In this document: positions 1-41,573 of the stretch, in pieces | Layout: each line of letters starts with the position of its first letter | Numbering within the stretch: the stretch's first letter is position 1 | Origin: Candidatus Woesearchaeota archaeon | GTDB taxonomy: Archaea > Nanobdellota > Nanobdellia > Woesearchaeales > B72-G16 | Assembly (NCBI GenBank): GCA_003650545.1 | Contig: QMQO01000007.1 | Coordinates: 1-41,573, forward strand | Length of the DNA stretch: 41,573 nt | Direction: 5' to 3' | Translations under genes and position numbers: made by a program | The notes under the pieces: generated by a model | Seen by the model: only the letters and a program-made list of their open reading frames with translations | Databases searched by the model: none | What the model was told of the DNA's origin: nothing

Positions 1-108
1 GAGTGCGCCCATTCCGCTGCGCACTCATTCATCAACCAAAAATGCTAGAAAAAACTAACGGAGGACCTCAATTCCTCCCAAACGTAAACGTTTGGGTATC
101 CTTGAGGT
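1..108. mobile_element. Probable IS200/IS605-type end or palindromic element remnant (two hairpins)
   Basis: GAGTGCGC...GCGCACTC hairpin at 1-26. CCCAAACGT-AA-ACGTTTGGG hairpin within CAATTCCTCCC...GGGTATCCTTG, which resembles IS200/IS605 subterminal hairpins. No transposase nearby in the window. Confidence 0.5.
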
Positions 109-115
109 AGATGTA

Positions 116-949
116 ATGAAAAAATATCTTTTGATAATATTGCTTGTAGGAATTGTTTTGATTAGTGGTTGTGCTAAACAAAAAGTAAGTATTTGGGAAC
201 TGCCTCCATCGCTTTTTGAAGAACTCCCTTCACAAAATTTTAGAGGGATGTATTTTAATTTTACTAAACAACCTATTGTTAATGAACCAGTTGATCTCGT
301 TTTATCATTAAAACCTAAAGAATCGTTAAATGTGTCTGTCAAAGTTATATTTTGGACAAGGGACAAAATTGCTATTATTGACGAACACACTATTGACAAT
401 GAAACAGGCATGCAAACTAAAGAATGGGAAACCAACCTAAACAAACAAGAATTTAAAGAATTCAAAACTAAAATTAAATTTTTAGATACAGAAGATTGGT
501 GCGGTAGCATAGCTGCTCGCATAGAGGTTAATGGTTTATATTATGGCACTTTAAAATTGCTTATTAAACTTGAAAATCAGGAAATAGATGTTAGAACTGG
601 TTCAAGCCCAGAGTATATACAAAAATGCAAGGAGATTAGATCTAAAACCGCCCAAATACCTGATAAAGAATCGTGTGAAGCTCTTGGTGGCAGATGGGAA
701 AGAATTAGTCCGAGACTCGAAGAATACTGTAATTTACCAACGACAGATGCTGGGAAAGAATGTTCAGATTCATCTGAATGTGAAAGCTTTTGTATTGCTG
801 AATTACTAAATTTGACAAAAGAGGACAGGCTCAAACTTGCACAAGGAACCTTTGAAACCAAAGGCAGATGCCATGAATGGAAAATTATTGTAGGGTGTTA
901 TAGTGATGTCAGAAATGGAATTGCTCAACCAGCAGTGTGTGTAGATTAG
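116..949 (+). CDS. Lipoprotein with beta-rich N-terminal domain and Cys-rich C-terminal domain
   Basis: Signal peptide with lipobox LISG-C. C-terminal CEALGGRW...CNLPTTDAGKECSDSSEC...CVD. ATG at 116 preceded by GAGGT. Confidence 0.8.
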   Translation: MKKYLLIILLVGIVLISGCAKQKVSIWELPPSLFEELPSQNFRGMYFNFTKQPIVNEPVDLVLSLKPKESLNVSVKVIFWTRDKIAIIDEHTIDNETGMQTKEWETNLNKQEFKEFKTKIKFLDTEDWCGSIAARIEVNGLYYGTLKLLIKLENQEIDVRTGSSPEYIQKCKEIRSKTAQIPDKESCEALGGRWERISPRLEEYCNLPTTDAGKECSDSSECESFCIAELLNLTKEDRLKLAQGTFETKGRCHEWKIIVGCYSDVRNGIAQPAVCVD

Positions 950-967
950 ATATTTTATTAGAAAAAA

Positions 968-1735
968 ATGAATCCAAAATATATATTAACATTGTTCTTC
1001 ATCGGCGTTATTTTAATTAGCGGTTGTGCTAAACAACCTTCTGATAAGAGTTATTATCCTTTACAAGTTGAAATAAATTTTTTGCAAACCCCAAAATTAA
1101 ACGACATCATTGATATAACTGTCACAGCAAAGGATATCACTAATTATAGGGACGAGGCATCAAAACAATCAATTGTAGAGCGTCGCAAAAATGAGACCAT
1201 GACAATTCCACTCCATTTGCCAGATGGATTTGAGTATGTGAGCGGGGACTTCGAATTTGTAAAAATAGTAGATTCAACACATCGTTGGTCAAAGAAAACC
1301 AAAATTTATACGTGGTCTGGTGATGTGTTAGTCAATAATGAGGAATTAATACTTAATGCCAAGATTAAAGCAGTTAAATCAGGAGAAGATTGGCCAGTTA
1401 TAAGTCACATATATGTTGAGCCAAAAGATCCAGAACGGCATTATACACTAGGCGGAAAAGGCATTACATTGTATGTTACTTTTGATGAAAAATCAGGAAA
1501 AGTAAGCAAAGAATCTTCTTACAAACCAACAGGAGTGGAAGTTGCTAGACGTGTAGATGATACATCTCCGCCAAAGGAAGATACCCCATCACAAAGAGAC
1601 TTATGGGAAGAACAACTGTCAGAAACCACCCAAATACCTATTACCGATTGTGCTCAAAGAGCAGGCAACACGCTATGTGAAGGACTTTCTGAGGGAGATA
1701 AACTGCCTTCCTGTGATTGTAATGATTGTTGGTAA
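968..1735 (+). CDS. Lipoprotein, paralogous to upstream gene; probably frameshifted before a Kunitz domain
   Basis: Same LISGCAKQ lipobox. Cys-rich end at DCNDCW-stop. Confidence 0.75.
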   Translation: MNPKYILTLFFIGVILISGCAKQPSDKSYYPLQVEINFLQTPKLNDIIDITVTAKDITNYRDEASKQSIVERRKNETMTIPLHLPDGFEYVSGDFEFVKIVDSTHRWSKKTKIYTWSGDVLVNNEELILNAKIKAVKSGEDWPVISHIYVEPKDPERHYTLGGKGITLYVTFDEKSGKVSKESSYKPTGVEVARRVDDTSPPKEDTPSQRDLWEEQLSETTQIPITDCAQRAGNTLCEGLSEGDKLPSCDCNDCW

Positions 1736-1907
1736 GATAAACGCTGTTCAATGCCCAAAGCCTAAAGAGATTGGCAGTTGCGAGCCAATAAACGGCTTCT
1801 ATTATAACACATCTTCAAATACTTGCAAGATCATAAGCGGATGCTCTGTTGAAGGGTTAATCCCTTTTAAGTCCAGTTCTGAATGTGAAACTCTGTGTGC
1901 GGATTAA
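1734..1907 (+). pseudogene. Kunitz/BPTI-like domain in the +1 frame after the lipoprotein stop
   Basis: C-PKPKEIGS-C-EPINGFYYNTSSNT-C-KIISG-C-SVEGLIPFKSSSE-C-ETL-C: six Cys with FYYN and F.S..EC...C pattern. No signal peptide of its own. Confidence 0.6.
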
Positions 1908-1983
1908 CCAGTATTCATAGTGACGCACATTTTTCAGAAAATAAAGACAAGCTTTAAATAAATCAAAGAAATCATTTTTTGTA

Positions 1984-2140
1984 TTAGGGAAAACCTAAAG
2001 CTCAATAAAACATAAAACGCTTTTGCGCCTGATTTTAAAAAATCCGTGCGTGAAAGTTTTGAGCTGTGAATTACGCATTAGAAGCCGAAAAAGCAGAATT
2101 CTAATGTTTCAGGCGATTAGCCACTATATAATGGTTACGT
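1984..2140 (+). ncRNA. Candidate structured noncoding RNA with pseudoknot, family unknown
   Basis: TATA-like TTTAAATA at 1953-1960. Several complementary segments with G-U wobbles on the + strand. No ORF. Confidence 0.4.
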
Positions 2141-2253
2141 GCCGAAACATTTATAAAGGATAAAAAAGAGGATAAAAAATAGGTTATAAAAGAAATAATT
2201 AATTAGGATATCTGATGATATCTGATTTATATCTATCTTTAAGGGCAAAGAAA

Positions 2254-2856
2254 ATGAAAATACTCGCAACTGGAGACATACATGGCGATACAAGAGCAGC
2301 AAAACAGTTAGCTGAGAAGGCTGCTGAAGAAAATGTAGATTTAGTGGTTATTAGCGGAGATATAACATTCAGTGAACAGAGTACTGATAATTTAATTGGG
2401 CCTTTTAAAAAGAAAAATCTGAAAGTGCTGCTTATTCCAGGTAATCATGAAAGCATCGCAACTGCTGATTTTCTTGCAGAATTATACGGTGTTAAAAACA
2501 TACATGGCTATTCTGTTAGGTATGATGATGTAGGTATTTTTGGAGCAGGTGGGGCAAATATAGGATTACAGCAGCATTCTGAAGAAGAATTATTTGATTT
2601 ACTGAAGAAAGGTCACGATCGAATTAAGTATCTCAAAAAAAAGGTAATGGTTACGCATGTGCACCCCAGCGATACTAAAATGGAAAAATTCACAAATCTT
2701 TTTCCAGGTAGCTCAGGAGTTAAGAAAGCTATCGAGACTTTTAAGCCAGACATCTTGCTCTGTAGCCATGTTCACGAAGCTGAAGGTATCGAAGAAAAGA
2801 TAGGCGAAACTAGAGTTATTAATGTTGGTAAGAAAGGAAAAATAATTGAATTATGA
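2254..2856 (+). CDS. Calcineurin-like metallophosphoesterase
   Basis: GDIHG, GD, PGNHE, HVHP and SHVHE motifs. Confidence 0.9.
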   Translation: MKILATGDIHGDTRAAKQLAEKAAEENVDLVVISGDITFSEQSTDNLIGPFKKKNLKVLLIPGNHESIATADFLAELYGVKNIHGYSVRYDDVGIFGAGGANIGLQQHSEEELFDLLKKGHDRIKYLKKKVMVTHVHPSDTKMEKFTNLFPGSSGVKKAIETFKPDILLCSHVHEAEGIEEKIGETRVINVGKKGKIIEL

Positions 2857-2969
2857 ATTATAATTTTGGAGTTCCAGCCAAGTTGAGTATCGTAGATGTA
2901 TAAGCGGTTATACACAAGTATACTAATCATACTAATATACTAATCATACTATAAATTATAAGTTTTATA

Positions 2970-4034
2970 CTATAAGTAGTTAATTTCTATTTTCAGCTTA
3001 TCCCATGTTGGATATTCTTCAACAATCGCTGGTTTAAGTTTTTGATTTAAATTTTCTTTTATCTCCTCAAGAATCCATGGTGCAATTAACACCCTATTCT
3101 TTTCAGCTTGAATTAGTTTTGCAGGAATTTTAAATTTTTTCATAAGCTTGGTTCTTAATGCAACAGGCCTCTTTGCCTCAATCATTCCTCTTATTAGAGT
3201 TCCTTCTTCTGAAATAATATCGTAATCTTTTGCAACATTTTTTGCCCTCAATTTTATTCTCTTTGAAAGCTGGACTCTATCTTTAAGTTTTGCAGTACAA
3301 TAATGAACACGCAATTTAGGATATTTTTTTGCACAATATTTTAATATCTTTAGTGCCAAAGTTTCACTGCCTTTTATTGCATAGCTTAGTTTGTTTTTTA
3401 TATGAAAACCCCGTTCCTGAAGCTGGTTTGCTTTGTTGTCCGCTATCTCCAACTCATTGATATTGAGGAACTTGATTTTTTCTACGAAAAAATCTATTAG
3501 TTTTTTTGTTTGTTTCAGTTTTCCAGGGACGGCCGGAATCTCTATTCCTAAATCCCAATCAAAGTTTTTTGCTAGTGAAATTTTATACCAAAGATCACTT
3601 TTATCAATATCTGGATGAAACCTAAGTTCATCTAAACCTGCTTTGTAAAGATTTTTTAGTTTCTTTGAATCTATTAAATCAAAAGAAGTATATAGATGGA
3701 TATGGAATGTTTTGCCAAACTTTTTCTTTAGAGCTTTTATTATTCTTAGTGTTCTATCAAGCGTCATTAAAGGGTCGCCTCCTGTTAGACCGGCTCCTTT
3801 TGCTTCTGTTAGCTGTGCTTCTTTAATGATGTTTTTTATTTTATTGGTTGGCCATTCATTTGCATAGGTTACATCTTTTTTGTACTTTTCGTCTGAGATT
3901 GGACAATAATAACAGTCTCTTCTACAAAGACCTGTCACAAATATTACTTCTTTTCTCCCCAAGACACATAGCTGACATCCTCTAGGAAGGGAGTTTATTC
4001 TTTTGGAGTAATACGGTGTATTTTTGATTTTCAT
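2970..4034 (-). CDS. Archaeal radical SAM protein (PFL-activating-enzyme-related family)
   Basis: CRRDCYYC (CxxxCxxC), TGGDP, GCQLC N-terminal motif. Confidence 0.88.
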   Translation of the reverse strand: MKIKNTPYYSKRINSLPRGCQLCVLGRKEVIFVTGLCRRDCYYCPISDEKYKKDVTYANEWPTNKIKNIIKEAQLTEAKGAGLTGGDPLMTLDRTLRIIKALKKKFGKTFHIHLYTSFDLIDSKKLKNLYKAGLDELRFHPDIDKSDLWYKISLAKNFDWDLGIEIPAVPGKLKQTKKLIDFFVEKIKFLNINELEIADNKANQLQERGFHIKNKLSYAIKGSETLALKILKYCAKKYPKLRVHYCTAKLKDRVQLSKRIKLRAKNVAKDYDIISEEGTLIRGMIEAKRPVALRTKLMKKFKIPAKLIQAEKNRVLIAPWILEEIKENLNQKLKPAIVEEYPTWDKLKIEINYL

Positions 4035-4190
4035 AGTAAGAAAGAAAAGATAGACAACTTTTTAATTTTATCTTTTTAGCTTCTGATCAACAATATTCAT
4101 TTAATGAAAAAGCTAGAAAATAGGATAGAATAGGATCACAAAGATGACAAATGGATTGAAATTAATCGCCAATATTAAATTTTTCTAGTA

Positions 4191-4952
4191 TCACTCAAAA
4201 ATAGTTTTATAATTCTTATAAATAATCTTCGCCATTTCTTCGGATGTTAAGCCATGCAATTCTGCAATCTTTGTAACTGACTTTTCTATGTTAGCTGGCT
4301 CGTTTCTCTCACGAGGAACTGGCGATAAAAAAGGTGAATCTGATTCTGTTAAAATTCTATTTTGAGGAATAACACTTGCTAGTCTCTGAAAATGTTTATC
4401 ATAAACCACAATACAAGGTATTGAAAATTTAAAGCCATTGTCAAGAGCACGGAACACTTGTCTTTCTTCACCCTGGAAGCAATGCAACACGATGTTCTTC
4501 ATATTGTTTTGTTCTAACATTGTTAAAACGTCATCTTCAGCCTTTCTTGAATGTACTAATACAGGTTTCTTTATTTTCTTTGCTAGATCTAGAACCTGCT
4601 GAAAGATTTGTTTTTGTTTTTCCCAAAGATTTTTTTTTGCAAGTTTGTGATCTAAACCTACTTCGCCTATGGCAATTATTTTGTTTTTGTTTTTTTCAAT
4701 AAATTTAAGTTCCTCGTCCACACCAAATGAGCTTTCTTTAATGGTGTGCAAGCTTTCTATCGGATCAATACCTAAAGCTGCTTTTACTATTTTGTATTTT
4801 TTTCCCATTTTTAATGATTCACGATTAGAAACAGGCGAACCTCCATTCTGGATAATTACTTTAACATCATGACGTTGTGCTCTTTCAATTACATCTTTTA
4901 GATCGTTTGTAAATTGTGGCGAATCTAGATGTGCATGGATATCTACGTACAT
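4191..4952 (-). CDS. tatD: TatD family hydrolase
   Basis: DIHAH, IGEVGLD, VHSR, LHCF and TESDSP motifs. Confidence 0.93.
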   Translation of the reverse strand: MYVDIHAHLDSPQFTNDLKDVIERAQRHDVKVIIQNGGSPVSNRESLKMGKKYKIVKAALGIDPIESLHTIKESSFGVDEELKFIEKNKNKIIAIGEVGLDHKLAKKNLWEKQKQIFQQVLDLAKKIKKPVLVHSRKAEDDVLTMLEQNNMKNIVLHCFQGEERQVFRALDNGFKFSIPCIVVYDKHFQRLASVIPQNRILTESDSPFLSPVPRERNEPANIEKSVTKIAELHGLTSEEMAKIIYKNYKTIFE

Positions 4953-5001
4953 AGCTTATCACCGATTAAGCATATTATATTCTACAGAATATAGTTCTGA
5001 T

Positions 5002-5934
5002 TTAAATATTTATTCTTTCCTTCAAGGCTGCAATCATCAAAGGAAGTGCTATTGTTGCATCACAAATAACATCAACAAACTTTGCTTTCAAACTTAATTT
5101 TCCCCAAGAGATGCTCTCTTTTAGTTCAGCCCCTGAACTGCCACCTGGCTCTGGTCTGTCCATTGTTATTTGCACACCATAATCTGCTCCTTCTTTTGGC
5201 CTAAACTGCATTGCTTGTTGAATATAATTTTTGGGTACACCACCACCAATATAGATAACACCTGTGCGCTTTGCCTTGAACGCATACTGCATTATTTGTT
5301 TAAGATCTGCAAAAGCATTTACATTTATGTATTCTCCTGCTGCTAATCTGCCCCAAATCATTAAACCAATACCTGAATCAGATATTGCAGGACAAAAAAT
5401 GGGTATTTTTTTGGAAGCACAAACGTTTAAAATTGAATTTCGATCTTCAACATTCTCGCCAATCTTCCAAAGCAATTCTGGAATGTTATCAATATCTTTT
5501 AGTTTATAAAAGATCTTTGTGAAAAAATCTTCCAATGTTTGATAAACTTCGTTTTTCATAAAACTATCATATATTCTGTCTATTCCTTGTTTGTTTAACT
5601 CCTCATCATCTATTAGATGAGAACCTTGATAATGTGAATGACCAAGAGCTTCTATCAGGTCGTGTGTTAGGTTAGCGCCTGTTATAACCAAAACATCAAT
5701 CCAGTCTGATTTTAACATATCCACTAAAACTTGTTTCATACCACCAGGCACCATGGCTCCTGCAACTCCTAGAAAAACTCGACAATCTTTATCTGTAAAC
5801 ATATCTTCCATTATCTGTGTTGCTTTTGCTATTTTACCAGCACCCATTACATTGCTTTGCCGCATGGCATTAACTAGATCATTTACAGACATTTTTTTTT
5901 CTAAAGAGATTTGTTTTATTGGCTTTAGTTGCAT
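5002..5934 (-). CDS. dys: Deoxyhypusine synthase
   Basis: AGAMVPGG, TGANLTHD, GGGVPKN, SGAELKESISWGK and DATIALP motifs. Confidence 0.93.
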   Translation of the reverse strand: MQLKPIKQISLEKKMSVNDLVNAMRQSNVMGAGKIAKATQIMEDMFTDKDCRVFLGVAGAMVPGGMKQVLVDMLKSDWIDVLVITGANLTHDLIEALGHSHYQGSHLIDDEELNKQGIDRIYDSFMKNEVYQTLEDFFTKIFYKLKDIDNIPELLWKIGENVEDRNSILNVCASKKIPIFCPAISDSGIGLMIWGRLAAGEYINVNAFADLKQIMQYAFKAKRTGVIYIGGGVPKNYIQQAMQFRPKEGADYGVQITMDRPEPGGSSGAELKESISWGKLSLKAKFVDVICDATIALPLMIAALKERINI

Positions 5935-6118
5935 AGATTATCACCAATTGGATAAAATATTGAACATCAAATATAATAAATATTACATTATAATAATACC
6001 AATGAATTTATAGAATCTAGCTTCCTGCTTTTCTTACAGAATCGTGTAACATATTACTAAGAGAATTTATTGATTTATAAGATTTTGGGTTTTTCGGTTT
6101 TTATTAAATTAATTTAAG

Positions 6119-6541
6119 CTAAAGTAACGCCAGGTTTCTACGCTGCTCAAAAATGATCTTTTTTGTTTTTTTAACATCAACTGGATAATGAAAACCGCGT
6201 TGAAACATCTTATGGTCATATTTTGCAGGTTTAAAATAGCTGATTATTTTTTCCAATGCGCTTTGTTCATCAAATTCTTTGCAAGAAAATATATCAAGAG
6301 CTGCAAAGTATTGTTCTGGATATGTGTGAACAGAAATATGGCTTTCTGCTATGATCACAAAACCAGAAATCCCCCATTTTTCATGTGGCGGTTCTAAATA
6401 TTTCATAACATTAGGAAGCGAAATCTTGGTCATCTCTATATGGTCGGGCATCTCGTCAAGAAAAGTGTATATAAAACTTTCGTTTGCTAAAAGATTTTTT
6501 GCACACCCATACAATTCCATTACGAGATGTGGTCCATACAT
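6119..6541 (-). CDS. speD: S-adenosylmethionine decarboxylase proenzyme (pyruvoyl-dependent)
   Basis: GPHL, IAE|SHISVHTYPE self-cleavage site, DIFSC. Confidence 0.88.
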   Translation of the reverse strand: MYGPHLVMELYGCAKNLLANESFIYTFLDEMPDHIEMTKISLPNVMKYLEPPHEKWGISGFVIIAESHISVHTYPEQYFAALDIFSCKEFDEQSALEKIISYFKPAKYDHKMFQRGFHYPVDVKKTKKIIFEQRRNLALL

Positions 6542-6880
6542 TTTGGATTACAATAAAAATCTACCTCCTTTTTTAATTAGAATTTAATAATTCTTATCAG
6601 CTTATAAACTTAACGGTTATCTTATCAATTAGACAATATAAACCTAGTGTTGCTTTGTTATAGAATATAAATTTTATTGACCATTGGATAGATTTATTGA
6701 CTATCAATTATCACAATTATCAATTACATGTCTTACTTTTGTATTCGCTTATATTTTATAAGGATTATTAATAAAGAATAATAAGAAAAGAAATAAGAAA
6801 TGTTAATAAGGAATGTTAAGGAATATGTTTATAAGATTAACAATCTTTATAAAGAAGGCAAAAATCTAAAAGTGTAGGTG

Positions 6881-7306
6881 ATGAATATGACCATAATCGG
6901 TTTTAATTTCAAAAGGTTTGATGCTGAAAAAAAAGAACATCAAGGCGGCAATATCAAGGTAGATAATAACATCAATATAAAAAGTGTCGAAGAGTTTGAA
7001 GTAAATCTTGGCAAAGGGGCCCAAAAAGCACTAAAGTTTAATTTCGAATTCTCGTCCACATTTCAACCAGATATCGGCAGGATTATAATTGCAGGTGAAG
7101 TGATTGACCTTGAAGATGAAAAAAAGGTTAAAGAGATAGTTGAAGCATGGAAAAAGAAAGAAAAACTTGATGAGAAAGTGATGGAGCCAGTGATGACTTA
7201 CATTCTTAATAAAAGTAATATTCAAGCTTTATTAATTGCAAAGGATTTAAATTTACCAAGTCCTGTTCCTCTGCCAAGAATCAGGAAGCTGCCAAAAACT
7301 AAGTAA
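6881..7306 (+). CDS. Conserved archaeal hypothetical protein, possibly SecB-like fold
   Basis: IIGFNF N-terminus and LNLPSPVPLP C-terminus. The fold assignment is inference. Confidence 0.65.
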   Translation: MNMTIIGFNFKRFDAEKKEHQGGNIKVDNNINIKSVEEFEVNLGKGAQKALKFNFEFSSTFQPDIGRIIIAGEVIDLEDEKKVKEIVEAWKKKEKLDEKVMEPVMTYILNKSNIQALLIAKDLNLPSPVPLPRIRKLPKTK

Positions 7307-7350
7307 AAACTAGTGTGATGGTCTATTGAAATATTTATTTTCATATATCA

Positions 7351-7392
7351 AAACGAAAGGTTTATATATTCTTGTTGATTTTAAATCAACAA
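7351..7392 (+). promoter_or_regulatory. cdc48 promoter (BRE-TATA) followed by a perfect inverted-repeat operator
   Basis: AAACGAAAGG-TTTATATA (7351-7368), then TTGTTGATTT-T-AAATCAACAA (7372-7392). Confidence 0.6.
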
Positions 7393-7502
7393 AAAGGGGT
7401 TTATTGATTTGAATATTTATTAAACAAGAATAAATAGTTACAAGAATAATTAGAATTAATAATTAGAATTAGTTGAATAGTTAATTGAATGGAAATTTAA
7501 AA

Positions 7503-10500
7503 ATGACCAAAAATGCTAAGCTAAAGGTTGCAGAAGCAATCCAAGATGATGTAAATAAAGGCATAGTCAGGATAGATAGTAAATTGATGACAGACATGGG
7601 GATTAGGCCAGGTGATATTGTTGAGATTAAAGGTGAAAGAAGTACTGTTGCTATTGCTGATAGAAGCTATCCTGGCGACATTGGTCTGAATATCATTAGG
7701 ATGGATGGTATAATTAGAAGAAATGCAAAAACAGCTATTGGCGAATATATTTTTATTAATAAAGCAGATGTTAAAGAAGCTAAAAAGGTTGTGATTGCGC
7801 CACAGCGCAAGGGCGTTATTGTTAGAGCTTCTCCTGGAATATTTAAGCAGGGTTTGCTTGGAAGGGCAGTTGTTAAAGGCGATATTGTTTCGTTAGGTGG
7901 AACCTATCGCAGAAGGAATACTCTTAGTAGCTCACCTTTCTTTGATGATATCTTTAATGTACTTGAAGAAAATACGTTGAGATTTGGTTTTGGTGATCTT
8001 AAGTTTGTTGTAGCTGATACAAAGCCTGGGCAGGCTGTTATAATAACTGACTTAACTGAGGTTGTTTTTAACCCTGAAGCAATAGAAATTAAAGACGAAA
8101 AGATTTTAGAAGTAACGTATGAAGACATTGGTGGCCTTGATTCAGAGATCACAAAAATTAGAGAGATGGTTGAGCTGCCACTTAAACACCCTGAGATTTT
8201 TGAACGCCTAGGGATAGAGCCACCCAAAGGAGTTCTATTACATGGTGCGCCAGGTACAGGTAAAACTCTTCTGGCAAAAGCAGTTGCAAACGAAACCAAT
8301 AGTAATTTTCTTCTGATTAATGGTCCTGAAATTATGTGTGTTAGCGGGGATACACCTATCTTTACTAATCCGAACGGCTATATAAAAGCCGAGAAGATTT
8401 TTGAAGAAAATGGAAAAGAAGAGACTGTTAAAAATTATATTGTGAAGAAGCTAGATAAACCAATTTCCACATACGCATTTGAAAATGGTAAAATTAAAAA
8501 AGCACACATAACTCATGTTACAAAACTTAAATCAGATGCCTATGAAGTAAAATTGAGCGATGGTAATGATATACTTGTTTCTGAAAATCAGCCATTTTTA
8601 GTTTATAGAAACTCTGAATTAGTATGGGAACCTATAAAGAATATAAAAAAAGGTGATTTTGTTGCAAGATTAAATAAACTTAAATTACCTGAAAAAAGTT
8701 ATTCTATTCCTGTTAACGAACTCAAAAAGAAACTGAATCTTATAAAGAGAGGTTCAAAGTATGCAATAGAAAGCAGAAATATATCCAGAAGTAACTTTAT
8801 AAAGCTACCAAATAAAACTTCACCTGAACTATTGGAGATTATAGGCTTAGTTGTTTCCGACGGTAGTATAAGCAAAAAAGGCGATTCAATTGGTTTTTAT
8901 AATCAAAATGTAGATTTAATAGACAGATTCAGAACATTGATGCAGAAAGTATTCGGAATTGAAAATTTCAAAGAAAAAAATAAAGGAAAAAATCTAGGAA
9001 TTATCATATATTCTAAACTGTTGATAGAGTACTTTAAACTACTACAGTTCTCAGCAGAAAATAAAATAAAAATTCCTGCTTATTTCTTTAATCTGCCAGT
9101 TAATGAGATCAAATCATTTATCAGAGGCTATTTTGATGGCGATGGTGCTGTTGCAAAATTAAAAGTTAAAGATATAGAATATCCAACACCAATACTCTAC
9201 TCCAGAAATAAAGCGTTTCTATCTCAGTTACAGTCGTTGATGCTACTAAAGATGGGGATCAGCTCTAAACTTGGCGAGCATAAAACTCTTAAGGGGACGA
9301 GGTATAAGCTTGTTGTTAGAGGATATGATGGAAGACTAAAATTTTTGGGGGTTAAACCAATTAGCGAAGATAAGAAAAGAAGATTAAACGAAATAAATAA
9401 AGTAATTAGAACAAAAGAGCATGAAAATGTTCCACACCCATCAGTTCTTATACAGAGAATCAAGGAATTACCGTATAAAACATACCGAAATAAAGACTGG
9501 TATATTTATAAAACAGGGAACGCGACAAAATATTCTTTAAAATTATTATATGATTTAGCTCTGAAGAACGGCCTTATCACAAAAAATATACAAAAAGAGT
9601 TTGATATCCTGATGAGGGATGATATAGGCTGGGAAAAAGTAACACAGATAAACAAAAAAAGAGAGATGGATTTGTATGATTTCACAGTTGACCAAGATAG
9701 TTTTGTAGGCGGACCATATTTCTTGATGCATAATTCTAAGTTTTATGGCGAATCAGAAGCTAATCTAAGAAAAAAATTTGAAGAAGCCGAAAAAAATGCA
9801 CCAAGTATAATTTTTATTGACGAAATTGATGCTATCGCATCCAAAAGAGAAGAAAGTAGAGGAGAGGTTGAGAGAAGGGTTGTAGCACAGCTATTGGCGA
9901 TGATGGATGGTCTAAAATCACGAGGTAAAGTAGTTGTAATTGCTGCAACAAATATCCCTAATTCATTGGATCCTGCATTGAGGCGTCCTGGCAGATTTGA
10001 TCGCGAAATAGAAATCGGTGTGCCAGATGTTACAGGTAGATTAAATATCCTTAAGATTCACACTAGAAACATGCCACTTGCAAAAAATGTTAACCTAAAA
10101 GAACTAGCTAATATCACACATGGTTTTGTCGGGGCTGATCTAAGTGCATTGGCAAAAGAAGCTGCAATGATTGTTCTAAGAAGGGTATTGCCTGATCTAA
10201 AACTTAAAGAAGAAGACCCTATACCTGAAGAAGTTTTGAAAAAATTAATGATTACGCAGAAAGATTTTAAAGAGGCTCTGAAGGTTGTGAGGCCATCTGC
10301 CTTGAGAGAGATTCTTGTAGAAGCACCAAACGTCACATGGGATGATATCGGTGGAATGGAATCTGCAAAACAAGAACTTATTGAAGCGGTTGAATGGCCA
10401 TTAAAGCACCCTGATGCATTTAAACGTTTGGGTGTTAAGCCACCAAAAGGTGTGCTTATCTATGGTGCACCTGGAACAGGTAAAACTATGTTGGCGAAAG

Positions 10501-11174
10501 CAATCGCACATGAGAGCGAAGCTAATTTTATCTTAGTTAAAGGACCTGAATTGCTTTCTAAGTGGGTTGGTGAGAGTGAGAAAGCTGTTCGAGAAGTTTT
10601 CAAGAAAGCTAGACAAACTTCGCCTACAATCATTTTCTTTGACGAGATTGATAGCATTGCAAGCAAACGAGGTCTAGGAGAAGATAGCAGGGTGACAGAG
10701 CGTGTTGTGAATCAATTATTGACTGAGATGGACGGTTTAGAGGATTTACACGACGTTGTTATAATTGCAGCAACAAATAGACCTGATATGATTGACACAG
10801 CATTATTAAGGCCTGGTAGATTCGACAGAATCATACTAGCAAGTATTCCAGATGAAAAAACTAGAAAGGATATCTTTAAGGTCCATACAAAAGAGATGCC
10901 TTTAAAAAATGTTGATCTAGATGATCTCGCAAAACAAACTAAAGGGTATGTTGGAGCAGATATTGAAAGTGTGTGTCGCGAAGCAGCAATCCTAGCTTTA
11001 AGGGAAGACATAACCTCAAAAGCAATAGAGATGAGACATTTCAATAAAGCACTGGAAAAGGTTGCTCCTTCAGTAACTGAAGATGTTGAGAGCGCATATG
11101 AGGATTTACAAAAAGTTTTCAGGGCAGCACGTGGAAAAGAAATGAAAATAGAGAAACCTATATATATGGGTTAA
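7503..11174 (+). CDS. cdc48: CDC48/VCP-family AAA+ ATPase containing an intein
   Basis: N-domain, two AAA modules (GAPGTGKT twice, FIDEID/FFDEID, RPGRFDR), C-terminal YMG. Intein between GPEIM and SKFYG. Confidence 0.96.
8337..9734 (+). mobile_element. Intein (466 aa) with LAGLIDADG homing endonuclease in the CDC48 D1 domain
   Basis: Starts CVSGDT, ends MHN before Ser +1. LAGLIDADG-like motifs [10 protein letters not shown] and [10 protein letters not shown]. Removal restores [15 protein letters not shown]. Confidence 0.93.
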
Positions 11175-11205
11175 TCTTTTTAATGCTCATAAAAGGGGTG
11201 GCAAA

Positions 11206-11988
11206 ATGAAAAAACGGCTATTTTTATTGATGGTTGTTGTTCTATTGTTATTTATGACAGGATGCGAAAAAACAAAGCTAATCGATAAGATCTCAGATGC
11301 TTCTGCAAACATTGATTCTTATACATTTGATATGGATGGTACTATTAATATGAAAGTCTCGCTTGAGGGAATAACTCAAACAGCAGTTACTAGGAATGTT
11401 GGATCTGGCGCAGTAGATGTTAATGCGAGACAGATGATGATAAAGAGCACGATTAGCTCAGATCAAGGCGTAATTGATTCTGAAGTTTATATAATTGGTG
11501 ATACATTATACAGTAAAGATCCTATACAAGGTTGGGTCAAGCAAGCGGTAAGTGCGGATGTGTGGAACCAGCAAGACCAGATCCAGAAACAAGTTGACCT
11601 TTTGAGGAATTCTAAAATTAAAAAATTAGGAGATGATACAGTGAATGGTATTCCTACTATTATGTTAGAAGTCATCCCAGATACAAAGAAGCTTGTTGGC
11701 TTAATACAGGGCGAGCAGTTGAATTTGCCTGCAGATGTTGATTGGAACAAGGTTTTTAAAAATATTTATATCAAACAATGGATCGATAAGGATACATATT
11801 ATCCTATAAAGAGTCAGACAACCGTTGGTTTACTGTTGAACAAGGATACTGTTGGTGGCACTGCACAGGATGTTGAAGTGGAAATGAATATAGACATTGT
11901 GATGACAATGGATAATTTTAACCGACCTGTTGAAATCACATTGCCTGACGAAGCTCTTGGAGCAGCTGAGGTTGCTGCTTTGATATGA
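11206..11988 (+). CDS. Lipoprotein, LolA/LppX-like beta fold (DUF6612-like)
   Basis: Lipobox MTG-C. WIDKDTYYP and FNRPVEITLP motifs typical of LolA-like lipoproteins. Confidence 0.7.
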   Translation: MKKRLFLLMVVVLLLFMTGCEKTKLIDKISDASANIDSYTFDMDGTINMKVSLEGITQTAVTRNVGSGAVDVNARQMMIKSTISSDQGVIDSEVYIIGDTLYSKDPIQGWVKQAVSADVWNQQDQIQKQVDLLRNSKIKKLGDDTVNGIPTIMLEVIPDTKKLVGLIQGEQLNLPADVDWNKVFKNIYIKQWIDKDTYYPIKSQTTVGLLLNKDTVGGTAQDVEVEMNIDIVMTMDNFNRPVEITLPDEALGAAEVAALI

Positions 11989-12009
11989 TTTTTTAATTAA
12001 GTGATATAC

Positions 12010-13299
12010 ATGCCTAAACCAGGGGATAGAGTAAAAATATCTACAATTGACGAAGTTCTAGAAGGGATTCTTATGCCAAATGAAGAGACAGATACCGTAG
12101 TTATCAAGCTAGATAATGGTTACAATGTTGGTATTGATAAAAAGAAAATAAAGAAGATAGATGTTATTGAAGAGTATAAGATGATTAAAGTGAAAGAAGA
12201 GAAGATTTTGAAGAAGAATCCTAAGCTACCAAACATTACAATATTGCACACAGGCGGAACTATTGCTAGTAAGGTAGATTATAAGACAGGGGGTGTTGTT
12301 GCTAGATTCTCGCCTGTTGAATTGGTTGCGATGTTTCCTGAACTGAAGAAAATAGCTAACATCGAATCGAAACTTATTGCTAATATGTGGTCTGATGACT
12401 TAAGAGTTGAGCACTTTGGAGTAATTGCCAAAGCAGTGAAAGAAGAGTATTCTAATGGTGCTGCAGGTGTTATTATTGGTATGGGCACTGATAACATTGC
12501 TGTTGGAGCTGCAGCATTAGCCTTTATTATAGAAAAATGCCCTATCCCTGTTCTGTTCGTAGGTGCACAGCGCAGCTCTGATCGCGGCAGTTCTGACGCT
12601 GGCACAAATCTGATTTGTGCTGCTAGTTTTATTGCGAAATCAGATTTTGCAGGTGTTGCACTTTGTATGCACGCATCTAGCGCGGATACTAAATGTGTTA
12701 TCCTGCCTGCATGTAAAACAAGGAAGTTGCATACTAGTAGGAGAGATGCATTTAAGCCAGTGAATGATACTGCTATTGCAGAAGTTGATTATAAGACAGG
12801 CAAGATCATGTTTATTAAAAAGGATTACCCAAAGAAAAAAGAGGATGAGATGATTATTAAGCCGAAGATGGAGACTAAGGTTGGTTTGATTAAGATAAGT
12901 ATTAACATGTATCCTGAGCAGTTTGAGCCTTACAAGAAGTTTAAAGGTGTTGTTATTGAAGGAACTGGTTTAGGGCATACACCAGGCGATGTTATTGATG
13001 ACATTACAAAGGTTCACGCTAAAATAAAGAAATTATTAAAAGATATAACAGAGAAGTCTGTTGTTGTGATGACATCTACCTGTTTGTTTGGCAGAGTTGG
13101 TATGAATGTTTATTCTAAAGGTAGAGACTTACAAGCGTTAGGTATTATTTCAGGAGAAGATATGCTACCTGAAACAGCTTTGGTTAAATTATCATGGTTG
13201 TTGGGTAATTATTCTGTAAAAGAGGCTAAAGAATTAATAGCAAAAAATCTTAGGGGTGAGATCTCAGATAGAACAGAAGTCAAAGAAAAGTTTATTTAG
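12010..13299 (+). CDS. gatD: Glu-tRNA(Gln) amidotransferase subunit D
   Basis: KLDNGYNVG, HTGGTIAS, GTD, QRSSDRGSSD and HTSRRDAF motifs. The usual HGTDT reads MGTDN here. Confidence 0.95.
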   Translation: MPKPGDRVKISTIDEVLEGILMPNEETDTVVIKLDNGYNVGIDKKKIKKIDVIEEYKMIKVKEEKILKKNPKLPNITILHTGGTIASKVDYKTGGVVARFSPVELVAMFPELKKIANIESKLIANMWSDDLRVEHFGVIAKAVKEEYSNGAAGVIIGMGTDNIAVGAAALAFIIEKCPIPVLFVGAQRSSDRGSSDAGTNLICAASFIAKSDFAGVALCMHASSADTKCVILPACKTRKLHTSRRDAFKPVNDTAIAEVDYKTGKIMFIKKDYPKKKEDEMIIKPKMETKVGLIKISINMYPEQFEPYKKFKGVVIEGTGLGHTPGDVIDDITKVHAKIKKLLKDITEKSVVVMTSTCLFGRVGMNVYSKGRDLQALGIISGEDMLPETALVKLSWLLGNYSVKEAKELIAKNLRGEISDRTEVKEKFI

Positions 13300-13762
13300 T
13301 AAATGTTTTATTATCGTCATTCTTCTCAACCATCTTTAAAACTTCCGGATTAATTATGTTGCCATCATTGTCAAATTTAATACCTTTCTCTTTAATAAAT
13401 TTATCAACATCTTCAGGTTTATCAAAGCGAACTATTGCTAATTCGCCTTCACCATGCTCCTCACACTCGTTCACATCATGACCACGACACATCATTGGTC
13501 TGTTCTCATGGATCTTACATTTCAAATCGGCGGTTAGGTTTTCACAAGGAGTCAAAAACTCTAGAACCCAGTCACCGTCGGTATCGTAATAGATGTTTAC
13601 ATTTTTATGCATCACAAACCACCTGAAATCGTCAAAATCGCGCTTGTTCTCTGGTTCGTCCATCTCGTAGCTTACATAGCGACAACAACGAGCACCACAT
13701 TTCCTACAAATTTCTAGAACCTCCTCAGGCGTCATCTCTTCCTGTGACTTCGTATTTCTCAT
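13292..13762 (-). CDS. YkgJ family CxxCxxCC cluster protein
   Basis: CRKCGARCC, CENL and CKIHENRPMMCR motifs. Confidence 0.88.
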   Translation of the reverse strand: MRNTKSQEEMTPEEVLEICRKCGARCCRYVSYEMDEPENKRDFDDFRWFVMHKNVNIYYDTDGDWVLEFLTPCENLTADLKCKIHENRPMMCRGHDVNECEEHGEGELAIVRFDKPEDVDKFIKEKGIKFDNDGNIINPEVLKMVEKNDDNKTFTK

Positions 13763-13827
13763 GGCTAAAGCAGAAATAGACCAATTTAAAAGTTTAACGG
13801 TTTTGGTTTTTTTCTATTTTTATTTTA

Positions 13828-14931
13828 TCAAATCTTTATCCTTATCTTTTTGGCTAACTGCCTTAGGACAATTAGTCTATCTTTTCTATCTAACTCAGAA
13901 TCTCGAATAACTTTCATCAGGAAATGTATGTTATTATCAATAAGTTTTTTATCTGCTGGATAAGGTACACCATCCTTTCCTCCATGAGCAAAACTATACT
14001 TAGCAGGATCGCACCAACTTGCTTTTGTTCCATATATGAGTTCTGCTATTAATGCCAAAGCGCGAATTGTTTTCGGACCTACTCCTCTTAATGAAAGTAG
14101 CTCCTCATAATTAGCAGGCTGAAATTCGTATGCTTGCTTTAATGTTATCTTATTTATTTTATCCATGTCTTTGATGTAATGATCTTTTTGCATGTTCAGA
14201 TGCCGTTTATCAGAAAAGAAGTCTGTTAATGATAACTGTTTGCTTTTAAAATATTTGTTTAAATGTACTGGGTTTTCTTTAATTAGATCTACACTAGCTT
14301 TTCTAGCTTCTCTGCTTTGTTTAGCAGTCATGTCTAATGCTAATATCTTTTTCTTATCAGAACAGATAGCTGTATGAGGTTCTTCTACAAAGCTTGTCAA
14401 GTTATCTGACAACCAATGGTAGCGGCGGGCGTATCTATCACTCTTTCCCTGCTGAATGACTGCCCATTTCCCCTTATCTGAAAGAATAAAACAATGATGG
14501 TATAACTGAAACTCGTCTTGAATTAACGAATTGTCGACTTTGGCAGATAACCTTGATGAATAAATTAACCTTTTAATTTTATTATCTGTTAAGTTGAGAT
14601 CTTCTCCATATTTTTCAATCTCAATGAGAGTTTTTCGAGATGCTTTACCTTTACCTCCTGCAACTTTTAACCCTAGATTAAGTGTGTTTAATGATTCCTT
14701 TATCGCGCCGCACAGTGTTGTTGTTGTACCGCTACTGTGCCAATCCATTCCGGTAGTGCAAACAAATGATTGAAAGAAAAATGGGTCAGAAAGTCTTTTG
14801 AGATACTCTTCAGTTCCATGCTCTTCTATTATGATTTTTGAAATAATCCCTGCGAGTTTCTTCATTCTCTTAAAGAGCCATAGCGGACATTTCCCTCCAT
14901 GAAGCGGGAGATTAGCTGTGCCTGTTTTCAT
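13828..14931 (-). CDS. DUF763 domain protein
   Basis: LPLHGG, DWHSSGTTT, LYHH, GVGPKTIRAL and FAHGGKDGVPYP motifs. Confidence 0.9.
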   Translation of the reverse strand: MKTGTANLPLHGGKCPLWLFKRMKKLAGIISKIIIEEHGTEEYLKRLSDPFFFQSFVCTTGMDWHSSGTTTTLCGAIKESLNTLNLGLKVAGGKGKASRKTLIEIEKYGEDLNLTDNKIKRLIYSSRLSAKVDNSLIQDEFQLYHHCFILSDKGKWAVIQQGKSDRYARRYHWLSDNLTSFVEEPHTAICSDKKKILALDMTAKQSREARKASVDLIKENPVHLNKYFKSKQLSLTDFFSDKRHLNMQKDHYIKDMDKINKITLKQAYEFQPANYEELLSLRGVGPKTIRALALIAELIYGTKASWCDPAKYSFAHGGKDGVPYPADKKLIDNNIHFLMKVIRDSELDRKDRLIVLRQLAKKIRIKI

Positions 14932-15025
14932 TCACTTTTCGACTAAGTTTTTATTTATAAATTCTGTGTATAATTGTCCAGTGTCTAGTGGAAAGCTTAA
15001 TATAATTAATAGATATTTTTAATGT

Positions 15026-15265
15026 GTGAAAACAATAAAAGAGCTAATAAATAAGATTATGTACGATAAACGTGAGAATCCTAAGGATTATACATTGCTC
15101 TATTTTGACAGAGTAACCAGAAGGAAAGTTGAGTTGAAATTTATAGACATTGATAGGATTGAAAATGGATTTATGATCGTTATTAAAGACAAAGGAGAAA
15201 TTAACATTCCATTACATCGTGTTAGAGAAGTTAGAAAAAAATATAAAGTCGTGTGGAAACGGTAA
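15026..15265 (+). CDS. DUF504 / MJ1316-like small protein
   Basis: IKELINKI N-terminus and IPLHRVREV...VVWKR C-terminus. Confidence 0.8.
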   Translation: MKTIKELINKIMYDKRENPKDYTLLYFDRVTRRKVELKFIDIDRIENGFMIVIKDKGEINIPLHRVREVRKKYKVVWKR

Positions 15266-15282
15266 TAATAACGGTAATAAGC

Positions 15283-16353
15283 ATGGCGAACATTATATAC
15301 TCTGTGAACTCTGAAGGCATGGGGCATGCTATAAGGAGCAAGGTTGTGATAGATTATCTTTCAAAAAAACACAACTTGTTTATTGTCTCTGGCGATGGTA
15401 GGGCAAAAGATTACCTCGCCAAGCACTTTAAGACGGTTTATGCTATACCTTATATAAGCCTTAGTTATAAGGACAATGAACTAAAGATAAGACGGTCTGT
15501 TGCACAAAACCTTAAAAAGATAACTGAACTAAAAAGAGTGAGCTCTAAAGGGTTCAGAAAGGCAATGGCTGAAATCAAGGAGTTTAATCCTGACTTAGTG
15601 ATATCTGATGCAGAGCCATTCATGAACTTTTATGCTATTTTTAAAAAAATACCTATTATCGAGATTAATAATATAAGTATTATAGAAAGATGTAAACTAG
15701 ATATTCCTAAACACAATAAGCTGAATTATTTGATTGCAAAAGAAGCCATAAAAAAGGCAACATTCGGTGCCAGATGTTATATAATTCCAACATTTTTCTA
15801 TCCCAAGCAAGTTAAGAAAAATACGTATCTTGTTCCACCAGTCCTTAGAAAAGATATATTAAACCTTAAGCCCACTGGTAAGGATAATATTCTTGTATAC
15901 CAAACATCTGACAATCATTCTAGACTTGTCTCTACTTTGAAAAAAATAAATCAAAAGTTTATTGTATATGGTTTTAACAAGGCAGGTAAATCTAAAAATG
16001 TTGTGTTTAGAAAGTTTAATGAAGGACAATTTTTCAGAGATTTTGCAGACTGTAAGGCTGTAATAACAAATGGCGGATTCACATTAATTACAGAAGCAAT
16101 ATACCTTAAAAAACCTATTTTATCAATACCTGTGAAGAAACAATTTGAACAGATAACAAATGCTCATTATCTTGAAAAACTTGGCTATGGTGAATATCAT
16201 AAAGATGTTAACCTTAAAAGAATAGAGAAATTTCTATATAATTGTGATGTATATGCACAGACACTTAAGAGATATGAGCAGAAGGATAATAAAATTCTGT
16301 TCAACAGGCTTGATAAAGTTATAATGAAGTTATCAAAAAGTTCTAGATTTTAG
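15283..16353 (+). CDS. MJ1255-like GT-B glycosyltransferase
   Basis: EGMGHAIRS, ISDAEP, NGGFTLITEA and FEQITNA motifs. Confidence 0.88.
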   Translation: MANIIYSVNSEGMGHAIRSKVVIDYLSKKHNLFIVSGDGRAKDYLAKHFKTVYAIPYISLSYKDNELKIRRSVAQNLKKITELKRVSSKGFRKAMAEIKEFNPDLVISDAEPFMNFYAIFKKIPIIEINNISIIERCKLDIPKHNKLNYLIAKEAIKKATFGARCYIIPTFFYPKQVKKNTYLVPPVLRKDILNLKPTGKDNILVYQTSDNHSRLVSTLKKINQKFIVYGFNKAGKSKNVVFRKFNEGQFFRDFADCKAVITNGGFTLITEAIYLKKPILSIPVKKQFEQITNAHYLEKLGYGEYHKDVNLKRIEKFLYNCDVYAQTLKRYEQKDNKILFNRLDKVIMKLSKSSRF

Positions 16354-16505
16354 AAAATAAAAAAAATAAATTAAAAAGTAACAATCTTCCTGCAAATCTT
16401 AGTAACCCTTGCATTAAAGACTCTAATGACATTGTCAGATATAATGGTCTTGGACAATGCCAATTTTGCGTCAAATATATATATTAAAAGAAATAAAAGG
16501 CACAT

Positions 16506-17930
16506 ATGGCTGTAGATTATGAAGAACTAGGTTTTAAAGCAGGTTTAGAAATCCATCAACAACTTGAAGGTAAGAAGTTGTTCTGCAATTGTCCAACCAA
16601 AATAATAGACGATAAAAAAGAAAAACCGGATCTTGTTGTGGAGAGGCAATTAAGAGCAGTGGCAGGAGAGACTGGCGAGATAGATGTTGCTGCTGTTGCT
16701 GAGGCTAAAAAAAGCAAAATATTCAAATACTGGGTTTACAAGGAAGCTTGCTGTGAGATTGAACTTGATGACGAACCGCCACATGGACCTAACATGCAAG
16801 CGTTGACAGTTGCATTACAGGTTGCTAAACTATTAAATTGTAAAATAGTCGATGAAGTAATCTTCATGAGGAAGACTGTTATCGATGGTTCTAATACATC
16901 TGGCTTTCAAAGGACTGCGCTCATCGGTTATAATGGTTGGATTGATACGTCTAAAGGCAAGGTTAGGATTGATGGTATCTTCCTTGAAGAAGAAGCTGCT
17001 AAGATTGTAAAAAGGACAAAAGAATATGATATTTATAATTTATCACGTTTAGGAATTCCACTTATTGAAATCGCAACTGCTGCAGATATAAAAGATCCTG
17101 AACACGCTAAAGAAGTAGCACATAAGATTGGCTTGGTTCTAAGATCGGTTTCAGGGATTAAAAGAGGCTTAGGAACGATAAGACAGGATGTTAATCTGTC
17201 TATTAAAAATGGCGTTCGTACAGAAGTTAAAGGTTTCCAAGACTATAGAAACATCCCTAAGGTTATAGAGTATGAAGTGAAAAGACAACTGAAGGCTATA
17301 AAGCAAGGAAAGAAGCTAAAATCTGAGGTTAGGAAAGCAGAGCCTGATTTTACAACTAGTTTCTTAAGGCCTATGCCTGGCGGTGCTCGCATGTATCCAG
17401 AAACAGATATAAAACATGTCAAGCCTGAGGTTGGCAGGCTAGAAGTGCCAATGTTAATTGAAGATAAGATTAAGGATTTGCAAAAGCTAGGGTTGGGCAA
17501 GGATCTTGCTACTTATGCTATAAAACTTAATGTATACGACACTCTGAAAGATTTTGTTGACCGTTACAAAAATGTAAAGCCGACGTTTATTGCTTCATCT
17601 ATGCTTGAAATGCCCAAAGCTCTTGGAAAAAAGTTAAGCAGGAAAATAAATGTCAGTATGAAGCAATTTGATGCTATCTTTGGCGCATTGGATAAAGGCA
17701 AGATTAGCAAGGATGCTGTTGAGAGCATTATCATTGATATTTCTAATGATCTGTTTGACCTCTCTAAGTATGAGTTAATGTCAGATGCTACGTTAAAGAA
17801 AGAGTTAGAGAAGATAGTTAAAGCGAATAAAGGCAAGCCGTTTAATGTTGTGATTGGTATTGCTATGGGTAAGTTAAAGGGTAAAGCAGATGGTAAAAAG
17901 ATAGCTGAGATGTTAAAAGGGATGGTTTAA
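16506..17930 (+). CDS. gatE: Glu-tRNA(Gln) amidotransferase subunit E, short form
   Basis: GLEIHQQL, DGSNTSGFQRT, RLGIPLIEI, GTIRQDVN and RPMPGGARMYPETD motifs. 474 aa. Confidence 0.93.
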   Translation: MAVDYEELGFKAGLEIHQQLEGKKLFCNCPTKIIDDKKEKPDLVVERQLRAVAGETGEIDVAAVAEAKKSKIFKYWVYKEACCEIELDDEPPHGPNMQALTVALQVAKLLNCKIVDEVIFMRKTVIDGSNTSGFQRTALIGYNGWIDTSKGKVRIDGIFLEEEAAKIVKRTKEYDIYNLSRLGIPLIEIATAADIKDPEHAKEVAHKIGLVLRSVSGIKRGLGTIRQDVNLSIKNGVRTEVKGFQDYRNIPKVIEYEVKRQLKAIKQGKKLKSEVRKAEPDFTTSFLRPMPGGARMYPETDIKHVKPEVGRLEVPMLIEDKIKDLQKLGLGKDLATYAIKLNVYDTLKDFVDRYKNVKPTFIASSMLEMPKALGKKLSRKINVSMKQFDAIFGALDKGKISKDAVESIIIDISNDLFDLSKYELMSDATLKKELEKIVKANKGKPFNVVIGIAMGKLKGKADGKKIAEMLKGMV

Positions 17931-17931
17931 G

Positions 17932-18060
17932 GATAATGGTGATAAAGTAGCGATCACTGTATGGAGTGAAACCCCTCTATCTACGCTGATTAGGAGCAAA
18001 GAGGTGGCCAGAAGCCATAGAAGTTATTTTGATCTGCTGTGGGGGATTGCTAAGAAATGA
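17932..18060 (+). pseudogene. 3' remnant of a TrmB-like regulator
   Basis: Startless frame GDKVAITVWSETPLSTLIRSKEVARSHRSYFDLLWGIAKK* aligns by eye with the C-terminus of 19966..20694. Stop overlaps the next ATG (ATGA). Confidence 0.7.
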
Positions 18061-18644
18061 TTCCTAAAAAAATAAAACAAAAGGTTGCAGAAGGAGAAAC
18101 TCATTGGTTAAAAAGAAGATCATTTGCTCAAAAAGCTGCCAAGATAATTAAAAAACATTTTGGAAAATTAGTAGGACTAAAATTATTAGATGCGGGTTGT
18201 GCAGAAGGAAGAGAGGTTTTAGAATTAACAAAAGTGGGCATCAATGCAGAGGGTATTGATTACAATAAAGACCTCATTCTAAAAGGCAAAAAATATTTTC
18301 CAGGAATTAAAATCAAATACGGGAATGTTGAAAAACTACCGTACAAAAACAAAACATTCGATGTTGTGTTGTGTATCTCTACTTTATTCTATACTAATCC
18401 TGAGAAAAGTCTTCCTGAAATAGAAAGGGTATTAAAGAAAGGCGGTATTGGTATCATAACATTAGACACTAAAATTATTGATCTAGAAAAAAACAAAAAA
18501 ATACATAAAATGGATGTACCAAAAGCATTGAAATTATTAACTAATTCAGAGATAATAAGCAAGGAATATAAACAAAGGGTTGATAGAACACCATTTAGAC
18601 ATAAACATTGTTATTATGAGATTGTTTTTAGAAAAATAAAATAA
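18057..18644 (+). CDS. Class I SAM-dependent methyltransferase
   Basis: LLDAGCAEG, GID, LPYKNKTFDVV and RVLKKGG motifs. Confidence 0.9.
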   Translation: MIPKKIKQKVAEGETHWLKRRSFAQKAAKIIKKHFGKLVGLKLLDAGCAEGREVLELTKVGINAEGIDYNKDLILKGKKYFPGIKIKYGNVEKLPYKNKTFDVVLCISTLFYTNPEKSLPEIERVLKKGGIGIITLDTKIIDLEKNKKIHKMDVPKALKLLTNSEIISKEYKQRVDRTPFRHKHCYYEIVFRKIK

Positions 18645-18660
18645 TAAAAATCAAAAAAAA

Positions 18661-19812
18661 TTATATTTCTATTTCCTTATACACTTTCTTGCCGTTGACT
18701 ATACTGAATTCTTTGTAAGCGTCTGAGGAAAGTACTGGATCGCCGTTTTTCTTGAACGTCCAGCTGGCTACTTGTCCTCTCCAGTCTTTTATGTTATTCA
18801 GGAAATAGTTCTTTACACATTCGCCATCTTCACCACAATTCTCCAACGCTTCTGCAAGCATATATGTTGCATCATACATTGCTGCAGTGTAAAAAAATTG
18901 AAAGCCTGGCTGTTTTCCATATTTATCAACATACTTCTGCAATAGCTTCTCATTCTCTACGAATGGAACAACTGTAAATGCATCTTCTGGAAGAGCATCT
19001 CCAATTGATTCGTATATCTTCATGTCAATTGCGGTTGGGTTCCCCATAACTTTAACATCCACTAATCCAAGTTCCTTCATCTGCTTTAGTATCAATGCTG
19101 TATCCTCTGGTGCCTGTCCTGAGAGAAAGACACCATCAACATCTGCTGATAAAATTTTTGTTATTATTCCTCTAAAGTCGGTTGTCCCTGTTGGGTATTC
19201 TTCTTTTAAAGCTACTTTACCACCTTCCTGAATCAGTCCCTTTGTGAACTCATCTGCCCAACTTTGTGCAAATTCAGTTTGCTCTTGGATTATTGCAACA
19301 TTGTTCACATTGTATTTCTTCTTTGCAACAAATCCTATCAAGGCTCCAGCGTCTGTGCTTGGAGGTGAAGTGCGAAATGCAAATTCAAAATCGTCGAATA
19401 ATCCTGCAGCTGTTGTTGTAGCTGCTAAGATAAAAACTTTATTTTCATTTGCAATAGGTGCTACTGGTGCTGAAGCAGGCGTACAACTTGGACCAAGAAT
19501 AACATTTATACCGTCTTGGTAGATCAGCTTGTTAGCCGCTGCAACTGCATCATTGCCAGAACACATATCGTCTTCTAGAATAAGTTCCAGCTGCTTCCCA
19601 TTGACACCGCCATTTGCATTTATCTCGTCTATAGCTAGCTTTACAAAGTTGGCTTCTGTTACACCACCTACAGCCCACTTTCCTGTCAAGGCAAACATCC
19701 CACCAATTTTGATAGTGTCATGTTGTGGTGTTGGTATCAAGATTACAATTAAAGCAATGACGACAACTGCTATAATTGCTGTGGTTATCCAAAATTTATT
19801 TTGTTTGTTCAT
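18661..19812 (-). CDS. LivJ/K-type ABC substrate-binding protein
   Basis: N-terminal anchor, IKIG..LTG, INANGGVNG, TDFR, YDA. ATG 19812 after GAGGTGA. Confidence 0.9.
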   Translation of the reverse strand: MNKQNKFWITTAIIAVVVIALIVILIPTPQHDTIKIGGMFALTGKWAVGGVTEANFVKLAIDEINANGGVNGKQLELILEDDMCSGNDAVAAANKLIYQDGINVILGPSCTPASAPVAPIANENKVFILAATTTAAGLFDDFEFAFRTSPPSTDAGALIGFVAKKKYNVNNVAIIQEQTEFAQSWADEFTKGLIQEGGKVALKEEYPTGTTDFRGIITKILSADVDGVFLSGQAPEDTALILKQMKELGLVDVKVMGNPTAIDMKIYESIGDALPEDAFTVVPFVENEKLLQKYVDKYGKQPGFQFFYTAAMYDATYMLAEALENCGEDGECVKNYFLNNIKDWRGQVASWTFKKNGDPVLSSDAYKEFSIVNGKKVYKEIEI

Positions 19813-19965
19813 AACTTTCACCTCACGTTTTCTATAAGATTTTTTTATTTTTTTTAATATATTTGTTATCTGATAGTAGTAGTAAACTGTTTAATATATA
19901 TTTATGTTGTCAGATATTTACGACAAATAAAAAAATTTATAAATTCTGAAAAATTAAGGCTTAAA

Positions 19966-20694
19966 ATGGATAAATTTGGTGCTTTAGAAGAGTTCGGTCT
20001 TGAGCCAAGGGAAGCAAAAATCTATGTAAAGCTGCTAGAGTTAGGACAGGCTACTGCCTCTCAGCTAGCCAAAAGCCTAGAAATACTAAGGCCAACTGTG
20101 TATGATATTCTTGATAAGATGATACAGAAAGGCATTGTTAGTTATTCTATTAGCTCTGGTAGAAAGGTTTTTGCAGCTGTTGAGCCCGGGGTTTTAGAAC
20201 AATTATTAGAGAATAAAAAGAGAATCCTTGAAGAATTTATCCCTGAGCTCAAAAGTATCTCAAAAATAAGTAAGTTTAAACCCTTAGTTGAAACCTACAT
20301 TGGTGTGAAAGGCCTTAAAACAATATACGATGATATGTTGACTGTCAAAGAAGATATTTATCACATATTCAACTATGAAGAATATGTAAAGTTGTTCCAT
20401 TTATTCTTCATTAAAAATTTCATAAAAAAGAGAATTGAAAAAGGTATTTGGTTTAGAGCTATAGTGAATAAGATAAAAGAAAAAGAGCTTGAGAGGTCTG
20501 ACCCAAAATTGCTTAGAGAGATTAGAACTTTGCAGATGCTAGAAGATTTTAAGATGGCAATCGTTATTTATGGGAAAAAATCTGGATTCTTTACATTTAC
20601 AGAAACACCAATGGGGATTGTAATTGAGAACGAGTTGATCACTCATTCTTTTAAGGTTTTATTTAATTACTTGTGGCAAAGAGGAAAAGAGTAG
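19966..20694 (+). CDS. TrmB family transcriptional regulator
   Basis: FGL...EAKIY..LL, RPTVYDIL HTH, C-terminal FNYLW. Confidence 0.9.
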   Translation: MDKFGALEEFGLEPREAKIYVKLLELGQATASQLAKSLEILRPTVYDILDKMIQKGIVSYSISSGRKVFAAVEPGVLEQLLENKKRILEEFIPELKSISKISKFKPLVETYIGVKGLKTIYDDMLTVKEDIYHIFNYEEYVKLFHLFFIKNFIKKRIEKGIWFRAIVNKIKEKELERSDPKLLREIRTLQMLEDFKMAIVIYGKKSGFFTFTETPMGIVIENELITHSFKVLFNYLWQRGKE

Positions 20695-20702
20695 CTACTT
20701 AG

Positions 20703-21404
20703 CTACTTTCCACCTAAGTATAACTTTTTAATTCTCTGATCTTCTAATAATTGTTTACCTCTACCAGAATATTTGTTTCTACAAATTTCCAGAACATAAG
20801 CCCTGTTAGAAATCTCTAGAGAACGTTTTGCATTCTGCTCAACCATAATTATAGTAACACCTGTTTTATTAATCTCGATTATCTTATCAAAGATCAAAGT
20901 CCTTACTTTTGGACTTAAGCCGAGTGTTGGCTCATCTAATAGAAGAACCCTTGGTTTTAACATCAATGCACGAGCAATGGCAGTCATCTGTTGTTCCCCA
21001 CCAGACAATAACCCTGCGCGAGTGTTTTTTAAATCCTTTAAATTTGGAAACATTGTATAAACCCTCTTAAAATCCTTCCAAGGATTGCCAGGTTTGATGA
21101 ATGCACCAATCTCTATGTTCTCATGAACTGTTAAGTCTGTAAAAACACTTCTACCTTGAGGTACATAAGTGATTCCTGCTTTTGCAATCTGCTGCGGTGT
21201 GTACTTTGTTATGTTTTTATTTTTATAGATAATTCTCCCTTTTTTCTTTATTAAGTTAAAAATAGATTTAAGTACTGTGGATTTGCCTGCTCCGTTTGGA
21301 CCTATTATACTAACAATCTCACCTGTGTTAAAATGCATATCAATATCGTGTAATACCTGTAACTTTCCGTACCAGGCATTTAGCTTGTCTATGCTTAATA
21401 TCAT
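20703..21404 (-). CDS. livF: Branched-chain amino acid ABC transporter ATPase
   Basis: GPNGAGKS, LSGGEQQM, LLLDEP and VEQNA motifs. Confidence 0.92.
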   Translation of the reverse strand: MILSIDKLNAWYGKLQVLHDIDMHFNTGEIVSIIGPNGAGKSTVLKSIFNLIKKKGRIIYKNKNITKYTPQQIAKAGITYVPQGRSVFTDLTVHENIEIGAFIKPGNPWKDFKRVYTMFPNLKDLKNTRAGLLSGGEQQMTAIARALMLKPRVLLLDEPTLGLSPKVRTLIFDKIIEINKTGVTIIMVEQNAKRSLEISNRAYVLEICRNKYSGRGKQLLEDQRIKKLYLGGK

Positions 21405-21405
21405 T

Positions 21406-22149
21406 CTAACCACCAAGGTAAGCATCTAGTACCAGTTTGTTTTTTTGGATTTGTTTTGGTGTTCCATAAGCAATCTCTTTTCCGTGATCCATTGCTATCA
21501 CTTTATCACAAATTTTCATCACAAAATCCATATTATGCTCAATCAATAAAATTGTTTTTCCTGATTTACGCATGTTTTTAATTAAACCTGCTATTTTTTT
21601 TAGAAGGGTTAGATTCACGCCTGAAGCAGGCTCATCTAATAATAATAAGTCGGCATCTAGCGCTAGTACGCGAGCAATCTCCAATAGTTTCTGTTGACCA
21701 TAGCTTAGATTCTGTGCAAGTGCATTAACCTTTATGTCTAAGCCAACAAACTTCAATAGTTCCATTGCTTTCTCTATGTTTTCTTTCTGTTCCTTTGCTA
21801 CTACTCTAAACTGCAGGGCTGACGTGAATAAACTATCATTGCTAGGAATAGCTAATAACATGTTTTCTAATACTGTTAACTGGGGGAAAAGTCTTATGAT
21901 CTGAAATGTTCTACCAATGCCAAGCTGCGCTATCTTGTGTGGAGGCATATTTGTTATATTTTTTCTTCTGTAGATAATGTTTCCTCTATCAGGCTTAAGG
22001 AAGCCTGTTATTAGATTAAAAACTGTAGTCTTGCCTGCTCCATTTGGGCCGATAAGACCAACTATCGAACCTCTTTCTATTTCAAACTTACAGTTCTGTA
22101 CTGCTTTAACCCCGCCAAAGCTTTTTGATAAACCAACTACTTTTAGCAT
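21406..22149 (-). CDS. livG: Branched-chain amino acid ABC transporter ATPase
   Basis: GPNGAGKTT, RTFQ, LSYGQQK, IEHNM and AYLG motifs. Confidence 0.92.
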   Translation of the reverse strand: MLKVVGLSKSFGGVKAVQNCKFEIERGSIVGLIGPNGAGKTTVFNLITGFLKPDRGNIIYRRKNITNMPPHKIAQLGIGRTFQIIRLFPQLTVLENMLLAIPSNDSLFTSALQFRVVAKEQKENIEKAMELLKFVGLDIKVNALAQNLSYGQQKLLEIARVLALDADLLLLDEPASGVNLTLLKKIAGLIKNMRKSGKTILLIEHNMDFVMKICDKVIAMDHGKEIAYGTPKQIQKNKLVLDAYLGG

Positions 22150-23023
22150 TTTTTTTTAACAATAATCTCCTTTCTCCTAAAATGCCATTTGGCTTAAATA
22201 ATAACATTGCAATTAATATACCCGAAAACAGCATCTGCCTTATTGCTGCTACAATCGAACTTGGTAAATATAGGAAGCGTAGTGGTTCGGGTAATATAAC
22301 AAGTATTGCTGCTCCTAAAAGGGCTCCTGGTACTGATGCAATTCCGCCAACGACTATCATTGAAAGCATTAGGATTAATTCTGTTAACGTGAATGAACTT
22401 GGATCTATGAATGTAATGTAATGCGCAAATAAGCTGCCTGCTATTCCAGCAAAACCTGCTCCAATAAGCATTGCATAACTTTTATACTTCATCACATTTT
22501 TCCCTAAAGCTTTTGCAGCTATCTCATCATCACGGATAGCACGCATGGTTCTGCCAAATGGCGAGTTAACAATTTTGCTGATGATCACATATGTGATAAT
22601 TAGCACAACTGCGGCTAGTACGAAGAATTCCCATGTTGATGCAAATTTGAATCCGAATAAACTAGCTTTAGGGATTCCCGGTAAACCAAGAGGACCTCTT
22701 GTAAGGCCTTGCCAGTTTTTCATGACAGCAATTATTATTTCGGCAAAACCAAACGTTACAATTGCAAGATAGATCCCCTTTAGTCTAGTAGCTGGTAGAC
22801 TTATTAAAAAGCCAAATATAGCTGCTATCAAAAATGCGCAGATAAATGATAGCCAAAATGGAACGCCTGTTAATGTTAGCAAGGCTGAAGTGTAAGCGCC
22901 TATACCAAAAAAGGCTGCATGGGTTAGATTAAAAATGCCGGCAAAACCAATTGTCAAGTTCAAGCTAATAGCAAGTATTCCGTAAATACAAATAAATACT
23001 AAAATATTGGCAAAGTAACTCAT
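22106..23023 (-). CDS. livM: Branched-chain amino acid ABC transporter permease
   Basis: HAAFFGIGAY, LTRGPLG, SPFGR..AIRDDE and PEPLRF motifs. Confidence 0.92.
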   Translation of the reverse strand: MSYFANILVFICIYGILAISLNLTIGFAGIFNLTHAAFFGIGAYTSALLTLTGVPFWLSFICAFLIAAIFGFLISLPATRLKGIYLAIVTFGFAEIIIAVMKNWQGLTRGPLGLPGIPKASLFGFKFASTWEFFVLAAVVLIITYVIISKIVNSPFGRTMRAIRDDEIAAKALGKNVMKYKSYAMLIGAGFAGIAGSLFAHYITFIDPSSFTLTELILMLSMIVVGGIASVPGALLGAAILVILPEPLRFLYLPSSIVAAIRQMLFSGILIAMLLFKPNGILGERRLLLKKNAKSSWFIKKLWRG

Positions 23024-23904
23024 ATTCTTATTTCCTCTTCTGTTTTTCTTCCTAATAATCCTGTAGGTCTAAATATTAACATTAAAATTAAAATCCCAAA
23101 AGCAATAGCGTCCTTATAACCTGATGGGAGCCACGCTATGCCTATATTCTCAATTATGCCAATTGTAAAACCGCCCATGACCGCGCCTCTTATATTACCA
23201 AGGCCACCTACAACTGTGGCCACCAATGCCTTTATACCAATCATCACCCCCATCGTAGGTGTTAGATTTTGTTCAATCCCAACAAGAACGCCCCCTATAG
23301 CAGCAAGGCCAGCACCAATCGCAAATATATAACTAATTATTGTTTTGTTGTTGATTCCCATTATTAAGGCTACTTGATAGTTATTAGAAACAGCACGCAT
23401 AGCCTTTCCTGTTTTTGTATATTTTAAATATAGGAATAGAGCAATCATCAGTACAATAGAAACAGCTATTATCACTATTTGGATCTTTGTTATTATCATT
23501 CCACCAGGCAAACTTATCCCTGGTTGTATCTCCCCTGTTCTATATGTTTTAATTTGAGCACCAAAGATCATTAGTATTAAAGCTTGTAAAAATATAGAAA
23601 CACCAAACGATGCAATAATAGGCGGCATCAAGCCTTTTGTGTAAAGTTTTTGATAGACAAAACGTTCTATTAGGAAAGAGACACCTATTGTGATGATGAT
23701 GGACATTAAGATAGCTATTAATATGTTGACACCAAACACAATGTTGAAAACCCAACCAATGTAGGCGCCAATCATAAAGAGCTCACCATGTGCAAAATTA
23801 ATAAAGCGAAGAACTCCAAACACCAATGAATAACCTAGTGCTACTAAAGCGTAGATTCCCCCAGCAATGATTCCGTTTAATAGTAATTGGGGGATTATTG
23901 ACAT
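23020..23904 (-). CDS. livH: Branched-chain amino acid ABC transporter permease
   Basis: YALVALGYSL, NFAHGE, GKAMRA, GGLGN and RPTGLLG motifs. Confidence 0.92.
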   Translation of the reverse strand: MSIIPQLLLNGIIAGGIYALVALGYSLVFGVLRFINFAHGELFMIGAYIGWVFNIVFGVNILIAILMSIIITIGVSFLIERFVYQKLYTKGLMPPIIASFGVSIFLQALILMIFGAQIKTYRTGEIQPGISLPGGMIITKIQIVIIAVSIVLMIALFLYLKYTKTGKAMRAVSNNYQVALIMGINNKTIISYIFAIGAGLAAIGGVLVGIEQNLTPTMGVMIGIKALVATVVGGLGNIRGAVMGGFTIGIIENIGIAWLPSGYKDAIAFGILILMLIFRPTGLLGRKTEEEIRI

Positions 23905-24056
23905 TTTATGATTTCCTTTTTTACAATTTTCATCAGCAGGCCATACATGATAAAGTATTCAGAATAATATTCTGTTGTAGCAAGGATTTTCTTGATTCAA
24001 TGATAAATTAATAATAGTTTATAAATTTTAATGATTTTTATAAATTTTTTGTCTCT

Positions 24057-24203
24057 AGGGTAGAGCCAACTTAAGTGAGAATGCCGCCAAGCGAGCACTC
24101 GCATTTTAAGCTGTCTTGAGCCAGCTAGCCAGATATATTCATTTTAACAGTGTACTGCGAGCGCGGCATTCTCACAGCATTAAAAGTTGACTTCGCCCTT
24201 TTT
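24057..24203. repeat. Long nested inverted-repeat element (MITE/REP-like or ncRNA)
   Basis: AGGGTAGAGCCAACTT / AAGTTGACTTCGCCCT (imperfect) enclosing perfect GTGAGAATGCCGC (24075-24087) / GCGGCATTCTCAC (24163-24175). GC-rich compared with flanks. Confidence 0.6.
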
Positions 24204-24267
24204 ATGTTTCCTTGTTGAATCTGTTAAATCTTAGTACCTATCCAAGAGACTTATTAGTGTGCCTGGC

Positions 24268-24768
24268 CTATTCAACAAATATAAATTTTCCATTCTTAAC
24301 CATCTTTACTGCTGCAGGCACTTGGAAGATACCCTCAGGACCTGAAGAATACGAACCTAAGGCGCCACTAAACTCTTTTATATTCTCTAGTCCAACTCTG
24401 ATGCTGTCTCTATCTGGACCATACTTCTCTGCTGCTTCAACTATCAACATTATTGCATCATAAATGTTCCCTGTTGCCATACCGGGTTCTACATTATACT
24501 TTTCATGGTATGAGTCAGCAAAACTTCTGCACACATCTGCAGGAGCAACATACCACATTCCTTCCATCAGTTTCAGCGAGACTTCATCTGTCTCGAATTC
24601 TGGTGATTCTATTGACAGTATTTCTGCTCCTAGATCCAATTCCTTTGCCTGCTGAAGGAAGCTTTTCATCTCTCCAAATAAAAGCAAAACAAAGACACCA
24701 TTTATATCCTGATCCTTTAATTTTGCAATGTTTGTTCTGAAATCTTTCTGACCATCTCTTGTACTCTT
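24268..24768 (-). pseudogene. 3' half of a LivJ/K-type substrate-binding protein
   Basis: Frame reads DGQKDFRTNIAKLKDQDINGVF...YDAIML...FSGALG...KNGKF. N-terminal half and signal sequence absent; stop at 24769-24771. Confidence 0.8.
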
Positions 24769-25235
24769 TCATCGTCTATATTGGTTAGATGCTTAATTAA
24801 ATTATAAACATACTTTTGTGCAACGCTGGCTCTAATAAGATTGCCATTACTAAACTGGTTTACAAAAGTTTTAGCAACTAGACTATCGTTATACACAGTT
24901 GTAGCTATGATTTGTGAACCATGAGATCTTAATGCATCTAATGTAAACTCGTCTGTGAAGTATATCTCAAATGTTGGCGCTTTAAATGGATCACATGTTA
25001 GAATGATGTTTCTTTTTTCCGCTTCTTCCTGGATAGACTTTGTGATGATGTTCTCATAGAAATCTTGGTATTTGTGTCCCAGCATGAATTTTATCACATG
25101 CAATGGTGCTAATTTTTGTTTTTCTATTATCGACCCTTTTTTAATTTTAGCGATATGCTCGTGATAGATAGTTCTGACTGCATCAAACTCTAGCCTTAAT
25201 ATATCCTCTAGTTTTTCTCTAGCTGTCTTGCTCAT
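24717..25235 (-). CDS. Hypothetical protein, possibly 3'-truncated
   Basis: 172-aa ORF overlapping the upstream RHH gene. Its last codons run over the binding-protein remnant in another frame. Confidence 0.55.
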   Translation of the reverse strand: MSKTAREKLEDILRLEFDAVRTIYHEHIAKIKKGSIIEKQKLAPLHVIKFMLGHKYQDFYENIITKSIQEEAEKRNIILTCDPFKAPTFEIYFTDEFTLDALRSHGSQIIATTVYNDSLVAKTFVNQFSNGNLIRASVAQKYVYNLIKHLTNIDDERVQEMVRKISEQTLQN

Positions 25236-25365
25236 TTTCTAACAATCTCTCAATTGCTGTTTCTATCAGGTGTGATTTATTTCTATAATAAGAGCTAGAT
25301 CTAAGTTTTCCCCTTATTTTAGCAATTGTTCCCTCATCTAAAGACACTGAAACAGGAAACTTCAT
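25219..25365 (-). CDS. Ribbon-helix-helix DNA-binding protein (48 aa, not in ORF track)
   Basis: MKFPVSVSLDEGTIAKIRGKLRSSSYYRNKSHLIETAIERLLENEQDS: alternating beta strand plus NKSHLIETAI helix. TATA-like TTTATATA upstream. Confidence 0.72.
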   Translation of the reverse strand: MKFPVSVSLDEGTIAKIRGKLRSSSYYRNKSHLIETAIERLLENEQDS

Positions 25366-25538
25366 AACTTATTAAGAACTATTAATAATATATAAATCTT
25401 TCGTTACTAAATAGTGGTGTATTTTAGTGAATTTATCTTCTATAATGTTCTTTCTTCTAAAAAATGCTTTACTTTGTTCATTTTTAAGTATTCTTGTAAC
25501 AGCTTTGTTGTATGCAACTAAAAAATAAAGAAAAAAAA

Positions 25539-26678
25539 TTAAATTGTTATAATGTCTATAATCTCACTTTGGCCGCTTCTTATCTCTTTTATTGTCCAAG
25601 GAATTCCAATCACATCTCCATTGCTGTCAAAGGTGTATGTCCCAATAACACCATTGTATGGCTGCATTTTGTACAAGTAATCTTTTATACAACCACTGTT
25701 TTCGCCACATTCTCTCAATGCATCTGCAATTATATATACACTGTCGTATCGCGCGCCTGTATAAAAATCATTAGCCGGTGATGTGCCAAATCTTTGCTTG
25801 TATTTTGAAAGAAACTCTGCACCTTTTTCAGTCATCCCTATGTTTACAGCGTCAAAATATTTAGCTCCTTCCAAGGCGTCGCCTGCGATTTCCAGTGACT
25901 CCTTACTTCCTATAAGCAGATTTCCATAAACCTTTATATCTTCCATACCTAGTTCAACCATCTGTTTGGCTATCTCGCCTGCGCTGCTTGTAGAGGTTCC
26001 AGGATTTATGAAAATTGCTTCTGGTCGCGCGTTTTTAATCTTTAACAAATATGTTCTAAAATCTGTTTCGTCCGAATCGTAAACCAGATCAGCTACAATA
26101 GCCTTTCCCTGGTTTTGTAATTCTTCTTTAAGGGTATGCTGAATTCCCATAGCATATTCTGTGTTTTCTGATATCAATGCTATTCTATCTTCTTCTATCA
26201 TTTTAGCCCCAATCCTGCCACCTTCCAGATCAGAAGCTGCATTCCTAAATACATAGTCGCCAGCATTTGATACATCTGGTGCTGTAGCTATTGTGAAAGT
26301 AATCACTTTATTTTGTTCTGCTATAGGTGCAAAAGCTAGTGTTTCAGCTGAACAGACGCCACCTAGGATTATTTTGACATTATCTAGAGTGATCAACTTA
26401 CTTGCTGCATTTACAGCATCCTTGCCATTGCATTTACCATCTTCATGAATCACTTGTAATAATCTTCCATTAATCCCGCCAGCATTGTTGATCTCTTCAA
26501 CTGCAAGTTCTATCGCATTTCTATCGGATTCTCCCCACGATGCTCCACCACCAGTTAGTGGACCAATGGCACCTATTTTAATTGTGCCCTTTTCCTTTGC
26601 ACAGCCGGTTATCAATAGAGCTGCTAACATTATAGCTATCAAAGATAGCATGGTGATTTTGTTCATTTTTCTTTTCAT
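25539..26678 (-). CDS. LivJ/K-type ABC substrate-binding lipoprotein
   Basis: Lipobox ITG-C, IKIGAIGPLTG, AGDYVFR, TDFRT, YD. Confidence 0.92.
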   Translation of the reverse strand: MKRKMNKITMLSLIAIMLAALLITGCAKEKGTIKIGAIGPLTGGGASWGESDRNAIELAVEEINNAGGINGRLLQVIHEDGKCNGKDAVNAASKLITLDNVKIILGGVCSAETLAFAPIAEQNKVITFTIATAPDVSNAGDYVFRNAASDLEGGRIGAKMIEEDRIALISENTEYAMGIQHTLKEELQNQGKAIVADLVYDSDETDFRTYLLKIKNARPEAIFINPGTSTSSAGEIAKQMVELGMEDIKVYGNLLIGSKESLEIAGDALEGAKYFDAVNIGMTEKGAEFLSKYKQRFGTSPANDFYTGARYDSVYIIADALRECGENSGCIKDYLYKMQPYNGVIGTYTFDSNGDVIGIPWTIKEIRSGQSEIIDIITI

Positions 26679-26809
26679 TTTATCAACCCCTTAAATTGTT
26701 AATTATTGTCAATTACTAGTTGTAACAGATACTTATTAATAAAATTTTTTAACAATTTTTCCACAAAAAAGCGAAATCTTTATAAAATATTGGATTAAAA
26801 TGGGCTTAA

Positions 26810-27763
26810 ATGAAGAATTTAGACTTGGTTGACAGAAAAATACTATATGAATTAGACTGCAACTCTAGATTGCCGAATAGTAGAATTGCAAAAAATGTCG
26901 GTGTTTCCAGGGATGTTGTTAATTACAGAATTAAAAGAATGGAGGAAAAAGGGTATATCAAGGGGTATGTGCCTATCATAGATTTTGTCAAGCTAGGTAA
27001 CCTAAATATTAGAATCTTCCTTAATCTGAAGAATACTAATCCAGAGAAAGAAAAGGAAATTGTTGAGTATTTTGTAAAAGAAAAAAATACATCACTTGTC
27101 GCAAAGACAGATGGACGATATGATGTAGGGGTTGCTTTTTGGGTTAGAGATGTTTATGTATTTAAGGATTTCTGGGACAACTTCATCCAGAAGTATAATT
27201 ATTTTCTAGGTGAGTATCGTTTAAGTATTTACACCAAACTTTATTATTTTAGGAGAGATTATCTGTTAGAAAAAAGAAAATATGGCAAGATCGTATCTAC
27301 AAGTATAGGTAAGGCTAGCTATGATAAGCTTGACTCTATTATACTAGCTAAGCTATCAGAGAATGCCAGAACACCAATCATAAAGATTGCGAGAGATATT
27401 AATGTGCCTGTAAAGACTGTTGCATATAGAATAAAACAGCTGGAAAAAAAGAAAATTATACTCGGTTATGGCGTTAACATTGATTTAGAAAAATTGAAAA
27501 TTATTTATTATAAGGTGCATATAAACCTTAACAAGATAGATGTTGCTCCTTTGAATGAATATGCAAAACGCCATCCCAATATTACTTTTATCGACGAAAC
27601 AATTGGTGGATGGGATTTTGAGATTGATTTAGAGGTTAATTCACACAAAGAATTTCTCGATATTATGGAAGATATGAAGACGAGATTTTCCCAGATAGAG
27701 GATTATGAGTATTTTACTTCTAGAGGTTTTGAGAAGTTCAAATTGTTTATCCCACAAGATTAA
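26810..27763 (+). CDS. Tandem (two-unit) Lrp/AsnC family regulator
   Basis: Two HTH units (DRKILYELDCNSR...YRIKRME and DSIILAKLSENAR...YRIKQLE), each followed by a RAM-like domain. Confidence 0.88.
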   Translation: MKNLDLVDRKILYELDCNSRLPNSRIAKNVGVSRDVVNYRIKRMEEKGYIKGYVPIIDFVKLGNLNIRIFLNLKNTNPEKEKEIVEYFVKEKNTSLVAKTDGRYDVGVAFWVRDVYVFKDFWDNFIQKYNYFLGEYRLSIYTKLYYFRRDYLLEKRKYGKIVSTSIGKASYDKLDSIILAKLSENARTPIIKIARDINVPVKTVAYRIKQLEKKKIILGYGVNIDLEKLKIIYYKVHINLNKIDVAPLNEYAKRHPNITFIDETIGGWDFEIDLEVNSHKEFLDIMEDMKTRFSQIEDYEYFTSRGFEKFKLFIPQD

Positions 27764-28878
27764 ATCTCGATCTCTACAAAGTTTCCATTTTTTACTTTAA
27801 ATATACTAAATGGCTTATCCTTTACTTCACCAGACTCATCGAAACTAACAACGCCTGTCGCACCTAGATAACGAATATTGTAAAGCTCTGACTTAATCGT
27901 TTCAACATCAAAACTTCCAGCCTTTTCAATTGCCTTTGCTAAAACCATCACTCCATCATAACTGTATTCGCTATATACAGGGACTTCTTTACCTGTTTTT
28001 TGTACAAATCTGTCTTTATAATTCACGTAGTCCTCTGCTTTTGCATAATATACTGAGAGCATACCCTCAGCAGCACTACCTGCTTTCTGTATAAGATCTG
28101 CATCCTTTGTTGTTTCTGAACCAATTATTGTTAGATTTATATTTAGTTCCTTCATCTGCTTTAATATTGTTGGCAGTTCCTTTCTTGCAACTAAAATCAT
28201 TACTTCAGGATCAGCATCTTTGATCTTAATGAGCTGAGTTCTAAAATCAGCAGATTCATGCTCAAATGATTCTGATGCTACTATCCTACCACTGAAATCT
28301 TCCTCAAACTTATTCTTGATACCAACACCATAAGCGTCATTAACATAAAATAAAGCAACATTATCTAGGCCTAAACTCGCGACGATTCTCGCCATCTCTT
28401 TTGCCTGAGCAGAATCTGATGGTACTGTTCTAAATACATAGTCGCCTGCTTCATTTAATTCTGGTGTTGAGCCAAGCGTCCCTATCATCAAGACTTTGTT
28501 TGCTTCTGCTATAGGTGCAACGGCTAATGTAGGACCACTTCCATCTGCAACTATAACTACATCAAAATCATCAACAGATACAAATTTATTCATGATGCTA
28601 ACAGCTCTTTTATTGTCCAGCATAGAGTCCTCATAGACAAGTTCGATTTTTTTGCCCAAAACACCGCCTTTAATATTCAATTCTTCTACTGCAAAATCAA
28701 GGCCGGCTTTTGCAGCTAGTCCATAGGTGGCTGCTTCTCCTGTCAGAGGTGCAATAACGCCTATTTTATAGGTTGTTGCTTCTACTTTACTTATTATATT
28801 AATGCTGATAACTAGCCCAACTATAATAAATGTGATAATAATAGCACTTATTGTAAATACTTTGTTTTGTTTTTTCAT
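27760..28878 (-). CDS. LivJ/K-type ABC substrate-binding protein
   Basis: MKKQNK anchor, YKIGVIAPLTG, AGDYVFRT, ADFRT, YDG. Start placed at ATG 28878. Confidence 0.9.
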   Translation of the reverse strand: MKKQNKVFTISAIIITFIIVGLVISINIISKVEATTYKIGVIAPLTGEAATYGLAAKAGLDFAVEELNIKGGVLGKKIELVYEDSMLDNKRAVSIMNKFVSVDDFDVVIVADGSGPTLAVAPIAEANKVLMIGTLGSTPELNEAGDYVFRTVPSDSAQAKEMARIVASLGLDNVALFYVNDAYGVGIKNKFEEDFSGRIVASESFEHESADFRTQLIKIKDADPEVMILVARKELPTILKQMKELNINLTIIGSETTKDADLIQKAGSAAEGMLSVYYAKAEDYVNYKDRFVQKTGKEVPVYSEYSYDGVMVLAKAIEKAGSFDVETIKSELYNIRYLGATGVVSFDESGEVKDKPFSIFKVKNGNFVEIEI

Positions 28879-28882
28879 TTTA

Positions 28883-29062
28883 TCATCTGTCTCCAAAAAC
28901 TTTAGTAAAATAGTCGCATCCATCATCACCTGGGTGGCAACCATACATATTATTTACATATTCAACTGGATTTGGATATTCTAACATCCTCTTTTTAAAT
29001 TCTAACACCATTTCATCTAATCTTTTTTCTGGTGCAGGAGCTTCCAATAAACCATTTTTCAT
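28883..29062 (-). CDS. Small hypothetical protein (59 aa, not in ORF track)
   Basis: GGTGA ribosome-binding site, ATG 29062, MKNGLLEAPAPEKRLDEMVLEFKKRMLEYPNPVEYVNNMYGCHPGDDGCDYFTKVFGDR. Stops 4 nt before the binding-protein ATG. Confidence 0.65.
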   Translation of the reverse strand: MKNGLLEAPAPEKRLDEMVLEFKKRMLEYPNPVEYVNNMYGCHPGDDGCDYFTKVFGDR

Positions 29063-29193
29063 TCGATCACCCTTTGAATTTAGTATTTGCCAAGAACAAT
29101 AGAATAATTGAGTGACATATATTTAATGATTTAGTCCATATTTTTTAATTTTTAAGTAAAAATTTATATATTATTACCCCATTTCGTAAATAT

Positions 29194-30156
29194 ATGACAT
29201 TGAAATTGGATAAGAAAGACAGAATGCTTCTTGCTTTGCTAGATGAAAACTCGCGCTATAGCAACACACAAATAGCAAAGAAGATTAAGCTGAGTAAGCC
29301 AGCAGTAGAGTATAGAATCAAACGCTTAGAAAAGAATGGTGTGATATTTGAATATTATACTGTGATAGATTTTACAAAGTTTGGGTATCAGCAATATAAA
29401 ATATATCTCAAGCTTCAAGATGTAACTTTAGAAGATGAAAAGGAAATAATTGATTTTTGGAAAAGATCTAAAAATTGTGTGTGGGTTGCTGAAGTAAGAA
29501 GCAAGTGGGATTTAGCTGTTTCAATAATAGCTAAATCCAATTACGAATTTGGAAGGATTCTAAACGAGTTTATGAACAAGAATTCAGGATTTATATTAGA
29601 AAAGGATGTTCTATTGCTTGAATATTCGCCGTTATATGCAAGAGAATATCTAATGGACACAGAACAACAAGAATTTATTTATGGCGAAATGGTTGAAAAA
29701 CGTCAGATTGACTCTGTTGACAAAAAGATTCTAAAAGAGTTATCAGTTAATGCTAGAATATCAATAGTAAACTTAGTTAAAAAAACAGGGCTAACAAGAG
29801 ATGTGATAAACTATAGATTAAAGAAATTAAAGAAAGAGGGCATCATTGTACAATTTAGATGTTACCCAGAATTCAATAAAATAGGAATAAATCTATATAA
29901 ACTAATTCTAAGGACAAAGAACTTTAATGAAGATGCAGAAATGAAGCTTAAGCAATACATTAGACAACATAAAAAAGCCACACAATTATTAAAACTGATT
30001 GGAAGTTGGGATGTTGAGATTGAATTTGAAACAGAAAATGAAGATGAGTTGTACGATATTTTATTGAATATTAGAAAAGAATTTTCTTACATTATAAGAG
30101 ACTACGACATCTTAAGGGTAACTAAGAATTATAAGCTGAATTTTTATCCATTCTAA
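29194..30156 (+). CDS. Tandem (two-unit) Lrp/AsnC family regulator
   Basis: DRMLLALLDENSR...YRIKRLE and DKKILKELSVNAR...YRLKKLK, GSWDVEIE. Confidence 0.88.
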   Translation: MTLKLDKKDRMLLALLDENSRYSNTQIAKKIKLSKPAVEYRIKRLEKNGVIFEYYTVIDFTKFGYQQYKIYLKLQDVTLEDEKEIIDFWKRSKNCVWVAEVRSKWDLAVSIIAKSNYEFGRILNEFMNKNSGFILEKDVLLLEYSPLYAREYLMDTEQQEFIYGEMVEKRQIDSVDKKILKELSVNARISIVNLVKKTGLTRDVINYRLKKLKKEGIIVQFRCYPEFNKIGINLYKLILRTKNFNEDAEMKLKQYIRQHKKATQLLKLIGSWDVEIEFETENEDELYDILLNIRKEFSYIIRDYDILRVTKNYKLNFYPF

Positions 30157-30265
30157 CCTGCTTTCTCACCTCTCTCTCCAATCATTTATAAAGAAACCTT
30201 TATATTTGCAAGATCTTTACTAGTGATTAGAATTGCAATTGGCTCAGTCTTCCAATTAAGTGTAA

Positions 30266-30410
30266 CAACCTGATTTCTAAAATCTTTTTATTTTTTATAT
30301 TTCCTAATATTTTTAATACTCTTTTCGACACCAATAAATCTGATCTTATAGCTATTCCTAAAATTTTTCTCTGAAGAATTCATTTTTTTTAACTCACATA
30401 ACAAACTCAT
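30266..30410 (-). pseudogene. Degraded 5' fragment of a methyltransferase paralog
   Basis: AIRSDLLVSKRVLKILGNIKNKKILEI, then GC after a frameshift. Resembles HLRSDILLIPIMLNLMDNVNYKTILVMEWG of the upstream gene. Confidence 0.55.
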
Positions 30411-30411
30411 T

Positions 30412-31899
30412 TTAGGTAGCTCTCTTTAACAATAAGATAATATATGGTGGTATTCTTCTATCTTCCTCACTGAATAAAATAGGATATTTTCTAATTTGAC
30501 TCAGATTCGGAATTGGCTCATACACCTTTTGTATTTCAAATCCAATTTCGGCAAAGTTATTTAATAAGAAAGATAATGGGTAACGGTTGTATTCGGATAA
30601 TAAGCTGCTTCCATCACTTATTCTCAATTTTGCTTTTAAACTCGTAAAATTAGGATAGTGCGCATAAAAAGGATTATGTAAAGAAATAACTCCTCTCTCA
30701 AGTTTACTTTTTACAATAGCTCTAAACGGTTGTATATCTGCATAAATAAAAACACCGTCTTTATTTAAACATTTTTTTATTAATCTTAATGAATTGACAA
30801 ACTCTCTTTTAGATAAATAAGGATGAAACATATAAGAAAAGACAATATCAAACTTTCTATCAAATGAAAAGCTGTTTATTTTAAAGATATTCGATGAAAA
30901 ATACTCTATATTCTCTGATCTTTTTAAATTTTTAAATAATTTTTCCTGCCTTTGCAGATCTATTTTTGTTACTTTTACACCCATTTTTAATAGATCATGT
31001 GCTATTCTACCAGGACCCCACTCCATTACAAGAATAGTTTTATAATTTACATTGTCCATTAGATTTAGCATGATTGGAATCAAAAGAATATCACTTCTTA
31101 AATGAGCCTTTTTTTTGATATACTTTTTCCAAAAATCCAATAGTTCCTCTGTTTTAATTAAAACTTTTAGAGTAGTTGTTCTAAAAATTGGATAATACTC
31201 TGCAACTAGAGGCATTATATTTGTGCCTTCTTTTTTTATCAAAAGAAATAACCCATGATCGATATCTAACATATATGTAGCCGCATCTTTAATTTTTTTA
31301 CAATATTCTATAAAATTTTCCATGTGTTCGGGATAATCACCAACATTATCTACCACAACCATTGCTCCTTCACTAAGTAAAGCATACATCAATTTTAAGT
31401 ATTTATGATAATTTTGCTTATCTGCATCCATAAACACAAAATCTATTTTTTTGTTTTTAGGCCATTTTTCTAAGACTGTTAATATACACTCCTCGTATAA
31501 TGTTATTACATCACTAACCCCTGCTTTTTCAAAGTTCTTTCTTGCTATCTCTGCTTTCGGTTTAAAGATTTCAGTTGTATAGACATGCCCTCCAGTTTCT
31601 TTAGCAGCCAACCCTAACCATATAGTAGAATATCCAACACTTGCACCAAGTTCAAGAACAGTTCTTGCTTTTTTTGCTAATATTAAAAATCTTAACAACA
31701 TTGCAGTTGTAGGAGGCACCTGCCATGATTTTATATTTTCATCCTCGGGAAGTAAGCCATATTCCCCTTTGTACTTATTTGCACCTTTTGGTATAGGCCA
31801 CACTAATTTTTCTCCAGATTCATAGATGCGTTTTGCTTCATTTATAAATTTTTTAATGAAATTTTCATTTAAATCTAGTTTATTTTTAGATTTAATCAT
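30412..31899 (-). CDS. Fusion of O-methyltransferase (YrrM/COMT-like) and a second class I methyltransferase domain
   Basis: VLELGASVGYS, FVFMDADK and VVDNV; second domain MEWGPG, KID, FDIV, LNKDG. Confidence 0.82.
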   Translation of the reverse strand: MIKSKNKLDLNENFIKKFINEAKRIYESGEKLVWPIPKGANKYKGEYGLLPEDENIKSWQVPPTTAMLLRFLILAKKARTVLELGASVGYSTIWLGLAAKETGGHVYTTEIFKPKAEIARKNFEKAGVSDVITLYEECILTVLEKWPKNKKIDFVFMDADKQNYHKYLKLMYALLSEGAMVVVDNVGDYPEHMENFIEYCKKIKDAATYMLDIDHGLFLLIKKEGTNIMPLVAEYYPIFRTTTLKVLIKTEELLDFWKKYIKKKAHLRSDILLIPIMLNLMDNVNYKTILVMEWGPGRIAHDLLKMGVKVTKIDLQRQEKLFKNLKRSENIEYFSSNIFKINSFSFDRKFDIVFSYMFHPYLSKREFVNSLRLIKKCLNKDGVFIYADIQPFRAIVKSKLERGVISLHNPFYAHYPNFTSLKAKLRISDGSSLLSEYNRYPLSFLLNNFAEIGFEIQKVYEPIPNLSQIRKYPILFSEEDRRIPPYIILLLKRAT

Positions 31900-32019
31900 C
31901 TCTTGTATTATTTATTTAATAATTTATAAATTTATCTGATTTCAATATTTCATTTTTAACAGAAAAATTAATAAACAAAATATTTATTCTACTTCTTAAG
32001 GGGCGAAGGTGTGGTAGCA

Positions 32020-32160
32020 ATGATCTGCAAGAGATGTGCAAAATTCAAAGTCTTTGGTGAAAATTGCTATTTCTACTTTCGAAATAAGAAAGAGTGTAGT
32101 CAGTTCGAAGAGCTTCCAGAAGAAGACAAACTTGCAGAACTAATCATAGCAGACGATTAG
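32020..32160 (+). CDS. Small Cys4 protein (46 aa, not in ORF track)
   Basis: GGTGTGG upstream; MICKRCAKFKVFGENCYFYFRNKKECSQFEELPEEDKLAELIIADD. Fills the gap up to the convergent gene. Confidence 0.65.
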   Translation: MICKRCAKFKVFGENCYFYFRNKKECSQFEELPEEDKLAELIIADD

Positions 32161-32165
32161 ATTTA

Positions 32166-33320
32166 TTAGAATCTATAATTAGATCTATATACAGACAACG
32201 CTTCTAAGAATAAGCCTGCACTCCAAGCAAATGGACGCTCGCTTTTATAAAGACTTCTGTTGACAATGCTACCATCATTTTCATAAACTTCATAAACTAT
32301 CTTATCTCGGATTATGATGTGTGCCAGCCGTTCTAATGTCTCTCTGGCTTCTTTCTTGTAGCCAATCTTAAGCTTTGCCATTGCTGTGATTGCACCTAAC
32401 CAGAGCCAGGCTTGAGATTTATTATGATAGTCATGCATGTTCACCAAACGCAGCATGAATGATGTGCGATACCAAGGATACCTCGGGTAGTTTGTTCTGC
32501 AAGGAACTGGGTGCTCCAGCTTTGTTCTTTTAAGAACAGATAAAATGCTTTTAGCCTTTTGTTTGTCTGCAACATCCCAGAGAATTGCAAGTATATTTCC
32601 ATCAACTGAAAAATAGTTATATTTTTTATTTTTATGAATCCAATCCGAATAGAATAAACCATTCCAAAAATTTTCATTTATTATTTTTTTAATTACTTTA
32701 GATAATGCAAAGTAGATTTTAGTTTTCTTATCCAATTTTAATAAACGGCATATTTCTGACAGACAATAAACAGAATAGTAATTACAGATGTTTGAGTAGA
32801 GAACAGCACCTTTTTTCTTGATTGAATCGTTCCAATTGCCAAAGTGTTTTTCTTGCACAAGCAATTTTTTAGAATTGAAAAAATTCCATCTTATTGCTTT
32901 TTCGAGATTTTTTAAATAGTGTTTTGCAAAATTTATGTCATTGCTTTTTTTAATGTAGTTATGTGCGGCTATCACAAATAAACTGTTTTGGTCTACAGGA
33001 ACATTTAGACCTTTGTCTTGGGTATAAACAGCATTTAATCGCTTCTTATGTTTTTTTATTCCAAGAAATTTCAGGATAATGTTACAGTCACCAATTCTTA
33101 ACGGAATTTGCCCGTTCTTCTTTTGGAAGTAAGCGAACATGGCTAACATCTTTCTGATTAATTGAAAATCGCGTAACCTGCAAGCACCAAAGCTTGCAAA
33201 GAAAGCATCACGAGCCCAGTAGTCGTCGTAATGTCTTCTCCCTGCAAATATTCCATTTTTACTATAACATAGCCTTAAAGAATAAGATGCTATTTTTTCA
33301 GCTTGCTGAAAGACCCTCAC
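32166..33320 (-). CDS. (alpha/alpha)6 glycoside hydrolase (glycogen-debranching / invertase-like)
   Basis: YWARDAFF, NWND, YHN..WLW, YE and FAWSAG motifs. Confidence 0.8.
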   Translation of the reverse strand: MRVFQQAEKIASYSLRLCYSKNGIFAGRRHYDDYWARDAFFASFGACRLRDFQLIRKMLAMFAYFQKKNGQIPLRIGDCNIILKFLGIKKHKKRLNAVYTQDKGLNVPVDQNSLFVIAAHNYIKKSNDINFAKHYLKNLEKAIRWNFFNSKKLLVQEKHFGNWNDSIKKKGAVLYSNICNYYSVYCLSEICRLLKLDKKTKIYFALSKVIKKIINENFWNGLFYSDWIHKNKKYNYFSVDGNILAILWDVADKQKAKSILSVLKRTKLEHPVPCRTNYPRYPWYRTSFMLRLVNMHDYHNKSQAWLWLGAITAMAKLKIGYKKEARETLERLAHIIIRDKIVYEVYENDGSIVNRSLYKSERPFAWSAGLFLEALSVYRSNYRF

Positions 33321-33414
33321 AGTTAGATTTATACATTTTGTGATTTATAATGATTTAGGTATTACAGAATAAATAATCGAAAGTTTTATAATAATAATAG
33401 AAATAAACATCGAT

Positions 33415-33636
33415 ATGGATAACCGTGTTAACTGCAGAGAATGTACAAATTTAATTCAGAAAGGTGGCTTGCGTACATATGGCAGATGTAAAGCCAAAGA
33501 CGGACAGTTAATTAAGATTACAGGATTAGTTGAATGTGCTGACTTTGTCAAAAAACAAAAGGAAAAACAAGAGTTCTATGATAAAGGTTATGATATGCCA
33601 GATATTGGCGATAATATAGAAGCAGATTGTGAATAA
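33415..33636 (+). CDS. Small Cys4 protein with acidic tail
   Basis: CREC...C...CADF. TATA-like TTTTATA upstream. Confidence 0.65.
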   Translation: MDNRVNCRECTNLIQKGGLRTYGRCKAKDGQLIKITGLVECADFVKKQKEKQEFYDKGYDMPDIGDNIEADCE

Positions 33637-34051
33637 AAAAAGATAAGGTCACTGATTTCGTACATATACTATATAACGACTCTCTATCTTTACTACAACA
33701 ATTAGTTTAGATATCCAGAAGGATTTTTTTGGTGAAAAGTCTCATATTGAAATCAAATGTGCATCTCGTGTCTCGTGTGTCTAAGATAAATCAAATTATG
33801 TATTAAAAGAAAGATTCTTCTGATCGAAACTGAAAAGTCTCAGAGTACTTACTTCAAACATATAATATAACTTTGTTGTTTTAGTGATCAATCATTTTTT
33901 AGGGTTAAGTCGTGTTTGATAGTTAAACTGCCATGACTTTCATCAGCCACTCAATCACCAAAAGTAACTGGAGCGGGATATTAGCACACTTAAGTCAACA
34001 GTACACTTTTTTAGTTAAATTTTTAAATTGGGATTAATCTTTTCTAATCAT

Positions 34052-34208
34052 GGGCCCGTAGCCTAGCCTGGATAGATAAGGTAAATAGGGCGACAGGACT
34101 TAGTCCCGCTAAAGCCTCCTACTCTAGGTGAAAGCTGTAGATCGAGGGTTCGAATAGAAGAAACTAAAAAATATCTTGTTTCTTTCAACGAAAATCCCTC
34201 CGGGCCCG
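34052..34208 (+). tRNA. tRNA-Arg(CCU) with four introns (34072-34084, 34095-34112, 34122-34132, 34155-34194)
   Basis: Removing the four inserts gives 75 nt GGGCCCG TA GCCT AGCCTGGATA GGGC G ACAGC CT-CCT-AA GCTGT AGATC GAGGG TTCGAAT CCCTC CGGGCCC G, a full cloverleaf with no encoded CCA. TATA-like TTTTTAAA about 25 nt upstream. Confidence 0.92.
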
Positions 34209-34218
34209 TTTAATTAAA

Positions 34219-35178
34219 ATGTACAAAATCAAACAACTTCCTGAAGATTTCATTGTAAAAGAGATAAACAACATAACAGTAAAAGATAAAGGCAGATATT
34301 CCTACTGGTTATTAAAGAAAAAGAATCACAACACAATAAGTGCTATACATATTATAGCGAATGCTATAGGAAAACCGCTAAATACTATAGGATATGCAGG
34401 CAATAAAGACAAAAACGCGGTGACAGAACAGATCATTTCTATTAAGAATGTTAACAAGAAGAGAGTTGAGTCTACTCAGTTAAGAAATATTAGTCTTAAA
34501 TTTTTAGGAGTTGGTGATGAACCAGTTGTGATTGGTATGCTTGAAGGTAATTACTTTGAGATTGTTGTTAGAAATATTGAATCAAAACCTTTTATAAAAA
34601 AAGAGTTTATCAACCTTTTTGGTGAACAACGTTTTAGTAAGAAGAACGTTGATATAGGTAAAGCTATAGTGCATGGTTGTTTTGACAAAGCAGCTAAGTT
34701 AATTGCTGAAACAGATAGAGAGTATGGTGCAAAAAAGTTTTATAATGCTAATAAGAATAATCCTATTGCAATGATACGTTTGTTACCTAAAAGCCTAATA
34801 AAGCTTTATGTGCATGCTTATCAATCAAAAATGTGGAATGATATTGCAATAGAGTATATTAAAAATAAAAAAAGAAAAAATTGTAAAATTCCAATTATTG
34901 GTTTTGGAACTAACATCAATAATTATAATAAAGATATTCGAAATATTGTTTTAAAAATAATTAAAAAAGAAAACATAAGTAAAGAAAATTTTATAATAAG
35001 GCAGCTCCCAGAAATTAGTTCTGAAGGTGGAGAGCGTGACCTTTTTGTAAAAGTAAATATAGAAGCAAGCAGACTTGAACATGACGAGATAAATAAAGGA
35101 AAGAAAAAGATTTTTCTTAAGTTTTCATTGCCAAAAGGTAGTTATGCAACTGAGATTATTAGACAGATATTTATTTGA
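34219..35178 (+). CDS. truD: tRNA pseudouridine(13) synthase TruD
   Basis: PEDFIVKE, YAGNKDKNAVTEQ, GNYF, FGEQRF and FSLPKGSYAT motifs. Confidence 0.95.
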   Translation: MYKIKQLPEDFIVKEINNITVKDKGRYSYWLLKKKNHNTISAIHIIANAIGKPLNTIGYAGNKDKNAVTEQIISIKNVNKKRVESTQLRNISLKFLGVGDEPVVIGMLEGNYFEIVVRNIESKPFIKKEFINLFGEQRFSKKNVDIGKAIVHGCFDKAAKLIAETDREYGAKKFYNANKNNPIAMIRLLPKSLIKLYVHAYQSKMWNDIAIEYIKNKKRKNCKIPIIGFGTNINNYNKDIRNIVLKIIKKENISKENFIIRQLPEISSEGGERDLFVKVNIEASRLEHDEINKGKKKIFLKFSLPKGSYATEIIRQIFI

Positions 35179-35238
35179 ATGTATAAAAAAGTTTAAATAA
35201 TAACAACTTTTCTATTTTAAAAAAAAGGGGGGATTGTT

Positions 35239-36243
35239 TTGTTTAAAAAAGCGGTGTACATTTTTGGAGCTGTCTGGTTAGCGTTAACAATAACTGCCTG
35301 CAAACCATCTATAACAACAGAGGTTGGTAGGGAGATTGCTATAAATGAATATACAAGAGCAACACAGCTTTATTTTTGTCCTGAAGATGATTGCGAAAAA
35401 GCGATGAATAGTTTTCTTCAACAAGCAAATGAAAGTATACACTGTGCATTGTTTGATCTAGATCTTGAAAGTTTGATTACAACGCTAATAGAGAAAAATA
35501 AAGAAATAGACGTCAAGGTTGTTGTTGACGATAAAAACAAAGAAAATGTTTTGGGTTTGGACTTTGTTAAATTGGATACCAGTTCACAACTAAGCCATAA
35601 TAAATTTTGTGTGGTTGATGGAAAGATGTTGTTTACTGGAAGTACAAACCCAACTTTCAATGGTGTGAATAAAAATAATAACAATCTACTATTGATCTAT
35701 AGCAAAAAGATGGCCTATAACTATGATGCTGAATTTAATGAACTATGGCAAGGTATATTTGGTGGAGGTCCAAAAAATGTTAAAACCAAATTCATAATAA
35801 ACAATGAAGTATATGAGCAATACTTTTGCCCCGAAGATAATTGCAGGAAACATGTTAAAGATGAAATTTTAAAAGCAAAAAAGAGCATCTATTTTATGAC
35901 GTTCTGTTTTACTGATGGAAGTATATCTACAGATATTGCATTCATGTACCATAATAATTCTATTGATATTAAAGGTGTTTTTGAGAAGAACCTAGCGAAC
36001 AATAAATATAGTGAATATGAAATGCTTGAGTATCAAGGAGTTCCTGTAAAGAAAGATGGAAATAAAGCTATGATGCATCATAAAGTTTTTATCATTGACA
36101 ACGAAACCGTGATTACTGGGAGCTACAACCCCACTAAAAGTGGTGATAGCAAGAACGACGAGAACTTATTAATTATACATTCCAAAGATATCGCTAGCAA
36201 ATTTGTGGAAGAATTTAATAAAATCTGGACTACATCACCTTAA
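35239..36243 (+). CDS. Secreted phospholipase D / Nuc-like protein with two HKD motifs
   Basis: HNKFCVVD...TGSTN and HHKVFIID...TGSYN. N-terminal signal ending TAC. Confidence 0.9.
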   Translation: MFKKAVYIFGAVWLALTITACKPSITTEVGREIAINEYTRATQLYFCPEDDCEKAMNSFLQQANESIHCALFDLDLESLITTLIEKNKEIDVKVVVDDKNKENVLGLDFVKLDTSSQLSHNKFCVVDGKMLFTGSTNPTFNGVNKNNNNLLLIYSKKMAYNYDAEFNELWQGIFGGGPKNVKTKFIINNEVYEQYFCPEDNCRKHVKDEILKAKKSIYFMTFCFTDGSISTDIAFMYHNNSIDIKGVFEKNLANNKYSEYEMLEYQGVPVKKDGNKAMMHHKVFIIDNETVITGSYNPTKSGDSKNDENLLIIHSKDIASKFVEEFNKIWTTSP

Positions 36244-36751
36244 TTTTTCTATGATCCTTGCCATCTTTTTTTTTCTCTTTGATCACATACTCTTTTAATT
36301 TTTTAAAAAACAATTCACGATGTCTTTCCATTTTCTTAATGTTGCGCATATATAAACGTTGATATGTTACGATAGAAATTACCATGAAGAATATACAACT
36401 AAAAATTACGAATGCAGAAACAACCTTTGTAAAAAAACATGTCCCGCTTATGTAAGTGTAGATTGCTAACGCAAGTATGATTATAAATAACATTACTGGA
36501 GATTCTTGTTTTCTAATCTTATCCTTCTTAGCTTGTTTGTAAAGTTCGTAGAATATAACTATGGCAAATATAACGACTAGAACAAATGGAAGCCAGATGT
36601 TAGTACAATACAAGGTTACTGGTTTTTCTACCTCTTTGACAGTCTGGCCAGTTATTGTCGTTTTAATAACAAATGGAGCAACTAAAAGAATAATAGCAAT
36701 TATTATTGTACCTATCACTTTGTTTTTATGTCTAGGATGATACATGAACAT
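36230..36751 (-). CDS. Hypothetical membrane protein
   Basis: About four hydrophobic segments and an ITG motif after the first. Confidence 0.7.
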   Translation of the reverse strand: MFMYHPRHKNKVIGTIIIAIILLVAPFVIKTTITGQTVKEVEKPVTLYCTNIWLPFVLVVIFAIVIFYELYKQAKKDKIRKQESPVMLFIIILALAIYTYISGTCFFTKVVSAFVIFSCIFFMVISIVTYQRLYMRNIKKMERHRELFFKKLKEYVIKEKKKDGKDHRKIKVM

Positions 36752-36820
36752 AAGAAAGATAAAAGAGTTTTATATAGTTTTTGTTTTAAAGTGGTTTTTG
36801 TTTTAAAGAATACATTTGAT

Positions 36821-37705
36821 TTAACAGAATACCAATGATGCAGCGCCTATTACGCCAGAATCGCCACCCAACTTGTTTTTTAGAATCTTTACGTGTTTTA
36901 ATGGTTCAGGAATTGTATACCTCTTCAACTCATGTTTAAGATCTCTATAAAAGTTTGCATTACTCACACCCCCACCAAACACAATTATGTCTGGATTAAG
37001 GCTGTTTATTATATTGCCAACACCAATTGCAAGATATTTGATTGTTTCCTTTCTTATTTGTTTTGCTACAGAATCACTAGATTTTAATTTTAATATGTGC
37101 TCCACTGTGACGTCTTGGTTTTTTCCTCCTGCTTCTTTGTAACGTGCCACTATGTTTGGGCCACTACAAAAGCTCTCAAAGTCTCCTTTATAATTTCTAT
37201 GTATCTCGTCTGCAGTAGGATCAATTATGCAGTGACCAAACTCTCCTGCAGAACCAGTCTTACCCGCATAAATTTTGCCGTTGATGATTATGCCTGCGCC
37301 TATGCCAGTGCCAAGTATTAGACCTATCATGTTATCGTATCCTCGGCCAGCACCATATAAATGCTCTGCGAGAGTAAAGCAATTAGCATCGTTATCTATT
37401 TTAATTGGCAGTTTAAATTTTTTTTCAAGATAAGTCTTAATATTAAAGTTAATAAGTTTTGATATATTTGGCATAAAAAGAATTTTGCCGTGCTTGTCAA
37501 CAAAACCTGGTACCCCCAAGCCAATACCAATTATTTCTGTGTTAATTAATTTTTTTATAACAGTTGTTATGTTATTAACAATAGCTAAACGACTTTTCTC
37601 TGCATGAGTCTCTGTTCTGTATTTATCAAAAATTTTACCTTTATCAGATATGATGGCTCCCTCTATTTTTGTACCGCCTATATCTAAGCCAAGAGCAAAG
37701 TCCAT
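36821..37705 (-). CDS. ROK family sugar kinase
   Basis: GLDIGGT, DNDAN, GTGIGAG, GEFGH and GGGVS motifs. Confidence 0.93.
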   Translation of the reverse strand: MDFALGLDIGGTKIEGAIISDKGKIFDKYRTETHAEKSRLAIVNNITTVIKKLINTEIIGIGLGVPGFVDKHGKILFMPNISKLINFNIKTYLEKKFKLPIKIDNDANCFTLAEHLYGAGRGYDNMIGLILGTGIGAGIIINGKIYAGKTGSAGEFGHCIIDPTADEIHRNYKGDFESFCSGPNIVARYKEAGGKNQDVTVEHILKLKSSDSVAKQIRKETIKYLAIGVGNIINSLNPDIIVFGGGVSNANFYRDLKHELKRYTIPEPLKHVKILKNKLGGDSGVIGAASLVFC

Positions 37706-37707
37706 TT

Positions 37708-38619
37708 TTAAGCCTTATTTGCAGAACCCAAAATCTTTATCCTAGAGATTACTGTCTTTTTAATAAGTTCTGTAGCTGCTTGTAAGATAGATCTATGATC
37801 AAAATCACTTTTTTTGGTCTTAAGATATTTCCTTATAGCTGCTGTAAAAGCCAATCTTAAATCCGTATCTTCATTCACCTTTCTTATACCGAGTTTAACC
37901 GCTTTTCTTATTTCGCTATCTGGTACACCATGGGCATTTTTTATCTTAGCACCAAATCTATTGGCTTGAGCAACTAGTTGTTTTGGAATGGAGGAAGCTC
38001 CATGTAAAACGAGAGGAATCTTAACATGTTCGTTTATTTCCTTTAAACGTTTAAAGTCAAGCTTTGGTTTACCTTTAAACTTATAAGCTCCGTGACTGGT
38101 GCCGATAGCAATCGCTAACGAATCTACTTTAGTTAATTTAACAAATTTCCTTGCTTGTTCTGGGTCTGTATAGATTGTTTTCTCCCCTTTAACATGATCT
38201 TCAACTCCTGCGAGTATTCCGAGTTCTGCTTCAACTGAAACACGGGGATGTGCTAATTTAACCGCTTGCTTTGTCATGACGATGTTCTGTTGAAATGGTA
38301 GATCGGAAGCATCAAGCATAATAGATGTATAACCATTTTTAATACAGTCGCGCACCATGTTGATACTTTTGCCATGATCCAGATGCAAAGAAACAGGAAT
38401 TTTAGATTGTTTTGCAATTGTCTGTATAATTGTTGCAATCTCTTTAAGACCAGCATACCTTATTGCTTTTTCAGATGTCTGTATAATAACTGGAGCATTT
38501 AACTCTGAAGCAGCATCTATTATCGCTTTTGTGAATTCAAGATTGCTTGTGTTGAATGCACCGACTGCATAGCCATGTTTATCAGCTATCTGCAATATCT
38601 TTTTAGAGCAAACTAACAT
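37708..38619 (-). CDS. fba: Class II fructose-bisphosphate aldolase
   Basis: LHLDHG, EAELG, GTSHGAYK, LHGAS and KVNEDTD motifs. Confidence 0.94.
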   Translation of the reverse strand: MLVCSKKILQIADKHGYAVGAFNTSNLEFTKAIIDAASELNAPVIIQTSEKAIRYAGLKEIATIIQTIAKQSKIPVSLHLDHGKSINMVRDCIKNGYTSIMLDASDLPFQQNIVMTKQAVKLAHPRVSVEAELGILAGVEDHVKGEKTIYTDPEQARKFVKLTKVDSLAIAIGTSHGAYKFKGKPKLDFKRLKEINEHVKIPLVLHGASSIPKQLVAQANRFGAKIKNAHGVPDSEIRKAVKLGIRKVNEDTDLRLAFTAAIRKYLKTKKSDFDHRSILQAATELIKKTVISRIKILGSANKA

Positions 38620-38620
38620 A

Positions 38621-38836
38621 TTAGATTACCTTTTTATCGTCCTCGGTGATGTGAATGCAATTAACAGGGCAATTTTTTGCAGCTTCCATGTTACAGCTTA
38701 GGTTTTCACCAATGTCTGTTTTTATGCAGCGAGCTTTGTTACCTTCCATCACCCAGTTCTCAGGACAGATGGCTGCGCACGAACCACAGCCTATGCAGGT
38801 TGGTACATCATGTTCTATCTTATATTTCGGCAACAT
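38621..38836 (-). CDS. Ferredoxin (single cluster)
   Basis: CIGCGSCAAICP...CPVNCI. GAGGTGA ribosome-binding site. Confidence 0.9.
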   Translation of the reverse strand: MLPKYKIEHDVPTCIGCGSCAAICPENWVMEGNKARCIKTDIGENLSCNMEAAKNCPVNCIHITEDDKKVI

Positions 38837-38899
38837 TATCACCTCTTATTTTGAATTTTTTTTGAATTTGAAATTATTACTAGATTTAAAATAATTGTT

Positions 38900-39136
38900 T
38901 TAGAGGATTTTAAGTTCCTTTTTGATGGCCTCCTTATCAAAGCCAAGGATTATTTTTCCATTTATCTCAATTTGTGGGACGCCCATATGTCCTGACTTAT
39001 TTATCATCTCTTGTGCAGCTTCTTGATTAGATGCAACATCTATTTCTTCAAACTCAATATTTTGCTGTTTCAAGAAATCTTTTGCCATTTCACAATATGG
39101 GCATGTAGGCGTTGTGTATATCTTTACTTTAGACAA
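38900..39136 (-). CDS. Glutaredoxin-like protein (NrdH/YruB type)
   Basis: CPYC, GVP and GFD motifs. Confidence 0.92.
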   Translation of the reverse strand: MSKVKIYTTPTCPYCEMAKDFLKQQNIEFEEIDVASNQEAAQEMINKSGHMGVPQIEINGKIILGFDKEAIKKELKIL

Positions 39137-39230
39137 TTTACCACCTGTACGATTTATTTGTTTTTTCTTTATAAATCTATCGGAGAACTGGAGAACTGAG
39201 GATTAATTTATAGATATGTTATTCAATATG

Positions 39231-40418
39231 TTATTCAATCCTAACGACTTTTGTATCGATTGCTGCTTGTTTTACAGCTTCTGCTATTTTTGGAACGATG
39301 GTTTTATCAAGAGGATCCGGTAAAATCTGTTCTGGGATTGGCTTATGAACGCAATTTGCCAATGCATTAGCAGCTGCAATCAGCATCTCTTTGTTTATTT
39401 TTGTTGCTTTTGCATCTAAGGCGCCACGAAAAATTCCAGGGAAGCCCAAAACGTTATTAACTTGGTTTGGAAAATCTGATCTGCCAGTTGCTACAACTGT
39501 TGCACCAGCTTCCTTTGCTTTGTCTGGCATAATTTCTGGAATAGGATTTGCCATTGCAAACACGATAGGCTCAGGAGCCATTCTTTTTATCATCTCACCA
39601 CTGACAATATCTGGAGCTGAAACCCCAATAAAAACATCGGAACCTTCTAAGGCATCGGATAAAGTTCCCTGAATGTTTTTTTTATTCGTCAGCACTGCTA
39701 ATTCTTTTTTATGCTCTGTGATATCTGCTCTTCCTCTATGTATTATCCCCTTGCGATCACACATTATTATATTTCTTACAGGTGTGCATATCTTAGGATC
39801 TATGTTAACGCAGAGTAACATTTTTGCAATTGCTGTGCCTGCTGCACCTGCACCACTAATTGTAACTTTAAGTTCAGAAAAATTCTTACCTGTTACTTTC
39901 GCTGCATTTATTAAAGCTGCTAGCACAACAACTGCTGTTCCATGCTGGTCATCATGCATCACTGGTATTCCTATATTCTGCAGCTTTTCTTCTATCTCAA
40001 AGCAACGAGGGGCACTTATATCCTCTAAGTTAATACCGCCGAACACAGGGGAAATATTCTTTACAAATTCAACTATATCTATGTTTTGGTTAGCTATACA
40101 TATTGGAAAAGAGTCTATATCCGCGAATTCCTTGAATAGAGCTGCTTTACCCTCCATTACAGGTATAGACGCCAAGCCGCCTATGTTTCCTAATCCTAAA
40201 ACAGCAGAACCATCTGAAATAACGGCAACAGTATTTCCTTTTATCGTATAATCATAAACACGTGCAGGATCTTTTGCAATTTCTCTACATGGTTGCGCTA
40301 CTCCAGGTGTGTAAGCTAAGCTAAGATCTTTTCTTGATGTTATAGGAAATTTAATCTTGATATCTAATTTACCTTTGAATTTTTTGTGTAGCTCTAGTGC
40401 TTCTTGAAAAACATCCAT
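39231..40418 (-). CDS. NAD(P)-dependent malic enzyme
   Basis: AYTPGVA, GLGNIG, NLEDI, HDDQHGTA, GAGAAG and NQVNN motifs. Confidence 0.94.
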   Translation of the reverse strand: MDVFQEALELHKKFKGKLDIKIKFPITSRKDLSLAYTPGVAQPCREIAKDPARVYDYTIKGNTVAVISDGSAVLGLGNIGGLASIPVMEGKAALFKEFADIDSFPICIANQNIDIVEFVKNISPVFGGINLEDISAPRCFEIEEKLQNIGIPVMHDDQHGTAVVVLAALINAAKVTGKNFSELKVTISGAGAAGTAIAKMLLCVNIDPKICTPVRNIIMCDRKGIIHRGRADITEHKKELAVLTNKKNIQGTLSDALEGSDVFIGVSAPDIVSGEMIKRMAPEPIVFAMANPIPEIMPDKAKEAGATVVATGRSDFPNQVNNVLGFPGIFRGALDAKATKINKEMLIAAANALANCVHKPIPEQILPDPLDKTIVPKIAEAVKQAAIDTKVVRIE

Positions 40419-40472
40419 TTTTAACCTTTTTTTTTGAGTTTTTTAATTTTTAGAAAGTTATCATGAATTAGA

Positions 40473-41258
40473 CTAACTTTCTAATGTGCTGAGCCAAACT
40501 AAAATCTCGTCTTGTAGATCTCTGTCCAACATGTTTGTTCCATGAGCAGAACCTTCTAGCGAAATTAGTTTGCCTCCGGGAGCAGGTGCTAGCTTAAATA
40601 ACGATTCAGCATCTCTTGCGGATTGATGGTCATTTTTAGCATAAACAAGCATCAATGGACGGACTCCAAGGCCTCTTGCAGCATTAGGCGTCTTTATGCC
40701 ATGGTAATTGTTACTTGGAGATAATGCAACAACCGCTTTCATTGTGTTATCCTCTGCAGCGTGAACAATTGCTAAATTAGCGCCTATGCTCGCGCCAATT
40801 ATGAAAAAGCGATCAAAGCCGACTTCTCTTAGAAAATTTCGAGCCGCTTTAATGTCTTTTGTCATAGCTTGAAAATCAACCGAATTAAAATTGTGCCAGT
40901 CTAAGTCGGAATCGCCATGACCCCGCAAGTCAATTGCAACAACAGCATACGCATTGTCTAAACGTTTTGCAAAGTCGTCCCAATCGTTTCTATTTCGGTT
41001 GAGCATATGGAGAAGAATAACAGCCGTATCTGCATGATCGTTTGGATAATAATTTGCCACAATGTTAATGTTATCTTCTGTTTTTAAATTGATTATTTGG
41101 TAACCTGAATCTGATTTTTGTTGCTCGTTAATTTCCATAGTTTTAGAAGAGACTGTTACCATCTGCTCTACTGATTGTTCTTTTTGTTGGCAACCTACTA
41201 AAAGTAAAATCATAAACATCATAAACATCAGAATTGTTGTGATAAAAACCTTCTTCAT
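40473..41258 (-). CDS. Alpha/beta hydrolase lipoprotein
   Basis: Lipobox LVG-C, DLRGHG, GASIG nucleophile elbow, AHGT. Confidence 0.88.
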   Translation of the reverse strand: MKKVFITTILMFMMFMILLLVGCQQKEQSVEQMVTVSSKTMEINEQQKSDSGYQIINLKTEDNINIVANYYPNDHADTAVILLHMLNRNRNDWDDFAKRLDNAYAVVAIDLRGHGDSDLDWHNFNSVDFQAMTKDIKAARNFLREVGFDRFFIIGASIGANLAIVHAAEDNTMKAVVALSPSNNYHGIKTPNAARGLGVRPLMLVYAKNDHQSARDAESLFKLAPAPGGKLISLEGSAHGTNMLDRDLQDEILVWLSTLES

Positions 41259-41573
41259 CTATGAAACCTCGCGGTGAATTTTTCATTTGCAATCTGCAAA
41301 GGCTTTTACGACATCCATCTATTCGGGATAGCTAAGCTTCCCATTATTGCAGGTCGTATGCAAGGCATGACCCAATCATATACGAACAGGCTTACTCAAA
41401 CGAGCATTGGCCTAGGAAGATAACGGGCTCGCCTATGATGCCTTTCTTACGTTTTTCAACATCGCATAAATTATTGTAAGCAACTTCCTTGAAGTTGCTA
41501 TTATTGCAATATTTGTTCCTCTTCTCTTTCTAATCCTTAAGAAAAATGCTCTTAAGGATTTGTCGTGTTGCAC
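41259..41573 (-). mobile_element. IS110-family element, 3' part (transposase end plus noncoding right end)
   Basis: Transposase C-terminus followed by about 175 nt of structured noncoding sequence ending at the next gene's ATG. Exact boundary is inferred. Confidence 0.7.
41433..41573 (-). CDS. IS110-family transposase, C-terminal fragment (cut by window edge)
   Basis: VQHDKSLRAFFLRIRKRRGTNIAIIATSRKLLTIIYAMLKNVRKAS*, matching the A...ARKL..IIYAML C-terminus of IS110 transposases. Confidence 0.8.
   Translation of the reverse strand: MQHDKSLRAFFLRIRKRRGTNIAIIATSRKLLTIIYAMLKNVRKAS

Follow-up and report, generated by a model that had tools for sequence, protein, structure and literature searches.

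The 157-nt segment at positions 34052-34208 on the + strand of the window (the whole stretch of 41,573 nucleotides that was analysed) consists of five exons and four inserts. We consider it, with a probability of about 0.86, to be the only detectable tRNA-Arg(CCU) gene of this genome, interrupted by four BHB introns which would be excised by the splicing endonuclease EndA before the exons are joined by the ligase RtcB. In a first-pass annotation of the stretch, four BHB-type introns had been proposed to split a tRNA-Arg(CCU) gene in the D loop, the anticodon stem, the anticodon loop and the T loop. This proposal is now backed by structure, by statistics and by comparison with relatives.

Organization of the locus

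A 7-bp GC-rich acceptor stem encloses the locus, in which exons of 20, 10, 9, 22 and 14 nt (75 nt together) are separated by introns of 13, 18, 11 and 40 nt (82 nt together); all the sizes given in the first-pass annotation were reproduced. The features are listed in Table 1. Exons 1 and 2 are contiguous in intronless relatives, and CCA is not encoded in exon 5. The 75-nt spliced product was identified by ARAGORN as tRNA-Arg(cct) and folded into a cloverleaf at -34.6 kcal/mol. It has the features of this isoacceptor: the anticodon CCU sits in a loop of 7 nt, U33 is present and the body resembles that of other tRNA-Arg. Position 20 of the spliced product is A, a putative identity element for ArgRS.

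Table 1. Features of the tRNA-Arg(CCT) locus, with two further intron-bearing tRNA genes of the same genome. The slash within a bulge marks the cut.
Feature	Position	Strand	Content or site	BHB motif	Basis
TATA-like A/T-rich box TTTTTAAA, putative promoter	34020..34027	+	25-32 nt upstream of the tRNA 5′ end		read from sequence
Exon 1, 20 nt	34052..34071	+	acceptor 5′ strand, positions 8-9, D-stem 5′ strand, D loop to G19		solver traceback
Intron 1, 13 nt	34072..34084	+	19/20	H helix GCCT/AGGT, 4/4 pairs; bulges GG/A, AA/A; outer helix 4 bp, inner 1 bp; hBH-loop type	solver, motif, intron-letter shuffles
Exon 2, 10 nt	34085..34094	+	A20-C28: D-loop remainder, D-stem 3′ strand, position 26, anticodon-stem bases 1-2		solver
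Intron 2, 18 nt	34095..34112	+	28/29, anticodon-stem 5′ strand	H helix GGCG/CGCT, 4/4 pairs; bulges AC/A, AA/A; outer helix 0 bp, inner 4-bp hairpin GGAC-TTA-GTCC; HBh′ type	solver, motif, shuffles
Exon 3, 9-nt micro-exon	34113..34121	+	A29-A37, including anticodon CCT		solver
Intron 3, 11 nt	34122..34132	+	37/38, canonical site	H helix CTCC/GGTG, 3/4 pairs (U-U mismatch); bulges TA/C, AA/A; 4-nt loop in place of inner helix; hBH-loop type	solver, motif, shuffles, folding
Exon 4, 22 nt	34133..34154	+	A38-A59: anticodon-stem 3′ strand, variable region, T-stem 5′ strand, T loop to A59		solver
Intron 4, 40 nt	34155..34194	+	59/60, T loop	H helix TTCG/CGAA, 4/4 pairs; bulges AA/T, AA/T; outer helix T stem, 5 bp; inner 8-bp helix offset by internal loop	solver, motif, folding
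Exon 5, 14 nt	34195..34208	+	T60, T-stem 3′ strand, acceptor 3′ strand, discriminator G		solver
truD (tRNA pseudouridine synthase TruD)	34219..35178	+	starts 11 nt after the tRNA		Pfam PF01142, E 4.9e-59
tRNA-Arg(TCT), paralog	G000:C4:39237-39358		introns of 14, 20 and 14 nt at 19/20, 37/38 and 59/60
tRNA-Asn(GTT), apparently five introns	G000:C1:87609-87424	-	introns 15/16, 30/31, 37/38, 43/44, 59/60	H helices 4, 4, 4, 3 and 3 of 4

All four pairs of exon-intron boundaries have the same layout: a 4-bp helix is flanked by two 3-nt bulges, each cut after its second base. The helices and bulges drawn in the first-pass annotation were recovered at all four junctions in exact register. By a simple measure, which asks for an outer and an inner helix, each of 2 bp or more, right next to the bulges, 0 of 4 motifs have the strict hBHBh′ form. 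Because none possesses both adjoining helices, all four are classed as relaxed (hBH-loop or HBh′). The outer helix of intron 3 is the anticodon stem itself, which has 3 bp with intron 2 present and 5 bp once it is removed. According to the literature consulted, relaxed BHB forms are known substrates of broad-specificity enzymes only. That the host would need an endonuclease of broad specificity, as the first-pass annotation held, stays an inference; only one EndA gene, alpha4-like and devoid of the crenarchaeal loop, was found.

The A/T-rich box upstream of the gene is a putative promoter. A TTTA(A/T)AAA-type word is present between positions -45 and -16 in 16 of 29 tRNA genes of the genome, as against 2.2% of 2000 random positions. 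Downstream, the tRNA-Arg(CCT) gene is adjoined by truD, and in 5 of 22 related loci a tRNA-Arg(CCT) gene neighbours truD as well. From MAGs entitled Woesearchaeota or Nanoarchaeota, no protein was more than 48% identical to this TruD.

The unspliced locus escaped both tRNA gene finders applied to it. ARAGORN with intron options returned nothing from it, and no match to the Rfam tRNA model was obtained there either, whether at the gathering score, in a search of the whole genome at E<=10 or in a permissive scan of 33950-34300. The expectation that scanners miss this gene therefore holds for ARAGORN and for Infernal/Rfam. Across the whole assembly ARAGORN called 7 tRNAs, two of them wrongly, and 7 matches to the Rfam model were above cut-off.

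Recovery of the four introns and tests against chance

The intron positions were determined with our own minimum-cost dynamic-programming solver, which fits a canonical cloverleaf and allows jumps only at BHB-like sites; a jump demands at least 3 of 4 pairs between the 4-base blocks ending two bases before the 5′ and 3′ cuts. When the solver was run on 197 nt around the locus, with the introns not supplied, it returned the identical four introns at a cost of 14.41, in which imperfections of the cloverleaf and of the motifs account for 2.41. The four-intron solution remained optimal as the penalty per intron was raised from 3 to 5.

Two sets of controls were scored in the same way. The lowest cost among 110 random 197-nt genomic windows was 21.15 (median 29.9) and among 110 shuffles of the locus it was 22.4 (median 30.9), so that the observed cost was reached by 0 of 220 controls. 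The helices were also evaluated separately by shuffling the letters of each intron 5000 times with the junctions fixed. A helix as good as the observed one arose in 1.5%, 4.3%, 14.2% and 3.7% of shuffles for introns 1 to 4, respectively, and the product of these frequencies is 3.5e-6.

Comparison with tRNA-Arg genes of relatives

The spliced product was aligned with the uninterrupted tRNA-Arg(TCT) genes of four relatives, G036, G031, G051 and G032 (loci L004, L008, L010 and L011, respectively). The alignments were gapless, with 70, 71, 71 and 70 identities out of 75. All four junctions therefore rebuild sequence that is found contiguous elsewhere. This comparison with relatives is the strongest evidence for the structure of the tRNA-Arg(CCT) gene. 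The match to the spliced tRNA-Arg(TCT) paralog of the same genome was 71/75, and that to the intronless tRNA-Arg(CCT) of locus L048 and of genome G025 was 57/75 in each case.

The paralog is itself interrupted (Table 1), by introns whose sequences and lengths are unlike those of the tRNA-Arg(CCT) gene, and it is contiguous at 28/29. The number of introns in tRNA-Arg(CCT) genes of relatives varies: none was found in L048, one each in L053 (at 19/20) and L059 (at 38/39), two each in L006 and L049, and three in L005; L012 and L047 were read, by eye only, as having three each. Introns at 59/60 are also present in tRNA-Arg genes of relatives. Position 19/20 had been called a rare site in the first-pass annotation. 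This did not stand for this lineage: introns at 19/20 recur in the paralog, in relatives L003, L005 and L053 and in several genes of the same genome.

The order's tRNA-Arg(CCT) and tRNA-Arg(TCT) genes (L002-L012, L047-L059), together with the paralog, thus resemble the gene described here in having a nearly identical mature sequence and in using the same three sites. They follow the same helix logic too; for example, the 3′ end of the 59/60 intron pairs with the T-loop TTCR. They differ in having 0-3 introns of other sequences and lengths (14-116 nt) and in lacking the 18-nt intron at 28/29. This intron is absent from the paralog and from 13 tRNA-Arg loci of relatives, all of which are contiguous at that point. 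Judging from this distribution, the 28/29 intron is likely to be a lineage-specific gain on top of three sites, 19/20, 37/38 and 59/60, shared across the order.

When the mature sequence was used to scan the assembly by spliced alignment, only this locus and the tRNA-Arg(TCT) paralog were detected; no second tRNA-Arg(CCT)-like locus was found. The assembly (1.64 Mb, 36% GC) has an estimated completeness of 85%, and a second copy could lie in the missing 15%, as could a second endonuclease subunit. A pattern search for contiguous CCT anticodon arms yielded 42 AT-rich hairpins. An uninterrupted tRNA-Arg(TCT)-like gene was also noticed on a 175-nt contig of another organism.

Introns in other tRNA genes of the genome

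The first-pass annotation had also called for a survey of the other tRNA genes for multiple introns. We scanned both strands of the assembly by spliced alignment with 69 reference tRNAs from two relatives. On the reversed genome, scanned as a control with 12 of the 69 queries, the highest score was 41.9. In the assembly itself 33 loci scored 46 or more, 29 of which were resolved by the solver together with ARAGORN. The remaining four candidates were dropped from the census: C3:77733 (cost 32.1), C6:28258 (27.0), C43:7947 (24.2) and one at a contig end, C88 (39.0). Scans of the flanks of resolved tRNA loci added at least three further genes.

For three of the 29 loci (one Ile and two Thr) the unconstrained solver gave anticodons inconsistent with the isotype, which ARAGORN accepted; these loci were solved again with the anticodon constrained. 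Because of these wrong-anticodon solutions the exact junctions in the census, unlike those of the tRNA-Arg(CCT) gene, are provisional. The census stands at a minimum of 32 tRNA genes, and the 32 resolved genes contain 72 BHB-type introns, or about 2.25 per gene; some circularity enters this count, since the helix is required by the solver. Introns are present in 29 of the 32 genes. Three genes have none, five have one, eight have two, 14 have three, one has four (the tRNA-Arg(CCT) gene) and one apparently has five. The three-intron genes include tRNA-Phe and tRNA-Leu. The 59/60 site is occupied in 21 of 32 genes and the 37/38 site in 17, with three more introns at 38/39.

The gene assigned five introns is tRNA-Asn(GTT). 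Its spliced-alignment score is 66.6, and its spliced form matches the intronless tRNA-Asn of a relative in 64 of 72 positions; the cost of 20.6 assigned by the solver lies near the noise floor. On sequence grounds it appears to be a five-intron gene, and four introns would then not be the maximum in this genome.

With the Rfam tRNA model the 61 genomes of the order gave between 0 and 43 matches per genome, and 18 of them gave 12 or fewer; a relative assembled in one contig has 12-14 such matches. The tRNAs 'missing' from those 18 genomes are therefore probably hidden genes, and such genes seem to be common in this order. No other genome in the comparison belongs to the same family as the present one.

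Splicing enzymes

EndA is encoded by one ORF of 176 aa on the minus strand (G000:C6, L013:1474-2004), with matches to PF01974 (E 3.7e-32) and PF02778 (E 6.4e-17). It aligns with solved EndAs over the catalytic Tyr/His/Lys motifs, and residues 5-176 align with residues 1-171 of the M. jannaschii enzyme (1a79) with a single 1-aa indel. Among PDB entries, M. kandleri EndA and the N. equitans catalytic subunit match it best. The Crenarchaea-specific loop (CSL) is absent, as seen from gaps of 10-11 aa relative to S. tokodaii 2cv8 and A. pernix 3p1z_B. The NEQ205-type insert in the Tyr-His interval is absent as well, with gaps of 2 and 4 aa relative to NEQ205 (3iey_A).

No credible second EndA subunit or paralog was found in the 85%-complete assembly by tblastn at E<=50, and PF01974 and PF02778 gave a single match each. 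Weak tblastn matches on contigs C31 and C91 turned out to be unrelated ORFs, one of them ligase-like. Exactly one PF01974 match is present in 57 of 61 genomes of the order, complete genomes included. The enzyme, a single gene of the ~170-180 aa class with an N-terminal and a catalytic domain and no beta gene found, appears alpha4-like and would by its type be a homotetramer. The first-pass annotation had asked for the EndA of the genome to be typed, and the outcome is one alpha4-like gene that lacks the loop of the crenarchaeal enzymes. An RNase Z-like gene adjoins the EndA gene. The genome also encodes RtcB ligase (PF01139, E 1.7e-137).

As far as PMC5829648 (Kaneta et al. 2018) could be consulted, alpha4 EndAs are described there as restricted to strict motifs, and DPANN alpha4 EndAs with an 'L3' loop as associated with more tRNA disruption. 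The same source notes incomplete tRNA sets in DPANN genomes and calls for manual searches. Its DPANN systems, as presented in the available text, are like the present one in combining a single alpha-type EndA with many disrupted tRNA genes, but no intron counts above three are given in that text, unlike the four and apparently five found here.

Folding of the precursor and proposed order of splicing

In the minimum free energy (MFE) structure of the precursor, at -57.5 kcal/mol, the BHBs of introns 2 and 4 are already formed. Those of introns 1 and 3 are missing from it, and forming them costs 6.5 and 6.9 kcal/mol, respectively. Once intron 2 is removed these costs drop to 1.6 and 1.1 kcal/mol. 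One nested structure, at -49.0 kcal/mol, accommodates all four motifs.

Based on these data the following path could be proposed. A precursor of ~157 nt would be transcribed from the A/T-rich box ~28 nt upstream. The 3′ end of each insert would pair with the exon bases that immediately precede the insert's own 5′ splice site to give a relaxed BHB, EndA would cut each bulge after the second base, and RtcB would join the five exons into the 75-nt cloverleaf tRNA. Introns 2 and 4 would leave first and introns 1 and 3 afterwards, an order suggested by the folding costs of the motifs alone.

Alternative interpretations

The same observations could come from a decaying or silent gene, in which the inserts are real while the locus is unexpressed or incompletely spliced and AGG is read by tRNA-Arg(UCU). 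This tRNA could in principle read AGG by wobble, and a tRNA-Arg(CCU) gene therefore need not be essential. The absence of the first and third BHB from the precursor MFE would fit such a locus, as would the combination of four relaxed motifs with an EndA that looks alpha4-like. However, the exons are intact and retain their 70-71/75 identity to intronless genes of relatives, every stem is paired (structural cost 2.41), all four H helices have been kept, the TATA-like box stands at the usual distance and no other CCT-anticodon tRNA-like locus was found. Moreover, 29 of the 32 resolved tRNA genes have introns of the same kind, which means that the cell must splice them. We consider a silent gene improbable.

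Two further readings, each very improbable, concern the inserts themselves. The GGAC-TTA-GTCC hairpin could instead be taken as part of a different anticodon arm, with anticodon UUA, so that a single 29-nt insert would replace introns 2 and 3 and the gene would have only three introns. The solver does prefer this arrangement when the charge per intron is 7 or more, but its structural cost is 7.91 vs 2.41 and it places C at position 33, where U is near-universal in tRNAs. It also breaks the gapless match to the relatives and to the paralog, and the anticodon arm of the paralog has the stem of the four-intron solution. One or more of the inserts might, on the other hand, be assembly artefacts or chimeric joins, which could be suspected because the genome was assembled from a metagenome, is in 133 contigs and has 3.9% contamination. 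Yet every insert contains a stretch that pairs, in exact BHB register, with the exon before it, and at three of the four sites the paralog and independently assembled relatives have introns too, of different sequence. Judged from the sequences, such complementarity and sharing of sites would not be produced by an artefact.

Discussion

Archaeal tRNA genes have been described as having up to three introns (PMC8450103), or 'a maximum of three introns' (PMC4033280), as far as the accessible text of these papers goes, and the three-intron maximum given in the first-pass annotation agrees with both. A full-text literature search found no report of an archaeal tRNA gene with four or more introns. 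Features of this kind are known already; what is new here is the intron number, along with the lineage and the enzyme context.

Multi-intron tRNA genes of Thermoproteales, as presented in the available text of PMC8450103 and PMC4033280, are the closest in character: several introns can occur in one gene, the genes are hidden from standard finders and, as here, a stepwise order of intron removal has been suggested. The maximum stated there is three, compared with four in the gene described here and apparently five in a gene on another contig. The richest genome named in the available text of PMC8450103 is that of Pyrobaculum calidifontis, with 71 introns in 46 tRNA genes or 1.54 per gene, against ~2.25 per resolved gene here. 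The enzymes differ as well, since Thermoproteales have an (alpha-beta)2 EndA, whereas the present host is of the DPANN Woesearchaeota type with one alpha4-like EndA that lacks the Crenarchaea-specific loop. The eukaryotic three-intron tRNA system likewise has introns in the same three arms and BHB motifs. Its order of removal was established experimentally, with the outer introns leaving before that at 37/38, and its splicing was verified by RT-PCR, whereas the introns described here are known from the gene sequence.

The four-intron gene, and the apparent five-intron gene with it, would raise the limit of three introns stated for archaeal tRNA genes and would make DPANN archaea, in place of Thermoproteales, the group with the most strongly fragmented tRNA genes. 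Hidden tRNA genes of this kind affect estimates of genome completeness and annotation. Because many relaxed-motif introns are found alongside one alpha4-like EndA, what determines the substrate range of EndA could be tested directly with one small enzyme and one 157-nt substrate that contains four different motifs.

More tentatively, and rather less likely than not, this lineage may have the most fragmented tRNA gene set described, all of it processed by one plain alpha4-type EndA devoid of the loops thought to be needed for relaxed motifs. If true, this would point to an unrecognised route to broad specificity for an alpha4 enzyme, or to an unknown helper. It would also imply that splicing is obligatorily ordered, the removal of one intron creating the motif of the next.

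Introns in tRNA genes of the host genome

The whole-genome census of the host assembly (G000), based on a spliced-alignment scan and a cloverleaf and bulge-helix-bulge (BHB) solver, revealed 72 BHB-type introns in 32 resolved tRNA genes, or about 2.25 per gene. A T-loop intron at 59/60 was found in 21 of the 32, the 3′ end of such introns pairing with the T-loop TTCR, and only three genes were intronless.

One gene of this census, tRNA-Asn(GTT), appears to be interrupted five times, by introns of 20 nt at 15/16, 20 nt at 30/31, 15 nt at 37/38, 28 nt at 43/44 and 31 nt at 59/60. The spliced product was called as Asn by ARAGORN and is identical at 64 of 72 positions to the Asn tRNA of a relative, which has no introns. 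A three-intron tRNA-Ile(GAT) gene is located 24 nt downstream. The 30/31 introns of these two genes resemble each other: both start with AGTCTC, and a hairpin follows.

It is known that some archaeal tRNA introns encode C/D box guide RNAs. Words similar to C and D boxes (TGATGA ... CTGA) were observed inside several long 37/38 introns, both in the host and in relatives. The presence of these words suggests that C/D box guide RNAs may be encoded within the introns concerned.

Features associated with tRNA genes and their processing (C, contigs of G000; L005 and L006, related-genome loci; L013, EndA locus)
Feature	Location	Strand	Remark
truD, pseudouridine synthase	window 34219-35178	+	starts 11 nt past end of tRNA-Arg(CCT)
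tRNA-Asn(GTT)	C1:87609-87424	-	outside window
Leu(CAA), C/D-box-like 37/38 intron	C14:12579-12371
Met, C/D-box-like 37/38 intron	C36:8729-8563
Tyr and Phe, C/D-box-like 37/38 introns	G000
tRNA-Arg(CCT) of relatives, C/D-box-like 37/38 introns	L005, L006
RtcB ligase	C10:11502-14324	-	single 1008-aa open frame; Pfam match
EndA	C6, L013:1474-2004	-	176 aa; single gene
RNase Z-like metallo-beta-lactamase	C6, L013:2078-3022	+

Processing enzymes and surroundings of tRNA-Arg(CCT)

The genes for EndA and the RNase Z-like protein, two tRNA-processing enzymes, adjoin back to back. The Pfam match of RtcB is divided into two pieces (positions 1-50 and 45-426) with approximately 1.5 kb between them, a gap that looks like an intein-sized insert.

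The truD gene also adjoins tRNA-Arg(CCT) in five of 22 related loci (L047, L048, L049, L053 and L059). A CRISPR direct-repeat model weakly matched window positions 34005-34040 (-), overlying the AT-rich putative promoter region of tRNA-Arg(CCT); at 18.6 bits (E 4.6), far under the gathering score of 41, this match is most likely due to chance.

tRNA detection across the order

With the Rfam tRNA model, 18 of 61 same-order genomes yielded 0-12 tRNAs each. One of these 18 is complete, in one contig, with 12 Rfam tRNA matches in this survey and 14 in a separate Rfam search. Overall, heavy disruption of tRNA genes seems to be widespread across this order.
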